A DNA stretch of 64,000 nucleotides from a phage. Positions 1 through 64,000 of the stretch are shown here, in pieces. The DNA lies in assembly GCA_024672275.1 (NCBI GenBank), contig GCA_024672275.1_4536.1; one strand, written 5' to 3'. How positions within the stretch are numbered: the stretch's first letter is position 1; each line of letters begins with the position of its first letter. Both the position numbers and the translations under genes were made by a program. The notes beneath the pieces are model-generated. The model saw only the letters and a program-made list of their open reading frames with translations, was not told where the DNA came from and ran no database searches.

Positions 1-320
1 GCTTCCACTACACGAATATTAGCTAAAGCTTCATCTAATTCCTCTGTGCTACGTTCGTGTTTGCTACCACTACCTGCTAACATAGTGCAAGGTGGAAATC
101 CAAAAATAATATCGGGTTTAGGTATCCCATGATCTTCAGGGTTGAATGTAGAATCTATCCAGGCATTCACATAGGTTATGTTTGGGTGCTCCATCCTAAC
201 CTCGTATTTACCGTGATCCCCTTCATCAGCGTTTACACAAAAACACTTGTGACCTGCTTCGGCATAACGTAACACCATGATCCCAGATCCGTCAAACATA
301 GACAAAACTGTTTTACTCAT
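1..320 (-). CDS. DNA methyltransferase-like protein, N-terminal fragment (gene runs off window start)
   Basis: Own minus-strand translation from ATG at 320-318: MSKTVLSMFDGSGIMVL...DIIFGFPPCTMLAGSG; FxGxG and PPC motifs resemble SAM-binding motif I and catalytic motif IV of C5-cytosine MTases; open to position 1. Confidence 0.4.
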   Translation of the reverse strand, partial: MSKTVLSMFDGSGIMVLRYAEAGHKCFCVNADEGDHGKYEVRMEHPNITYVNAWIDSTFNPEDHGIPKPDIIFGFPPCTMLAGSGSKHERSTEELDEALANIRVVE

Positions 321-726
321 TACCCCTCCATTCAAGACAAGCCATAACTTTACGCCAATCACTTTCTGTAAGAAAAATCTCGTTTGCTTTCTTCCACAAA
401 TCTAAATCGTGAAGGGTTGGAATACGATATGTTAGTTCACAGAATCTATGCTCTTCTTCTGTAATATAACCAAAATGCAGAGCCACATCGTGAAACCAAC
501 ACCAACCATGCATCTCTCGAACAACATGGTCATGTTGAGACATTGTTTTATGCCGTAAACCTAACCAACAAGGAACAGATACTTTAGTAGTCTTTAATCT
601 GTGATCAACAGTATTAGAGTATTCAATAATAGCTGTCAGTTTCAATCGTGCTTTTTCTAAATCCTCGTGCGTCACTTTGAAATAACTTTCTGAAAGATAT
701 CCACACATATTAATAACCTCCTTCAA
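313..726 (-). CDS. hypothetical protein
   Basis: 137-aa ORF in co-directional packed gene array; no recognisable motif. Confidence 0.5.
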   Translation of the reverse strand: MKEVINMCGYLSESYFKVTHEDLEKARLKLTAIIEYSNTVDHRLKTTKVSVPCWLGLRHKTMSQHDHVVREMHGWCWFHDVALHFGYITEEEHRFCELTYRIPTLHDLDLWKKANEIFLTESDWRKVMACLEWRGNE

Positions 727-1651
727 AAGGCTTTACTACATGTTGATTAGCTTTAAAACGTTCAACATAATCGTTTTCGCCCATGTTTTCATATAGCTTA
801 GTAACAACATAAAAGTTTTCCCAAGCATATTCCCTAAACCAACCACTAGTGATGGATGTGCAGACTTTAGATAAAGCCATTATAAAACTTTGCTTAGGGG
901 TTGGACCTCCGATCTCTCCACCGAAAGGAATTTGTGAACGTTCCAAAGCCAAAACACACGCTTCTTCATAAACACCTAACAGGCGCACATGTTTTGGTTG
1001 AGCAAAAAACTTTTCTTTGCTGGTCATAACTTCACTTCCATCTTTCATATAAGATTTATATGCCGGAGCATCCATTACCGCGATTGCTTCATGGATAGAA
1101 TCATGATCATAAACATACGGAACCTCATCACCTTTAAAAAAGTCTTTACTTTTTACGTTTAAGTTCGGATGAGAGTAAGTGTATGTTTCTTTCTCACGCA
1201 ACTCATAAATACTCTTAAGATTTTCTGGGATCTTTGCGCCCAGTGACCGCATGAAATGAATATCTTTCATAGTTTTAAAGAAGTGAGGACTATCCTTTTT
1301 AAAACGATGACTCATTTTAAGAAGGTAGAGCACATCTAAAGGAGCAACAACATGTCCAGCGTAAGTTCGACGAACATCATCAGAATCTTCACAATAACTA
1401 ATCAAAGCTTCTGTGCTATCTCCTTGAGAAGCAATATCGTATTCCAAATGTGCACCAGCTATCATTTTGACATGGCCTTTGTTTCCTTTACGTTCTACAA
1501 GTTCAACAAACTCATCTTGAGAGAACATTTTTGATAATTCTTCCCACTCTTGTTCTGTACACAGGTAATCTAAATCTACACAAGGGCGATACAAGTCTTT
1601 TCCCATGTCCATAGCATGAATTTGCAATGCACGGCTACCAATTAACACCAT
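710..1651 (-). CDS. hypothetical protein, possible nucleotidyltransferase-fold protein
   Basis: 313-aa ORF; N-terminus VLIGSRAL...VDLDY resembles GS...DxD pattern of pol-beta-type NTases (weak); own promoter upstream. Confidence 0.5.
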   Translation of the reverse strand: MVLIGSRALQIHAMDMGKDLYRPCVDLDYLCTEQEWEELSKMFSQDEFVELVERKGNKGHVKMIAGAHLEYDIASQGDSTEALISYCEDSDDVRRTYAGHVVAPLDVLYLLKMSHRFKKDSPHFFKTMKDIHFMRSLGAKIPENLKSIYELREKETYTYSHPNLNVKSKDFFKGDEVPYVYDHDSIHEAIAVMDAPAYKSYMKDGSEVMTSKEKFFAQPKHVRLLGVYEEACVLALERSQIPFGGEIGGPTPKQSFIMALSKVCTSITSGWFREYAWENFYVVTKLYENMGENDYVERFKANQHVVKPFEGGY

Positions 1652-1681
1652 AATATTTCTCCTCTATTGGTTGATAGGTTA

Positions 1682-1710
1682 AGTTTATCAAGCTTCCAGA
1701 TTCCTGTCAA
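1682..1710 (-). promoter_or_regulatory. sigma70-like promoter (TTGACA-17-TAAACT) for gene 710..1651
   Basis: Minus-strand reading ttgaca ggaatctggaagcttga taaact immediately after terminator hairpin. Confidence 0.45.
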
Positions 1711-1711
1711 T

Positions 1712-1731
1712 AAAAAACCCGCCGAAGCGGG
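1712..1731 (-). terminator. rho-independent terminator (hairpin cccgc-ttcg-gcggg + U-run on minus strand)
   Basis: GC stem with tetraloop followed by ttttttatt on minus strand; also followed by T-rich tail on plus strand. Confidence 0.65.
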
Positions 1732-1741
1732 TTATTATTTA

Positions 1742-2014
1742 CTAACACATTGAGGAAGAAGAGATCCAAACACCTCTTGTGGTTAAACCATTTTCATCCA
1801 ACTCTACACCATAATCTTCACAAATGAAATCAATATAGTGATCTGCGGCTGGCGTTCCTGTAGGGTAATAAGTTTCTCCGTTACCGTAGTCACCTATCCA
1901 AGCTTGTTCCTGAAACTGTTCACAAAGTTCTTCAATCTCCTTACGAAACTTTCTTTGTGCTTGTTCCATCTCTTTAACTTTCTTTTTTATCAGCAGTTCG
2001 CCTTCAGACTCCAC
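1742..2014 (-). CDS. small protein, paralog family member A (C-terminal W-x-SSS-x-C motif)
   Basis: GTG start with AAGGAG RBS; C-terminus RGVWISSSSMC shared with two neighbours. Confidence 0.5.
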   Translation of the reverse strand: MESEGELLIKKKVKEMEQAQRKFRKEIEELCEQFQEQAWIGDYGNGETYYPTGTPAADHYIDFICEDYGVELDENGLTTRGVWISSSSMC

Positions 2015-2023
2015 AATCTCTCC

Positions 2024-2242
2024 TTAACAGCTACTACTGTGCCAAACGCCTTGAGAATTAACGACGAAACCATCATCACCTTCACCATAACAAGAAGAGG
2101 ATTGCCAATCTTCAAAACAGATTGCGTCATTTTCTAAACTAAGACCAAAACCAGCATCTTCAGCTTCTTTTGTAAGTTCGTCCACTAAAGCCATAATAGC
2201 TTGGGCTTTTTCAGTTAATTCTTCAACATTACGATCACTCAT
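2024..2242 (-). CDS. small protein, paralog family member B
   Basis: Start moved to internal ATG (MSDRNVEEL) preceded by AGAGGAG RBS; C-terminus QGVWHSSSC. Confidence 0.5.
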   Translation of the reverse strand: MSDRNVEELTEKAQAIMALVDELTKEAEDAGFGLSLENDAICFEDWQSSSCYGEGDDGFVVNSQGVWHSSSC

Positions 2243-2556
2243 TAGTATTTCTCCTCTGGTTGGAAAACTGAACGACAAGCCCACATACTAGCTTCTTTTA
2301 AATGTTTAATAGCACAACGGATTTGATCAATACGTTCGTATGCAAAATCTAATTCTTTCTCTGTGCCGTCAAAAGACCCATGATATGCTTCACAATACTC
2401 TTCCTCTAAAGCTTTGAAGATTAAACCTAAACGCTCTTCTGCATCTTTAATAGCGTTAACCTTGCCAATCTTATCGTCAGTATGCGCCTTATAACCTTTG
2501 ATATCTTCGATTCCCACTTTACCTCCTATTAACAACTTAAAGAAGATGGATGCCAA
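2242..2556 (-). CDS. hypothetical protein
   Basis: 104-aa ORF, stop overlaps next start (TAATG). Confidence 0.5.
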   Translation of the reverse strand: MASIFFKLLIGGKVGIEDIKGYKAHTDDKIGKVNAIKDAEERLGLIFKALEEEYCEAYHGSFDGTEKELDFAYERIDQIRCAIKHLKEASMWACRSVFQPEEKY

Positions 2557-2726
2557 TTTGTTCCAGTATTCTCATTTTCATCTTCTGGATCATAATAACC
2601 ACCCATCCCATATTCAGGGGAGAAACGGAAACCTTTACCAGTCTCATCTGCTAACTGCTCTGCTTCCGCTAAAGCCTCATAAGCTGCTTTTACGGCTTCT
2701 TCTACTGTTTTAAACTTGGTCGTCAT
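2529..2726 (-). CDS. small protein, paralog family member C
   Basis: AGGAGAGGAG RBS; C-terminus GTNWHPSSLSC. Confidence 0.5.
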   Translation of the reverse strand: MTTKFKTVEEAVKAAYEALAEAEQLADETGKGFRFSPEYGMGGYYDPEDENENTGTNWHPSSLSC

Positions 2727-3000
2727 AAAATTTCTCCTCTCCTAAAGACATGTTGACATGAAATGCACGATATGTAAATTCGTTGTCCGTTGTGTTTGAA
2801 TAAAACTCAAATTGAACAACACCATCTTGAGAAGACAGATACATGCCAATTTGAACTGTTCCTTCTGGTACCAGGTAAGCATACTCTGGACGTAGTGTTA
2901 CATTGTAAAAATAAAGTTCCCCAACACCCATTTCATCCCAAGCTTCCCAAGCGGTAACGAAGTTACTTTCAAAACTTGTTACTGATCTGAACTCTGCCAT
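2710..3000 (-). CDS. hypothetical protein
   Basis: 96-aa ORF in array. Confidence 0.45.
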   Translation of the reverse strand: MAEFRSVTSFESNFVTAWEAWDEMGVGELYFYNVTLRPEYAYLVPEGTVQIGMYLSSQDGVVQFEFYSNTTDNEFTYRAFHVNMSLGEEKFYDDQV

Positions 3001-3491
3001 AAAACCTCCTCAATCTTGTAGTTTGACTCCATCTCCAACACATTTCCACGAACGTCTCTCCGAAGAAAGGCATAAGCTTTATTAGGTATTGTAGACTCAT
3101 ATTTAACCATATCTGGCACAGCAAAAGATACTACTACTCCTGCTGGGCTTCTGTCAAGAGCCTTATTAATATTTCTAAGGATATCGTTAGCCAAGATTTC
3201 TGCCAATTCTCCAAGAACAGTTTCGGTTATATCTTTATATCCCATTAAGTATTTGTTGATATCTTTCATCTCTGTATTGTTCAGAGTATAGTCCAAAGGA
3301 TAGAAATTCAAAGCGGAGTCACTTTTATGTGTCCACATGAAATGCACCCGATCAGAGCAGAATCGTAACCCTCTATGAAGAATATCTTCTACAACAGGGA
3401 GAATTTCTTTTGTCACATCATTAACCATGTTGTAATCTAAGATTTCTGCCAAGTTTGTTCTTTGTTCACCACGTTTACGTTTAGGAATCAC
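2979..3491 (-). CDS. hypothetical protein
   Basis: 170-aa ORF, overlaps neighbours by a few codons. Confidence 0.5.
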   Translation of the reverse strand: MIPKRKRGEQRTNLAEILDYNMVNDVTKEILPVVEDILHRGLRFCSDRVHFMWTHKSDSALNFYPLDYTLNNTEMKDINKYLMGYKDITETVLGELAEILANDILRNINKALDRSPAGVVVSFAVPDMVKYESTIPNKAYAFLRRDVRGNVLEMESNYKIEEVLWQSSDQ

Positions 3492-4062
3492 TTGTTATTG
3501 CCCTCATTACCAAAGGTCGTAGAAAATCGTAAATCTCTTGTTTTGTTTTCCCACGAATGTTTAAACAAGGAACATTATTGGCTTTAGCTATCTTCCAAGC
3601 CGTAGCTGTTCCACCTTTTGCATCTCCATGTTTATCAGTATTAGCACAAGCCAACAAGAAACAGGATGGAGCAGGATTTTCCAAATCTCTACCTAACACT
3701 TGATGCACATTACGTTGGTGCAATTTTCTAGCACCCTGCTTAAGCTTTTCATAGGCTGGGTGAACATCTTTGATCCATTGCACAGAGATAGCATAGTTCA
3801 TTGTATCTGGTTTTGCAAGAACAATAACATCCCCTGGAATCTGATTACCTTTGAAATTTTCCCAAGGAACATAAATCTCCTTGTTAGTAGGATTTTCAGA
3901 CTCTTGGACACCTGTTTCAAAAGCAGAATCACTACCCTCTGCCTTCCCAGACCTTAATTTAAACCCAAGGTTTGAAAGCCATTTCCCTATGCCTACCATC
4001 AAAGCCCACTCTTCTTCGGATATATCTCTACTTCCAACTCCCGTATAGAACAGTTCTGCCAT
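3481..4062 (-). CDS. DprA/Smf-like Rossmann-fold (SLOG-type) nucleotide-binding protein
   Basis: YTGVGSR ... RSGKAEGSDSAFETGV resembles the GxGxR and RSGxAxGxDxxA motifs of DprA/SLOG domains; start set to ATG after GAGGTG. Confidence 0.45.
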   Translation of the reverse strand: MAELFYTGVGSRDISEEEWALMVGIGKWLSNLGFKLRSGKAEGSDSAFETGVQESENPTNKEIYVPWENFKGNQIPGDVIVLAKPDTMNYAISVQWIKDVHPAYEKLKQGARKLHQRNVHQVLGRDLENPAPSCFLLACANTDKHGDAKGGTATAWKIAKANNVPCLNIRGKTKQEIYDFLRPLVMRAITSDS

Positions 4063-4069
4063 AATCACC

Positions 4070-4378
4070 TCAACAAGTAATTTCAAAAGGTGTATAGGGT
4101 TCCGTATTTCTCATGATCCAAGGACTGCTAGGATTGCTCGGATCATAAGGACCAAAAGGTTTTATGGTAGGTTGTGTTTCTTTCTTCTGAATCTCTTCAA
4201 AAATACGACGAAGTTCAGAATATTCTTGATCCACCATAAGATTCGGTGCATCTGATTCTACAGCTTGCAGGTTATCTTCCTTAAGAACAATCTCACGAAC
4301 AAGATTAACATCTTCTGTTTCTAAGATAACTTCTTTACGGATATTGCCTACACTTTGAATAATTGTAACCTTATACAT
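4070..4378 (-). CDS. hypothetical protein
   Basis: 102-aa ORF. Confidence 0.5.
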   Translation of the reverse strand: MYKVTIIQSVGNIRKEVILETEDVNLVREIVLKEDNLQAVESDAPNLMVDQEYSELRRIFEEIQKKETQPTIKPFGPYDPSNPSSPWIMRNTEPYTPFEITC

Positions 4379-5121
4379 TAATCCTCCTCAAGAGTTGAAT
4401 AAAATTGAAGACCACCGTCCATATCGAAATAAGCAAATGTTAAGTTATTATTGAACACAGATCCAGTATCCATATAAACACGATTCGCATTGATAATAGG
4501 TGTTTTTACATAAGAGTGTCCATGAAACACATAATCCACACCCATCACAACAGGAAGTTTCATTCCCTCTTTAGCACAATCCACCATATCTCTGTCCCAC
4601 ATAAGTGCTTCAGCAAAACGGTTTTCCTGTGTTTTTGTCATCTTCGAAGTGTATTCTGGAATATCTGTTACAGGGAGATATTCCAAAGAAGACGGATACC
4701 CACCATGAATAAACGCAAGTTTCATGCCTCTGTAGTTAACAATGAGAACAACAGGTAAATCTTCTGTCATCATTGCTAAGGCTGTAGCTCCTTCTTCACC
4801 ACATTCTTCAAGGACCGTATATCCTCCATTTTGATACCAACACTCGAAGTAGCTACGATCTCCTTCCAGCATACCTTTAATCATCATGTCTTCATGATTT
4901 CCACGAATAGCGTAGCGATTGTGTTTACGAGTAAATTCTAAAACACAACGAAAGTTTTGCTTTCCACGGTCAGTAAGATCTCCTAAAGATACAACTACAT
5001 CTGTATCTCGGATACCTAACTTTGCCTTTCCTTTTTCATACAAATTATAACAACCGTGTAGATCTCCAATTATAAAAAGATCTTGATCGCTTTTAACAGT
5101 AATTTCTCTGTGTATGATCAC
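4378..5121 (-). CDS. serine/threonine protein phosphatase (PPP family, lambda-phosphatase-like)
   Basis: GDLHG, GDLTDRG and GNHE motifs in canonical order. Confidence 0.8.
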   Translation of the reverse strand: MIIHREITVKSDQDLFIIGDLHGCYNLYEKGKAKLGIRDTDVVVSLGDLTDRGKQNFRCVLEFTRKHNRYAIRGNHEDMMIKGMLEGDRSYFECWYQNGGYTVLEECGEEGATALAMMTEDLPVVLIVNYRGMKLAFIHGGYPSSLEYLPVTDIPEYTSKMTKTQENRFAEALMWDRDMVDCAKEGMKLPVVMGVDYVFHGHSYVKTPIINANRVYMDTGSVFNNNLTFAYFDMDGGLQFYSTLEED

Positions 5122-5447
5122 TTATCCTCCTCAAAATCTAAGAAAATAAAAATATTCACCTTTCCTTCAATCTCTTGTTCTAAAACAAGATCGGCAAATT
5201 CTGCATAAGCTTTCTCTTCAACTTTTTCAATATGTTCTGCGGCATCTTTAAAAGGTGTATCCCCATCCACCTTTACTAATAAGAAAAGAGATCGCATTTC
5301 GACGCTTTTACTGTTACGAGGAAGGAAATCTACAGCTTCAACAATTCTCCAACCCAAATAGCCAGGGGTTTTATGAATCTCCCCTAAATACTTTTCTAAG
5401 ATTTTACGACCCTCGTCGATAAGGGCTTGTTCTGTAGTAATTTCCAT
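5118..5447 (-). CDS. hypothetical protein
   Basis: 109-aa ORF. Confidence 0.5.
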   Translation of the reverse strand: MEITTEQALIDEGRKILEKYLGEIHKTPGYLGWRIVEAVDFLPRNSKSVEMRSLFLLVKVDGDTPFKDAAEHIEKVEEKAYAEFADLVLEQEIEGKVNIFIFLDFEEDK

Positions 5448-5457
5448 TCCTTCCTCC

Positions 5458-6048
5458 TCAAATTATTAACGAAACCGCATGACTAAATCTTGGTTCAGAT
5501 ATAACCTCTGCTACAGTCACATATGTATCGTGCAGCCAAAAAGATTCTACTCTACAAACACAAATACCGTTGATAATGAAATCTACACAGGATTTATTAT
5601 TTTCGCACACTTGTTGACTATAAACAACCCCTAAAGAGTCATAAAGTGATCTCACTGTTGCTACCATCTCATCTGTTTCGTCTTCCTGTGAAACAAAGAA
5701 AACGAATACAGACAAGTTATTAGCGAAAGTATTGCTATTCTCTACTTCAACCGACTTACAAGGTAAAAAGGAGTAATATTTACCGTTAGGTATCAATTTC
5801 GCCTCAACCTGGTTAAGTATGCTTTGAGATGGTTTTGTTACATAAAAAAGATTTTCTGTTGGGTTTTCAACATTGCTCCTTACTATGCAACGAGTGGGGT
5901 TCGAAGGATCAAAAACATGATCGAAATCGACACACACAGGTAAGTTAACAACTTTAAACTTTTTGCTAAGAATGCTTACTGCTGTAAAAATCAAACCAGC
6001 ATTTATTTTGCCAGTGAAAGTTGAACGCATAACTACTCCTCGGATCAT
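5458..6048 (-). CDS. hypothetical protein
   Basis: 196-aa ORF. Confidence 0.5.
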   Translation of the reverse strand: MIRGVVMRSTFTGKINAGLIFTAVSILSKKFKVVNLPVCVDFDHVFDPSNPTRCIVRSNVENPTENLFYVTKPSQSILNQVEAKLIPNGKYYSFLPCKSVEVENSNTFANNLSVFVFFVSQEDETDEMVATVRSLYDSLGVVYSQQVCENNKSCVDFIINGICVCRVESFWLHDTYVTVAEVISEPRFSHAVSLII

Positions 6049-6239
6049 TCTACCAAAGAGAATTCCGCCTCTTCCAGGTAGATTACAGACCTTGTTGCAT
6101 GATATTTAACGCTCCAGAAATTACCTTCGCGCCGTAAAAGTATCTCATTCACATCAAGATTGCTTAGAAAAACCATATAACTTAAAGCTTGTTGACGCGT
6201 TGAGAATTGTTTCTCTAAAAGTTCTTCTCCGCTCTGCAT
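6045..6239 (-). CDS. hypothetical protein
   Basis: 64-aa ORF, coupled to neighbour. Confidence 0.4.
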   Translation of the reverse strand: MQSGEELLEKQFSTRQQALSYMVFLSNLDVNEILLRREGNFWSVKYHATRSVIYLEEAEFSLVE

Positions 6240-6284
6240 AATCCCTCCTTAAAATACTCCCTCCGAAAAGGGAGTATAAGTATA

Positions 6285-6488
6285 TCACGTAGTTGTTATG
6301 TTGTCTTCTTGGATACTAGAATCCACTTCTGCAAACATATCTTCTGCACTGTAATTATTTCCAGTCCAGCGTGATAAAAGGATAGCAGCAATCTCTTTCG
6401 CATGAGATTCGGACTCTGCATAAACGTTAGTCCCAGTGTCACCTTTTTTCTTTTCATGTGCATAAATGCAGTAATAATTGTAAGCCAT
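6285..6488 (-). CDS. hypothetical protein
   Basis: 67-aa ORF. Confidence 0.4.
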   Translation of the reverse strand: MAYNYYCIYAHEKKKGDTGTNVYAESESHAKEIAAILLSRWTGNNYSAEDMFAEVDSSIQEDNITTT

Positions 6489-6724
6489 TAATCTTCCCAG
6501 TCATTGCCCTCGGTAGAGTGAACTAAAGCTCGCACGATACCACCGTAATCTACTGCCTGATTTGCAGCATGTTCGGCATAAACTTCAATGGCTTTTTTGA
6601 AGAAAAGAGCAGTAGCTGCTTCAATATTATCCATTTCGCCATCTACGTCAGTAGAAAGTGAAAGGTTGAGGCTTTCATCTACTTCATCAAAATCAATAGC
6701 CACTGTCATAATTAGTTTACCCAT
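6488..6724 (-). CDS. small acidic protein
   Basis: 78 aa, rich in Asp/Glu. Confidence 0.45.
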   Translation of the reverse strand: MGKLIMTVAIDFDEVDESLNLSLSTDVDGEMDNIEAATALFFKKAIEVYAEHAANQAVDYGGIVRALVHSTEGNDWED

Positions 6725-6736
6725 AGTTCACACTCC

Positions 6737-7246
6737 TTAAACAAAATAAAATGGTTGAGAGAGGCCCAAACGATTCTTTGGGTCGTATACATACCAAGCG
6801 TATGCTGTCTTATCTGTTCCACCTGCAACAAACGAAGGCCGTTCTGAAAGGACTATAAGGTTTGTTGGTGGATTCTTTTGATGGAACTCTCGTCGTTTCT
6901 TTGACTCCAAGAAGCCCAACCGAAGAAGATAAATACAAACATCCGCCTCTTTTAAGCTCTTTTCCAAGAACTCCATTGCTAACTTAAATGGAGGATTTGT
7001 GATTATAATGTCGGGACGATTTTCCCATTCATGACTAAAATAATCTTTACCTTCTTCAAGTTCGCAATATTCTGAACCTTCAGGAAAATGGCGATAAATC
7101 GCTTCAGCTTCACCTCTGCAAGGTTCTGCAAAAACCCAACCTTCTTCCTTTAGATTTTTGAAATCTATAACACTAAACAAACTATTGATTGCTTTTTGCG
7201 GTGTCGGATAATAATCGCTCGTTGGGCGATCATAATCTAATGCCAT
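6737..7246 (-). CDS. phage-type DNA N6-adenine methyltransferase (Dam-like)
   Basis: DYYPTP near N-terminus and DIIITNPPF (NPPF catalytic motif). Confidence 0.55.
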   Translation of the reverse strand: MALDYDRPTSDYYPTPQKAINSLFSVIDFKNLKEEGWVFAEPCRGEAEAIYRHFPEGSEYCELEEGKDYFSHEWENRPDIIITNPPFKLAMEFLEKSLKEADVCIYLLRLGFLESKKRREFHQKNPPTNLIVLSERPSFVAGGTDKTAYAWYVYDPKNRLGLSQPFYFV

Positions 7247-7664
7247 CTAAAATCTCCTCTTTTGTAATATTATCCAACTCTTTAAAGGATGAAATCTCGT
7301 TTAATAATCCTATTTGATCAGCTTCTAGAGGATAAGTGTTTTTATCTGTTTTTCTAGACAGAATATCTTCAACAAACTTATCAATAGCCAAAGAAGAATC
7401 ATAAAATTTTAAAAGTTGGTAATCCATAGGAGATATTTTGTCATCTCTTAGAAATATTTCTAACATGTTTTCAGGAGTGTCATGGTTTAGTTTATGTTCA
7501 CCAAAAATATTAACTTCATAAACATCTTTGCCAAACCAACGTTTCTTCTTTTCAACAGTATAGGTTTTTGCCACCAGACCATCTAAACAGTTTCTTGCCC
7601 TCTTACATGTTTGACGGTAAGAGTGGATAGCGCCTTCAACAAACTTAGCAGGAACTTGTAACAT
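7230..7664 (-). CDS. hypothetical protein
   Basis: 144-aa ORF. Confidence 0.5.
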   Translation of the reverse strand: MLQVPAKFVEGAIHSYRQTCKRARNCLDGLVAKTYTVEKKKRWFGKDVYEVNIFGEHKLNHDTPENMLEIFLRDDKISPMDYQLLKFYDSSLAIDKFVEDILSRKTDKNTYPLEADQIGLLNEISSFKELDNITKEEILDGIRL

Positions 7665-7682
7665 TATTAATCTCCTATGTTT

Positions 7683-7703
7683 AAGAAATGCCCCCGAAGG
7701 GGC
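7683..7703 (-). terminator. intergenic hairpin (gcccc-ttcg-ggggc), possible terminator/attenuator
   Basis: Perfect 5-bp GC stem with tetraloop downstream of HslV-like stop; tail only moderately U-rich. Confidence 0.4.
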
Positions 7704-7709
7704 AGTTTG

Positions 7710-8402
7710 TTAAATAGCGGTTCCTTCGAAATCCGCCACATTTACGAGATTAATATTTTCAGATTTAGAAGTCAAGTTGTTTTCTGCAACAGATTTTTCT
7801 TCAGTATCCGCCTCGTTACCTGCCACGTTACGAGGTTCTTCTTCACCGTAGGGATTACCGAATTTCAAAAGATTGATCAATTCTTCTTTGGAGAAGTTTT
7901 CTAAATCATCATCTGTTAATTCAATAATCTCGTCTTGTTCTTCAATAAATGTTTCACCACCAGAAAAAGCATCTCGCTTTTTAGCTACTTCCATAGCCTG
8001 TTCTGGTGTTGCCCCTGCATCAAGAGCAGCTAAAGCAAAATCTGACCCACTCCCTACTGCATAATATTCTTCATCAATCGGATATGCACGTGTTGGGTTG
8101 TTACCTTCGTGCAGGAAAATACGTCCGTCTGGATGAACAACAAGTGCAATAAACTCTTCATCTTCTTTATCTGGATCAGAGTGAATCATCAAACCAGGGA
8201 CAGCATCACGTGCTGCTTCGCACTGTAGATTTTGTTCAAACCATTGAAAGAAAGAAAGCACGGAGGTCAGACGACCAGCACCACCTACAAGGTAATCTCC
8301 AATTTTTCGGACCTTTTTGAAATTAATAGAATCTACACGTCCACCAAAAGTTACCTTACCGTCACTCAAAATCTTATTTTTGGTTGCAATAATTGTCGTC
8401 AC
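7710..8402 (-). CDS. HslV-like (proteasome beta-type, Ntn-hydrolase) peptidase
   Basis: N-terminal MTTIIA (Thr right after Met), FKKVRKI, VGGAGRLTSVLSF and YAVGSGSDFALAAL match HslV blocks from memory; acidic C-terminal tail. Confidence 0.65.
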   Translation of the reverse strand: MTTIIATKNKILSDGKVTFGGRVDSINFKKVRKIGDYLVGGAGRLTSVLSFFQWFEQNLQCEAARDAVPGLMIHSDPDKEDEEFIALVVHPDGRIFLHEGNNPTRAYPIDEEYYAVGSGSDFALAALDAGATPEQAMEVAKKRDAFSGGETFIEEQDEIIELTDDDLENFSKEELINLLKFGNPYGEEEPRNVAGNEADTEEKSVAENNLTSKSENINLVNVADFEGTAI

Positions 8403-8905
8403 TATTCTTCCTCCTCTGTTAATGTTTTAAGAACCGCTTTCCCGCCATTCACGTATTTGCAGATGTATTCTATCGCACGTAGCGTCTCTTTGTCAACAAA
8501 AATTTGATCAGACGTTGCGAGCGGGTTATTAAGAAGATCACTGCAATCACGAACAAGCAGTGCTTTCTTATTAAACAAATTACTTAAGAACAGTAACTTC
8601 GCCTCTTCTTCTGTTATGTGCAGAAGGCTAGGATCGGAGCCAGCTATTCCTATTATACAATCAAACAAGCTTTCTTTACTATCAGAAAGTTCTTGAAAAT
8701 GGTTTAAAAGCCAATCTTCTCCTAGACACCAACATTTAAACATTTCCAGTTTATCTCGGAGGGTCATATTCTCTAAAGTAAGAGCAATCTCTTTTTCAAT
8801 ATGGTTTACACAAATTTGACGAAATTCGTTAGGTTTTACGAGTCCCGTTTGATAGCACTCATCTATACCGCTTCTTCCGATAGCTATTGTTGCTACACCC
8901 ATCAA
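8402..8905 (-). CDS. hypothetical protein
   Basis: 167-aa ORF, start overlaps HslV-like stop. Confidence 0.5.
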   Translation of the reverse strand: MMGVATIAIGRSGIDECYQTGLVKPNEFRQICVNHIEKEIALTLENMTLRDKLEMFKCWCLGEDWLLNHFQELSDSKESLFDCIIGIAGSDPSLLHITEEEAKLLFLSNLFNKKALLVRDCSDLLNNPLATSDQIFVDKETLRAIEYICKYVNGGKAVLKTLTEEEE

Positions 8906-8937
8906 TCCTCCTTATAAATGGCTTCCCTGCCATGTTA

Positions 8938-9696
8938 TTAAATAAACACTTCAGTAATCAGTTTAGACAAACGTCCACGTTTATTATCGTCCGTTGTCAG
9001 TTCAACGTATCCAATAAAATCTACAATTGGCTCACGAACACCTTCTTCATTTTCTGGATATAAAAGTTCCAAAATTTGATGCAGACCATTGCTACGTTTT
9101 TTAATTGCATATGTCTGGCGAACATCGCCTAATACAATAACATGCGTATTAATACCTGCACGTTCAATAAGAAGTTTAAGTGTTTCTGTTGACATAAGTT
9201 GTGCTTCGTCAATAATGACGATTGTATTATCCAGGGTAGCCCCTAACAAATAGTTAGGAATATTCAATTCGATCTTACCTGATCCAATATCGTTTTCCAA
9301 TTTGTTGGCTGTCATGAATTGCTGGAAAATACGTTTTGTAGATTCATAGTGTGCTGCTAGTTTATCTGTTTTATCCCCCGACAAGAAACCAATCTGATCA
9401 TCTCCGACTTCAGTAGGGTTCTTGATAAAAAGTAGTTTACGGAAGTCTCCTGAACGAAGCATCTGCAAAGCTTTCCATAAAGCAACAGAGGTTTTACCAG
9501 TCCCTGCCGGAGCATTTACAACAGTCAGATCATTCCAAATCATGCTTTGAACAATCTTATTTTGGTCCCCTTCAGGCATAAATTCATCTAAACGGTAATC
9601 GTCATTACCTACCGCTTTTGCTGCATAACGGCTTTCAATCTTTGCTGAATTAGCCAGTTTCTGCCGTTGTGTTTTAGCTGCGGTTTTATTTCCCAT
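8938..9696 (-). CDS. phoH: PhoH-like ATPase
   Basis: Walker A APAGTGKTS; start set to internal ATG (MGNKT) preceded by AAAAGGAG. Confidence 0.85.
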   Translation of the reverse strand: MGNKTAAKTQRQKLANSAKIESRYAAKAVGNDDYRLDEFMPEGDQNKIVQSMIWNDLTVVNAPAGTGKTSVALWKALQMLRSGDFRKLLFIKNPTEVGDDQIGFLSGDKTDKLAAHYESTKRIFQQFMTANKLENDIGSGKIELNIPNYLLGATLDNTIVIIDEAQLMSTETLKLLIERAGINTHVIVLGDVRQTYAIKKRSNGLHQILELLYPENEEGVREPIVDFIGYVELTTDDNKRGRLSKLITEVFI

Positions 9697-9715
9697 AGTA
9701 GCACTCCTTTTAGAA

Positions 9716-9729
9716 GGGGCCGAAGCCCC
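9716..9729. repeat. conserved hairpin element ggggc-cgaa-gcccc (copy 1)
   Basis: Identical 14-nt palindromic hairpin also at 14006-14019; lies between lysozyme stop and PhoH RBS. Confidence 0.6.
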
Positions 9730-9733
9730 TTTA

Positions 9734-10234
9734 TTAGTTGTAAGCATCTAAAGTTCCAGAAGTCAGAACTTTAATTACTCGTTCAGCACGGTTTGGCGTC
9801 TGGCTATACCATCGGCTTTTACGCATGTTTTTACCTGCTTGAGTATAATATGCATTGCTGATTAAAGTCAAGCTATTTTGAAACCCTTCAGCACCTTTTA
9901 ACCCCAACTGGAAAACCATGTTGATTATTCCCAATTTACGAGTATCACTAACCTTATCATAGATTGGTGATAAGATAGTACTGTTTTTTATGTCTCTCTT
10001 CACTTTTGCAACATCATCAGCAAAGATTTGACGGGCTTCTTTTTCTGTGATAACTCCATTAGTCTTACGACCAAGAAGATTATCTAAGATTTGAATAGCC
10101 TTTGCTTTATCTTTTATTTTAGTCAGAAGGTGTCCTATGCCGACTGTCCAATAACCAAGATGGTCTTGATAAACAGTAAGCTTCAGTCCTTCATCGACTC
10201 GTAGCATATCAAACTCATCTACTACTTTAGCCAT
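9734..10234 (-). CDS. endolysin, T4 lysozyme-like (GH24)
   Basis: EGLKLTVYQDHLGYWTVGIGHLL matches catalytic region of T4 lysozyme E. Confidence 0.85.
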   Translation of the reverse strand: MAKVVDEFDMLRVDEGLKLTVYQDHLGYWTVGIGHLLTKIKDKAKAIQILDNLLGRKTNGVITEKEARQIFADDVAKVKRDIKNSTILSPIYDKVSDTRKLGIINMVFQLGLKGAEGFQNSLTLISNAYYTQAGKNMRKSRWYSQTPNRAERVIKVLTSGTLDAYN

Positions 10235-10241
10235 TTACTTC

Positions 10242-10391
10242 CTATTCGTCGTCTCCTACTCCGTGATCCAACTCGTTAAACAACAGATGTTCTGGAGAAG
10301 TTTCACGTTTTGGTTTCGTTTTCTTTATGTTGGACTTCAGCTCATTTGCCAAAGCACGAGAAAAGATCTTACGTTTCTGTTTACTTTTCAT
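10242..10391 (-). CDS. small basic protein (49 aa)
   Basis: Own translation MKSKQKRKIFSRAL...; GGAG RBS; not in supplied ORF track (below size cutoff). Confidence 0.35.
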   Translation of the reverse strand: MKSKQKRKIFSRALANELKSNIKKTKPKRETSPEHLLFNELDHGVGDDE

Positions 10392-10396
10392 AATTG

Positions 10397-10657
10397 TTAC
10401 TCCGCAATTTGAGCCATGAGATCACGCAGTTCGGTAAAACCGCCTACGTATGTTACCTCCCCGTTCACTTCAGACAGAATTTGTGGAAATGTGCGTGGAG
10501 GAACTCCGGTAAGATCAACAACTGTTTTAGTCATTGATTCTAAATCATAGTCTTGATCAAGACTTAAATATTCAAACTGTTTATTGCGCATGGTTAATAG
10601 TTGTTTTGACATTTCGCAAAATTGACAGTTAGGTTTACCAAAAATTACAAATTCCAT
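10397..10657 (-). CDS. glutaredoxin (T4 NrdC-like)
   Basis: CQFC redox motif near N-terminus, about 86 aa, adjacent to RNR genes. Confidence 0.8.
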   Translation of the reverse strand: MEFVIFGKPNCQFCEMSKQLLTMRNKQFEYLSLDQDYDLESMTKTVVDLTGVPPRTFPQILSEVNGEVTYVGGFTELRDLMAQIAE

Positions 10658-11499
10658 TACCTCTCCTTATTAAGTAATACTGCTAAAGACTGTTCAATAC
10701 CTTTATTTAAATCTGATTTTGTAAGATAGTGACTGGTTACTAATTGTGACTTCACCGGACGTGCTGCTGGAGCATTATAGGTTGAAGCTGATACCGCCGA
10801 TATCTTAACAGGTTCTGGCATCTGTGTCAAGATCTTTTCCGCAAACTCCGCCCAAGAAATAAAATGGCTTCCTGCAAAATGGTAAGTCTTAACAGACCTT
10901 GACCAACCTGTTTTTAATACTTCAAAAATAGCTTCTGCTAAATCTGGAGCATATGTTGGACAAGAGAACTGATCAGCAACAATAATAAAATCACGTTGTC
11001 CATCGTTATAGCGAGACAACATCGTTTTTAGAAAGTTATTTCCAAATTCACTATATACCGAGGCTGTTCGAATAATATATGCATTTGGGTTAACTCCTCG
11101 CACCATTTTTTCACCAAGTTCTTTCGTATACCCATAATTGTTTATTGGGTTAGGTGTAGTATCTTCAAAAATAGGATGAGAATAATTAAAAATATAGTCT
11201 GTAGAAATATGCACAAAATCAATTTTAAGTTTGCTGCACACTGCCGCAATATTCGCAGGTCCATAAGCATTAACAGCCAAAGCAGTAGCAAAATCATGTT
11301 CTGCTTTATCTACAGCCGTATAAGCGGCGCAATTAATAACACCATCTACATAATCTTCAATAATAGCGTTTCGCACAGCTTCAAAATTTGTAATATCTAC
11401 ACGTTCTTTAGGATAAATTAAAGATACATTTGAAGGAGCCACTTTACGTAAAGCTTGTCCCAGTTGTCCATTACCACCCAATACCAGATATGTTAGCAT
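10657..11499 (-). CDS. rmlD: dTDP-4-dehydrorhamnose reductase (RmlD-like)
   Basis: GGNGQLG Rossmann motif, NCAAYTAVDKAE, STDYIF, YGYTK. Confidence 0.85.
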   Translation of the reverse strand: MLTYLVLGGNGQLGQALRKVAPSNVSLIYPKERVDITNFEAVRNAIIEDYVDGVINCAAYTAVDKAEHDFATALAVNAYGPANIAAVCSKLKIDFVHISTDYIFNYSHPIFEDTTPNPINNYGYTKELGEKMVRGVNPNAYIIRTASVYSEFGNNFLKTMLSRYNDGQRDFIIVADQFSCPTYAPDLAEAIFEVLKTGWSRSVKTYHFAGSHFISWAEFAEKILTQMPEPVKISAVSASTYNAPAARPVKSQLVTSHYLTKSDLNKGIEQSLAVLLNKER

Positions 11500-12059
11500 A
11501 CACCCTCACTACGCAACTGTTGAAAAGATTTAGCCATTGCATCTTTTGTTGATAAGATAGGTTTAAAACCTTCGTCAAAAATCATATCGAAGCCCCAATC
11601 GATCCCTATGTCAGGATCATCCCAACGTAAACTTTGTTCGCTAGAAGGGTCGTATGGAGTTGTGCATTTGTATTCAAAGATAGCGTCCATACTCAAAACT
11701 ATAAAACCATGTGCCAAACCAGGGGGAAGCCAAAACTGCGTATGGTGTCGTGCACGAAGAACAACACCGTCCCAAGCACCGTAAGTTGGACTATCTTTAC
11801 GTAAATCTACAGCGAAATCCAATACTTCTCCACTTACACAACGAACAAGCTTACCTTGCGGGTTATTTGTTTGAAAGTGCATTCCTCGCAAAACACCGAA
11901 GTTTGATTTAGACATATTGTCTTGAACGAAAGTTTGTTTACCAATGATATCTTCGTATTTTTGTTCATTGTATGTTTCTAAAAAGAAACCACGATCATCT
12001 TTATAAACGTCTGGTTTGATAATTACCGCACCTTCAATTTTTGTTTTTTCTACTTTCAT
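11493..12059 (-). CDS. rmlC: dTDP-4-dehydrorhamnose 3,5-epimerase (RmlC-like cupin)
   Basis: DDRGFF, LRGMHFQ, GKLVRCVSGEVLDFAVDLR signature. Confidence 0.85.
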   Translation of the reverse strand: MKVEKTKIEGAVIIKPDVYKDDRGFFLETYNEQKYEDIIGKQTFVQDNMSKSNFGVLRGMHFQTNNPQGKLVRCVSGEVLDFAVDLRKDSPTYGAWDGVVLRARHHTQFWLPPGLAHGFIVLSMDAIFEYKCTTPYDPSSEQSLRWDDPDIGIDWGFDMIFDEGFKPILSTKDAMAKSFQQLRSEGVC

Positions 12060-12068
12060 TTTCTCTCC

Positions 12069-12395
12069 TTACCAGACATGTTGAGAAATAATAGTTTCCG
12101 TTTTAATGTTATATTTTTCAAGTAGCTCTACATAGGCTTCTTTTGCATTCTCATTTACTTGCTCAAGATCTACAGCTACGCTTCCTTCTCCGCCTTCTAA
12201 ATAAATACCATATATGCAATAAGACTCATCAGCATCGTAGAAAGGAGAGATGCGACTTAAGTCAAGACCTTCTTGTAAGAACCAGTTAAAATCTCCATCA
12301 AATTCTTCTTCAATTCTAGGATCTTCTCCTACAACCTCTTCCCACTTATTAAAAGGTGCACCCTGTAACATACGCCATTCGATATCAATACCCAT
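12069..12395 (-). CDS. hypothetical acidic protein
   Basis: 108-aa ORF. Confidence 0.5.
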   Translation of the reverse strand: MGIDIEWRMLQGAPFNKWEEVVGEDPRIEEEFDGDFNWFLQEGLDLSRISPFYDADESYCIYGIYLEGGEGSVAVDLEQVNENAKEAYVELLEKYNIKTETIISQHVW

Positions 12396-12546
12396 TTTTC
12401 ATCTCCTCCTCTTCTTGAGCAGCTTTAATAATTGCTTCATAAATATCGTAAGCAATGCCTCCACAACATCTAGCTTCGAAAGCTATTGCTTCTGCAATAT
12501 GATCTGTTAATTCTCGTGGAATTCGGACATACTCTTTTTCACTCTC
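12385..12546 (-). CDS. small hypothetical protein (about 53 aa)
   Basis: Own translation MESEKEYVRIPREL...; GGAGG RBS; overlaps next gene start; not in track. Confidence 0.3.
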   Translation of the reverse strand, partial: ESEKEYVRIPRELTDHIAEAIAFEARCCGGIAYDIYEAIIKAAQEEEEMKNGY

Positions 12547-12691
12547 CATCTTCTACCTCCAACCCTTCTTTTTCAAAGACTACTACTCGTCCTTCACCAT
12601 GACAATTCAGGCAAGGAAATGTTACCATAATTTCCACTTCCATCTGTCCAGTCCCACCACACACAGGACAAAAAATAAGTTTTTCAGCCAT
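12470..12691 (-). CDS. small zinc-finger protein with two CxxCxGxG repeats
   Basis: Own translation MAEKLIFCPVCGGTGQMEV...FPCLNCHGEG; start overlaps upstream stop (TAATG); not in track; 3' end overlaps the MESEKEY ORF. Confidence 0.35.
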
Positions 12692-12900
12692 TATTCCTCC
12701 TTAATTATTTCAAACTTGGCAACACCATTTACAATAATATGACCACAAGACATAACTCCTAGCCAAGGATCGCCGTTTTTCTTCAGGCGTTTACCGAATA
12801 CATCACAAAAACCATTCTTCATTTCGGAGGCTTCATAAGAAGCCCCTTTGTCAAAAACGTCTTTGAATGTGTCGATTATACCAACACATCTCAAAATCAT
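12691..12900 (-). CDS. hypothetical protein
   Basis: 69-aa ORF. Confidence 0.45.
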   Translation of the reverse strand: MILRCVGIIDTFKDVFDKGASYEASEMKNGFCDVFGKRLKKNGDPWLGVMSCGHIIVNGVAKFEIIKEE

Positions 12901-13985
12901 TAGAAGTCAAGCTCCTCATCATCAGAGAGATCTTTGTTAGCTGAATTCAATTTGTAATTAGTTAACTGAATCTCTTGGGCTGCTGACTGAATCAAATCAG
13001 GATTCAACCATTTTTCCATCCAAGCTAAAGGACTATGTTTAGGTGCTTTAAACTTAGCTTTCATTTTCAATCGACGATAAATAGGAGCAGCATTGAAATA
13101 AACCCACTGTTTAGACAATTCAGCGTTAAGACCTACAATAAAACGACCTTCACTAAACAGGTAGTCACACCACTGTTCCTCTTGTTCAACAACAGTGTCG
13201 AGGATCAAAGTCAACTCTTCAATATTGTCTTCGTAAATTTTACGCCAAATTGGGTCATGCAGCAATGCATCAATTACAGCATAATCCATCTTAACATGCA
13301 AGATTTCATCTAGCATAATTTTCTGGATCAGTTTACAAGCCCCAACAAACAGTTGTTGTTCTGCCATAGCAAAAGTAGCAGAGAAGGAAGATATAAACTG
13401 AATACCTTCTAATCCAATCAGGGCTACCATCCCTTTAAGAATCAGCAGTCGAAGTTCATCGTTAGCTTCAATCAATCCTAGAGCATACTTATGACCAGCT
13501 TCTTCCAACTGACCCATGATATCAGCAATGATACCCATACGATTGAAAATTTTATCATTAATCATAATCTGATTGATGACTTCAATTGGATCTGGAGTAC
13601 ATTGACGGATTATTTCAGAATACGTTAACGCATGGAGAACTTCCATTTCACTCTGCTTCATCATCATAGCACAGGCTTCATTGTTACTCAAGAATGGAGA
13701 GAACAAAGTGATGATTGATTTTGCAAGAGAATCATTTTCCCATTGGAACGATAAGTTTTTAATCATAACATCATAGTTGTTTTTAGAACAAGCTACGAAA
13801 TCTTTACGTGTCTGATCCAGATTAACTTCGTTTTCATCCCAATCTTGTGCTTTTTGAAGTTTGTAGAGTTTGTGCATTTCTGGATAAGTTACGTTAACAG
13901 AATCAAAGATCCCTAATTGTTCCCCTAAAAATACTGGATATTTTCCTGTTTTGTAAACTTCGTTATGTAAATTAATTGCTGCCAT
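12900..13985 (-). CDS. nrdB: ribonucleotide reductase class Ia small subunit
   Basis: 361 aa; ferritin-like EVLHALTYSEII region; adjacent to large subunit. Confidence 0.85.
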   Translation of the reverse strand: MAAINLHNEVYKTGKYPVFLGEQLGIFDSVNVTYPEMHKLYKLQKAQDWDENEVNLDQTRKDFVACSKNNYDVMIKNLSFQWENDSLAKSIITLFSPFLSNNEACAMMMKQSEMEVLHALTYSEIIRQCTPDPIEVINQIMINDKIFNRMGIIADIMGQLEEAGHKYALGLIEANDELRLLILKGMVALIGLEGIQFISSFSATFAMAEQQLFVGACKLIQKIMLDEILHVKMDYAVIDALLHDPIWRKIYEDNIEELTLILDTVVEQEEQWCDYLFSEGRFIVGLNAELSKQWVYFNAAPIYRRLKMKAKFKAPKHSPLAWMEKWLNPDLIQSAAQEIQLTNYKLNSANKDLSDDEELDF

Positions 13986-14001
13986 TTAAATCCTCCTCAA
14001 T

Positions 14002-14019
14002 AAAAGGGGCCGAAGCCCC
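14002..14019 (-). terminator. hairpin ggggc-ttcg-gcccc + U-run between nrdA and nrdB (copy 2 of conserved element)
   Basis: Minus-strand hairpin followed by ttttatt; likely partial terminator. Confidence 0.55.
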
Positions 14020-14051
14020 TTTACGTTTACCCTTCTTCACCTGTTCTCCTA

Positions 14052-16295
14052 CTACATTTTACAGGCACTACACCCTTCGTCTTCAGAATCTTCTTGTGCT
14101 AAAGAGTCTGCTGATTTTGTTCTACTATTAAGGTAATACAATGACTTGCCACCCAATCTGGCAAAATTCAGAATAAACTGCATCTCAGCTTTCACTGATA
14201 AACGTCCACCTACCAATTTAGAATAATCTAGCCAAGAATCACAAGAAATTCCTTGGTCCGTGAATTTGGTAAAGATACCATACATTTCTGCAAGATCTTT
14301 AGCCGGAGTATCCCAGGCGGATTGGTAGAACATTTTCAGTTTTTCGTAGTCTGGAACAATAAATAATACACTACCTTTCTGACTTTGTTTATACATGATA
14401 GTATCACGAACAGGATACAGAGAGTTAGTAGTATTGCTTACCAAACTGCTGGACTCATTAGGTGCAATAGCAGCCAAAACACTGTTACGGATACCACCTT
14501 GTTCAATGATTTCAGCACGTAAGCCTTCCCAGTCCATTTTAAGATCGAAATTACCGATACTATCTACTGTTTTAGCATAAGTATCAATTGGTAGCCAACC
14601 TTGAGGCCATTTGGTCTTATCGATCCACTCCGCATTACCTTTTTCCTTAGCCAGGCGCAGAGAGGCTTTTGCCAACCAAAAGTAATGACGTTCTGCAAGT
14701 TCATGCATTAATTTTTTAGCATAAGCATCTGAATAATTTACAAAATTACTTGCCAAGTAATGCGCTAAGTTTGTAATGCCTACACCAATAGATCTACGTG
14801 CTTTAGCAGTTATTTCGTTATGTTTAAATGGATAATCCATTGTTTCAATAACGTTGTCAATTGTCAATACAGCGTAGTATGCAACATCTTCATATTCTTC
14901 AGGTAATACACGACCAGCAACAATAGAAGATAAGAAACATAAAGCCAATTCTTGATCTTCAGTATTCTCACCAGTAAAGAGATCCGGCATATTGTGGAAA
15001 GCTTTAGTCGGTAAGAAAATCTCTTGACACAGATTTGATTGATACACCGTATCCAGGAAAGGTGTATGGTTGTTAACGTTGTCAGCAAAGAACATGTAAA
15101 TACGTCCTGTTTCTGCACGTTGAACAATAATCTCTGTCAGAAGATCACGAGCCTTAACAAATTTTTTCTTAATGCGACGACGGCTTACTTTGTCATAAAC
15201 TGCATCAAACTCTTCTTCACTTTTATACAAAGCTTCATAAAGTTCAGGAGCATCATCACAACTAACTAACATCCAATCTTCGTTTTTTGCTGCTCGACGC
15301 AAGAATGAACGGTTAACAACAATAGAATAATCCAGTTTGTCTACTCGTTTATCTATAGGTGTTGTTGGATTCTTCAGTCGAATCAGATCATCAAAGTCTG
15401 GTTCAAGTATGGTGAAGGTAACTGTAGCACTACCTCCACGGCTTGCTTGCTTCGAAGCTCCAACACTATCTTCCATCCATTTCAGATACGGAAGAAGACC
15501 ACCATGAATAATACGATTATTCTTAACACCTTGACCTGTGGCACGAGTTTGAAGATTAACACCAATACCTGCGTTATTCAACGTATACTCATGAGCTAAG
15601 TAGTTAGCAATGGCTAAAGACTCTGCCGTATCGTCTGCACGGAATAAACAACAAGACGCACTTCCTTTGATTGGAGTTCGTAGAGTTGTCAGATACGGCG
15701 ATGGCAGATTAATCTTAAGATCGCTAACATAAGTATAAAGTTTTTTAATATCTTCTATACGGCGTTCTTTTGGTTGGATCTCCATAACCTTCATTGCGAT
15801 ACCAATGAAAAGAAACTGTGGAGACTCATGCACAACATCGTTTACTGCATCTCGAATAAGATATTTATCTACCATCTGACGTAAAACAGAATAACCATAA
15901 GTTAGATTTTTATTATGCTTTACAATCTTACCGATTTCTTTGATCTCTTCATCAGTATAATCCATTTTAGCCCAATGTCCACGTTCTACCATATCATGAT
16001 AAAAGGTATTCAGTGAAGGGATACTGTGGTATCCCCCATGAGCCTGTTTGTAAATCATACCCAGAAGAAGTCTTCCTGCCATATCACTGTAAGCTTGTGT
16101 TTTCTTGTCAATACACGCTGCAATCATTGCTTTATGCAGATCACGTGTAGACACACCGTCATAACACCGCTTCACAGCTTCTAATTCAATTTCAGACCAG
16201 TTTAGTTTACCTGCTGCAAATTCAGACCACTTGCGAAGTTTTTCTGGATTAAACTCCTCTGTCTTACCGTTAGATTTAGTTACAAAACGAATCAA
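14052..16295 (-). CDS. nrdA: ribonucleotide reductase class Ia large subunit
   Basis: 747 aa; NLCQEIFLP active-site region, C-terminal CSACKM tail. Confidence 0.9.
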   Translation of the reverse strand: MIRFVTKSNGKTEEFNPEKLRKWSEFAAGKLNWSEIELEAVKRCYDGVSTRDLHKAMIAACIDKKTQAYSDMAGRLLLGMIYKQAHGGYHSIPSLNTFYHDMVERGHWAKMDYTDEEIKEIGKIVKHNKNLTYGYSVLRQMVDKYLIRDAVNDVVHESPQFLFIGIAMKVMEIQPKERRIEDIKKLYTYVSDLKINLPSPYLTTLRTPIKGSASCCLFRADDTAESLAIANYLAHEYTLNNAGIGVNLQTRATGQGVKNNRIIHGGLLPYLKWMEDSVGASKQASRGGSATVTFTILEPDFDDLIRLKNPTTPIDKRVDKLDYSIVVNRSFLRRAAKNEDWMLVSCDDAPELYEALYKSEEEFDAVYDKVSRRRIKKKFVKARDLLTEIIVQRAETGRIYMFFADNVNNHTPFLDTVYQSNLCQEIFLPTKAFHNMPDLFTGENTEDQELALCFLSSIVAGRVLPEEYEDVAYYAVLTIDNVIETMDYPFKHNEITAKARRSIGVGITNLAHYLASNFVNYSDAYAKKLMHELAERHYFWLAKASLRLAKEKGNAEWIDKTKWPQGWLPIDTYAKTVDSIGNFDLKMDWEGLRAEIIEQGGIRNSVLAAIAPNESSSLVSNTTNSLYPVRDTIMYKQSQKGSVLFIVPDYEKLKMFYQSAWDTPAKDLAEMYGIFTKFTDQGISCDSWLDYSKLVGGRLSVKAEMQFILNFARLGGKSLYYLNSRTKSADSLAQEDSEDEGCSACKM

Positions 16296-16311
16296 CTTCT
16301 CCTCCCTATTA

Positions 16312-16566
16312 TTAATGCATATTCAAAACATCTACATCATAACCGAACTTCATTTCATTAAAAAGTCCATTAGCATATAGAAAACCTTCAAAATGAGTTA
16401 TGTCATCAAACCCTTTTGCTTTTGCTCGACGATCTGCTTCTTGTCTTTTAGGAGATAAACGTTTTGAAGTGTCTAGAATTACAGTTACATTACAACCAAC
16501 AGTTTCATCAAAATAGACTTCGATTTCACAGCCTTCATATTTATTATCAGTCATTGTCCCTCTCAT
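16312..16566 (-). CDS. hypothetical protein
   Basis: 84-aa ORF. Confidence 0.5.
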   Translation of the reverse strand: MRGTMTDNKYEGCEIEVYFDETVGCNVTVILDTSKRLSPKRQEADRRAKAKGFDDITHFEGFLYANGLFNEMKFGYDVDVLNMH

Positions 16567-16973
16567 TGATTAGTATCATCTGCTTTCGCAGGATCATAAG
16601 AGTTACCGAAATCATCCATCTTAATATGTGACGCACCCCAACCTGTAAATTCTTCATCACCAAAATGAAAAATATCATTTTCTTGGTAGATTCGTTTAAA
16701 ACCACAATTAGGTGAAACAGGGAAAGTGAAAAGCGTTGTATTTGCAAACACTACTCGCTTATCGTTATTGCTTCGGATATTCACATTACGCTCAACAGAA
16801 TAGTGTGAATCTTCAGCCATACCCAGCATTACAAGCGACGCTCTAATAACAGCATTTTGTTTCTCGTGTGGGATATTACCATTGTGTTTATTTGATTCTA
16901 GTTTCCAGATAGGGGTAGACATTACAGTAGACATGCTTACGGTAGCCCAAGTTGTAGTATTTACTAATGACAT
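16563..16973 (-). CDS. hypothetical protein
   Basis: Start set to ATG (MSLVN) after GAAGGAG RBS. Confidence 0.5.
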   Translation of the reverse strand: MSLVNTTTWATVSMSTVMSTPIWKLESNKHNGNIPHEKQNAVIRASLVMLGMAEDSHYSVERNVNIRSNNDKRVVFANTTLFTFPVSPNCGFKRIYQENDIFHFGDEEFTGWGASHIKMDDFGNSYDPAKADDTNQ

Positions 16974-17027
16974 ATTTTCTCCTTCATTTTGAATGGGAGG
17001 ACTCACCTCCTCCCAGTATTGTGCTAT

Positions 17028-17055
17028 ATTATACTAAAACTAATACTAAAGTCAA
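17028..17055 (-). promoter_or_regulatory. sigma70 consensus-like promoter (TTGACT-16-TATAAT) followed by 7-bp leader hairpin
   Basis: Minus strand ttgact ttagtattagttttag tataat, then gggagga-ggtgag-tcctccc, then RBS. Confidence 0.55.
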
Positions 17056-17071
17056 TAACTATTTAAACAGA

Positions 17072-18070
17072 TCACCATTTAGTATGATTTGTTAAAAGTT
17101 GACGATGTTGAATCCAGCCTTTGAAATTGCCAGACCAAAACTTACCATTACGATCTACATGGGTAATACCTGGTTCCCAAGAGTTAGAATCCCAAGGAGC
17201 ATTGATAAACAAATCTTCAAAACAGTTCTCTCCATATTGTTCGCATGTTTCTTGCATTGGAGTGGCTTGATGTTCAAACGGAGAAGCATGAACCTTGCGC
17301 CCAGTCAGCAAACGACCATAGATATCTAAAGCTTTATCTTTAGTTGCATTTAAACGACGATAGCTAACCTGTGCACAACACGAAGCTGAAATAGCTTTGG
17401 CTTCTTCCAAAGTAAGCACAACAACTTCTCCAGATTCATCTTGAACGTAGTATCCACCAAAAACAAAATGATCGTCACCTTCTGTGCCAATATTATCATA
17501 GAAATGGTCTACATAAGGTGTGTGCCATTGCCCTGGTTTCAGCACTTCTGGTGTAGATTCTTCATACTCTTTGTGCATCTCTTTAGCCAAAGCTTCGATA
17601 GTAGGATCGGCTTCTTTGTCATCACGTAGCCACCAGAAATTTTCATATTCTGTTGCTGTCAGAACTGTTTTAATTCGTTGGAAAGGTTCCAGAAGACGGT
17701 TTGCAACTTGTTTGTGGTACCCTGCCAAAGAGAATTCTTCTGCAAAACGTGCTGCACTAAGCGCGGCAAGATCCCACCACTCTTGAGCAGTATAACCTGC
17801 ATCAATAAGAGCGTCATGATCAACACCTTTATCCTGCATACCAGGTTGGTTAGCCCCAAAACGATAAGGACGAGCAGGTTGATTTCGCACCATTTCAATC
17901 AGTGTTTTAACAGGTATAGCACGGCTAGAAGCAGCATTACGACTGAACAGGCGGTGAGTCATCAATTCTGAATGAATAATACGTGGATATTCTAGTTCAA
18001 AAGTTACAATCTCTTTTCCGTCTTCAGTGATGGAATGCGCAATAATACTAGCCGAAATCTGTTTTGTCAT
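17072..18070 (-). CDS. ThyX-like protein (flavin-dependent thymidylate synthase family), divergent
   Basis: THRLFSRNAASSRA resembles RHRx7S ThyX signature; HASPFEH near C-terminus resembles ThyX HxxPFEH but in unusual order; 332 aa is long for ThyX. Confidence 0.45.
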   Translation of the reverse strand: MTKQISASIIAHSITEDGKEIVTFELEYPRIIHSELMTHRLFSRNAASSRAIPVKTLIEMVRNQPARPYRFGANQPGMQDKGVDHDALIDAGYTAQEWWDLAALSAARFAEEFSLAGYHKQVANRLLEPFQRIKTVLTATEYENFWWLRDDKEADPTIEALAKEMHKEYEESTPEVLKPGQWHTPYVDHFYDNIGTEGDDHFVFGGYYVQDESGEVVVLTLEEAKAISASCCAQVSYRRLNATKDKALDIYGRLLTGRKVHASPFEHQATPMQETCEQYGENCFEDLFINAPWDSNSWEPGITHVDRNGKFWSGNFKGWIQHRQLLTNHTKW

Positions 18071-18079
18071 TTTTTCTCC

Positions 18080-18688
18080 TTAGTTTTTAAAATTGTTCAA
18101 AGTGTTAAAAACATCCAAACATGTTAGCCACTGATCTTCTAAACTTGTGATCACAACATTTGGTTTTTTCTTTAGTTCTTCTAGATGGTTATCTTTATAA
18201 GGCGTATTAAAATATATTTTAACCACTTCATCTGGAAAATATAGTAGGTTATCAGCCCTGTCATCTATTGCTATGTCACAAGGCAATAAGTATTTTTCTT
18301 TCGTAGCAAAAAAGCCGTTGCCAGATCCTTTGCTAAAATCAATCGTATCTAATGTTCTTAAAACATGCTTATGTTTAGAACTTAAGTGACCACCTTTTGT
18401 CACACTTGCGATCAAAAGATTGCTACCTTTTCTTGAAACATACTTTAAGAAATCTGGCATACCTGTAACAAAACCCATCGTATCATAGAGATGAGGATTA
18501 TCCAGAAATCCGTAAGGATCTATGTTGAACTCTTCCCTGAAACCAGGAAAATAGTTGGTAAGATCGTAATCTGCATTTTTTGTGAATGTGTCGATTTTAA
18601 CACCAAGGCCACTAATCTTATTCAACCATTCTAACCAAGCAACATCTAACGGAGCCACAACTAAATCCCAATCACATACTATCTGCAT
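18080..18688 (-). CDS. hypothetical protein (possible HAD-like hydrolase)
   Basis: 202-aa ORF; N-terminal VCDWDLV weakly resembles HAD motif I. Confidence 0.45.
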   Translation of the reverse strand: MQIVCDWDLVVAPLDVAWLEWLNKISGLGVKIDTFTKNADYDLTNYFPGFREEFNIDPYGFLDNPHLYDTMGFVTGMPDFLKYVSRKGSNLLIASVTKGGHLSSKHKHVLRTLDTIDFSKGSGNGFFATKEKYLLPCDIAIDDRADNLLYFPDEVVKIYFNTPYKDNHLEELKKKPNVVITSLEDQWLTCLDVFNTLNNFKN

Positions 18689-18724
18689 AAAACCTCCTCT
18701 CTCTTTTAGTATAGTTATCTTATA

Positions 18725-19300
18725 CTAACTTTCAATTTCCTGCAATAGGATTTTGACTATTTGTTTACGGCGTTTTGCTACTGTGCTTTCAGGTTCTATT
18801 TTACGCTTCTTCAACCAAGCTTTATCTTTCTTAGCTCTACACAAAGCTATTGCTTCTTTTTCAGCTTTTGCTTCTTCAAAAGATATGCCTTGCTTGTCTG
18901 CATAAGCAAGAATAGAGTTGCACAATTTACAAACCATTCGCAAATCTTCTTCTTTCACATAGATTAAACGGAAAACAAAAAGAGGAATATCATCAAAACA
19001 TTGAAGTTGTTTTGCTGCGTGAATATGATCCACTTGGAAGTCTTTCATTCCTCCTCTATGTCCACATATTTCGCACTCACAATTCCAAACTTGTTTTGGT
19101 TTTCCAGTTTTCTTGTCTATCATCACATTGCCGTCTTTATCTACTCGATCAACTTTAAAACGCCTTGCATTGATAACCTTAATTTTATTAGGGTGTCTCA
19201 TCCATGCTTTTCTAAAACATCCCCTAAGATAAGTATAAAATTCAGCTTGTGTTTTCCAGGGTGTTCCTTCACCCCACATTATTTTTGGTTCACCTGCCAA
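18725..19300 (-). CDS. HNH endonuclease-like protein
   Basis: CECEICGH...DHIHAAKQ...CKLCN zinc/HNH-type motif, basic C-terminus. Confidence 0.5.
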   Translation of the reverse strand: MAGEPKIMWGEGTPWKTQAEFYTYLRGCFRKAWMRHPNKIKVINARRFKVDRVDKDGNVMIDKKTGKPKQVWNCECEICGHRGGMKDFQVDHIHAAKQLQCFDDIPLFVFRLIYVKEEDLRMVCKLCNSILAYADKQGISFEEAKAEKEAIALCRAKKDKAWLKKRKIEPESTVAKRRKQIVKILLQEIES

Positions 19301-19349
19301 TATTGCTCACCTTTTTAGCTGTATATTCCCCTGGTGGGATATTGTGTTT

Positions 19350-19379
19350 AAAAAACAAAAGGCGGTCTAACCCCGCCTT
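19350..19379 (-). terminator. rho-independent terminator (minus strand)
   Basis: Stem aaggcgg/ccgcctt with 7-nt loop followed by ttttgttttt. Confidence 0.6.
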
Positions 19380-19467
19380 GCACATTGTTTCTGGAATAGT
19401 CAAAGTTAGTAAAAGTTTATCACCTTTTCGGTTGAATATTTTATAAACTTCTCCTGCTCCATATTGT

Positions 19468-19869
19468 TTAGTATTGCTCGCCACTAATACGTTCCTTAAG
19501 TTGTTTAATAGCTTCAACTGCATCTACATAAGAAGAGTTATACATGTGTTTCAGTGCCACTCGGATTAAAGGATCTTTTGTGAAGAAATCAATAAGAAGC
19601 ATAGCTTGATCATGTTTAGCTGCATTTGTCATAGATGGATAATTTTCACGAACCATATACGTGTTATTTTGCATAAGGGTTCTTTCTAGTTCAATACAAT
19701 GAATAGCTTTATCTAGGTTAATCTGACGTTCACCTTTAATACGTGTTGCGTATTTTGCCAATTTGCAAAAACAAGGTGTACCACCAACCAAATAAGCTAG
19801 TTCAATAGGTTGCATTGCCATTTTTGTGTAGTGATCACCGTCAACCTGATTATCAAAAGCATTAGACAT
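19468..19869 (-). CDS. hypothetical protein (DUF3310-like GDHY motif)
   Basis: 133-aa ORF. Confidence 0.5.
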   Translation of the reverse strand: MSNAFDNQVDGDHYTKMAMQPIELAYLVGGTPCFCKLAKYATRIKGERQINLDKAIHCIELERTLMQNNTYMVRENYPSMTNAAKHDQAMLLIDFFTKDPLIRVALKHMYNSSYVDAVEAIKQLKERISGEQY

Positions 19870-20089
19870 AATTTTCCTCCTGAATTCCTACTGCGCCTTC
19901 TTCTGGGTAGTCTGTATAATAAGCTACCCTACCTTGATAGATAACATCACCATCATCATTGTAGATTGCTGTATCTTCTTGAATTGTTATTTCAACGTCA
20001 AGTAAATCTGGGTCTTTCTCGATGGTATAGTTTAGACCTAACATTTCAAACAGTTCGAAAATTTCGTTACCTGTTAATGTAATGCTCAT
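19862..20089 (-). CDS. hypothetical protein
   Basis: Start set to ATG (MSITLTG) after AAGGAGG RBS. Confidence 0.5.
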   Translation of the reverse strand: MSITLTGNEIFELFEMLGLNYTIEKDPDLLDVEITIQEDTAIYNDDGDVIYQGRVAYYTDYPEEGAVGIQEENYV

Positions 20090-20116
20090 ATTTCCTCCTT
20101 TTATTGTGGTTAGCAG

Positions 20117-20145
20117 AGTATACACTAATATCAAATTTTTGTCAA
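20117..20145 (-). promoter_or_regulatory. sigma70-like promoter (TTGACA-17-TATACT)
   Basis: Minus strand, directly downstream of terminator hairpin and upstream of RBS. Confidence 0.5.
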
Positions 20146-20146
20146 T

Positions 20147-20169
20147 AAAAAAGGGAGCAATAAGCTCCC
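20147..20169 (-). terminator. rho-independent terminator (gggagc-ttatt-gctccc + U6)
   Basis: Minus-strand hairpin followed by ttttttatt. Confidence 0.65.
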
Positions 20170-20175
20170 TGATTA

Positions 20176-21135
20176 TTAGATTCCAATAATAGTTGCTGCT
20201 CGTTTATCTTTGGATCTGGTGTTTGCTCTACTACGTGACAAACCTCCACAAGATTCACAACGAATGATATCGAAAGAACTTACCGCAGTGTGGTATTGCT
20301 TACCAGTAACAACGTGAACATGATCACTGCCGCAACGAGAACAACGGACTTTCTCATCTGGGTAATAAGCGGATAAGTTAGGATGCTGTGGAATCCACGG
20401 AAGGATTTTCATATACAAATCACGGAGTGAAACAACATCGCCATCATTGTAAATCTGCATACGTTCAAAAGCATCACGATCACCTTCACAACATGCTTTC
20501 CATAAAGGGAACCCCTCGTTATCCAGTTTTTCACTTTCTGTTTCAAAATACGCTCCCATTTCTTTAAGAGAATTGGAAGGAAGTGCAAACTGTTTCTTAG
20601 CTGCCTTCAAGGTATCAACAACTACATAGTTAGAAGGTGGAGCCATATCATGATATGCGAAGCGTTGGTTAATGTATGCACGGTCAAACTTATACCCGTT
20701 GTGTGCCACAACTACATCTGCCTCGTTCAGAAGGTTCCAAAGATCTTGGCAAAGCTCCCAATCATCCGTATGATCAATATCAAAAAGAGGATAAGAAGAC
20801 AAGTTCTTACCTTCCACTTCGCCAGTATACAGGTCAGCAGAAGAGTAGGATAACAAATAACCTCTGCGAATCACCTGGTCTGGAGAAATGAAGGCTTTGA
20901 ATCGACGGAAAGTATATGCAATCTCTGGTGCAGTTTCAACATCAATAATTTTAATAACTGGTTGTTTCTTTTTAACTGGCTCTTGTTTACTTGCTCCAAA
21001 TCGTGCAAGGAAATCGTTCACTGTGCTTTTTCTTGTTGGACTACCTAAAACAATTGCTGCAATATTACGAGAAGACATACCCTCTGCACTCATACTAAGG
21101 ATATCTGCTTTCTGCTCTTCTGTTAATCTGCTCAC
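20176..21135 (-). CDS. DEDD-type 3'-5' exonuclease with N-terminal HTH and C-terminal zinc ribbon
   Basis: IIDVETAPE (Exo I), VVAHNGYKFD (Exo II), CSRCGS...CESCGG. Confidence 0.5.
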   Translation of the reverse strand: MSRLTEEQKADILSMSAEGMSSRNIAAIVLGSPTRKSTVNDFLARFGASKQEPVKKKQPVIKIIDVETAPEIAYTFRRFKAFISPDQVIRRGYLLSYSSADLYTGEVEGKNLSSYPLFDIDHTDDWELCQDLWNLLNEADVVVAHNGYKFDRAYINQRFAYHDMAPPSNYVVVDTLKAAKKQFALPSNSLKEMGAYFETESEKLDNEGFPLWKACCEGDRDAFERMQIYNDGDVVSLRDLYMKILPWIPQHPNLSAYYPDEKVRCSRCGSDHVHVVTGKQYHTAVSSFDIIRCESCGGLSRSRANTRSKDKRAATIIGI

Positions 21136-21821
21136 TCTGCCTCCTGTTGTGAGATGTATGACTGAAGCATACTCTCAAATGTTGTATCGTCATTATCCCA
21201 GCGTTTCATGTATACCAACTGGAAAATTGTTTCTATCCATTCATCTGTTGTCATATGGACTTCTTCTCCATCCCAAGAAGTAAAATTAACACCATCTGGG
21301 AACCACGAGTAGTAAGTATCTTTAACTGTTTGGAAAAGTTCTGCTTGAGTTTTACAAGCTGAAAGAAGATTAAAACAAGTAATATCTCCGAACTTAATAT
21401 CAAAATCTTGATAAGGTCGGATACTATCTGTTTTATCTCCCATTAGCATCTGATATGCTAACCAGTAACTGCCCCAACCTTTAACTTCTTTCTTTTTACC
21501 TTTATCTACAATCCATATATCGCCAATAGACTCGTCAATAAGAATTATATCTGGATTTTTAAATACTCCATCCTCTTTGTAGAAATTAAAAAGGATACTA
21601 GGAGTATGTAAACTATCTTTATCTATAGACACTACGATATAAGAAAATTTACCCGTCCTTTTATAATCTTTATAACCTTGGAAACCATACTTCTCTAACT
21701 CATCGTCAGCCTCTATTACAGTAACAACATCACCATTGTGGAACTCCACAAGATAATCTTTGGTTTCTGAAAGCTGAAGTGGTTTGATATCTAATCGTTC
21801 AGATTTATATTCTACAGGCAT
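21132..21821 (-). CDS. FEN/RNase H-like 5'-3' nuclease, C-terminal portion (upstream 441 nt in frame without canonical start)
   Basis: YIVVSID, ILIDESIGD, LMGDKTDSI blocks resemble T4 RNase H; frame stays open upstream to 22262 and encodes ETIAAIDYDQIA resembling the T4 RNase H N-terminus. Confidence 0.45.
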   Translation of the reverse strand: MPVEYKSERLDIKPLQLSETKDYLVEFHNGDVVTVIEADDELEKYGFQGYKDYKRTGKFSYIVVSIDKDSLHTPSILFNFYKEDGVFKNPDIILIDESIGDIWIVDKGKKKEVKGWGSYWLAYQMLMGDKTDSIRPYQDFDIKFGDITCFNLLSACKTQAELFQTVKDTYYSWFPDGVNFTSWDGEEVHMTTDEWIETIFQLVYMKRWDNDDTTFESMLQSYISQQEAE

Positions 21822-22262
21822 TTTGAAGGCGTGTCTGAAAGTTTTTCCTACGCCAATAACTCCGCAATATTTTTCTAAACGTAGATGTTTTAGAATACCT
21901 AAGACTTTTGTTTTAGCTGCTTGGAAGGTGTGTCCGATATCTTCTGGCGGGTATTGCTTATCAATGATTTCGAACTCTTCCTTTGTGAAGGGACGTTTGT
22001 TTTTGGAGGCTCTTTCTGCATTTGTATCTCCTAGCCAACCTCCAATTTTAGTCTTGCTTTTACCCCAAAACTCTGTCTTATTTTTAAATTCCTTTTGAGC
22101 ACCTGAAGGGATGTGCTTCGCAATGATTGTTCTTTTCTCTAACGCAGACGCTGCTTGGAAAGCGATCTGATCATAATCAATTGCAGCTATTGTTTCTTCG
22201 TTGACATATAAATGAAGATCTTCAGGTTTAATTAAAATATAACCGCTAATATTTCCCCCTAA

Positions 22263-22472
22263 TTATTCATCGTCATCCTCTGTTGAGAATGTTTTAGTAT
22301 ACGGACATTGACGACTTTTCGGGATTGCTATAACTTCATCTTGGTTAGCGTTAGAATAGTAGCAATATTTTGTATTGCCATTAACTTCAGAATCAGACAA
22401 GATTAAAGTAATTTGACCTGCTGCTACTGTGAAACTAAAAGCTAAAAGAACGACTGTCAGAATCTTTTTCAT
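22263..22472 (-). CDS. small secreted protein (signal peptide)
   Basis: MKKILTVVLLAFSFTVAAGQ hydrophobic N-terminus, GGAGG RBS. Confidence 0.5.
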   Translation of the reverse strand: MKKILTVVLLAFSFTVAAGQITLILSDSEVNGNTKYCYYSNANQDEVIAIPKSRQCPYTKTFSTEDDDE

Positions 22473-22482
22473 AACGCCTCCT

Positions 22483-22511
22483 AAAAAGCCTACCTCATTA
22501 AGTAGGTAGGC
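22483..22511 (-). terminator. rho-independent terminator (minus strand)
   Basis: 8-bp stem gcctacct/aggtaggc followed by ttttt. Confidence 0.6.
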
Positions 22512-22544
22512 ATAATATCATAACTAATCCCGCAAGTCAAGAAC

Positions 22545-23423
22545 TTATTTAAGGATTGTTGCTTTGGTTAAATCTTCCATCAGACCTCGAATCTCATTGA
22601 AGCACAGAAGGACCGAAGCTTCAATACTACCTTCTTCGTCTGCAAAATATTTCGGAAAACGTAGTTTAGAAAGTTTAAACTCTTTATCCACTACAAAATC
22701 TACAACACCGTCATATTCAAGACCGATTGCAACAACATCTTTACCATCTTCTTTTAGTTCGACAGCTTTAGACTCGTATAGGGATTCTTTACTCCAAACA
22801 ACAACGCCCTCGCTATCCTCCATTTTGATATAATTTCCGAGAGTAATACGATCTGCTTCATGATTCTCCAGCAATTCACCAAAACCTTTTACAATAGCTT
22901 CTTCGTGCACACTAAAACCTACCGAAGGGAAAGTCCCCAGAACGGAACGGAGGAAAGAAGTAATCTCTTCTGCAACCTTTTTACTTCCATTAAGAACATA
23001 AAGAAGATTCGTAGTTTTATCCAAGACAACATAGTTAAAGAAATCTTCAGGTTCTGTTTCAGGCAATAGTGCAAATTCAATATCTTCCTTCATTGCTTTG
23101 ACTACTTCTTTATCGACATAAAACTCTTTACCTTCGCTCTCCATGTCCTGACGCATTTCTTCTAGACGTTCATTCAGAATACGTTTAACTTTCTTTTTAT
23201 CTACCTTCTTCACAGATTGACCTACATTAAGTAGTTCAAGATCTGAAAACTCTTTTACAAATTTAGAGTCATCTTCGAAACGAACAAGACCGATAGTGTG
23301 TGACTGGGAGCCTTCTGCTGTTACAAATTCCAGAGGAATATCTGTAATGCTGTTAAGGGATGCTACAGAAGCATTGTCACCAACAACCATAGGCAGAGCG
23401 GATTTAAAAGATTTTACAAACAT
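22545..23423 (-). CDS. hypothetical protein
   Basis: 292-aa ORF. Confidence 0.55.
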   Translation of the reverse strand: MFVKSFKSALPMVVGDNASVASLNSITDIPLEFVTAEGSQSHTIGLVRFEDDSKFVKEFSDLELLNVGQSVKKVDKKKVKRILNERLEEMRQDMESEGKEFYVDKEVVKAMKEDIEFALLPETEPEDFFNYVVLDKTTNLLYVLNGSKKVAEEITSFLRSVLGTFPSVGFSVHEEAIVKGFGELLENHEADRITLGNYIKMEDSEGVVVWSKESLYESKAVELKEDGKDVVAIGLEYDGVVDFVVDKEFKLSKLRFPKYFADEEGSIEASVLLCFNEIRGLMEDLTKATILK

Positions 23424-23479
23424 GTTTCCTCCTATTTAATACATCTCACATTACCGCCCGTAAAGGGCGGCTTACAACA

Positions 23480-24205
23480 TTACTTGTTAATAATACCTGC
23501 GATATTAGGTTTAATGAAACCTGACCACTTCATGATCTTACCTTTATCATCAAAGAACACATACACTTTCTGTTTTTCATTATAAACAGCATGGACACCA
23601 GTGTATGCCCCTTCTGGACGATTGGCATTTCGTTCTTCAATTGCAGCGCATTCTTGTGCAATGGCTGAATCGATATCTGAAGTTTTCCAAGTTTTCAGCA
23701 ACTGTTGTTTAGTTGGATACTTGGAATCATTACTTTTCAATACCTCTTTAATAACTTTCTTTTCTGGATATTTTGAACGGATCAGAGTGTCACGAGACAT
23801 ACGCATAATACCCGCAGCCATTAGCGCCATTTGAACTGGCTCTGTAAATGTTTGTTCCAAAGCATCGAAATCGGTATACACAGTTGGAGTAAAAACATCG
23901 CCTACAGCATAGTCCAAGAAATTCAGCGTATGTTCTTCACCAAAGAACATGTAAGTAAGATAACTGGATACTACAAAAATATCCGCTGCTGCATCCAAGA
24001 GTTCTACATGATCGTTTACTTTCGCGGCTGTTTCATACTCTTTAAGCTCTTCACGAACGAACCCGATTTGGGACATAAATAACTCTTGAGTGAATTCAGG
24101 TTGTTCACCACCTCGTGCTTTGGCATTCCAATCAATTACGTGCTTTGCTGCATTTTTGAAAAATTCAGTATCGAATTTAATATCTTTAAAAAAATTCTCG
24201 ATCAT
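23480..24205 (-). CDS. hypothetical protein, possible MazG-like nucleotide pyrophosphohydrolase domain
   Basis: EFTQELFMSQIGFVREELKEYE...ELLDAAADIF weakly resembles MazG EExxE...D motifs. Confidence 0.4.
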   Translation of the reverse strand: MIENFFKDIKFDTEFFKNAAKHVIDWNAKARGGEQPEFTQELFMSQIGFVREELKEYETAAKVNDHVELLDAAADIFVVSSYLTYMFFGEEHTLNFLDYAVGDVFTPTVYTDFDALEQTFTEPVQMALMAAGIMRMSRDTLIRSKYPEKKVIKEVLKSNDSKYPTKQQLLKTWKTSDIDSAIAQECAAIEERNANRPEGAYTGVHAVYNEKQKVYVFFDDKGKIMKWSGFIKPNIAGIINK

Positions 24206-24218
24206 TGTTTCTCCTTAT

Positions 24219-24407
24219 TTAAAAATATTGTTTTGTAAATTCCACCAGATATACAACAACTGCACCCATTTGTGTACCTGCTGCACCGTAGACAATAATT
24301 AGACTAACCTTCTGCCACCATGTTGGGTGAGAGAAAGTTGATGCGCCAATTATACCACAAGCAACAATAGAAAGGAACACAAGAACCAGAATAACTTCAA
24401 TGCTCAC
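24219..24407 (-). CDS. small membrane protein (2 predicted TM helices)
   Basis: 62 aa, two hydrophobic stretches. Confidence 0.45.
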   Translation of the reverse strand: MSIEVILVLVFLSIVACGIIGASTFSHPTWWQKVSLIIVYGAAGTQMGAVVVYLVEFTKQYF

Positions 24408-24418
24408 TGCAACCTCCT

Positions 24419-25048
24419 TTATGTTTTAATCTTGCCAAAATACAATACTTCAGCTTCCTGTCTTGCTGATATAGCATCTTCAATATCAGTAAATGCTCCA
24501 AGACGGATATCTTTTCCTTGATAGGATATACGAGCAATCCATCTTTTTTCTTTCTCGCTCCACACAACACCTGTTTTACCAGAAGTGTTGTTTTTCTGTT
24601 TTCGTGTATTGTATGACTGGACAGACCTTGTAGCCCAGCGACAATTTTCTTTACTGTAATCTTTTTCCGAGTCTATTCTGTCAAGAGATAAACCTTTAGG
24701 TCTATCTCCCATATCCTCAAAAAATGCAGAGAATGAATTTCTCCAAGCATCGCAGACCTTAATACCACGACCACCGTAGTATTCAAAGTGAGTATTGTTT
24801 TTGTTATAGCATCTCCCTAACATAGCTTCCCACGATTTGTATGCTCCTGTTTGTGTTGTTTGCGGTCTACACTTCGAACAATAAGAACTTTTATTCTTCC
24901 TAAGTGTTGCCATAGTTACCGTGCAAATATTACCACAATCACAAGAACAAGTAAAACGTCTTTTGCCATGCTTGTCCCTTTCAATCTCTTCTAAGACAGT
25001 ATAACAACCACATTTCTTACCTACAAGGTCTACTCTCTTGGCTCCCAT
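24419..25048 (-). CDS. HNH-AP2-type homing endonuclease-like protein
   Basis: N-terminal Cys cluster, W..MLGRCY...GGRGIKVCDAW block, C-terminal AP2-like segment; paralog of 30751..31356. Confidence 0.5.
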   Translation of the reverse strand: MGAKRVDLVGKKCGCYTVLEEIERDKHGKRRFTCSCDCGNICTVTMATLRKNKSSYCSKCRPQTTQTGAYKSWEAMLGRCYNKNNTHFEYYGGRGIKVCDAWRNSFSAFFEDMGDRPKGLSLDRIDSEKDYSKENCRWATRSVQSYNTRKQKNNTSGKTGVVWSEKEKRWIARISYQGKDIRLGAFTDIEDAISARQEAEVLYFGKIKT

Positions 25049-26157
25049 GTTCCCTCCACCATTTCCCGTAAACGGACACCTGTTGGTTTAGTAGGTATTC
25101 CACCATCAGAAAACTCTTCATACTCAATCTCAACAAATTTACCAATTAACATTTCGGCATTCTCTGCTTTACGATAATTGATAGTCTCATGAGCATCTTT
25201 ACGCATTAAGAATTCGACTACTTTACCATTTTCCATCTCACCTGTCAACACTCCATCGCCATTTTTATCACTTTTTGAATTTGTTACTTTAACTTCAAGG
25301 GTATGGCGAGGCTTACGTTTAATAACGTCATAAGAACGTTTATCAAATTCGTAAACTCCGTGAGCATTACGATATACTACACCTTCAGCTTTCTCAAGTA
25401 AAGCTTTTTCATAGAAAGCATCAAACTGTTCTTGGTTTTCAATATACTCTGTATGAACTACACAAATAAGCTCGTCAAGACCATAATCTTCAACTACTGC
25501 CTTAAGAGCAGCAAGAACATCAACACGTTTTTCAAACGGTAGATCTGGAACTGGAATATCGTATACGTAATAGTTCAGCAAAGGTGTATTTGCATTATGC
25601 TTCTTCCAGGCACTGTTAATTTGTTGTAGACTAAGGACACCTAACCCAGCAAACACTTCACCATCAAGAGGATGACCAACAACTTCACTAATAAAGTTTG
25701 GAATACCTTTCCAATGAGGTGGCAGGTTATACACTTCCCCAGCTTTTGATAAACACTCTCCTTTCATGTTAATCATAGAACGTAACCCGTTCAGTTTGTA
25801 TTGTGCATAACCAGGGAACACAACCCTTTCAGGATAATCTTTATAATCCTGGCATTTCATTGGTGTGGAAGGAACATGGTTTTCAGCTTCTTCTTTTGTT
25901 TTATAATAGCCATTCTTTAACTGTTTTGTCCATTTGGCAAAAGCTTCAAGTTCAGCTTGTTCTTCTGGTGTTGTTTCATTGGAACGACCAATGTTTTTTG
26001 CTTCTGCTGTATAAGATTTTTCTGTGATTTTTCCACCTACCCTTCCATGAGCTACAGTAACAACTGCACCATCTGTATACACTGTCCACTGTTTAAGTTT
26101 TCCTTTTGAATCTTTACCATACAGCGTTTGATTTGTTTGTTGCATTAGTCCTCCCAT
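25030..26157 (-). CDS. ATP-dependent polynucleotide ligase (DNA or RNA ligase, nucleotidyltransferase superfamily)
   Basis: Motif I YKLNGLR (KxNG), motif IV EGVVYR, later IKRK. Confidence 0.6.
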   Translation of the reverse strand: MGGLMQQTNQTLYGKDSKGKLKQWTVYTDGAVVTVAHGRVGGKITEKSYTAEAKNIGRSNETTPEEQAELEAFAKWTKQLKNGYYKTKEEAENHVPSTPMKCQDYKDYPERVVFPGYAQYKLNGLRSMINMKGECLSKAGEVYNLPPHWKGIPNFISEVVGHPLDGEVFAGLGVLSLQQINSAWKKHNANTPLLNYYVYDIPVPDLPFEKRVDVLAALKAVVEDYGLDELICVVHTEYIENQEQFDAFYEKALLEKAEGVVYRNAHGVYEFDKRSYDVIKRKPRHTLEVKVTNSKSDKNGDGVLTGEMENGKVVEFLMRKDAHETINYRKAENAEMLIGKFVEIEYEEFSDGGIPTKPTGVRLREMVEGTWEPRE

Positions 26158-26366
26158 TTAAAAACTGAAATTTTCAATCTGTTACACACTTCATCCAAAT
26201 CTGCGTCGAGTAACGTTGTAGATGTTGCCAACATATAATCAATGCTTGTGAAACCTTGCCCTTTGGCATAGTCAAGCATATCTTCATACATATCTTCAAG
26301 ATCACCGTCATCAAAAGTAGCTAGAAAATCCTCGTCCCCACTACGAACATAAAATGCAGTACTCAT
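26145..26366 (-). CDS. small highly acidic protein
   Basis: 73 aa, Asp/Glu-rich. Confidence 0.4.
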   Translation of the reverse strand: MSTAFYVRSGDEDFLATFDDGDLEDMYEDMLDYAKGQGFTSIDYMLATSTTLLDADLDEVCNRLKISVFKWED

Positions 26367-26554
26367 TCATCTTCATCCCAAGATTCAAAAACGCAGCAAT
26401 CATCGGTTTCTATAATACCAACACGTCCGCAGGTATTGCAAGTGATTTTATCACCGTAGAATAAATAATTTTTATCACCCTCTGTGTTTACAGTTATGTC
26501 ATTACTACCACAAGGGCAAGTCAGCCAACCAACAACAACGATATCTTTTTTCAT
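26363..26554 (-). CDS. small zinc-ribbon protein
   Basis: CPCG...CNTCG pairs. Confidence 0.45.
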   Translation of the reverse strand: MKKDIVVVGWLTCPCGSNDITVNTEGDKNYLFYGDKITCNTCGRVGIIETDDCCVFESWDEDE

Positions 26555-26563
26555 AATCCCTCC

Positions 26564-26890
26564 TTAAGCGTTAAGTTCGTTGTTGAGTTCGTAAATCTCT
26601 TCTTGAAGAGCATCAATCTCTTCCTCCAAACGGGAGATCTCTTCTTTTAGATATACCATTTCGGATTCTTTCTCTTCTAATTCATTTTCAAATTTTACTT
26701 TATTAGCCTCATTTTCATAATGCAGTTCAGCGTAATCATCACGCATTTGTTCAATAAGATGAATCAGAGACAAGATATAATTGTCTCCCGTTTCATCACG
26801 CCACTCTTCACCGTGACGGAGAACGGTAATTCGTCCAGTATCTTCATCTAAAATTGTCTCATATTTACGATCATCTGTATAAATCTGCAT
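26564..26890 (-). CDS. coiled-coil protein
   Basis: 108 aa, heptad-like EE-rich C-terminus. Confidence 0.45.
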   Translation of the reverse strand: MQIYTDDRKYETILDEDTGRITVLRHGEEWRDETGDNYILSLIHLIEQMRDDYAELHYENEANKVKFENELEEKESEMVYLKEEISRLEEEIDALQEEIYELNNELNA

Positions 26891-26899
26891 TATTTCTCC

Positions 26900-27304
26900 T
26901 TATTGAAGTTTAAGTGAACCACGAAGACGTTTCTCTTGCTGATCACGGATATATTGTGGAACCTCGTGAATTGAATCATTACCGTGCCTATTTTCAACAA
27001 CTAAAGAGATAACTTGATAACCAAATTCTTCAGCAAGAGCTAGATAAGGTTTAAGTTCTTTCTCTGTGGTTGAAGTATTAGAAACAATAATCTTGTTAAG
27101 ATTAGATGCCATAGCATCACGAACAATACCCTGACACCATGCGTGTGCTTTACCTACATTTTCTGGCTTCCAATCGTAAACACCACTCTCTGTGTAATGA
27201 TATTGATCTGCCTCACAGATAGGCCAATAACCTTCAGAAATAATTTCTGCTACTGTAGATTTACCAGCACCTGAAACACCACGTAAAATGATAAGTTGTT
27301 TCAT
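26900..27304 (-). CDS. P-loop polynucleotide/nucleoside kinase-like protein
   Basis: Walker A GVSGAGKST at N-terminus; 134 aa; adjacent to ligase and phosphoesterase. Confidence 0.55.
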   Translation of the reverse strand: MKQLIILRGVSGAGKSTVAEIISEGYWPICEADQYHYTESGVYDWKPENVGKAHAWCQGIVRDAMASNLNKIIVSNTSTTEKELKPYLALAEEFGYQVISLVVENRHGNDSIHEVPQYIRDQQEKRLRGSLKLQ

Positions 27305-28237
27305 TTATCCTCCAAAAAAGTTTTCGATTTTTTCACGTCGCTCTTGCTGATTTAAAGCAGCCCATTGAATCTTCGTAAAATTATTTCGAATCCATTCTAA
27401 CAAAGCGTAATATTCTTCGTCAACCATTTGTTTGGCATTTTTTGGATTATCCCAAATCAGATCCCACTTTTTATCTCCACCGCGCATAAGAAACTTCTTA
27501 GTAAGATAGTGTGGTGATTTAATTTTTAAAAGTAAGTTGAACGGATAGTTTGTTTCACGAACTACAAACCCTTCGTGTTTACAATGTTTAGACATTTCAA
27601 CAACATCTGAAAACTTAACCATTGGATGAACTTCAGGACGCTTAAATTTGGTGACAGAAGCAATTCCATCAAGAGCACCTTCAGGTAACATAAAACTTGT
27701 CCCATCAGGATTTTGAATTCTGGCACCAATTAAGTATGCACCTGGTTCTTCTTCGACAATATGCGGATCAGAAGGATCACAGATTTCAAACAGGAAAGTT
27801 GCTTTTGCACTCTCTGCCCATTTGATGAAATGTTCTATGTCATCGCACTCTGAAACAATATGATTCTTTGCAATACTTGCAAAATCTGATTCAAGGCTTC
27901 CTGTTGTCGATACAATAAGTTGACCTTTATATACACCTACAGAGGCCATAAAACCATTTACTTTACGAACCACATCTACAAGTTCATCCGCTGGTAGATC
28001 TGTGCCATTCTCAAAACGATTAAAAATCTTAGTGAAAGGCCAAATAACAACATTGTCATCAGCATCAACAACGATTCCGCGACATTCTAGAAGACGAGAA
28101 TCAATGCTCCATAAGTTATCCCAGAAAACTTTGTTCTTATACTTAAGAACAGATAGGCCAGAATACTCTCCTTCTTTATATGTTTTCTTATGAACTAAAC
28201 CTTTTTCAACCAAATCGTCGCAATTAAATTTAGTCAC
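27305..28237 (-). CDS. RNA ligase-like nucleotidyltransferase
   Basis: Motif I KVNGF, motif IV EGFVVRE, motif V LLLKIKS. Confidence 0.55.
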   Translation of the reverse strand: MTKFNCDDLVEKGLVHKKTYKEGEYSGLSVLKYKNKVFWDNLWSIDSRLLECRGIVVDADDNVVIWPFTKIFNRFENGTDLPADELVDVVRKVNGFMASVGVYKGQLIVSTTGSLESDFASIAKNHIVSECDDIEHFIKWAESAKATFLFEICDPSDPHIVEEEPGAYLIGARIQNPDGTSFMLPEGALDGIASVTKFKRPEVHPMVKFSDVVEMSKHCKHEGFVVRETNYPFNLLLKIKSPHYLTKKFLMRGGDKKWDLIWDNPKNAKQMVDEEYYALLEWIRNNFTKIQWAALNQQERREKIENFFGG

Positions 28238-28238
28238 A

Positions 28239-28790
28239 TTACTCTCCTTTGATTATTTTGTGATGGTCTACAGTCACGATATCTCGTTTACCCATCATAG
28301 AAATTATCTCATCAAAATGCAAGATTTTTCCGTGTGCATCCCAACCCACATCTAACATTTTACCATAAGCTTCATCAGGGAAAGATCCGTGGGAATGCCC
28401 GTGTAGCATGATTGATCCACGCCCTTGTTTATTCCAGGAGGCTATAGGGTAATGGCTTAAGACGAAGAACAGCTTCTGATATTTCACTTCGTCATAATAC
28501 ACCACTTCTCCATACTCTGCAAGCACTTCTCGGTGTTTGCTGTAATCATGGTTCCCAACACAGTAGGTGATATCTCCTTGGAGACGGGAAGCAATTTTAC
28601 GGGTATCTTCTTCAGTTCCGAAACAGAAGTCGCCCAAATGCCACATCTTAACACCAGGAGTAGTAGCACATTTGTTCCATGCTTCGATCAAGGCTTCTGT
28701 CATGTGGTCCATATCTTCCCACGGACGATATTCAGGAGCAAACTCTCGAATACGTTTATGCATAAAATGCAAATCGCTTGTAATAAACAT
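28239..28790 (-). CDS. calcineurin-like metallophosphoesterase
   Basis: SDLHFMH, LGDFCFG, GNHD, HGHSHG metal-binding motifs. Confidence 0.7.
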   Translation of the reverse strand: MFITSDLHFMHKRIREFAPEYRPWEDMDHMTEALIEAWNKCATTPGVKMWHLGDFCFGTEEDTRKIASRLQGDITYCVGNHDYSKHREVLAEYGEVVYYDEVKYQKLFFVLSHYPIASWNKQGRGSIMLHGHSHGSFPDEAYGKMLDVGWDAHGKILHFDEIISMMGKRDIVTVDHHKIIKGE

Positions 28791-29146
28791 TAGTATAATC
28801 CCTCGCTAAATAATTCATGGTCGTGACCATTACGCTCATGGTCGATCTGGTCCGCATTTTCCGCGATGATGTAAGCATCCGCACGACTCCACCAATTGTA
28901 ATACTGATCGATAAAGCCTTGATTATCTGGTGTGCACAAAGTTTTGTTGATTACACCTGCTTCTTTCAACACGCTTAACTGTGCATATAGTACAGGATTT
29001 GCATGTCGAACACAAGGAATAATTAACTCTTCACCATTATTCAAAATATACTTATTCGCAGCACAGACGATAACACGTTGCGCATAATGACCCTCACCAA
29101 TCCAGGTAAGAGGTTGGTAACAAATGTTGTTTTCAATACCACTCAT
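28790..29146 (-). CDS. hypothetical protein
   Basis: 118-aa ORF. Confidence 0.5.
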   Translation of the reverse strand: MSGIENNICYQPLTWIGEGHYAQRVIVCAANKYILNNGEELIIPCVRHANPVLYAQLSVLKEAGVINKTLCTPDNQGFIDQYYNWWSRADAYIIAENADQIDHERNGHDHELFSEGLY

Positions 29147-29152
29147 TGTTTC

Positions 29153-29296
29153 CTAATCCTCCTCTCTTAAGTTATCCTCGAAAAAACTAGTGTCTGGAAG
29201 TAAAAGATCATTACTTGTGTCGGGCCAATCCTCTTCTTCTCGGTAGATAAAGTAACCTTCGTCCTCTTCTTGTTCCGACCAAACCGAATGATGCAT
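29153..29296 (-). CDS. small very acidic protein (47 aa)
   Basis: Own translation MHHSVWSEQEEDEGYF...; AAGGAG RBS; not in track. Confidence 0.3.
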   Translation of the reverse strand: MHHSVWSEQEEDEGYFIYREEEDWPDTSNDLLLPDTSFFEDNLREED

Positions 29297-29305
29297 GTTT
29301 TCTCC

Positions 29306-29650
29306 TTAGTAGTGCACACGAATCATTTTAATACCATAACGCAGCATGGATTCTTTTGCAAGCATGAATTTATCCCCAGCGGCGGGATTAGAAGTATGCA
29401 CGAAAATGGTAGGTGAACCAAAGCAAGGTTTACCAAACGCCAGAAGTTCTTCCAGGTGCAGGAAAACATCATACCCATCTTGGTCTGACTCCATACCTAA
29501 ATCATTGTCAAAAGACCACTCGGTTACTCTTCGATACAGTTTAGCAGGATCATTGAGAAAGGTCATAGCTTCTTGTGACGTTTTAAACCAAATTGCGTCT
29601 TCCTGTCCATAGTCGGCTGGGTTCCGCATATCATCTATCCAAACTTTCAT
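29306..29650 (-). CDS. hypothetical protein
   Basis: 114-aa ORF. Confidence 0.5.
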   Translation of the reverse strand: MKVWIDDMRNPADYGQEDAIWFKTSQEAMTFLNDPAKLYRRVTEWSFDNDLGMESDQDGYDVFLHLEELLAFGKPCFGSPTIFVHTSNPAAGDKFMLAKESMLRYGIKMIRVHY

Positions 29651-29660
29651 ATAACCTCCT

Positions 29661-30131
29661 TTAAGCTGGCATGATCAAAAAAGAACTTTCCACTTCAAAA
29701 TGCCAATCATCAACAAGCCCTGATTCCCAATCTTTCTCTTCATGGAAAGAGCAAATCCAACGGTACATACCTGGCGGTGTATTCTCAACATCTTCTGGCA
29801 ACCCATAATCCAAAGCTGTCTTACCGTTCTCTGTAAAACCAGGATGGAGATTAGGAGCTTTCAGTACAGAAACCATACCTCCAACATCCACAGCTACGAT
29901 CCACTCTGTCATGTATGGGCTGTCATATTGAGGCTCATCAGAACCTACCTCAACAGCCTCTGTGCGTAAGATGATAATAGCCTGCTCTGTGATTGGGGCT
30001 TTGACAATATACCCGTGATCCTCAAAAAGATCGATAACCTCGAACTCATCGCCGTTTTCTACACCATAACTCTTATTCAAAGAGATAAACTTCGGGTTAT
30101 CATCGTAAGCTTTAGTTACTTTAATTCTCAT
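29661..30131 (-). CDS. hypothetical protein
   Basis: 156-aa ORF. Confidence 0.5.
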   Translation of the reverse strand: MRIKVTKAYDDNPKFISLNKSYGVENGDEFEVIDLFEDHGYIVKAPITEQAIIILRTEAVEVGSDEPQYDSPYMTEWIVAVDVGGMVSVLKAPNLHPGFTENGKTALDYGLPEDVENTPPGMYRWICSFHEEKDWESGLVDDWHFEVESSFLIMPA

Positions 30132-30352
30132 TTTTCCTCCTTCACTTTAACCTCAAATTCTACAGGATTACCCTCAATGTAAAAACACTGATACTCTGCC
30201 TTATCATCCTCATCATGAGGCCAAGTTACCAAAGAGTTATAGCAATCTTCTGGTGCTTTGAAGATGGTTTTAGTCTCCACAGTAACATTCCCATTGAGTG
30301 TTGCCAATACCACCCACCCAGCTACAGGGATCATAGTGCCTCCACTTTCCAC
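30128..30352 (-). CDS. hypothetical protein
   Basis: 74-aa ORF. Confidence 0.45.
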   Translation of the reverse strand: MESGGTMIPVAGWVVLATLNGNVTVETKTIFKAPEDCYNSLVTWPHDEDDKAEYQCFYIEGNPVEFEVKVKEEK

Positions 30353-30513
30353 GTTTTACCATTATCAACCAAGGTCTTTGCTACAGCATACTCCTTCCCA
30401 TTAACAAGGAAATAATAAACGATAAAAGATTTCCCGATTGTTACTGTCTTAGTAACCTCTACACGTTTAACACCTTGCATGTATTTTGCCTTACCGGAAT
30501 AGAGTAAAATCAT
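30331..30513 (-). CDS. hypothetical protein
   Basis: 60-aa ORF. Confidence 0.4.
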   Translation of the reverse strand: MILLYSGKAKYMQGVKRVEVTKTVTIGKSFIVYYFLVNGKEYAVAKTLVDNGKTWKVEAL

Positions 30514-30791
30514 TTTGCATTCCTCTTGTTGTTGATAACATCCATAGCAGTATATGGTTTATTAGTGCCATGATACTCCAGAATCATTGGAGAGCCTTCT
30601 TGCACTACTTCAAAGATACCATAAACAGAACTTTCAGCAAATACCATTTGCTTCGTGCCTTCATCGTTTACAACGAGAGAAAACTTCTTGCCTGTCCCGT
30701 TGAGGATCTCATATTTCTTGCCAGCAGTGAATAATCCAGAGTACCACTCATTATCTGTTGCTTTTACACACTTCAGGAAAGTCTTGATCAT
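30510..30791 (-). CDS. hypothetical protein
   Basis: 93-aa ORF. Confidence 0.45.
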   Translation of the reverse strand: MIKTFLKCVKATDNEWYSGLFTAGKKYEILNGTGKKFSLVVNDEGTKQMVFAESSVYGIFEVVQEGSPMILEYHGTNKPYTAMDVINNKRNAK

Positions 30792-31356
30792 TTCTTTTTA
30801 TCTCCTCTTTTAATCTATCTACTATACGAACATCATAGACGCCCTCTGTATACATGTCAATAACTTCTTCAAGATAAACTTTTTTAGCTTTTCTGTAAGC
30901 TTCTTTTGCTGCCTCTTCTGTAGAAAAACTTCCAAGATAGAAGCCCTTACCGAACTTACGGATGCTCGCTTGGTAGACCTTATCTCTCTTGTGATATGTA
31001 ACACCCCTATAAGATGTCGAACCCATAAGTGCAAAATTCACATACTCTGGTATAAAGACACACGTGCTTGGTGAATAAACTTTAGAATCGGAAAGAAAAT
31101 CCTTATCTAAAACTTTACCTTCCCAAGATTGACTCTCCATCCAGTTTTTGAAGTTAGAGAAGACCAACCATTCATCACAAACTTGAGCATTTTTGTATGC
31201 TGGCATCCTTGCCAACTGCTTCTCACAGTAACACCTACGCAACATATCCGTCCATCTCTCGTAATAAGGGCATGTCTTCCTTTTACCATCTTCTCCCCAA
31301 AAAGTAACTGGAACTTTTGAATCATTTATTCCTTTTCCGAACACTAGTTTTTTCAT
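30751..31356 (-). CDS. HNH-AP2-type homing endonuclease-like protein
   Basis: W..MLRRCY...VCDEW block plus YRGVTYHK...GKGFYLGSF AP2-like segment; paralog of 24419..25048. Confidence 0.5.
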   Translation of the reverse strand: MKKLVFGKGINDSKVPVTFWGEDGKRKTCPYYERWTDMLRRCYCEKQLARMPAYKNAQVCDEWLVFSNFKNWMESQSWEGKVLDKDFLSDSKVYSPSTCVFIPEYVNFALMGSTSYRGVTYHKRDKVYQASIRKFGKGFYLGSFSTEEAAKEAYRKAKKVYLEEVIDMYTEGVYDVRIVDRLKEEIKRNDQDFPEVCKSNR

Positions 31357-31675
31357 AAATTTTTAATACTCCGTTTTCTTTTGCACAGGTTGGTACTGTC
31401 TTAAGTCCTCTTCGTTTTGCATCTGGAAGATTGAGTGTCCACCATCCGAACCAATAAATTTGGTCTGCCGTGAGTGGTTCAGCCATTGGATCTGCCTCCT
31501 GCTCCTCAAGACGTTGCAACGCTTCTTCAATCTTCTCGATTGGTGTGTCAAAGACGAATGCCTCCGTATCAAATTTATCTTTCTTAGGAACTGATTTAGC
31601 TACTTTGAGAACCTCGTTTTTCGGTTTCTTAGTAACGTTCTTTGGCTTTGATAACTTCTTCGGTGTTTTCGCCAC
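31322..31675 (-). CDS. lysine-rich hypothetical protein
   Basis: 117 aa, basic N-terminus. Confidence 0.5.
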   Translation of the reverse strand: MAKTPKKLSKPKNVTKKPKNEVLKVAKSVPKKDKFDTEAFVFDTPIEKIEEALQRLEEQEADPMAEPLTADQIYWFGWWTLNLPDAKRRGLKTVPTCAKENGVLKIYEKTSVRKRNK

Positions 31676-31868
31676 TTACTACCTCCATACGATCTAAAAA
31701 GTCATTCACAAATCTCCAGTAACGTTGACCTGTTCTAAGATCTTCATAGATAACCACAGGATCAAACACTTTAGATATTCCGGCAGGTTTTGGAAATTCC
31801 ACTACTGTATATAAACCACCTTTTGCTACACAAGAATAGGTTACGCCTGTAATTGGATAGTTGCTCAT
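31629..31868 (-). CDS. hypothetical protein
   Basis: 79-aa ORF. Confidence 0.45.
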   Translation of the reverse strand: MSNYPITGVTYSCVAKGGLYTVVEFPKPAGISKVFDPVVIYEDLRTGQRYWRFVNDFLDRMEVVSGENTEEVIKAKERY

Positions 31869-32059
31869 TTCTTTACGTACTCCATGATTGGGGTATGGTC
31901 GCCAGTAAGCGTAACACGGCTGTAGGACACATCTTGTGTCTTCAGTGTATCAATCCACTCTAAGAAGTGTTCTTTCGCTTCTGTGTAGTTCTGTGTGCCT
32001 TTAACAACGTGTATACCATCTAGAGTTACACGGAATACCATTTGAATAACGTCTTTCAT
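31865..32059 (-). CDS. hypothetical protein
   Basis: 64-aa ORF. Confidence 0.45.
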   Translation of the reverse strand: MKDVIQMVFRVTLDGIHVVKGTQNYTEAKEHFLEWIDTLKTQDVSYSRVTLTGDHTPIMEYVKK

Positions 32060-32172
32060 TTCTTACCTCCTTTGTTGTCAAAATAACTTACCAGAATATC
32101 GTGAACCACACACATGGCAAAAATCAGAACAATTGTTGTCAGGACTGGATTCTCACTAATTAGTGCTATCAT
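32056..32172 (-). CDS. small membrane protein (38 aa)
   Basis: Start set to ATG (MIALISENPV) after GGAGGTGG RBS; hydrophobic core. Confidence 0.4.
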   Translation of the reverse strand: MIALISENPVLTTIVLIFAMCVVHDILVSYFDNKGGKK

Positions 32173-32479
32173 CTTTAACCACCTCCAATTGCCTTTCGAG
32201 TTTGACTTTGTTTGAGAACTGATAATGACACAACTTACATTGCATGTCAACAATCTGATCGTGATTTAACCCTACAATTTTAACTTCCTTTGCACCATGC
32301 CACTCCAAATACTCAAAACCATCCAAATGATTACTCTTGTCCAACAGGAATGCTATCTGCTGCCATTCAATCTGAATGTCATTTAAATGATATGCTGCAC
32401 AGAAGATATCCTCATAGTAAAAGACGATCATTGTCATTGCTTCGTCCAGCACAACTACCTCTTGTCTTGTAAATCTCAT
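32156..32479 (-). CDS. hypothetical protein (first gene of leftward transcription unit)
   Basis: 107 aa, TAGGAGG RBS. Confidence 0.5.
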   Translation of the reverse strand: MRFTRQEVVVLDEAMTMIVFYYEDIFCAAYHLNDIQIEWQQIAFLLDKSNHLDGFEYLEWHGAKEVKIVGLNHDQIVDMQCKLCHYQFSNKVKLERQLEVVKDDSTN

Positions 32480-32734
32480 TCTAGCCTCCTAAACGCGTCT
32501 CTGACGCACTTTTTATATATAAGATGATAAATCACCTTACCTAGTAAGTGAACTTGCTCTACGAGCCTCTTATGAAGCTTATGTTATAGGATATACTATT
32601 GCTACCTGTTTAAGCAAGGTTTTTGCACACAGAAAATAATTTTTAATAAAACTCTTGACTTTTGTGTTCGAAGTATGCTACCCTAGAAATCTATTAACGA
32701 GCGCAGCGAGTTAAGGTTTTAGGTTGTTGATGTA

Positions 32735-32766
32735 GTACTCTGTACTCAAGTACTGTACTCCGTACT
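32735..32766. repeat. five closely spaced GTACT direct repeats
   Basis: GTACT at 32735, 32742, 32750, 32755, 32762; related (A)GTACAG motifs recur at 32838-32868 and 32940-32950. Confidence 0.7.
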
Positions 32767-32770
32767 AGAT

Positions 32771-32820
32771 TAATAATTATTAAATATTAATAATTATTAA
32801 ATATTAATAATAAATAATTA
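32771..32820. repeat. AT-only 17-bp tandem repeat (taataattattaaatat x2 plus partial), ends in palindrome ttagatctaa
   Basis: Exact duplication 32771-32787 and 32788-32804. Confidence 0.8.
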
Positions 32821-32917
32821 TTAGATCTAACAAACAGGTACAGTGTATCAGAACTGGTACGTACAGATCAACTTCTATCAATTAAAAAATAAAATAATAA
32901 ATTATTATAAATAATAC

Positions 32918-32946
32918 TTGATCTATAGATCAGTATGAAGTACAGT
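32918..32946 (+). promoter_or_regulatory. candidate rightward promoter (TTGATC-17-TACAGT) overlapping 14-bp perfect palindrome TGATCTATAGATCA
   Basis: Palindrome 32919-32932 contains two GATC sites; strong RBS and ATG at 32979 downstream. Confidence 0.4.
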
Positions 32947-32978
32947 ACGTAACATCTTAACAAGAAGGGAGGTGTGCA

Positions 32979-33164
32979 ATGATTAGTGAGAATCCGTGCA
33001 AATGGCATCATGTGCCTATTAAAGATTGTATGTCTTGTAATCCACGTTCTATTTATAACATTGCATCTTATGATGATGACAATGTGTTAGACGATGATGA
33101 AGGCTGGGAGGATTTAGATTGGACTGGTTATGAAACCAAAAAGGATAAAATTATTCCTAGTTGA
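32979..33164 (+). CDS. small Cys-containing protein
   Basis: 61 aa, GGGAGGTG RBS. Confidence 0.5.
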   Translation: MISENPCKWHHVPIKDCMSCNPRSIYNIASYDDDNVLDDDEGWEDLDWTGYETKKDKIIPS

Positions 33165-33201
33165 CTTAAGATACCCTTCGTGCTAAACTAGAAGTGAGGA
33201 G

Positions 33202-33453
33202 ATGCCGATCACTCCCCATTTGGGGTTCGAAGGATATATGCAAAATAGCTTTTATTTTAGGTGCCGTGCTTGTAATAGGCATTTGACAAACCACTCCAGA
33301 CGTGATAAAAATGGAGTCATCAAGGAATCAGACCTCTGTTCTATTTGCACAGGTTTGGCTTTTGATGATAGTCCCGAAAGGGTTTATCAGCATCAATGTA
33401 TAACAGACGTTCTCGTGTCAAACTTGGTAGAGGACGAACAACTAACAGATTAG
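33202..33453 (+). CDS. small zinc-finger protein
   Basis: CRACN...CSICTG; GAGGAG RBS. Confidence 0.5.
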   Translation: MPITPHLGFEGYMQNSFYFRCRACNRHLTNHSRRDKNGVIKESDLCSICTGLAFDDSPERVYQHQCITDVLVSNLVEDEQLTD

Positions 33454-33460
33454 GAGGAAC

Positions 33461-33710
33461 AATGTCTCTATTAGAAAAACACGTGTTTGAAGATGGTAAC
33501 GGCAATGCAGTTTTTCTTTTCCATCCAGAAAAATACACATCTGAAAACAATGGTACAACTTCTATTGTAATCACTAAAGATGTTAAAGTTATTGATTTCT
33601 TGGCTCTGATGCGAGAGATGGATCTTGAAATTAATACTTTTAACGCAGAAGCTTTGGTTGTTGCTCTTCTGGAAAAGAAAGATAGTGAAGAAGTAGCAGA
33701 ATATGCTTAA
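33461..33710 (+). CDS. hypothetical protein
   Basis: Start at ATG after TTAGGAGG RBS (MSLLEKHVFEDG). Confidence 0.5.
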
Positions 33711-33717
33711 ATAACTA

Positions 33718-33747
33718 TTGACAAACGTATCCTTCATATGTTAGGAT
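33718..33747 (+). promoter_or_regulatory. sigma70-like promoter of ACTATTGACAA family (TTGACA-18-TAGGAT)
   Basis: aactattgacaa context and TG-containing spacer shared with other promoters in window. Confidence 0.45.
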
Positions 33748-33760
33748 ACGTTCATCAAGT

Positions 33761-33950
33761 GTGGTAACAGGGTCGTTGACTTTTGTTAAGAGGGGCTTGC
33801 ACTGCGGTAGTGTTAGAGACTACTTCTTCAGAGGTTAGCTACCAAAGAGGAAAAGGAATAGTCTCGGCTCAAGAACTTTTACGCTGAAAGTTGGGCTTGG
33901 TCTTAGAGAATGTAGCGGTTCTCTACAATCGTCAGCGTCTCTGTTACCAC
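33761..33950 (+). ncRNA. candidate structured leader / small RNA preceding first tRNA
   Basis: gtggtaacag at 33761 is exact reverse complement of ctgttaccac at 33941 (10-bp closing helix); internal hairpins; between promoter and tRNA. Confidence 0.3.
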
Positions 33951-33956
33951 ATTTAT

Positions 33957-34031
33957 GGCCCTGTAGCTCAATGGGAGAGCTGTCGGCTCATAACCGATAG
34001 GTAGCTGGATCGAAACCAGCCAGGGCCACCA
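33957..34031 (+). tRNA. tRNA with CAU anticodon (Met or lysidine-Ile), CCA encoded
   Basis: Hand-folded: 7-bp acceptor ggccctg/cagggcc, anticodon loop ctCATaa, T-loop atcgaaa. Confidence 0.7.
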
Positions 34032-34033
34032 AC

Positions 34034-34108
34034 GTCTTTATGGTGTAATGGATAGCACAGGAGTCTTCTAAACTCTTAGTCAAGGTTCGATTCCTTGTAA
34101 AGACACCA
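34034..34108 (+). tRNA. tRNA-Arg (anticodon UCU)
   Basis: Acceptor gtcttta/taaagac, loop ctTCTaa, T-arm caagg-ttcgatt-ccttg, CCA encoded. Confidence 0.7.
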
Positions 34109-34304
34109 GAACATTTTAACATGAATTAGCTCAAGTGATTTGAACCCACTACTGATCATGGTGGCAGAGAATGAGGCAAGTATGTCAGACATTATAAACA
34201 AAGGCCACGGTTATATTAGAAGACATAAATGCTCGAAGAGCACCGTTCGTTGAGAACGGTGGTTGGTGGAGTCACCATTCATGGTAAAATGTTTTAAAAA
34301 ACTA

Positions 34305-34334
34305 TTGACAACTAACATTATTTTATGTTAGATT
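34305..34334 (+). promoter_or_regulatory. sigma70-like promoter (TTGACA-18-TAGATT), ACTATTGACAA family
   Basis: About 8 nt upstream of tRNA-Ser 5' end. Confidence 0.5.
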
Positions 34335-34342
34335 ATAAGTAT

Positions 34343-34433
34343 GGAAGGGCAAATCGACGTGGCGACGAAAACGGTCTTGAAAACCGCCGAGCTTGAAAGA
34401 GCCTTGGGAGTTCGACTCTCCCTCCTTCCGCCA
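34343..34433 (+). tRNA. tRNA-Ser (anticodon UGA), class II
   Basis: Long variable arm, loop ctTGAaa, T-arm gggag-ttcgact-ctccc, discriminator G, CCA encoded. Confidence 0.7.
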
Positions 34434-34437
34434 GATT

Positions 34438-34523
34438 GGTAGATTGGTGAAATGGTAGCCACGACAGTTTGCTAAACTGTAGTCGGAAACGGCGTGTAGG
34501 TTCGAGTCCTACATCTACCGCCA
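34438..34523 (+). tRNA. tRNA-Ser (anticodon GCU), class II
   Basis: Acceptor ggtagat/atctacc, stem acagt/actgt, loop ttGCTaa, long variable arm, discriminator G. Confidence 0.7.
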
Positions 34524-34653
34524 AGTTCTTTTTAATATAGCTTACTTTAATAGAGTAAACTTTCGGCAGATGGCCCCCACCATCTTACCGATACCTCATA
34601 GTTAGTGGTGCGAACACTGGCTATTTTAAAAAGAATTTAAATATTAGTATTTA

Positions 34654-34741
34654 GGTGAGTTAATTCCGTAGGGGTAGCGGGGCAGACTGTAAATCTGTTA
34701 TCATTGCGATTCGGGTGGTTCGACTCCATCACTCACCACCA
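34654..34741 (+). tRNA. tRNA-Tyr (anticodon GUA), class II
   Basis: Acceptor ggtgagt/actcacc, loop ctGTAaa, long variable arm, CCA encoded. Confidence 0.65.
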
Positions 34742-34747
34742 AATTAA

Positions 34748-34833
34748 GATGAGTTGGCTGAACGGTTTAAGCGGCGGACTGTTAATCCGTGTTCGAAAGA
34801 ACGATATAGGTTCAAATCCTATACTCATCGCCA
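34748..34833 (+). tRNA. unusual tRNA: Asn-type anticodon arm (GUU) in a long-variable-arm (class II-like) scaffold, discriminator G
   Basis: 86 nt with CCA; stem gcgga/tccgt, loop ctGTTaa; 15-nt variable region gttc-gaaa-gaac. Confidence 0.55.
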
Positions 34834-34840
34834 GAATTAT

Positions 34841-34917
34841 GGACTTGTAGAGTTAAGGTAAACCCCCAGTCGCCAAGAGGCTTCTGGAATTGCAGGTATC
34901 GAATCCTGCCGAGTCCC
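34841..34917 (+). pseudogene. degenerate tRNA-like element
   Basis: Acceptor ggacttg/cgagtcc and T-arm-like gcagg...cctgc (8-nt loop) but no regular anticodon arm; no CCA. Confidence 0.3.
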
Positions 34918-34923
34918 AGCTTT

Positions 34924-34998
34924 GCTCCTATAGTATAATGGCTATTACAACGGTTTTGTAATCCGTGGATCTCTGTTCGATTCAGAGTGGGAGCACCA
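34924..34998 (+). tRNA. tRNA-Thr (anticodon UGU)
   Basis: Acceptor gctccta/tgggagc with one GU, D-arm gtataatggctattac, loop ttTGTaa, T-arm ctctg-ttcgatt-cagag, CCA. Confidence 0.6.
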
Positions 34999-35271
34999 AT
35001 ACAACATTAAGGGCACTGTGATTGATCGTCGTATCCTGTGCACAAGGTCTGCTCGAAAGACAGTGTTCTTAGTATTGTGTTGATCACACAAAGAGTTACC
35101 TGAAACTTGACCGGAGTAGGGTTGGATGGGGCAAAAGAAGAAGCGGCTCTCCCATCGACAGCAACGAAGAATAATATTTGACTTTGGTTTTGTATTATTT
35201 TAAGTTAGCTTACCGAACGTAGGGCTAGTCACCCAATGGGATACTCGTCACTGTCCCACTCAATAAAACTA

Positions 35272-35301
35272 TTGACAACCAATAGTAAAATGTAGTATAG
35301 T
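35272..35301 (+). promoter_or_regulatory. sigma70-like promoter (TTGACA-18-TATAGT), ACTATTGACAA family
   Basis: About 11 nt upstream of tRNA-Gly. Confidence 0.55.
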
Positions 35302-35312
35302 AAAGATGTAGG

Positions 35313-35386
35313 GCGTTCTTGGTGTAGCGGTAGCATTCCGTCCTTCCAAGTCGGCGGCACGAGTTCGATCCTCGTAGAACGCTCCA
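35313..35386 (+). tRNA. tRNA-Gly (anticodon UCC)
   Basis: Acceptor gcgttct/agaacgc, loop ctTCCaa, T-arm acgag-ttcgatc-ctcgt, discriminator U, CCA. Confidence 0.65.
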
Positions 35387-35484
35387 AATTATTTAATAAA
35401 GGGTTGCCAGAAAACTTTCTCTTTTACTCATGGTTTTCTCCTTCTCTCACACCTCTTCTGGTTGCCCTTCATTAAATGATTTAT

Positions 35485-35560
35485 TGGTTTGTAGTGTAGT
35501 CCGGTAGCACACGACACTTTGACTGTCGTAGGTTTGGTTCAAATCCAGACAGACCAGCCA
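35485..35560 (+). tRNA. tRNA-Gln (anticodon UUG)
   Basis: U1-A72 start, stem cgaca/tgtcg, loop ctTTGac, discriminator G, CCA. Confidence 0.7.
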
Positions 35561-35565
35561 TATAA

Positions 35566-35642
35566 CGGAATTTAGCTCAGTTTGGTAGAGCATACGCTTT
35601 GGGAGCGTAGGGTCGCAGGTTCGAATCCTGCAATTCCGACCA
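35566..35642 (+). tRNA. tRNA-Pro (anticodon UGG)
   Basis: C1-G72, D-arm gctcagtttggtagagc, stem tacgc/gcgta, loop ttTGGga, T-arm gcagg-ttcgaat-cctgc, CCA. Confidence 0.75.
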
Positions 35643-35648
35643 ATCAAA

Positions 35649-44694: not shown

Positions 44695-45243
44695 ATGCTG
44701 AATGCGGTAGAGTTGGCACCACTGATCCGAATTCTTGTTTATAACCCTTCTCAAGAAGTATTGCCAGATGCAATGCTGATTCAGATCATCCAAACTTGGA
44801 TTGATATTATAGGGAATGAAGATAAGGATAAGTGTGCAGTATTGTGGAACAGCTTGATTTCTGTTTTAGAGTATCTATGGAACAACGATGTTCTTAACAA
44901 CAGTACTCAAACAGGAGGAGCTATGTCCCGCAGAGAAAAGATGGGTGAAGTCGAAGTTGAAGTTAAATTTAACAACGGTCAAGTAACTTATAAGTCTCCG
45001 TGGGAAGATATCTATCATAACTATTTAAACGGTCTTATGGTCATTCCTGGGTGCACGGCAGGACGAGGAGCAACCAGTAAAGTTCTTATTGGCGGTGTGG
45101 ATGCTCGTGAGATTGATCGAGTAAACAGCGATCCTAACTCTGTGAATGGTCTTGGTAATGTTGCAAGTGTTGATCGTAATACACGTAACATTAATTATTT
45201 GCGAAATTACGGACCTGTTTCTTTTTATCGTAGGGACAAATAA
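44695..45243 (+). CDS. hypothetical structural protein (head-tail joining region)
   Basis: 182 aa. Confidence 0.5.
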   Translation: MLNAVELAPLIRILVYNPSQEVLPDAMLIQIIQTWIDIIGNEDKDKCAVLWNSLISVLEYLWNNDVLNNSTQTGGAMSRREKMGEVEVEVKFNNGQVTYKSPWEDIYHNYLNGLMVIPGCTAGRGATSKVLIGGVDAREIDRVNSDPNSVNGLGNVASVDRNTRNINYLRNYGPVSFYRRDK

Positions 45244-45731
45244 TGGAAAGTGAGATCTTACCAGGTGACGATACAGATTGGGAAACCATTATCAAAAAGA
45301 TGATGGATCTTGAACAAGTTCAAATCGAAGCTGGTTTTTTAACAAACAAAAGGCATCCTGAATCAGATCTCACTATTCCTGCAATAGCAGCTATTCAACA
45401 ATATGGTAATGAAACAAACAACATACCTGCTCGCCCTTTTATAACAGATGGTGCTGTTATCTCACAGAACAATATCGCTAAAAAGATGAAGCAGGTTTTT
45501 GCAAATTACCTAATGAACAATGTTGGGTTGGCTGTTTTTGAGCCTATAGCGAGAGCCTCTAGAGAAGGAATAGCTCAAGCGATTGCAATGCAACGTTATC
45601 GTCCTTTATCTCCTGTGACAATTAAGATACGACAAGATAAAGGCAACTATTCTAATCATATCTTAATAGATACGGCATATATGATAAATGCAATCGAAAC
45701 AAAAATCACAAAAAGCAAGTCTAAAAAATAA
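45243..45731 (+). CDS. hypothetical structural protein
   Basis: 162 aa, ATGA overlap with upstream gene. Confidence 0.5.
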   Translation: MESEILPGDDTDWETIIKKMMDLEQVQIEAGFLTNKRHPESDLTIPAIAAIQQYGNETNNIPARPFITDGAVISQNNIAKKMKQVFANYLMNNVGLAVFEPIARASREGIAQAIAMQRYRPLSPVTIKIRQDKGNYSNHILIDTAYMINAIETKITKSKSKK

Positions 45732-45732
45732 C

Positions 45733-45761
45733 TTGCATAAACTTTGTTTTTGATGTATACT
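45733..45761 (+). promoter_or_regulatory. sigma70-like promoter (TTGCAT-17-TATACT)
   Basis: Followed by AAAAGGAG RBS and GTG at 45777. Confidence 0.45.
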
Positions 45762-45776
45762 AAAAAGGAGATACAA

Positions 45777-46193
45777 GTGTTACTAGATCAATTTACTCTC
45801 CTTGATCTAACTGAATACCAAGGTCGTAGACGAGTCTACAAAGAGGCAGTTGGTTCAGTTATTGCTAACTTAGAAAGTAGTGTAGAATATGAACCATTTA
45901 CTATTGAAGCGGCAAGCTTACAACCGATATCTGGTAAAACACTGAATGCACTACCTGAAGGTTACAGATCTAAGGCTCAATATAGTTTCTGGACTAAAAC
46001 AGAAATGAAGGGGTTACAACAAGGAACAGAACAGTTATCAGATCAGATATTGATAGATGGTAAATGGTATTCTGTTTATTCCCTTAAAGATTGGACCAGA
46101 ACATCTTTCTTAGTCCATCATCACTGTGTTGCGATATTAGACGATCAAAACAACTCCTGGTCTTATGGAACAGAAGGAGGAAACTTTGGCTAA
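45777..46193 (+). CDS. hypothetical structural protein
   Basis: GTG start after AAAAGGAG (track ATG at 45744 lacks RBS). Confidence 0.45.
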   Translation: MLLDQFTLLDLTEYQGRRRVYKEAVGSVIANLESSVEYEPFTIEAASLQPISGKTLNALPEGYRSKAQYSFWTKTEMKGLQQGTEQLSDQILIDGKWYSVYSLKDWTRTSFLVHHHCVAILDDQNNSWSYGTEGGNFG

Positions 46194-46824
46194 TATTTAC
46201 CAACAAATAGAAGCATACGAAAATGCCATCTACTTAAATATAGGTGGCTTCCTTCAAGAATTAGTGGGGTTGCCAGTCTATGTTATGGATAAGCCATTCA
46301 TTAAACCGGATACTCCTTACCTAGCACTACGTATTATCACTTCCAGCGATTCTGGAGGTTGGTCTTACCGAAGCTCTATTCAAAATGATATGTATTCCTA
46401 CGAGATGGATAATACCTACGAGATTGAACTTGTAGCCTATCGTGGAAGACCTACCACTTTGATGAGCTATGTTCTGGCTGCTCTCCGTGGTGCAGAGGAA
46501 TTAAAATACAAACATCTCTATTCTAAAGGTCTTGGTTTTTTAGGAGCCTCTAATATAGCTCAAGCCAATACGATTGTAGACGGAGATAAGACTGAATTAA
46601 GAGCGCGTATGGTTATGACGTTCAACACTCGTATGAGTATTGAAGATATTGCTACTACACCAATAGAAGCAATCAACATGCACATCCGTTCATTCAGAGA
46701 TAGTTACAATGATCCTATCCCTTTAGATTTAATTCTAAACAGGGTTTATGCAATTACTTTGGTTCCAGGCGAATACTCGTCAGTTAATCAAAATGGATCA
46801 TTATTTAACAACCCTACCGAATAA
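46165..46824 (+). CDS. hypothetical structural protein
   Basis: 219 aa. Confidence 0.5.
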   Translation: MEQKEETLANIYQQIEAYENAIYLNIGGFLQELVGLPVYVMDKPFIKPDTPYLALRIITSSDSGGWSYRSSIQNDMYSYEMDNTYEIELVAYRGRPTTLMSYVLAALRGAEELKYKHLYSKGLGFLGASNIAQANTIVDGDKTELRARMVMTFNTRMSIEDIATTPIEAINMHIRSFRDSYNDPIPLDLILNRVYAITLVPGEYSSVNQNGSLFNNPTE

Positions 46825-46858
46825 ACTCATTGGAATTAAGTTTCTAACAGGAGCATAA

Positions 46859-48232
46859 ATGGCAACTTTTCGTGAAAAGGTAGCAACCGTAACTTTACTG
46901 TATGGTGCTACATCAATTCGTGAAACCCAGTTCGATATTCCCCTGATCCTTACAGGTCAGAACGTAACTGGCGAAGCGATTCAATATTACTCTTCTTCCG
47001 ATGCACTTTTGGAAGCAGGTTATGGATTAAATGATCCAGCGTATATTATGGCAGTCAAACTGTTTAACGGTTTGTTCCCACCAGATCAAGTCATGGTTGG
47101 TAAGCGTGAAGTTACAAACTTTACTCTAACTCCAATCGTAGAAGATAGTGCAACTTACACAATTACCATCAAAAATGGTACCAAGAAAAAAGAATTTAAA
47201 TTCATTGCTGATGACACTGCAACTGCACAAGAGATTGTAGTTGGTCTGACTGAAATGATCAATGCAGATCTTGTTTATGGCCCACTGTTTACAGTAGCTA
47301 ACAACGGCGCTGCAATGACTTTCACTCCAGTAGAAGGTAAGTTTGGTTCTATTGACAGCACAGGTTTCACTCAAGAAACTGTCTATGCTAATGCTATTAC
47401 GGAAGATATCGCTGCTCTGCATGATATTGATAGTAGCTGGTTCTGGACCCTTTCAGATTCCCATGAAACAGAAGATGTTCTAGCTTTGGCTGCATGGGTA
47501 GAAGAGAATGATAAAGTTTACTTCTTCTCTAGCTCTGAACCTGGGATTAAAACGAAAGCAGAAGATAACGTTCTGGAACGACTGAATGACCTCGGTTATA
47601 ATAACACTTGCTTTGCTTTGTGGATGACCGATGCAGATTCTGTATTCCCAGAAGCAGCAGTTGTTGGTGCAATCTGTTCTCGTCAACCTGGTTTAACTAC
47701 TCTTCACGGTAAAACACTGGTAGGTGTAGAGATCGAGAAACTGGATCAGACTTCGGAAAATAATATTGTTCAACAGAACGGTAACATCTATCGTAAAGAG
47801 CATGGAACTCTGTTCTATCGTGATGGATTGATGGTTAGCGGTTTCTTTGTTGACTATGTTGTTCATGCTTTGTGGTTTAAAGCTCGCACAGAAGAATCAC
47901 TGTTTACACTGTTTAAACAACAGTCTATGCTGGGTGGTGGTGTTCGTGCTACTTCAAACGGTCTGGCTTTGATTCGACAAGCTGTTCTGGCTAACCCGAT
48001 CCAAGTAGGTATCCTCAACGGTTCCATCGCTAACGAAGTTGTTACTTCTGAAGAGACTGGTTTGCGTGTCGATCTGAAACCTATTGTTTATATTCCTTCT
48101 CGTGCTGATATGACTGATGCGCAAATCAATGCTCGTCTGGTCGATGGGATGAAGATTGAATATGTTTACGCTGGCTTCTTCCATTACGTTAAAGTTCAGG
48201 TCAACGTCCTGACTAACCGTACTGCAAACTAA
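46859..48232 (+). CDS. tail sheath protein
   Basis: 457 aa, high-expression codons, followed by tube-sized gene, chaperones and tape measure. Confidence 0.55.
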   Translation: MATFREKVATVTLLYGATSIRETQFDIPLILTGQNVTGEAIQYYSSSDALLEAGYGLNDPAYIMAVKLFNGLFPPDQVMVGKREVTNFTLTPIVEDSATYTITIKNGTKKKEFKFIADDTATAQEIVVGLTEMINADLVYGPLFTVANNGAAMTFTPVEGKFGSIDSTGFTQETVYANAITEDIAALHDIDSSWFWTLSDSHETEDVLALAAWVEENDKVYFFSSSEPGIKTKAEDNVLERLNDLGYNNTCFALWMTDADSVFPEAAVVGAICSRQPGLTTLHGKTLVGVEIEKLDQTSENNIVQQNGNIYRKEHGTLFYRDGLMVSGFFVDYVVHALWFKARTEESLFTLFKQQSMLGGGVRATSNGLALIRQAVLANPIQVGILNGSIANEVVTSEETGLRVDLKPIVYIPSRADMTDAQINARLVDGMKIEYVYAGFFHYVKVQVNVLTNRTAN

Positions 48233-48235
48233 TAC

Positions 48236-48258
48236 GGCGGGGGTTAAGCCCCCGTTAT
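48236..48258 (+). terminator. hairpin terminator/attenuator after sheath gene
   Basis: 6-bp GC stem cggggg/cccccg, weak U tail. Confidence 0.45.
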
Positions 48259-48278
48259 CAAAATAAAGAGGATCTATA

Positions 48279-48758
48279 ATGGATAAAATGCTTACTGGCG
48301 TAATGGCCTACGACCCATCTCAAGTTATCCTTTCATTAGGTGGTTGGGAACCGTGGGGTTTTGCGGCTGATACTAAAATCGTTATTGCTAAATCTAACGA
48401 TATTATTAACCCTTATTCAGGGACTGATGGTGACGTTTCACTAGCTTTGAGTCGTAACCGTTTGGGAACACTCACAATGTCTTTGCAACGCACATCTCCA
48501 GCTAACGAAGTACTTGCAACATATGCACAAACAATGTATTCTACTCGTCAAGTAGCATTCAGCGTTTACTTGGAAGACCCACGTGGCTATTACATTAGCA
48601 CGATTGGATGGATTCAAAGTCAGCCTGAAGATACTATTGGCGAAATGATTACAGAGAACCAATGGGTTATTGGTCTTAAAGATGCAAGCCTTCTGCGTAA
48701 TGAAGTTGGTGTAGGTTTGAGCACCCTTAACTCAATCTCTGCTCTGACAATTCAATAA
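48279..48758 (+). CDS. tail tube protein
   Basis: 159 aa directly after sheath; high-expression codons. Confidence 0.5.
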   Translation: MDKMLTGVMAYDPSQVILSLGGWEPWGFAADTKIVIAKSNDIINPYSGTDGDVSLALSRNRLGTLTMSLQRTSPANEVLATYAQTMYSTRQVAFSVYLEDPRGYYISTIGWIQSQPEDTIGEMITENQWVIGLKDASLLRNEVGVGLSTLNSISALTIQ

Positions 48759-48763
48759 TAAAT

Positions 48764-48788
48764 AAAGGGCAGAAATGCCCTTTTTATC
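48764..48788 (+). terminator. rho-independent terminator after tube gene
   Basis: Stem agggca/tgccct with GAAA loop followed by tttttatc. Confidence 0.7.
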
Positions 48789-48803
48789 ATTAGAGAGGAA
48801 AAT

Positions 48804-49286
48804 ATGTCACAAGAACAAGATAACACAATTCAAAAATATGCTCGACCAGAAGAAGTAGTTGAGATTCCGTTAGATGGAAACAGATCTGTTACTTTCCGTA
48901 TTATGAAGTGGAGTCCATCTAAAGTGTTTGACAGGATTCCAGAATTGGGTAGTGTTCTGGTTGTTCCTATGACTATGTACAGCACAGCAACAATGTCCGC
49001 AGACGAAGACCTTGAGTCACGTATTGCTATGGCACTGATCCAACTTTTTGCAGGTTTGGAAGAAAAGAATTTAACTGTCTTTTTGCGTAAAATTTTAGAT
49101 GAGGTTTATACTCAAGACGGTTATAACGTTGCAGAAAATTTTGACGAATTATTTATGGCTCACCCAGAACTAGTGTTAGATCTTACTGCTAAAGTTCTGG
49201 AGGTAAACTACGGCCCTTTTTTCAAACGAGGTTTCGGAAAACTGTTCACACAGCTTCAGGCGATGACGAGTTTAGCAGCAAATTAA
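48804..49286 (+). CDS. tail assembly chaperone
   Basis: 160 aa between tube and tape measure; contains slippery heptamer near 3' end. Confidence 0.5.
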   Translation: MSQEQDNTIQKYARPEEVVEIPLDGNRSVTFRIMKWSPSKVFDRIPELGSVLVVPMTMYSTATMSADEDLESRIAMALIQLFAGLEEKNLTVFLRKILDEVYTQDGYNVAENFDELFMAHPELVLDLTAKVLEVNYGPFFKRGFGKLFTQLQAMTSLAAN

Positions 49287-49333
49287 CACCTGCGATTGAA
49301 CATGCTATCGACACAGCAACGAAAACCCTTACT

Positions 49334-49552
49334 TTGAAGTGGTATGAGGTTATTCTTTGCAAAGTCGTTAAAGATACCTCGGAAACACTGAAAACATTGG
49401 ATAACTACGGTGTAGATTATCTTTTAAAACTATATGAGTATTTAACATACGAAGAGTATGTTGAAGCCATGTATGTTAAAGACACTTCAATAAAGAGAAA
49501 ACATCAAAACCAGACAAATAAAATGTCAGATTTGTTTAAGAAACTTGTTTAA
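49334..49552 (+). CDS. tail assembly chaperone -1 frame extension (track ORF; -1 frame open from about 49205)
   Basis: ORF in -1 frame relative to 48804..49286, ending just before tape measure gene. Confidence 0.4.
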   Translation: MKWYEVILCKVVKDTSETLKTLDNYGVDYLLKLYEYLTYEEYVEAMYVKDTSIKRKHQNQTNKMSDLFKKLV

Positions 49553-49572
49553 TCCAACACGAGGAACATACT

Positions 49573-51561
49573 TTGTTAGAAATTAACGCCTCCAAAATTA
49601 GTAACGTGGTTACGTTTAAGGTGGACAAGAACAGTCTCAAGGAAGCAAAAGATGCCGTGTTGAGTGTTCAGAAGTTTGCAAATAAAATGCAACCCACTAT
49701 GAACATGACCAAGTTTAGACAACAAATGAAAGAGATTGAGCGTGAACTTAAGAAAGCTCAAACTCAAAGTCAAAAACCTATGCGAGCACCTACTCCCGCT
49801 GGAGCGGGTGCTCCTGTAGGTGGATCTGGCAGACCAAGAACTCCTAAAACCCCGCAAGGAAGAGAAGAAGAAAAAGCTCGTAAAGCGGCTGAACGCGAAG
49901 CTAAAGCAGCAGCACGTAGGGAAGACTTAGGTAATCTTCGTTTGCAAAACTTTAACTACCGAGCAAAAGCATTTAGTAAAGCCAGTCCTGGCGCTATGCA
50001 AGAAGCTAGAGACGTTATGGGTAAAGCTGTAGAGCAATACAAAAAGGGTGAAATAACTCTTCAACGTATGAACCAAGCTCTTGCTCACCAGTTAGATGCC
50101 TTACGCAGATCTCATCGTGAAAAGAATGCTGAAATAGAAGACGAGGTTCGCGGTCGTCGCCGTATTCGTAGAGAGCTAGAAGCAGAAGCTAAAATGCGTA
50201 TACGTATGCGAAACCGTGAACTTAGAGATATAGAACGCAACCGTAAGCGTGAATTAGCTCAACAAAAACGTGATCGTGATCGTCGATATGGACAATTAAA
50301 AGAAGGTGCAGCAGGTCTTAATCCACGTATGATTGCATCCTCTTTGATAGGTGCTGGGCTGTTTGCAGGTGGTTCTGTAGTTGGTAACACTTTGATGAAT
50401 ACTAACGAAAGAATTAAAATGGTTAGTCGCGGTGCTGAAAACGTCCAAACAAATGCTAACTCTATTTTAACAATGACAGCATGGGGTGAACAAAACGGTG
50501 TAGACTCGGCAAATATTATTAAAGCAATAGATAACATTAAAGACGTTCGTGAACGTCTAGGTAATACCATGATGAACACCAAATGGAACGCAAAAGAAGG
50601 GAAATGGAAAGGTGGTGATAACGGTATTACTGATATTATGAATGCTTTTGGTTGGAACCCCGATCAAATAAAACACTTGCAAAATGACCCGTTAGCTTTT
50701 ATCCAAGCCACTGTTAATGAAGGCGAACGTCGAGGCATGAACTCTGCTCAAATCGGGCGACTTCTTGAAAACCTTGGGGATGACCTTATGCACTACCAAC
50801 GCATGTTTAGTAAAAATGGCGAAGGTTACAATGAAACATTGAAAATGCTTCAAAGAACAGGTGCAACATTAACTCAAGAACAAATAGATGCTTCTAAAGA
50901 GTTTACTCGTTTTGCTGCAACAGTTCAGCTTGTAGGTCAAGGTATGCAGAACCACTTCTTAGAGGGTTTTGTGAAAGCGTTACCTAAAGATGATTCTTGG
51001 TTGGATAACGTTAAAGTGCTAGATCAGTTTGCCAAAGATTTAGGTGAAGAACTCGGTAAGACAACAGTTCAATTAGGAGGTTTTGCTAAAGAATTGGGAG
51101 ATGGTTTCGGATCTTTTACCAATTGGCTTAAAGAAACATTCCCAGATACATTCGGAGACAACACAGATCCTAATAAATCTATGGCACAAAAAGCATACGA
51201 GGCAACGCAAAGTGGAGACAGCAATCCTGTAGCAGATTGGTTGTATAATTTAACAGGTATTGATACACAAGATATTGGTCGTATGTGGAGAGGAGAACAA
51301 ACAAGGACACGTGCTTTTGGATTTGGTAATCCTCTTGAAGATTTACGTGAATCAGCCTATACACCTAACGTAAGTTTGGCTCGTAATCAACCTGTTGTTG
51401 AGAATACGGTAGCAATACCAAGTGATCTTATCAAAGTTACGATCAGTCCTTCTTCCGAGTTTGGAAATATTCTTGATGCAAGAATTCAAAATAGCGGAAA
51501 TAGCATTTTCCAACGTTTATCTCTTTCAACTCTAAGTGGACAATCTAACACTGGTGGTTAA
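49573..51561 (+). CDS. tail tape measure protein
   Basis: 662 aa, long helical/charged repeats, position after chaperones. Confidence 0.6.
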   Translation: MLEINASKISNVVTFKVDKNSLKEAKDAVLSVQKFANKMQPTMNMTKFRQQMKEIERELKKAQTQSQKPMRAPTPAGAGAPVGGSGRPRTPKTPQGREEEKARKAAEREAKAAARREDLGNLRLQNFNYRAKAFSKASPGAMQEARDVMGKAVEQYKKGEITLQRMNQALAHQLDALRRSHREKNAEIEDEVRGRRRIRRELEAEAKMRIRMRNRELRDIERNRKRELAQQKRDRDRRYGQLKEGAAGLNPRMIASSLIGAGLFAGGSVVGNTLMNTNERIKMVSRGAENVQTNANSILTMTAWGEQNGVDSANIIKAIDNIKDVRERLGNTMMNTKWNAKEGKWKGGDNGITDIMNAFGWNPDQIKHLQNDPLAFIQATVNEGERRGMNSAQIGRLLENLGDDLMHYQRMFSKNGEGYNETLKMLQRTGATLTQEQIDASKEFTRFAATVQLVGQGMQNHFLEGFVKALPKDDSWLDNVKVLDQFAKDLGEELGKTTVQLGGFAKELGDGFGSFTNWLKETFPDTFGDNTDPNKSMAQKAYEATQSGDSNPVADWLYNLTGIDTQDIGRMWRGEQTRTRAFGFGNPLEDLRESAYTPNVSLARNQPVVENTVAIPSDLIKVTISPSSEFGNILDARIQNSGNSIFQRLSLSTLSGQSNTGG

Positions 51562-51568
51562 TAAAATA

Positions 51569-51590
51569 CCTCGCTTCGGCGGGGTTTTTT
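51569..51590 (+). terminator. rho-independent terminator after tape measure gene
   Basis: Stem cctcgc/gcgggg with TTCG loop followed by tttttt. Confidence 0.75.
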
Positions 51591-51598
51591 CGTTTCCC

Positions 51599-51628
51599 TT
51601 GACACGAAGTTTCTATATGTGTTACAAT
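51599..51628 (+). promoter_or_regulatory. sigma70-like promoter (TTGACA-18-TACAAT)
   Basis: Immediately after terminator, upstream of baseplate genes. Confidence 0.55.
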
Positions 51629-51687
51629 AATCAATATGGGAAGATCTTGCGTCTTCCTTTTGGCATTATCATTACCACGAGGTTATC

Positions 51688-52395
51688 ATGGCAGCAATGA
51701 CTCCACAACAGTCGGTGAGAGCCGTCTACAAGGCAGAACAGGAAATCAACTCTACCGAGAATAAAAATACCTCGGCATCTACCGTAAAGGGTGATAATGG
51801 TTTCTGTATTTTAGCAAGTGTTTATAATAGTTCAAGCGATCAATACATTCAAAACTTTAAAGCAATTACTTTCGATTCAGTCCCTGAAATAGGTGTAACT
51901 CGTGAAGCAGATGTTACAAGTTTTCCTGTGGAATCAGGATCGGATGTAAGCGATCACGTTCAGATAAAAAATAACAGATTTAAACTTTCAGGTATAATTA
52001 CCGAAACACCAATTCGACTTATGCGAGATCAATTATACAGTGCAGGTGTAAATGGAGCGAGGATTTCTCAAGCAATAGAATATCTGGACCAAATATTTGA
52101 GTCAAGACAACCAATAGTCCTTTTGACAGAACACAGAACTTTTGAAAATGTTATTCTCAAAGGCTACTCTTATGATTATAAATCTGAATTTGCTATGCAA
52201 TTTGATTTAGAGTTTGAACAAATCCGTCTCGTCTCTAAGGCAACCACTAATGCTATTGCTGTAAAAACAGCACCAAATAAATCAACTGGTGGTGATGTGA
52301 AAGGACAAGTTCCATCTGGCGGTCCTAAAGTGGATAACCCAATTACAAGAAACACTGCTTCATCAACCGGAACACCAACTAATACGGGGAATTAA
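51688..52395 (+). CDS. tail/baseplate protein
   Basis: 235 aa, first gene after tape measure. Confidence 0.5.
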   Translation: MAAMTPQQSVRAVYKAEQEINSTENKNTSASTVKGDNGFCILASVYNSSSDQYIQNFKAITFDSVPEIGVTREADVTSFPVESGSDVSDHVQIKNNRFKLSGIITETPIRLMRDQLYSAGVNGARISQAIEYLDQIFESRQPIVLLTEHRTFENVILKGYSYDYKSEFAMQFDLEFEQIRLVSKATTNAIAVKTAPNKSTGGDVKGQVPSGGPKVDNPITRNTASSTGTPTNTGN

Positions 52396-52397
52396 TA

Positions 52398-52811
52398 ATG
52401 GCAACATATTCTAAGACAACCCGATCTACAAGCAATTCTGGTTATAGTGCAGTATATTTAGAAGATCATTCAACATACTTTGCATGGTATTTGAAAACAG
52501 AGGAATATCCAGATCAAACTTATACGGTAACTTTAGATGGGGTTGATTACGACATTCGTTTAAGGTGGAACACTAGGGACGAGTCTTGGCAATGTCAAAT
52601 AGGGCTGTCTGGAGACGATCCAAGTATTACTTTTAAAGTTACAAATGGTTTAGATCTTCTTAAACCTTATAAATATCTTGAAAGTGTGCCAGATGGTCAA
52701 TTATATATAGTAGATACAGTCAAGATTAATGGTCGTCCTGGGTATACAACTACAGGTCGAGATAAACGTTTTGTATTGGTTTATATTGATAACAAACCTA
52801 ATCAGGCGTAA
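52398..52811 (+). CDS. tail/baseplate protein
   Basis: 137 aa. Confidence 0.5.
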   Translation: MATYSKTTRSTSNSGYSAVYLEDHSTYFAWYLKTEEYPDQTYTVTLDGVDYDIRLRWNTRDESWQCQIGLSGDDPSITFKVTNGLDLLKPYKYLESVPDGQLYIVDTVKINGRPGYTTTGRDKRFVLVYIDNKPNQA

Positions 52812-52820
52812 GGAGATAAT

Positions 52821-53831
52821 ATGGCAGAAAGAGAGTATACAAAAGCTCCTGCCCCTAATTTAAACAGGGCATACAAATTATTAATTGGTTCTGCCACAAA
52901 CACAATACAGAAGAGAACCAAGAACTCGGCATTTAAATCTACAGTAGATTTGGATACCAAGTTAGGGACAACAGAAAAATCCTCTTCTAATTTGTATTTG
53001 TTGCAAGACCATCAAATAACCTTCAGTATTAAGAAAGATAATAACAAAGATCCTAACCAAGCAGAGATTGTAGTTTATAACCTTTCAGATGATACTGTTA
53101 ACTACATAAACCGTGGTATCCGAAATAACTTGGCTGTCGCTTTAGCTGTAGGATACGAAGGTGAAGAGTTGGTTATGATCTTCAAAGGGACTATCCAGTG
53201 GGTTAGTGATACCTTTGACTCTGTAGACAGGAAAACTACTTTACACTGTTTGGATGGTGGTATTAACATTGCAGAAGCAAGAACAAGCCGCAGCTATCCA
53301 AAAGGAACTAAAATCAAACGTGTTGTGACAGATTTGGTAAAGGATTTAGGGACTACAGAAGGTAATATACATGTAGACAATGACCAAACCCTGTCTTCAG
53401 CAACAGCTATGTGTGGGAATACTTCGCATTACCTAGAACATATTTGTAAGAGTATTGATCACAATGTGTCAATACAAGACGGATCTGTTTATGTTACTCC
53501 ACGTTCCCAAATGTCTAGTGCACGTAGCGCCTACATTAGTCCTGAAACTGGTTTAATAGGAAGCCCAGAACCATTCCACAATGATATTAAACCTACTAAA
53601 AAAGTTACCAAATCCTCTAAGAAGGCAAAGAAACCTACAGATGGTGTTAAATTCAAATGCCAAATGAATGGTGCAATATTACCAGAAAAAACAATCTGGT
53701 TAAAAAGCCGAGATTATGATGGTCCATTTAAAGTAGTTTCTGTTTCTCACAACGGAGATAAAGAAGGTAAAGAGTGGGTTACTGAAGTGGAGTGTGTATC
53801 CGTGTCTGAAGTAATGACTAAGGAGAAATAA
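52821..53831 (+). CDS. baseplate protein (possible hub)
   Basis: 336 aa, precedes spike-like gene. Confidence 0.5.
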   Translation: MAEREYTKAPAPNLNRAYKLLIGSATNTIQKRTKNSAFKSTVDLDTKLGTTEKSSSNLYLLQDHQITFSIKKDNNKDPNQAEIVVYNLSDDTVNYINRGIRNNLAVALAVGYEGEELVMIFKGTIQWVSDTFDSVDRKTTLHCLDGGINIAEARTSRSYPKGTKIKRVVTDLVKDLGTTEGNIHVDNDQTLSSATAMCGNTSHYLEHICKSIDHNVSIQDGSVYVTPRSQMSSARSAYISPETGLIGSPEPFHNDIKPTKKVTKSSKKAKKPTDGVKFKCQMNGAILPEKTIWLKSRDYDGPFKVVSVSHNGDKEGKEWVTEVECVSVSEVMTKEK

Positions 53832-54565
53832 TGGATGCATTGAATTTTGTCACAGCAATGCGTGGCTTAATGACAGAACAATTAGCAGAAGTCCATACAG
53901 CCTTGCCAGTCCGTGTGACTGGCGTTAATTATGGTGCTAAGACTGTCACCTTAGAATCTATTGTTAAAAACACACGATCTAGTGAAGATGAAATAGATTA
54001 TCCTACTTTTGAAGATGTTCCTTTCATGGTTAATGGTGGTGGGACAGGAAGAATCTCATTCCCTATTAAATCAGGAGATTTAGGGACCGTTATATTTTCT
54101 GAACGAGATCCTTCTAATGCACTGCAAACTAGTGGGGAAACTTCTTCATCATCCACTTTTATGCAGCCTTGTGGATTATACCCTATTTGTTTTATTCCCA
54201 AAATAGCTACAGGAACAGATTCAACAGAAGCTGTAGATTCTGAAAAGGTAGTTATTTCTAATAACAAAAACACGTACGCTTCTTTCGACCCTACAGGTAA
54301 TATTTCAATATGGAATAGTCAAGGGATGAAAATAGACATTACTACCTCCGGTATTACTATTACAGATGGCACAGGGACTTTGGATCTAAAAGGTGGTAAT
54401 TTAACTTTCAAAGGCGGCGTAGCAGATATCAATGGTCTTAAAATAGATCAGAACGGTTTGATGACAGATGGTAATGGCATCGGATTCCATACTCACACGC
54501 ACACGGTTCGTAATATTCAGAGCGGTAGCTCAAGTGCCGAGTCCTTAAAACCAACAGGAGCCTAA
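53831..54565 (+). CDS. baseplate central spike protein (P2 gpV-like)
   Basis: C-terminal Gly/Thr-rich repeats ending GIGFHTHTHT, resembling His-rich spike tip. Confidence 0.5.
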   Translation: MDALNFVTAMRGLMTEQLAEVHTALPVRVTGVNYGAKTVTLESIVKNTRSSEDEIDYPTFEDVPFMVNGGGTGRISFPIKSGDLGTVIFSERDPSNALQTSGETSSSSTFMQPCGLYPICFIPKIATGTDSTEAVDSEKVVISNNKNTYASFDPTGNISIWNSQGMKIDITTSGITITDGTGTLDLKGGNLTFKGGVADINGLKIDQNGLMTDGNGIGFHTHTHTVRNIQSGSSSAESLKPTGA

Positions 54566-54566
54566 C

Positions 54567-64000: not shown

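Follow-up and report, generated by a model that had tools for sequence, protein, structure and literature searches.

We identified a structured RNA element of 198 nt (sp1, hereafter the leader; positions 33757-33954, + strand) at the head of the tRNA cluster of an Escherichia coli phage. It is a previously unannotated, covariation-supported structured RNA that is restricted to one phage genus. The leader is very likely to be under selection for its structure, and it is probably a new phage non-coding RNA. Its extent is supported by the predicted fold, by covariation and by a covariance model, R1, that was built from eight distinct sequences.

The window, i.e. the whole 64-kb stretch of DNA that was analysed, belongs to Phapecoctavirus, a genus of phAPEC8-like E. 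coli myophages. Across the tRNA region (33400-36000) it shares 98-99.5% identity with Escherichia phages anhysbys, dw-ec, Mt1B1_P17, phAPEC8 and others, and its close relatives are all Phapecoctavirus members of the Stephanstirmvirinae with genomes of ~150 kb. ARAGORN predicted ten + strand tRNA genes between 33957 and 35879, to which Rfam added a tRNA-Tyr-like gene (34654-34738) and a tRNA-Ser/Sec-like gene (34343-34429); none of these 12 tRNA-like genes (ARAGORN, RF00005/RF01852) falls within 33757-33954. As originally predicted, the element lies between a promoter (33718-33747) and a tRNA-Met gene (CAU; 33957-34031, +; ARAGORN and Rfam, 64.5 bits). The helix that closes it ends 2 nt before the 5' end of this tRNA, where RNase P is expected to cut and would thereby set the 3' end of the leader RNA. 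A tRNA-Arg gene (UCU; 34034-34108, +; ARAGORN and Rfam) comes second in the same predicted transcript.

The original prediction described a perfect 10-bp helix closing an interval of 190 nt (33761-33950). The two arms of that helix, GTGGTAACAG (33761-33770) and CTGTTACCAC (33941-33950), are perfectly complementary and the closing helix is real, but it is longer than was described and encloses the 198 nt of 33757-33954. Fold and alignment place its 5' strands at 33757-33786 (P1 33757-33772, P2 33774-33780, P2a 33783-33786) and its 3' strands at 33925-33954 (P2a 33925-33928, P2 33931-33937, P1 33939-33954), all on the + strand, giving a terminal helix of 16 bp, a 1-nt bulge, 7 bp and 4 bp, in which the 16-bp P1 includes 2 G-U pairs. 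Taken alone, the 10-bp inverted repeat is unremarkable: a scan of 800 nt also yields an 11-nt perfect repeat that is unconserved in the phiWec lineage. The minimum free energy of 33761-33950 is -71.5 kcal/mol, compared to a mean of -51.4 +/- 4.5 for 200 dinucleotide shuffles (z = -4.48), none of which folded as well. The full 198-nt element reaches -76.0 kcal/mol on the + strand and -53.7 on the - strand. The + strand, which is also the strand of the tRNAs, folds far better because many of the pairs are G-U.

Within the terminal helix, the predicted architecture comprises two junctions, all parts being on the + strand: P2a, P3 and hairpin D meet in a three-way junction, and P3 meets hairpins A, B and C in a four-way junction. 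P3, whose 5' strand (33792-33796) pairs with 33900-33904, closes the four-way junction. Hairpin A (33799-33813) has a 6-bp stem, with 3 of the 6 pairs compensatory, and a variable loop of 3-5 nt. Hairpin B (33816-33865) is a long arm with A-rich internal loops, in which compensation has turned A-U into G-C and C-G into G-C; the apical segment GGUUAGCUACC (33833-33843) does not vary between lineages, and the tip, GAGGUUAGCUACCAA, forms an invariant block. Hairpin C (33866-33897) consists of 6 bp, an AGA bulge and 7 bp, and is almost invariant save for one U-A to A-U compensation. Hairpin D (33905-33924) has a lineage-specific stem sequence in which 5 of 7 pairs are compensatory, and its loop keeps GUAGC at 33912-33916. 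The internal hairpins anticipated at the outset are thus real and are kept by compensatory changes. The loop of hairpin B carries GCUAC, which is complementary to the GUAGC of loop D and might pair with it; both loops are invariant across lineages.

Two other pairings were considered and rejected. RNAalifold proposed an alternative for the interior (columns 24-28 with 34-38, and 143-147 with 174-177), which was dropped in favour of P3 because P3, the same helix that was used in the covariation test, is 100% paired and its first pair appears as G-U, C-G or U-A across three lineages. Pairing of the hairpin B loop with GGUAGCU of tRNA-Met was also set aside, as the phiWec179 lineage has GGCAACU in this tRNA segment and yet leaves the loop unchanged. 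In addition, we observed that the invariant junction segment TTGTTAAGA at 33783-33791 continues as GGGGC in the window, a combination that we take to resemble, in reverse complement, the boxA antitermination motif of E. coli rrn and lambda. This resemblance is probably coincidental, and it lies on the wrong strand for action in the leader RNA.

The structure is conserved across related phages, in all Phapecoctavirus lineages found, with 13 covarying pairs. The covariation alignment, A4, holds 8 distinct rows from 3-4 independent lineages, all of one genus. Against a structure drawn partly from the window sequence, 97.6% of its pair cells form standard pairs, and 13 pairs have changed on both sides, covering 28 cells. 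The covariation score for this structure is 0.184, compared to 0.097 +/- 0.010 for shuffles, and none of 500 shuffles reached the observed value; as a control, sliding the 3' partners by 1-3 columns left 38-44% of cells paired and 0-2 covarying pairs. All 13 compensatory changes fall within five helices inside the terminal arms, and, among the interior helices, only the tip of hairpin B and the lower stem of hairpin C are without a compensation. The covariation of the leader is therefore real but phylogenetically shallow, coming as it does from 3-4 lineages of one genus.

The leader is also unevenly constrained in sequence. Its interior is ~68-82% identical between lineages and about 80% identical over the 8 distinct sequences, and the element as a whole retains 68-90% identity, compared to 52-62% for the neighbouring protein gene in the same comparison. 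Variable columns are concentrated in the interior (48/152) relative to P1 and P2 (3/48; Fisher p = 2e-4). Since P1 and P2 are near-invariant, covariation does not itself support the terminal helix. Invariant blocks of 15-34 nt are present, and hairpins A and D and P3 drift. This pattern, in which the terminal helix, hairpin C and the tip of hairpin B hold their sequence while other stems drift, leads us to infer sequence-specific recognition by a protein or RNA partner. It suggests, from sequence comparison, that the conserved blocks may be specific recognition surfaces rather than generic spacer.

Searches by blastn found the element in 71 phage records, which were Phapecoctavirus-type wherever inspected, some of them under odd host labels. 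Identity was at least 99% in 62 of the 71 and ~81% in a diverged clade (phiWec179/181/188/190 and PsgM04F), and a third variant and minor variants came from one IMG/VR contig and two metagenome contigs. Model R1 scored 206-228 bits on known copies, with 228 bits on the window element, and, when run over 49 loci that included sister-genus tRNA clusters retrieved via the terminase gene, it recovered copies in Phapecoctavirus-type phages only. Neither the rest of the 64-kb window nor 40 other loci yielded a further copy, and none was present in the tRNA clusters of Justusliebigvirus (arall, 92CQ and four IMG/VR contigs) or in the T4 tRNA region. Diverged homologues were sought in IMG/VR (with three patterns), metagenomes and GTDB, yielding only Phapecoctavirus-type copies; 24 extra 16-mer matches from the IMG/VR pattern scan were rejected as chance, none having matched R1. 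The leader had no match in 5,426 complete E. coli genomes, so that a host-derived repeat was not found there, and none in the GTDB genome collection. No phage record that we inspected annotates it as RNA, and the literature searched held nothing relevant on transcriptomes or non-coding RNAs of these phages. Near-identical Phapecoctavirus sequences also occur under non-Escherichia names, namely MG065650 (Campylobacter phage B15), OR584014 (Pseudomonas phage PsgM04F) and MH252123 (Klebsiella phage ZCKP1), and the host labels of these three records may be unreliable.

The promoter upstream of the leader is of the sigma-70 type with an extended -10 element (33718-33747, +), with TTGACA at 33718-33723 and TGT-TAGGAT at 33739-33747. 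Its layout is TTGACA-18-TAGGAT with TG, and it scores 10/12 with TG. The phiWec179 lineage retains both hexamers, and the spacer between them has diverged. Transcription would start at ~33754, placing the first nucleotide of the leader ~3 nt downstream of the predicted start. The window contains six copies of the pattern TTGACA-N14-16-TGNTANNNT compared to 0.24 expected, a 25-fold enrichment, and two of the six lie within the tRNA cluster. A pattern scan places the copies at 1682-1710, 10802-10830 and 25220-25248 on the - strand and at 33718-33747, 34305-34334 and 51599-51628 on the + strand; together they are probably the promoter set that this phage presents to the host polymerase. A previous study reported that rV5-like phages use sigma-70 promoters, with an extended -10 in 11 of 33 (PMC3606486). 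We also observed a palindrome over the first promoter (33718-33758; TTGACAAACGTATCCT / AGGATACGTTCATCAA, 88% complementary), which the phiWec179 lineage retains through compensatory substitutions and matched 1-nt insertions (AAGCGTGTCTTA / TAAGATACGCTT). This palindrome could be a promoter-overlapping operator, or it could form a hairpin in RNA when transcription reads through from the upstream ORF.

A terminator scan found no terminator-like site between 33757 and 33957, and the predicted primary transcript (33754-34304) folds as four separate modules: leader, tRNA-Met, tRNA-Arg and trailer. The ORF upstream of the promoter (33462-33710) shares 46% amino acid identity with arall_220 of Justusliebigvirus, the sister genus, in which tRNA-Met follows the stop codon of the orthologous gene by 8 nt and no leader is present. 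The promoter and the element, ~245 bp together, thus constitute an indel between Phapecoctavirus and Justusliebigvirus. As Justusliebigvirus lacks the leader, the leader is dispensable for tRNA processing as such.

The trailer of this transcript is a second end-paired spacer (sp2; 34109-34304, +), which lies before the promoter at 34305-34334. The original prediction was right that a spacer with internal pairing begins at 34109, but it is 196 nt long rather than 230. Starting 1 nt past the CCA end of tRNA-Arg, it has a closing helix of 17 nt (34110-34126 with 34277-34293); between lineages this helix shows a single compensatory change, C-G to U-A, and a mismatch that is swapped from A.G to G.A. 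Only 2 of the 58 predicted pairs covary, the middle (~34180-34230) is poorly conserved, and the spacer is absent from Justusliebigvirus. It looks like a self-folding trailer, and the case for a specific RNA is far less strong here than at the leader.

Several features elsewhere in the cluster deserve mention in their own right. Every spacer of the tRNA cluster folds on itself. The spacers at 34524-34653 and 35387-35484 are closed by long terminal helices (12 bp, and 11+6 bp, respectively) and, unlike the leader, they are conserved in Justusliebigvirus, with 75-98% identity over the aligned parts. Two further spacers, 34834-34923 and 35723-35800, each combine an acceptor-like closing stem with a T-arm-like hairpin (GCAGGUAUCGAAUCCUGC and GCUGGUUCGAAUCCAGC) and look like degenerate tRNA relics; the former is 96.5% identical in Justusliebigvirus phage arall. 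The gene-like segment at 34343-34429 resembles tRNA-Ser(UGA), has a long variable arm and was missed by ARAGORN; the tRNA-Sec model scores a sub-threshold 37 bits on it, and its PsgM04F counterpart is annotated as tRNA-Ser. That at 34654-34738 resembles tRNA-Tyr(GUA) (39 bits), was likewise missed by ARAGORN, and is called a pseudogene in Mt1B1_P17. A terminator hairpin at 35995-36013 closes the cluster, weak sub-threshold matches to the RyhB and MicA models lie over it (35950-36020), and conservation in Justusliebigvirus is 90% over the ~70 nt that follow the last tRNA. The tRNA-Met gene (33957-34031) shares 95-97% identity with the tRNA-Met of many T4-like coliphages (F2, HX01, JS09 and others) and only ~60% with the Justusliebigvirus tRNA-Met at the same position; on this sequence resemblance, tRNA gene exchange between unrelated phage families is suggested.

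The leader begins ~3 nt after the predicted start and its 3' strand stops 2 nt short of the RNase P site, a placement that would suit an RNA processed from the tRNA precursor. We hypothesize that host RNA polymerase would initiate at ~33754 from the conserved extended -10 promoter and that the nascent leader would fold into the two-junction structure supported in silico and by covariation, its first and last 16-27 nt pairing to enclose both junctions. RNase P, following the established route of tRNA 5' maturation, would then cut at 33956/33957 and release an RNA of ~200 nt. Both the 5'-triphosphate end and the 3' end of this RNA would be buried in a helix of ~23 bp, and such burial is expected to confer resistance to 5'-end-dependent RNase E and to 3' exonucleases, so that the RNA should accumulate. 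That it is a stable small RNA, a possibility put forward in the original prediction, would follow from these predicted ends. The invariant helix and loops may serve as binding sites for a partner, either protein or RNA, which might be recognized on the released RNA or on the leader while it is still attached; sequence analysis identified no partner, target or seed region. The full chain, modelled here from promoter start through folded leader, RNase P release and a stable RNA of ~200 nt to partner binding, stands in our estimation evenly poised between being right and wrong.

A possible but distinctly less probable alternative is that the leader acts purely in cis, as a folding insulator, an anti-Rho element or an RNase III processing helix, with any released fragment a by-product. 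By folding on itself, such a leader would avoid misfolding of the tRNA, Rho loading and RNase E entry, and it could offer an RNase III site as in rRNA leaders. The spacers sp2, sp3 and sp5 of the same cluster are also closed by long terminal helices with unrelated sequences, and so this architecture could serve a generic cis role. The C/G ratio of the leader is 0.65 (G-rich and C-poor) compared to 1.11 for the window, which is the opposite of a Rho loading site. P1 and P2 together make up about two turns of helix, a length in the range of RNase III substrates, and the modelled arrangement of 16 bp, a 1-nt bulge and 7 bp would provide the near-continuous duplex of at least ~20 bp that an RNase III helix calls for. 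Moreover, the tRNA-Met acceptor stem is predicted to form with a probability of 0.998 behind the native leader, compared to an average of 0.80 (sd 0.31) with 60 shuffled leaders, only one of which performed as well as the native sequence. However, the same probability of 0.998 is obtained with no leader at all, and the sister genus Justusliebigvirus manages without one. An insulator also needs self-containment alone, and not a two-junction fold with invariant blocks of 15-34 nt.

Beyond the processed leader RNA that we favour, bolder roles for the released molecule can be envisaged. The leader might represent a new class of phage effector RNA that neutralises a host factor, blocking for example a tRNA-targeting or RNA-sensing defence nuclease alongside the co-transcribed tRNA set. 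Alternatively, its palindromic UAGCUA loop and the complementary GUAGC loop might drive self-association into an RNA-only assembly. We consider either outcome improbable.

It is highly improbable that the leader is a MITE-like element or the relic of one, in which the 16-bp arms would be DNA-level terminal inverted repeats and the RNA fold incidental. Such an origin would account for the perfect, sequence-invariant terminal inverted repeats, and the promoter-plus-element block is an indel relative to Justusliebigvirus. It is nevertheless a single-copy sequence that E. coli genomes and GTDB lack, a target-site duplication is not visible at its junctions, and a DNA-level element predicts neither the compensations inside the arms nor a strand-specific fold that depends on G-U pairs. 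A riboswitch-like or attenuator leader, sensing a ligand or tRNA and controlling transcription of the downstream tRNAs, is comparably hard to credit. While the leader does sit between a promoter and genes, and conserves nucleotides at the junctions where its helices meet, neither a terminator nor an alternative anti-terminator pairing is seen downstream of it and no Rfam riboswitch or T-box matches it even at E = 10; control of a ribosome-binding site is impossible because the downstream genes are tRNAs and are not translated. Least credible of all is a 34-codon small protein, encoded by a TTG-initiated ORF (33783-33887) that is open in all lineages and was called by two automated annotations (hypothetical in WPEC4 and PsgM04F), since 13 of its 34 residues differ between the window and the phiWec179 lineage, the ~20 nucleotide changes are almost all non-synonymous (~1 synonymous, by eye), which indicates no purifying selection on the peptide, these same changes are pairwise compensatory in the RNA stems, the TTG start codon is part of helix P2a, and inspection by eye of the adjoining upstream bases, GACTTTTG, shows no ribosome-binding site.

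Comparison with known RNAs places the leader apart from described families. Rfam 15 (4227 models) gave nothing at the gathering threshold in 33757-33954 and, at E up to 10 over a region of 2.4 kb, no match in the element; searched alone, the element returned one 11-nt chance match (E = 8.4). No T-arm GGTTCGAATCC-like hairpin or T-loop motif was seen in the leader sequence, and no paralogy was found among the spacers of the tRNA cluster. In bacterial rRNA and tRNA operons, long-range leader and spacer helices flank the mature RNAs and are cut by RNase III. The leader is similar in that a long helix surrounds a folded domain within an untranslated precursor, beside an RNase P site, but the operon helices enclose a mature functional RNA and the leader helix encloses an RNA without known function. 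In YrlA, a bacterial Y RNA, and in 6S RNA, the 5' and 3' ends likewise pair into a long stem around a branched or bulged domain, as is typical of stable RNAs that bind proteins. Unlike YrlA and 6S RNA, the leader has no T-loop, no 6S-type central bubble and no Rfam match at E up to 10.

The closest parallel in genomic logic is found in bacteriophage T4, where rnaC (species 1, 139 nt) and rnaD (species 2, 119 nt) have been validated by Northern blot, though their function is still unknown (PMC9697503). Like these RNAs, the leader is encoded inside a phage tRNA cluster, on the tRNA strand and abutting a tRNA gene, and all are presumed to be excised from a tRNA precursor. The T4 RNAs lie 3' of tRNA-Arg, whereas the leader is a 5' leader directly after the promoter; it is also larger, with two multi-helix junctions, and lacks the tRNA-like T arm (CCGGGTTCGAATCCCGG) of rnaC. 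Sequence and model similarity are absent, as blastn-short found only chance words of 9-10 nt between the leader and rnaC/rnaD and R1 was silent in the T4 tRNA region. The two systems share a genomic logic and differ in fold. The large, ornate RNAs ROOL and GOLLD (PMC12286853) are structured RNAs of unknown function that are often phage-encoded beside tRNA genes. These RNAs are 3-4 times larger than the leader, are widespread and represented in Rfam, and show no match to it. The leader is probably a new RNA family within the phage tRNA-operon-associated RNAs, being analogous to T4 rnaC/rnaD rather than homologous with them.

Phapecoctaviruses are common E. coli phages that are used in therapy cocktails. 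The leader offers a tractable case in this genus: it is a clean indel relative to the sister genus, the E. coli phage that carries it can be cultured, and its fold is defined, with evident sites for mutation. Even as nothing more than a processing scaffold, it would illustrate a rule by which phage tRNA operons are built, namely that every spacer self-folds. More generally, the production by large phages of stable RNAs other than tRNAs from tRNA operons has been a puzzle for 50 years, since rnaC and rnaD of T4, and this covariation-supported, end-paired, promoter-proximal leader of ~200 nt would add a second, unrelated example to it.

Follow-up and report, generated by a model that had tools for sequence, protein, structure and literature searches.

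The window (the whole 64,000-nt stretch of phage DNA analysed here) contains, at 34748-34833 on the + strand, a genuine phage tRNA for asparagine codons, with an extra hairpin arm. Judged from its sequence and from those of its relatives, this is probably a working phage tRNA-Asn, built on the tRNA-Asn plan with its variable loop expanded to a GNRA-capped hairpin that gives it a class II-like outline. Besides Sec, the textbook class II tRNAs of bacteria are those for Leu, Ser and Tyr. The same outline is seen here in the tRNA for a fourth amino acid, one of a large family with essentially no members outside phages. We found no published description of a phage tRNA-Asn with a long variable arm (subscription-only papers lay outside the search), and the design seems undescribed. 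Such genes have been annotated hundreds of times as plain 'tRNA-Asn', and one featured in a published experiment that did not remark on its shape.

ARAGORN called a tRNA-Asn (gtt) at exactly 34748-34833 (+), 86 nt long including the encoded CCA, with the anticodon at position 34. Rfam RF00005 matched 34748-34830 over model positions 1-71 (60.4 bits, E = 6e-12; gathering score 29). The gene thus forms a cloverleaf that scores above the gathering threshold, as expected of an elongator tRNA. The two programs and the sequence itself confirm the hand fold of a sequence-only reading, which had given an 86-nt tRNA with a 7-bp acceptor, a T arm and a discriminator G. That reading had named folding as a standard class I tRNA-Asn by a covariance model as counter-evidence. 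This did not happen, as Rfam keeps the long arm as an insertion (12 nt of the variable region) and handles the neighbouring tRNA-Ser(GCU) alike.

All parts of the molecule lie on the + strand. The acceptor stem (GAUGAGU/ACUCAUC, 7 bp; sequence and Rfam alignment) pairs 34748-34754 with 34823-34829 and reads G1-C72, A2-U71, U3-A70 in the sequence. The D arm (GCUGAACGGUUUAAGC, 34757-34772; sequence and alignments) has a 3-bp stem of G10-C25, C11-G24 and U12-A23, a G/A opposition of G13 and the base preceding A23, and G18 G19. G26 and the anticodon arm GCGGA-CUGUUAA-UCCGU (sequence, ARAGORN and E. coli comparison) occupy 34773-34790, with the anticodon GUU at 34781-34783 (sequence and ARAGORN). 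The variable region GUUC-GAAA-GAAC-GAU (34791-34805, 15 nt) follows as a 4-bp stem GUUC/GAAC, a GAAA tetraloop and an unpaired GAU leading to the T stem; it is supported by the sequence, the MFE fold and covariation of the homologous stem. The T arm AUAGG-UUCAAAU-CCUAU (34806-34822; sequence and Rfam) and, read from the sequence, the discriminator G73 (34830) with the encoded CCA (34831-34833) complete the gene. The universal tRNA positions are intact (U8, A14, G18 G19, U33, A37 and the GUUCAAAUC T loop), and the acceptor/T branch is the canonical 7/5 bp. The single-sequence MFE fold was unremarkable (z = -1.56); it predicted the acceptor, extra-arm and T hairpins and did not recover the D and anticodon arms.

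The E. coli tRNA-Asn sequence matched at 100% in 5425 of 5426 complete E. coli genomes, where it is annotated tRNA-Asn. Its positions 26-43 (GGCGGACUGUUAAUCCGU) are identical in the window gene, so the earlier claim that the two share an anticodon arm holds. In the passage of PMC9976931 that cites Li, Pelka and Schulman 1993, E. coli Asn identity is given as the anticodon plus G73, which can be transplanted into another tRNA body. The AsnRS identity elements G34, U35, U36 and G73 are all present in the window tRNA. U1-A72, the bacterial tRNA-Asn signature and GatCAB determinant, is absent (G1-C72 instead); this pair is not among the AsnRS identity elements listed (PMC9976931). The 4-5 nt variable loop of class I is also absent, with 15 nt and a 4-bp stem in its place. 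The tRNA would be transcribed with the neighbouring tRNAs of the array and processed, its CCA being already encoded. It would then be charged with asparagine by the host AsnRS via G34-U35-U36 and G73, and would decode AAC and AAU during infection. Because class IIb synthetases dock on the variable-loop side of the tRNA, tolerance of the arm by AsnRS is not obvious.

The gene belongs to the run Ser(UGA)-Ser(GCU)-Tyr-like-Asn-tRNA-like-Thr. For in-genome comparison we used the phage's own tRNA-Ser(GCU) (34438-34523, +, 86 nt; ARAGORN and Rfam), which has the variable region A-GUCG-GAAA-CGGC-GU, G1-C72, G2-C71 and G73. The next canonical tRNA downstream is tRNA-Thr(UGU) (34924-34998, +; ARAGORN and Rfam). 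A tRNA-like RNA without an anticodon loop adjoins the window gene at 34843-34920 and has a parallel in rna3 of T5. Upstream of the run lies a promoter-like site (TTGACA, 18 nt, TG-TAGATT; 34305-34334, +), which is a consensus match only, and promoter-like sites in the tRNA region are no more numerous than expected from shuffled sequence. Asn codons are heavily used in the long ORFs of the window (~55 per 1000).

A family of long-arm tRNA-Asn genes in phages

The closest database relatives are annotated tRNA-Asn genes with 98.8% identity in many Phapecoctavirus genomes. Phage records matching the window gene number 262, and dozens of relatives differ from it by 1 nt; at D-arm position 34763 it has C and all database relatives have T. 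Long-arm GUU tRNAs annotated tRNA-Asn occur in Phapecoctavirus, Justusliebigvirus phi92, Winklervirus, Karamvirus CC31 and Novosibvirus, and further carriers are Epseptimavirus, Tequintavirus (HK6, SP15), Alcyoneusvirus and Henunavirus. Genomes with this design number in the hundreds and come from at least 9 phage genera, including T4-like, T5-like and jumbo phages. The HK6 locus alone matched 416 T5-like records, 171 of which cover at least 80% of the query containing the long-arm gene. Comparison with related phages, as had been proposed from the sequence, thus shows that the architecture recurs, and the gene is not an oddity of a single genome but one of a widespread phage family.

We scanned metagenomic viral contigs and obtained at least 120 loci with at least 81 distinct long-arm sequences, which are the family sample for counts over 81. 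Long-arm genes make up ~12% of the viral-contig genes with the same anticodon arm. Bacterial and archaeal genomes, one per species across 100,044 species, yielded only 26 matches. About 13 of these are long-arm tRNA-Asn by ARAGORN, several in tRNA arrays with 8-29 members and others on contigs of MAGs. A BLAST search of 5,426 E. coli genomes, prophages included, found no copy of the 86-nt gene.

Family members carry asparagine features beyond the anticodon. Among the matches listed, G73 is present in 78 and U1-A72 in 53 of the 81 distinct members. The 5' ends begin with U1 in 56/85 and with 'UCC' in 23/85 (again among the matches listed), similar to those of class I phage tRNA-Asn (71/94 and 44/94, respectively). 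Such an Asn-type 5' end was found in none of 98 tRNA-Ser.

The extra arm itself is conserved as a structure. The earlier reading had the 15-nt variable region forming gttc-gaaa-gaac; it does, and the stem covaries in homologues. We aligned 28 diverse homologues whose variable region is 15 nt long; the inner three pairs are formed in 28/28, 28/28 and 27/28 cases with 17, 19 and 6 double-sided changes; the outer pair is formed in 15/28. The observed covariation score, about as strong as that of the T stem, was reached by none of 500 shuffles. The extra stem is not a chance hairpin. Its loop is GAAA in 39 and GNRA in 52 of the 81 distinct long-arm sequences among the matches listed.

Origin and retention of the extra arm

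An origin by insertion of a hairpin into a host-type tRNA-Asn appears plainly in the Henunavirus phage pEa_SNUABM_56 and in family member L018. Positions 10-43 of the pEa_SNUABM_56 gene are identical to E. coli tRNA-Asn at 32 of 34 sites, and in architecture it departs from that tRNA only by a variable loop 10 nt longer. A bacterial tRNA-Asn (L152) carries an 11-nt tandem duplication within the variable loop. The D arms of the family vary from host-Asn-like with 4 bp (L063, L018, phi92) to Leu-like (L119, L130) and Tyr-like (L010), and this heterogeneity suggests several origins or free drift. We searched for a class II parent of the window gene by taking the nearest neighbours of its 5' and 3' halves among ~1,000 phage tRNAs. 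No clear parent emerged, with the best matches spread over long-arm Thr, Cys, Tyr and Ser tRNAs, and derivation from tRNA-Ser(GCU) by C35U was dropped on this result. In this comparison, an obvious likeness to Leu in the D arm was confined to the L119 subgroup.

Our leading guess for why the arm is retained is that everything except the part read by AsnRS and the ribosome would have been made unlike the host tRNA. Defence nucleases also read the tRNA body, so an altered body may be a poor substrate for those of the host that target tRNAs; we advance this tentatively. AriB of PARIS targets E. coli tRNA-Asn(GUU), cutting between 40 and 41, and requires contacts outside the anticodon stem-loop, with a D-loop contact predicted (PMC12409363). 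P2 OLD likewise cleaves tRNA-Asn(GUU) (PMC12445682). Against a protective role, the AriB site UAAUC/C (U36-A-A-U-C/C41, the slash marking the cut) and the paired motif CNG (here CGG/CCG) that P2 OLD reads are unchanged in the window tRNA. No escape-type substitutions are present at its anticodon stem-loop cleavage and recognition sites, positions 26-43 being host-identical. The SP15 'phage tRNA-Asn' of Azam et al. is by its sequence of the long-arm type; the only test published for that type set it against PrrC170 and gave no rescue, which also speaks against protection, although the target of PrrC170 is tRNA-Lys (PMC11555353).

The T5-like phages hold two alleles at one Tequintavirus locus, with a class I tRNA-Asn in T5, BF23 and Bas34 and the long-arm gene in HK6 and SP15. 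The T5 gene is 78 nt long with an altered, irregular anticodon stem, the Bas34 (SelmaRatti, MZ501103) gene is 77 nt long, and the HK6 and SP15 genes have a host-like anticodon arm. The T5-type and HK6/SP15-type alleles are two distinct ways of differing from host tRNA-Asn. The PARIS-resistance work of Belukhina et al. 2025 employed T5 tRNA-Asn and also considered that of Bas34; because both genes are class I, we did not take its results as evidence on the long-arm type. Long arms as a general mark of PARIS and OLD targets were also unsupported: on contigs not selected for a long arm, they were found in Thr 0/46 and Lys 0/21, yet in Ile(UAU) 6/22.

It is rather unlikely, but a serious contender, that the arm of a functional tRNA-Asn has no purpose of its own and is a tolerated legacy of a hairpin insertion or, for some lineages, of an anticodon shift in a class II tRNA. 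The arm would then cost nothing, because AsnRS reads only the anticodon and G73, a minimal set that is transplantable in the passage of PMC9976931 cited above, and the covariation would arise because an existing stem must stay paired for folding. The heterogeneous D arms of the family fit such a legacy, as do occasional long arms on other class I isotypes in phage contigs and the ease of variable-loop expansion shown by the L152 duplication. It does not readily account for the enrichment in phages (~12% of viral-contig genes with this anticodon arm vs 26 matches in 100,044 species), nor for the reappearance of the design on different tRNA bodies in phage families that are unrelated, a pattern suggestive of convergence or repeated retention. 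A GNRA loop in about two thirds of members (among the matches listed) and the alternation of class I and long-arm alleles at the T5-like locus also argue against it.

The retention of the arm is relevant to the tRNA-targeting antiphage systems PARIS, OLD, PrrC and retron-Eco7. If the arm is protective, it would represent a different escape principle, in which the host anticodon arm is retained and the architecture altered. It would also explain why a phage carries its own copy of a tRNA present 4x in the host.

Asparagine versus serine identity

The sequence-only reading had left two interpretations, an Asn tRNA with an unusual insertion and a chimeric tRNA that inserts Ser at Asn codons. The first is well supported by G73, the Asn-type ends of the family and pEa_SNUABM_56. 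The second, that SerRS charges a meaningful fraction of the molecules with Ser and that the resulting substitutions are selected or tolerated, is improbable. Its premise is sound: SerRS disregards the anticodon and reads the long arm, G73 and the acceptor stem, the features that carry Ser identity (PMC9976931). Part of the E. coli serine identity set is present in the window tRNA (long arm, G73, G1-C72 and C11-G24, along with G9). In length the arm equals its counterpart in the phage's own tRNA-Ser(GCU) (15 nt, 4-bp stem), a tRNA presumably charged by the host SerRS. Tyrosine tRNA was reportedly converted to serine identity by Himeno et al. in 1990 via G73, G9 and an extra stem lengthened by two nucleotides. 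The features of the window tRNA are close to that set.

The D arm of the window gene (UGGCUGAACGGUUUAAGC) also resembles that of E. coli tRNA-Ser (UGGCCGAGCGGUUGAAGGC). We regard this as mere resemblance, because the D arms of the phi92 and Henunavirus relatives are of class I type. G73 is common to Asn and Ser identity and is therefore non-discriminating. Precedents for an anticodon that does not set the amino acid are the nematode nev-tRNAs, which have Gly or Ile anticodons and are charged with Leu only (PMC3333845), and the allo-tRNAs, which insert Ser or Ala whatever their anticodon (PMC5389517).

The acceptor stem points the other way. The tRNA-Ser of the same viral contigs have G2-C71 in 56/56 and A3-U70 in 52/56, and E. 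coli tRNA-Ser(UGA) starts with GGAAGUG; the window gene lacks both Ser pairs and has A2-U71 and U3-A70 instead. Among the matches listed, the family does not keep the Ser pairs; it has Asn-type acceptor ends (the U1-A72 majority given above) and, in 32/81 distinct members, C2-G71, which in E. coli tRNA-Leu is listed as an antideterminant against SerRS (PMC9976931). Across the family, arm geometry likewise argues against serine charging. Long-arm Asn arms among the matches listed have 0-1 unpaired 5' base, a 3-4 bp stem and 3-4 unpaired 3' bases, the geometry of tRNA-Tyr and not of tRNA-Ser, while the extra stems of tRNA-Ser on the same viral contigs are mostly 4-7 bp with mostly 0-2 unpaired 3' bases. 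The layouts are 0 + 4 bp + GAAA + 3 in the window gene, 1 + 4 bp + GAAA + 2 in the phage's own tRNA-Ser(GCU) and 1 + 5 bp + GAAA + 1 in E. coli tRNA-Ser(UGA). The window arm therefore differs from that of its own tRNA-Ser(GCU) by a one-base register shift only, but the family-wide difference between Asn and Ser geometry is clear.

A host-identical anticodon arm would be pointless for SerRS and is needed for AsnRS. Hundreds of lytic phages, spread over many families, have also retained the design. E. coli cells in which a strong phage promoter drove the SP15 version supported plaque assays (PMC11555353), so that strong expression was compatible with growth. Long-arm versions of other class I isotypes on phage contigs have discriminators that match the amino acid of their own anticodon (Thr A73, Cys U73, Trp G73, Lys A73, and for His an extra 5' G, G-1, with C73). 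Their retention of these discriminators argues for the extra arm as an add-on and not an identity switch. We consider serine mischarging an unlikely purpose of the window tRNA. If dual identity were true, mistranslation of Asn codons as Ser would be encoded by viruses on a wide scale, deliberately or as something tolerated, in hundreds of lytic phages across many families. With the full AsnRS set and a partial SerRS set in one molecule, the gene is in any case a natural test of synthetase competition for one tRNA.

A decoy or competitive inhibitor of a host tRNA nuclease or tRNA-binding factor, or a decaying pseudogene, is very improbable: inhibition of AriB through competition by overexpressed viral tRNAs was raised as possible by Belukhina et al., a host-identical anticodon arm would be good bait and tRNA-like RNAs without an anticodon loop adjoin (34843-34920; T5 rna3), but the universal positions are intact, CCA is encoded, the 60-bit Rfam match is full-length, family-wide G73 conservation is relevant only to aminoacylation and dozens of relatives are 1 nt away. 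The intact universal positions and the conservation led us to reject the pseudogene.

Comparison with known tRNAs

The window tRNA shares with E. coli tRNA-Asn(GUU) (asnT/U/V/W) positions 26-43, G73 and the 7/5-bp acceptor/T branch, and with them A37, the t6A site, and G34, the queuosine site. In the E. coli tRNA the variable loop is 5 nt long (AUGUC), where the window gene has the 15-nt hairpin. The D stem is 4 bp in the E. coli tRNA and 3 bp in the window gene, in which G13 faces A, and the first two acceptor pairs are U1-A72/C2-G71 and G1-C72/A2-U71, respectively. The two sequences are unrelated beyond positions 26-43. Like bacterial class II tRNA-Ser and tRNA-Tyr, the window tRNA has a long variable stem-loop, with G73 as in tRNA-Ser and three unpaired 3' arm bases as in tRNA-Tyr. 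It differs from tRNA-Ser in its GUU anticodon and in A2-U71/U3-A70 for G2-C71/A3-U70, and from tRNA-Tyr in G73 for A73. The arm of E. coli tRNA-Ser(UGA) is longer (16 nt, 5 bp).

Nematode nev-tRNAs and other eukaryotic noncanonical V-arm tRNAs (Hamashima et al. 2012; PMC3333845) likewise combine a class II shape with a class I anticodon and are conserved within lineages. The nev-tRNAs are eukaryotic, derived from tRNA-Leu, carry leucine determinants, are charged with Leu only and are weakly expressed (PMC3333845). The phage family instead has the Asn determinants GUU and G73, mostly U1-A72 (among the matches listed), and Asn-type acceptor stems. The retained class II parent body that defines nev- and nov-tRNAs is not seen here, as the acceptor ends are Asn-type and not those of Ser, Leu or Tyr. 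Unlike in the Gly/Ile nev-tRNA case, the anticodon itself is a major determinant for AsnRS. The allo-tRNAs (Mukai et al. 2017; PMC5389517), found by metagenome mining and partly from phages, also have a long V-arm, G73 (or U73) and a non-serine anticodon, and are thought to have Ser or Ala identity (PMC5389517). They have an 8/4 or 9/3 acceptor/T branch and tRNA-Sec-like D arms, in contrast to the 7/5 branch and Asn anticodon arm of the window gene.

Phage tRNAs that resist defence nucleases include T5 tRNA-Lys, tRNA-Thr and tRNA-Asn vs PARIS AriB, a phage tRNA-Thr vs P2 OLD and T5 tRNA-Tyr vs retron-Eco7 (PMC12409363, PMC12445682, PMC11555353, PMC10264068). Like these, the window tRNA has the anticodon of a cleaved host tRNA (Asn GUU), lies in an array near tRNA-Thr(UGU) and differs from its host counterpart. 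The described escapes rely on substitutions in the anticodon loop or stem or on a shortened stem, whereas the window tRNA keeps the host anticodon arm and differs by an added arm and a different body.

The long-arm tRNA-Asn gene and its array

The window derives from a Phapecoctavirus coliphage (phAPEC8-like, Stephanstirmvirinae). Escherichia phage ECO340P1 is 99.6% identical over 700 bases around the gene, and dozens of relatives exceed 97%. ARAGORN predicted ten tRNA genes in 33957-35879 and called an 86-nt tRNA-Asn (gtt) at exactly 34748-34833 (+), the gene that the sequence-only reading had folded by hand. It reads GAUGAGU-UG-GCUGAACGGUUUAAGC-G-GCGGA-CUGUUAA-UCCGU-[GUUC-GAAA-GAAC-GAU]-AUAGG-UUCAAAU-CCUAU-ACUCAUC-G-CCA, with acceptor pairs A2-U71 and U3-A70, and the structural details of the hand folding were all correct. 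The Rfam tRNA model matched it end to end (60.4 bits, E = 6e-12), treating 12 variable-region bases as an insertion, as it did in the neighbouring tRNA-Ser(GCU). The match to the E. coli tRNA-Asn anticodon arm, proposed in the sequence-only reading, was borne out: positions 26-43 are identical and the rest of the two sequences is unrelated. The E. coli sequence itself had a 100% match in 5425/5426 complete E. coli genomes. The sole difference between the window gene and its database relatives is C at 34763 (D loop, position 16), where every relative has T. In E. coli tRNA-Lys, U16-to-C weakens cleavage by the PARIS nuclease AriB (Belukhina et al.); a link between the two is speculative.

Directly 3' of tRNA-Asn lies a tRNA-like RNA (34843-34920, +) with a 7-bp acceptor stem (GGACUUG/CGAGUCC) and a T arm and without a normal anticodon loop. 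Its motif TGTAGAGTTAAG(G)TAAACC also occurs 3' of tRNA-Asn in T5, HK6 and SP15, and the T5 counterpart is annotated as misc_RNA rna3, a 'putative tRNA-like RNA'. An Asn and rna3-like module is thus common to Demerecviridae and Phapecoctavirus. Two tRNA genes were unseen by ARAGORN. One, tRNA-Ser(UGA) at 34343-34429 (+; GGAAGGG...CCUUCC-G-CCA), lies just downstream of a promoter-like site (34305-34334); it has G1-C72, G2-C71, A3-U70 and an unusual D arm, and Rfam found it only tRNA-Sec-like (37.4 bits, under the gathering score). The other, a tRNA-Tyr(GUA)-like gene at 34654-34741 (+; Rfam tRNA, 39 bits), appears to have additional bases separating the acceptor stem from the D stem, and its labels in relatives vary (tRNA-Tyr, tRNA-Pseudo-GTA, tRNA-OTHER). 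At the end of the array, a terminator-like hairpin (35995-36013) overlaps a weak RyhB-like Rfam match (35966-36020, +; 29.4 bits, gathering score 55), which is probably merely the terminator.

A phage family with a selected extra arm

Comparison with other phages revealed that the design recurs as a family and is not a single-genome oddity. Its members share G73, a GUU anticodon within a host-like arm and a variable region of 12-18 nt that folds into a short stem, and carry a plain 'tRNA-Asn' annotation in very different phages: phi92 (Justusliebigvirus), the T4-like Serratia phage CBH8 (Winklervirus) and CC31 (Karamvirus), Proteus phage 2 (Novosibvirus), Salmonella phage bobsandoy (Epseptimavirus), HK6 and SP15 (Tequintavirus), Klebsiella jumbo phage Muenster (Alcyoneusvirus) and Erwinia phage pEa_SNUABM_56 (Henunavirus). 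The window gene matched 262 phage records. The HK6 locus matched 416 T5-like records, 171/416 of which cover at least 80% of the query, long-arm gene included. We scanned IMG/VR for anticodon arms separated by a long gap from a downstream GGTTC. This yielded at least 120 loci and, among the matches listed, 81 distinct long-arm GUU tRNAs; when short and long gaps were both allowed, long-arm genes made up about 15 of the 123 matches (12%). The long-gap pattern gave just 26 matches in 100,044 bacterial and archaeal species (one genome per species), about half of them long-arm tRNA-Asn by ARAGORN, several within arrays of 8-29 tRNAs and others single on MAG contigs. The phage gene was absent from all E. 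coli genomes searched. Because matches are many in phages, few in bacteria and archaea and none in E. coli, long-arm tRNA-Asn is a design of phages and mobile elements rather than a housekeeping one.

We aligned 28 diverse family members with a 15-nt variable region and profiled covariation. In the extra stem, the inner three base pairs are present in 28/28, 28/28 and 27/28 members and have undergone 17, 19 and 6 compensatory (double-sided) changes, respectively; the outer pair is present in 15/28. The observed level was reached by 0/500 shuffles, pairing was destroyed when partners were slid by 1-3 columns, and the signal is as strong as that of the T stem of these sequences. Among distinct sequences in the matches listed, 39/81 have a GAAA loop and 52/81 a GNRA loop. 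Judging from this pattern, the extra arm is under selection.

Other tRNAs with unusual insertions were also observed. In pEa_SNUABM_56, an annotated 87-nt tRNA-Lys(UUU) adjoining the long-arm tRNA-Asn (L271 228-314; OP480063.1 86116-86202) has a normal 5-nt variable loop, a GAC-GCAA-GUC hairpin in the D loop and no ARAGORN call; it is a second kind of GNRA-hairpin insertion, and its host counterpart is a prime nuclease target. Viral contigs (loci L017-L121 and L209-L269) contain 90-96-nt tRNA-Ile(UAU) genes whose long variable arm includes a conserved AGAUUA/AGAUAA motif (e.g. L022 6272-6363, L243, L248, L261) and which make up 6/22 Ile tRNAs in contigs chosen without regard to long arms. Long arms with isotype-proper discriminators also occur in Thr(UGU), Cys(GCA), Trp(CCA), Met, Pro, His and Lys tRNAs. 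ARAGORN tRNA-Leu calls under 80 nt, possibly including miscalls, are common in phage contigs (e.g. 22/47); these would be the converse oddity, Leu anticodons without a long variable arm. Azoarcus sp. L1K30 (L152, NZ_JAGRRD010000001.1) carries a 76-nt class I tRNA-Asn together with a variant of it lengthened to 87 nt by an 11-nt tandem duplication (TCCGTAGGTCA) across the anticodon-stem end and variable loop, illustrating how variable regions expand.

Possible reasons for keeping the arm

We tentatively propose that the arm may be kept for evasion of defence nucleases. AriB requires contacts outside the anticodon stem-loop, with a predicted contact at D-loop positions 16-17 (PMC12409363), and tRNA-Asn is also cut by another defence nuclease, P2 OLD (PMC12445682). 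The other main nuclease target, tRNA-Thr(UGU), adjoins tRNA-Asn in the window. At a single Tequintavirus locus, T5, BF23 and Bas34 have a class I tRNA-Asn, and HK6, SP15 and most Salmonella T5-likes have the long-arm gene, whose anticodon arm resembles the host's; this looks like allelic replacement. The T5 gene (78 nt; L128 9953-10030, NC_005859 33952-34029) has an altered, irregular anticodon stem and, like the 83-nt long-arm genes of HK6 (L127 136-218) and SP15 (L164 7559-7641), lies upstream of rna3; the irregular stem and the long arm are two routes to unlikeness from the host tRNA. Against evasion, the window gene keeps the AriB site and the CNG motif of OLD unaltered.

The main alternative, that the arm is a tolerated legacy, is only slightly less likely. 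Asparaginyl-tRNA synthetase (AsnRS) requires little of the tRNA body, so an inserted hairpin would be harmless, and once present its stem has to remain paired. Plain codon supply is plausible as well: Asn codons number 55 per 1000 in the long ORFs of the window, which is 38.8% G+C.

Probable asparagine identity and relation to known systems

E. coli asparagine identity consists of the anticodon and G73 and can be transplanted to another tRNA body, and serine identity is set by the acceptor stem and the long arm, with G73 of moderate importance (Giege and Eriani 2023, PMC9976931). The premise that seryl-tRNA synthetase (SerRS) ignores the anticodon is sound by this account. By these rules, the window tRNA has the complete Asn set and some of the Ser set.

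Among the matches listed, family members have G73 in 78/81 and U1-A72, a hallmark of bacterial tRNA-Asn, in 53/81. U1 is found in 56/85 long-arm and 71/94 class I phage tRNA-Asn, and a UCC start in 23/85 and 44/94; among same-contig tRNAs, U starts occur in 0/98 Ser, 0/76 Leu and only 2/69 Tyr. Same-contig tRNA-Ser has G2-C71 in 56/56 and A3-U70 in 52/56, arm stems usually of 4-7 bp and usually 0-2 unpaired 3' bases, whereas in long-arm Asn the 2-71 and 3-70 pairs are of mixed type, the stems measure 3-4 bp and 3-4 bases on the 3' side are unpaired, the same arm geometry as tRNA-Tyr (the sequences of E. coli tRNA-Ser(UGA) and tRNA-Tyr used for comparison were verified). In pEa_SNUABM_56 and the metagenomic relative L018, positions 10-43 match E. 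coli tRNA-Asn at 32/34, including the 4-bp D arm, and the sole architectural change is a 10-nt variable-loop expansion; in both, the insertion into an Asn tRNA is plainly visible. Their acceptor (GACGAGG) and arm (GAGC-GAAA-GCUC-UAU) resemble those of phi92 and the window gene (GAUGAGU, GUUC-GAAA-GAAC-GAU). Long-arm class I isotypes in phage contigs keep the discriminator of their own anticodon (Thr A73 with a G1-C2 start, Cys U73, Trp G73, Lys A73, His C73 with G-1, an extra 5' G), so the arm looks like a structural add-on rather than an identity switch. Asn over Ser identity is favoured because of the discriminator and first pair, 5' ends, acceptor pairs and arm geometry, visible insertion and other isotypes. 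Of the two initial proposals, the Asn tRNA with an unusual insertion is the one favoured by these comparisons; a tRNA placing Ser at Asn codons is unlikely, as the G2-C71/A3-U70 of tRNA-Ser are absent from the window gene and the 5' ends of the family are Asn-type.

Serylation by SerRS at a biologically meaningful level is improbable, since the same comparative evidence points to Asn. Some serylation is possible because the within-genome contrast is thin, Ser-type elements are present (G1-C72, G9, C11-G24 and G73) and tRNA-Tyr reportedly gains serine identity in vitro when given G73, G9 and a slightly lengthened extra stem. The genome's own tRNA-Ser(GCU), itself without C11-G24, matches the Asn gene in variable-region length (15 nt), stem length (4 bp) and loop (GAAA), with the stem offset by just one base (1 unpaired 5' and 2 unpaired 3' in Ser; 0 and 3 in Asn). 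Experimental use came to light in one study, and is indirect: the SP15 'phage tRNA-Asn' expressed in E. coli by Azam et al. 2024 is of the long-arm type; it was driven by a strong phage promoter, the cells supported plaque assays, and it gave phages no rescue from the tRNA-Lys nuclease PrrC170 (PMC11555353).

The long-arm gene is a phage-typical form of tRNA-Asn whose architecture is class II. We found no description of it in the openly searchable literature, including reviews of tRNA identity and non-canonical tRNAs; the structure would surprise tRNA specialists, and the family is large and seems to have gone unnoticed. In nematode nev-tRNAs, a class II body bears a Gly or Ile anticodon and is charged with Leu (PMC3333845), whereas the long-arm Asn family keeps the identity elements and acceptor type of its anticodon's own amino acid. 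Bacterial and phage allo-tRNAs combine a long arm with an 8/4 or 9/3 branch and Ser or Ala identity (PMC5389517); the long-arm Asn family has the canonical 7/5 branch. Nuclease-resistant phage tRNAs escape through changes in the anticodon stem-loop (PMC10264068; PMC12409363; PMC12445682), in contrast to the host-identical anticodon arm of this family.

What the first reader, a model, noticed from the sequence alone, without database searches (positions are those of the whole stretch)
49205..49552. Candidate -1 programmed frameshift in the tail assembly chaperone
Near the end of the 48804..49286 ORF the sequence c-ctt-ttt-tca reads T-TTT-TTC in the zero frame (49217-49223), a slippery heptamer, and the -1 frame is open from about 49205 through 49552. 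This is the conserved position for the chaperone frameshift between tube and tape measure genes.
Basis: partly seen in the sequence, partly recalled or inferred. Interest (0 to 1): 0.45.

Follow-up and report, generated by a model that had tools for sequence, protein, structure and literature searches.

The report
Tail chaperone -1 frameshift site
This E. coli phage almost certainly makes a longer second form of its tail assembly chaperone when ribosomes slip back one base on a run of six T's; the trick is well known in tailed phages, but public records of this phage genus leave it unannotated.

Summary
The window is a Phapecoctavirus, 99.7% identical to Escherichia phage anhysbys. The 160-aa ORF 48804-49286 is a tail assembly chaperone (Pfam PF21822). 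It lies between the tube gene and the tape measure gene. Its zero frame reads GGC CCT TTT TTC, so T TTT TTC (49217-49223) is an in-phase slippery heptamer, overlapped by a second one, C CCT TTT (49214-49220). The -1 frame is open from 49193 to the stop at 49550-49552. It fills a 286-bp gap that public records leave unannotated. A slip would give a 249-aa fusion.

The site is not a chance match.
- Of 70 in-phase heptamers in the window, only these two are followed by a long -1 ORF.
- TTTTTTC sits at the same place in all 20 homologues checked that have a six-T run.
- One distant relative uses G GGA AAG a few codons downstream instead.
- The extension evolves as protein only in the -1 frame (pN/pS 0.32), and it has no conserved start codon or Shine-Dalgarno.
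- Synonymous variation is suppressed only around the site.
- No downstream RNA structure is predicted.

GenBank already annotates the frameshift at the homologous site in Citrobacter phage Mordin. This is therefore a new member of a known kind, of low interest beyond annotation.

The parts
48804..49286 (+). Short form of the tail assembly chaperone (TAC-N, lambda gpG-like), 160 aa, zero frame
   Evidence: ORF list and translation. Pfam PF21822 Phage_TAC_15, E 1.3e-23. PHROG 3840 'tail assembly chaperone', E 2.8e-55. RefSeq NC_052656 annotates the identical ORF as tail assembly chaperone.
49199..49203 (+). Internal Shine-Dalgarno-like GGAGG, 10 nt upstream of C CCT TTT and 13 nt upstream of T TTT TTC; candidate upstream stimulator (inferred)
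   Evidence: Sequence. The Glu133 codon GAG inside it is invariant in 11 of 11 Stephanstirmvirinae-like genes, one of only six invariant codons among 36 invariant degenerate residues. GGAGG, GAGGTG or GGAG is present in most homologues, including the Ounavirinae, but absent in Ro1, CB7, ChuuTotoro and 4L372D. Sharma et al. 2014 searched for stimulatory SD-like sequences 6-17 nt upstream of the motif.
49214..49220 (+). First in-phase slippery heptamer, C CCT TTT
   Evidence: It is present only in the Stephanstirmvirinae-like sequences; other lineages have TGT or AGT before the T run. C_CC.U_UU.U is among the motifs with more than 0.1% frameshifting without stimulators in E. coli (PMC4066793).
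49217..49223 (+). Main slippery heptamer, T TTT TTC (P-site TTT 49218-20, A-site TTC 49221-23)
   Evidence: Invariant in 20 of 20 homologues that have a six-T run. The codons CCT, TTT and TTC show no synonymous variation, whereas all six other invariant Phe columns vary between TTC and TTT. The H_HH.U_UU.Y class is among the most efficient -1 motifs in E. coli (PMC4066793).
49223..49552 (+). The -1 frame extension (TAC-C, lambda gpT-like part): 109 codons plus TAA. The long form is join(48804..49223,49223..49552), 249 aa.
   Evidence: Translations. pN/pS is 0.32 in this frame against 1.0 and 1.8 in the other two, with 0 stops against 50 and 55. There is no ATG, GTG or TTG before codon 38 of the extension and no SD before any candidate start. 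PHROG 16039 and 10409, both of unknown function. tblastn with the fusion matches the rV5-like phages in two pieces.
49193..49286 (+). Overlap in which both the zero frame and the -1 frame are open (94 nt)
48279..48758 (+). Tail tube gene, upstream neighbour
   Evidence: PHROG 280; weak Pfam PF11681. Annotated as tail tube in OM362897. The rV5 counterpart gp52 was identified as the tube protein by mass spectrometry (PMC3606486).
48764..48783 (+). Terminator-like hairpin with a T tail between the tube and chaperone genes
   Evidence: A terminator is annotated at the same place in wV8 and Mordin.
49573..51561 (+). Tape measure protein gene (TTG start), downstream neighbour
   Evidence: PHROG 16051, E 0. 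RefSeq annotation.

Best explanation
The site is a programmed -1 ribosomal frameshift of the lambda G/GT type in the tail assembly chaperone gene of a Phapecoctavirus. Most ribosomes translate 48804-49286 and release the 160-aa short chaperone. A minority slip back one base. This happens when tRNA-Phe occupies the P-site (TTT) and A-site (TTC) of T TTT TTC (49217-49223), or one codon earlier on C CCT TTT. Both tRNAs re-pair in the -1 frame, and translation continues to the TAA at 49550-49552. The product is a 249-aa protein: residues 1-140 of the chaperone fused to a 109-aa C-terminal part (...VNYGPFF|QTRFRK...). By analogy with lambda gpG/gpGT and P2 gpE/E+E', the C-terminal part would tether the chaperone to the tape measure protein, while the abundant short form coats it during tail tube assembly. 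The fixed slip rate would set the ratio of the two forms. Shown here: the anatomy of the site, its conservation, the coding nature of the extension, and the lack of an independent start. Inferred: that slippage occurs, its rate, a stimulatory role for the GGAGG 10-13 nt upstream, and the division of labour between the two products.
For: 1. Identity and position. The ORF is a TAC by Pfam and PHROG and lies between the tube and tape measure genes.
2. Phase. The heptamer is in phase and the -1 ORF is 109 codons long, unique among the 70 in-phase heptamers in the window.
3. Conservation. TTTTTTC is at the homologous position in every homologue examined that has a six-T run: 6 Stephanstirmvirinae, 6 Vequintavirinae including rV5, 4 metagenomic contigs at 40-63% protein identity, Aeromonas phage 4L372D, and the Ounavirinae wV8 and Mordin. 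In all of them the -1 frame is open up to the tape measure gene. The preceding residue changes (Pro CCT, Cys TGT, Ser AGT), but its third base is always T.
4. Replacement. Rheinheimera phage Barba18A lacks the T run and instead has G GGA AAG a few codons downstream, with a homologous -1 extension.
5. Synonymous sites. In 11 genes, 36 columns have an invariant degenerate amino acid. Only six of these have an invariant codon, and all six lie at residues 133-144: GAG, CCT, TTT, TTC, GGT, TTC. That is 6 of 10 such columns in residues 132-144 against 0 of 26 elsewhere (hand-computed Fisher p about 1e-4).
6. Coding signal. The extension has pN/pS 0.32 and variable columns 49/32/75 by codon position in the -1 frame only.
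7. No independent start. The conserved protein sequence begins upstream of any start codon. Candidate starts are not conserved and lack an SD; in Hena1 the first is at codon 80 of 121.
8. Motif efficiency. Both heptamers belong to classes that frameshift efficiently in E. coli (PMC4066793).
9. Precedent. GenBank annotates a joined CDS at the homologous site in Mordin. Moogle was published with a 'translational frameshift' in this gene (PMC4319497). PMC12846349 argues for a conserved -1 frameshift with a GTTTTT motif in related families.
Against: There is no experimental evidence for the fusion protein in this phage or its close relatives; chaperones are absent from virions, so virion proteomics is uninformative. 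No downstream stimulatory structure is predicted: z = -0.65 for 107 nt, a consensus fold of only -5.7 kcal/mol, and z from -1.9 to +1.6 with no shared hairpin in 20 homologues. The efficiency is therefore unknown and may be low. The SD-like element is missing in some homologues. Part of the nucleotide invariance downstream of the site (GGT TTC) can be explained by dual coding alone. None of the Phapecoctavirus records inspected annotates the long form. No protein covering more than 64% of the fusion was found in a database of 5.8 billion proteins, which reflects gene callers rather than biology.
Confidence: 0.88

Rival explanations
1. The same 249-aa product is made by transcriptional slippage. 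RNA polymerase would add one extra U on the T6 run, so that a fraction of mRNAs carries U7 and encodes the fusion in one frame.
For: The site is a homopolymer. A U7 transcript would encode exactly the same protein (GPFF|QTR) as a -1 ribosomal slip, so conservation of the T run, the open -1 frame and the coding signal fit both mechanisms. One Felixounavirus record, CL1, actually carries T7 and so a single fused 213-aa ORF, which shows the run is prone to changes in length at some level. Sharma et al. link slippage to homopolymeric heptamers.
Against: From general knowledge, six T's is short for efficient polymerase slippage, and the known programmed cases use runs of about 9. The base before the run is always T-compatible in the heptamer phase, and the run is exactly T6 followed by C, so that X XXY YYZ holds in 20 of 20 homologues. 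Barba18A substitutes G GGA AAG, a classic ribosomal heptamer with no long homopolymer. The invariant SD-like GAG at dnaX-like spacing makes sense only for a ribosomal mechanism.
Confidence: 0.06
2. The downstream ORF is a separate small gene, as many records annotate it. It would be translated from its own start (TTG 49334 in this window) or by reinitiation after the TAA at 49284-49286, with no frameshift.
For: Many GenBank records annotate a 72-85-aa 'hypothetical protein' here, for example phi92 gp133, and PHROG 16039 models only that part.
Against: In the window there is no ATG, GTG or TTG in the -1 frame between 49193 and 49334, and no SD precedes 49334. The conserved residues PAIEHAIDTATKTLT and the FFQTRFRK motif lie upstream of that TTG. 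The annotated starts differ between relatives (extension codons 29, 36, 38, 47, 64, 78, 84; a CTG in rV5). Hena1 has no start before codon 80 of 121. This model does not explain the suppression of synonymous change at the heptamer.
Confidence: 0.03
3. The T run simply encodes Pro-Phe-Phe, the open -1 frame is fortuitous, and no long form is made.
For: The Phe-Phe residues are conserved in the short protein, and the window is AT-rich enough for T runs to occur.
Against: The site is unique among the 70 heptamers in the window. The -1 frame shows purifying selection over 84 codons, with 0 stops against 50-55 in the other frames. Codon invariance is restricted to this site. A different heptamer has replaced it in Barba18A.
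Confidence: 0.01

Closest known systems
Tape-measure chaperone frameshift of Ounavirinae (Citrobacter phages Moogle and Mordin, and Felix O1-like phages)
   Same: The chaperone is homologous: tblastn from the rV5 fusion reaches Felixounavirus CL1. The cassette is the same, ctGGAGGcaaacttcggaagTTTTTTC, with GGAGG 13 nt upstream, the same protein context (L-E-x-N-[YF]-G-x-F-F), a -1 extension that ends at the tape measure start, and a terminator between the tube and chaperone genes. GenBank KT363872 annotates the joined CDS, and PMC4319497 mentions the frameshift.
   Different: The subfamily is different and the protein identity is low. The residue before the run is Ser (AGT) rather than Pro (CCT), so the second overlapping heptamer C CCT TTT is absent. 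The short and long forms are smaller (132-133 and about 212 aa).
Conserved -1 frameshift (GTTTTT motif) proposed for the chaperones of Vandenendeviridae (Pakpunavirus) and Andersonviridae (PMC12846349, 2025)
   Same: [quoted passage not shown] That paper places Stephanstirmvirinae and Vequintavirinae as relatives of these families.
   Different: That paper does not analyse Stephanstirmvirinae or Vequintavirinae chaperones. In the window the base before the run is C (CCCTTTTTTC), not G.
Lambda gpG/gpGT and the general tail assembly chaperone frameshift of long-tailed phages (Xu, Hendrix and Duda 2004; P2 E/E+E', Mu gp41/42); cited from my own knowledge
   Same: The position between the major tail or tube gene and the tape measure gene is the same. 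So are the -1 slip on a heptamer near the end of the short ORF, the C-terminally extended minor product, and the lack of an obvious downstream RNA structure, as in lambda.
   Different: No sequence similarity to lambda G/T was detected here; the Pfam family is PF21822. The heptamer is T TTT TTC rather than G GGA AAG, although Barba18A uses the latter. This phage is a contractile-tailed virus of about 150 kb.
E. coli dnaX -1 frameshift; cited from my own knowledge, plus PMC4066793
   Same: An SD-like sequence lies 10-13 nt upstream of a homopolymeric heptamer.
   Different: dnaX also needs a strong downstream hairpin, and its shifted product is shorter. Here no hairpin is predicted and the shifted product is longer.

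Membership tests
Tail assembly chaperone with programmed -1 frameshift (lambda G/GT type) | The gene lies between the major tail or tube gene and the tape measure gene | tested here: met
   The order is sheath 46859-48232, tube 48279-48758, chaperone 48804-49286, tape measure 49573-51561.
Tail assembly chaperone with programmed -1 frameshift (lambda G/GT type) | The short product belongs to a recognised chaperone family | tested here: met
   Pfam PF21822 Phage_TAC_15, 84.3 bits against a cutoff of 22; PHROG 3840.
Tail assembly chaperone with programmed -1 frameshift (lambda G/GT type) | [quoted passage not shown] | tested here: met
   T TTT TTC at 49217-49223 and C CCT TTT at 49214-49220, inside the overlap 49193-49286, 21 codons before the zero-frame stop.
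Tail assembly chaperone with programmed -1 frameshift (lambda G/GT type) | The downstream -1 ORF has no translation start of its own and encodes conserved protein | tested here: met
   No conserved start or SD. pN/pS 0.32 in the -1 frame only.
Tail assembly chaperone with programmed -1 frameshift (lambda G/GT type) | The slip site and frame arrangement are conserved in divergent homologues | tested here: met
   20 of 20 homologues with a six-T run keep TTTTTTC, and 1 uses G GGA AAG. Synonymous variation is suppressed at the site.
Tail assembly chaperone with programmed -1 frameshift (lambda G/GT type) | Both the short product and the frameshifted long product are made, at a fixed ratio | not testable with these tools
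   This needs a western blot, mass spectrometry or a reporter assay. No published data were found for Phapecoctavirus, phi92 or rV5.
Tail assembly chaperone with programmed -1 frameshift (lambda G/GT type) | Both products are required for tail assembly and are absent from virions; the C-terminal part binds the tape measure protein | not testable with these tools
   This needs genetics and biochemistry. The structure model of the fusion was unusable (pLDDT 40).
dnaX-type frameshift cassette (upstream SD plus downstream hairpin) | A stimulatory SD-like sequence upstream at an effective spacing | tested here: inconclusive
   GGAGG at 49199-49203 lies 10 and 13 nt upstream of the two heptamers. 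GAG is invariant in 11 of 11 close homologues, but the element is absent in several distant ones.
dnaX-type frameshift cassette (upstream SD plus downstream hairpin) | A stable, conserved downstream stem-loop or pseudoknot | tested here: not met
   z = -0.65. Consensus fold -5.7 kcal/mol with essentially no covariation. No shared hairpin in 20 homologues. Rfam finds only tRNAs in the window.

The most novel reading that the evidence does not exclude
In Stephanstirmvirinae the site would be a composite ten-base slippery tract (C CCT TTT TTC, two overlapping heptamers). An internal Shine-Dalgarno lies at dnaX-like spacing and there is no downstream structure. Slippage could then occur at either of two successive translocation steps, or partly through polymerase slippage on the T6 run. 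The long:short ratio might be set well above the few percent typical of lambda G/GT.
Probability: 0.1. Interest if true: 0.35.

Novelty: new member of a known kind. Interest (0 to 1): 0.2.

Why it matters
The main value is for annotation. The Phapecoctavirus and Justusliebigvirus records inspected, and most rV5-like records, leave about 290 bp blank or call a spurious small 'hypothetical protein' with inconsistent starts. The correct model is join(48804..49223,49223..49552), which encodes a 249-aa long chaperone. The comparison also shows that one frameshift cassette (SD-like, then N-[YF]-G-x-F-F on TTTTTTC) is shared by Ounavirinae, Vequintavirinae, Stephanstirmvirinae and an Aeromonas phage, and has been replaced by a lambda-type heptamer in one lineage. 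These phages are widely used as therapeutic candidates, so correct structural-gene models have some practical use. The finding does not change what is understood about frameshifting or tail assembly.

Tried and rejected
- Downstream stimulatory RNA structure. I folded the 107 nt after the site, ran RNAalifold on 7 homologues, and folded 60 nt in each of 20 homologues with shuffles. Nothing exceeded background.
- Rfam scan of the whole window. It found only tRNAs and no frameshift element.
- AlphaFold2 on the 249-aa fusion without an alignment. Mean pLDDT was 40, which is unusable, so I ran no fold search.
- Sequence search of the PDB with the fusion. No hit at E up to 1.
- Pfam on the extension alone. 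Only a sub-threshold Dodecin match (E 0.054), treated as noise.
- A search of 5.8 billion proteins for an annotated fused product. All 41 hits are short forms of 158-175 aa.
- Literature searches for a described frameshift in Phapecoctavirus, phi92, phAPEC8 or rV5. None was found; the rV5 proteomics paper does not mention one.
- Stop-codon readthrough and +1 or -2 shifts. I rejected these from my own reading of the sequence. The zero frame hits TGA 16 codons after the TAA, and the +1 frame is closed; it is open only at 49276-49299.

Full report
**What the window is.** Megablast of 46800-51600 against the phage collection gives 99.7% identity over the full length to Escherichia phage anhysbys (Phapecoctavirus, Stephanstirmvirinae). 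It gives 97-99% identity to about 65 other records. In the RefSeq record the gene order on the + strand is major head, neck and completion genes, tail sheath, 'virion structural protein' (the tube), tail assembly chaperone, then a gap of about 286 bp with no feature, then the tape measure protein. A second record has the same layout and the same gap. In window coordinates these are:
- sheath 46859-48232
- tube 48279-48758
- chaperone 48804-49286
- tape measure 49573-51561

The assignments are supported by Pfam PF21822 Phage_TAC_15 for the chaperone (E 1.3e-23). PHROG families for sheath, chaperone and tape measure protein support them too.

**Check of the observation.** The zero frame of 48804-49286 reads GGC CCT TTT TTC AAA CGA at 49212-49229. 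A second in-phase heptamer, C CCT TTT (49214-49220), overlaps it. The -1 frame is open from 49193 to the TAA at 49550-49552. The +1 frame is closed. A slip on either heptamer gives the same protein: 140 zero-frame residues ending ...VNYGPFF, joined to 109 residues starting QTRFRK, 249 aa in all.

To test against chance, I scanned 70 crude ORFs of at least 100 aa in the window. They hold 70 in-phase heptamers. The -1 frame after them stays open for a median of 5 codons (95th percentile 27). Only the two heptamers at this site exceed 50 codons, with 110 and 109.

**Comparative evidence.** I took the homologous locus from sequences at decreasing similarity:
- six other Stephanstirmvirinae at 72-75% nucleotide identity or less: phi92, phiWec190, phiWec181, KP2025, phi1_175008 and 05F01
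- six Vequintavirinae at about 24-34% protein identity: rV5, Hena1, Ro1, SSE121, CB7 and ChuuTotoro
- four metagenomic contigs whose chaperones are 40-63% identical
- Aeromonas phage 4L372D
- two Ounavirinae, wV8 and Mordin

All 20 have TTTTTTC at the same place in the motif N-[YF]-[GKAT]-x-F-F (H-Y-Y-K-S-F-F in 4L372D). All have a -1 ORF of about 90-126 codons that stops at or just before the tape measure gene. The residue before the run differs between lineages (Pro CCT, Cys TGT, Ser AGT), but its third base is always T, as the heptamer requires.

Rheinheimera phage Barba18A has lost the T run (…HYGCLTSGKSF…). It carries G GGA AAG, the lambda G/GT heptamer, a few codons downstream. Its -1 extension is recognisably homologous to the others. 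Replacement of one slippery heptamer by another is hard to explain unless the frameshift itself is under selection.

**The extension is coding and has no start of its own.** I compared the seven Stephanstirmvirinae sequences over 84 ungapped codons beyond the zero-frame stop. The -1 frame has mean pS 0.73 and pN 0.24 (ratio 0.32) and no stops. The other two frames have ratios of 1.0 and 1.8, with 50 and 55 stops. Variable columns by codon position number 49, 32 and 75.

In the window the first ATG, GTG or TTG in this frame is the TTG at 49334, codon 38 of the extension. No Shine-Dalgarno precedes it, and the conserved residues (FFQTRFRK…PAIEHAIDTATKTLT) lie upstream of it. Candidate starts in the other genomes sit at different codons. 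Annotators have accordingly chosen different starts, including a CTG in rV5. In Hena1 the first candidate is at codon 80 of 121.

**Nucleotide-level selection at the site.** In a codon alignment of 11 Stephanstirmvirinae-like chaperone genes, 36 columns have an invariant amino acid with more than one codon. Only six of these have an invariant codon. All six lie at residues 133-144: Glu133 GAG, Pro138 CCT, Phe139 TTT, Phe140 TTC, Gly143 GGT and Phe144 TTC. The six other invariant Phe columns all vary between TTT and TTC. That is 6 of 10 in residues 132-144 against 0 of 26 elsewhere, a hand-computed Fisher probability of about 1e-4.

CCT, TTT and TTC are the heptamers. GGT and TTC lie in the dual-coding overlap. 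GAG is the core of an SD-like GGAGG (49199-49203), which reads GAGGTG in phi92-like phages. It lies 10 nt upstream of C CCT TTT and 13 nt upstream of T TTT TTC. This is within the 6-17 nt range in which Sharma et al. 2014 searched for stimulatory SD-like sequences. The same GGAGG at 13 nt is present in rV5 and the Ounavirinae. It is absent in Ro1, CB7, ChuuTotoro and 4L372D. I therefore treat it as a likely but unproven stimulator.

**No downstream structure.** The 107 nt after the site fold no better than shuffles (z = -0.65). The consensus fold of seven homologues is -5.7 kcal/mol, with essentially no covariation. Folding the 60 nt after the site in 20 homologues gives z from -1.9 to +1.6 and no shared hairpin. 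Rfam finds nothing here. From my own knowledge, this resembles lambda G/GT, which works without a defined stimulator. According to Sharma et al. 2014, H_HH.U_UU.Y motifs, which include both heptamers here, are among the most efficient in E. coli and give more than 0.1% frameshifting without any stimulator.

**Most likely mechanism.** A minority of ribosomes slip by -1 on C CCU UUU UUC, with tRNA-Phe (and tRNA-Pro for the first heptamer) re-pairing in the new frame. They then continue to 49552 and make a 249-aa long form beside the abundant 160-aa short form. The roles of the two forms are inferred from the lambda and P2 systems and were not tested here: the short form would coat the tape measure protein, and the C-terminal part of the long form would tether to it.

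The main rival that gives the same protein is polymerase slippage on the T6 run. I rate it unlikely for three reasons: the run is short, the heptamer phase and the SD-like element are conserved, and Barba18A uses a non-homopolymeric heptamer. Sequence alone cannot exclude it. Independent initiation of the downstream ORF and pure chance are both contradicted.

**Comparison with what is known.** The phenomenon is a textbook one. The homologous site is already annotated as a joined CDS in Citrobacter phage Mordin, and the frameshift is mentioned in the Moogle genome announcement (PMC4319497). A 2025 paper argues for the same conserved -1 frameshift, with a GTTTTT motif, in Vandenendeviridae and Andersonviridae. 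It names Stephanstirmvirinae and Vequintavirinae as related clades but does not analyse their chaperones (PMC12846349).

I found no paper describing the frameshift for Phapecoctavirus, phi92 or rV5. None of the inspected records of these groups annotates the long form. No fused protein turned up in a very large protein database.

**Verdict.** This is a well-supported but experimentally unconfirmed new member of a known kind, and its value is mainly for annotation.

**What led nowhere.** The single-sequence AlphaFold model of the fusion was unusable (pLDDT 40). The PDB sequence search was empty. Pfam has no family for the extension.

Noticed in passing
L020 (Escherichia phage CL1, OK040806) 1230-1236: In this Felixounavirus record the run is T7 rather than T6, so the record carries one continuous 213-aa 'tape measure chaperone' ORF equal to the fused long form (junction ..ANFGSFF|RSKHFQK..). 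The other Felixounavirus records listed align over 641 of the 642 bases, which fits T6, and wV8 was confirmed to have T6. The CL1 run is either a homopolymer sequencing error or a natural long-form-only variant.
   Followed up: partly
L021 (Rheinheimera phage Barba18A, NC_048189) 1224-1230: This distant homologue has no T run at the homologous spot. It has a lambda-type G GGA AAG heptamer a few codons downstream, with a homologous -1 extension open to 1511. An HNH endonuclease gene on the opposite strand follows, instead of the tape measure gene directly.
   Followed up: partly
window 48764-48783 (+ T tail to about 48786): A terminator-like hairpin (AAAGGGCAGAAATGCCCTTT followed by T's) lies between the tube and chaperone genes. 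A terminator is annotated at the same position in wV8 and Mordin. It may lower transcription of the chaperone and tape measure genes relative to the tube gene.
   Followed up: no
window 33957-35879: A cluster of 10 tRNA genes (Met, Arg, Ser, Asn, Thr, Gly, Gln, Pro-UGG, Ile, Met) was found by ARAGORN. Rfam adds an eleventh, weak tRNA match at 34654-34738 (39 bits) that ARAGORN does not call. There is no phage tRNA-Phe, so the slip would rely on host tRNA-Phe.
   Followed up: no
L009 (rV5, NC_011041) 1051-1419: RefSeq rV5 gp050 is annotated as starting at a CTG codon, three bases upstream of the slippery heptamer and in the -1 frame. This is an annotation artefact that in effect marks the unrecognised frameshift extension.
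   Followed up: partly
window 49573: The tape measure gene starts with TTG, with a GAGG Shine-Dalgarno 9 nt upstream. It is followed by a strong terminator-like hairpin at 51568-51585 and a near-consensus sigma-70-like promoter at 51599-51628.
   Followed up: no
public records matched: Records named after Campylobacter, Klebsiella (ZCKP1), Acinetobacter (ABPW7) and Shigella hosts are 98-99% identical to this E. coli phage across the tail module. Their host labels may reflect broad host range or contamination and mislabelling.
   Followed up: no
window 49230-49235 (GGT TTC, residues 143-144): These two codons are invariant in 11 of 11 close homologues, and the string GGTTTCG recurs 8-17 nt after the heptamer in most distant homologues. 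Dual coding (G-F in the zero frame, R-F-R in the -1 frame) may explain it. A role as a spacer or an mRNA-ribosome contact element cannot be excluded.
   Followed up: partly
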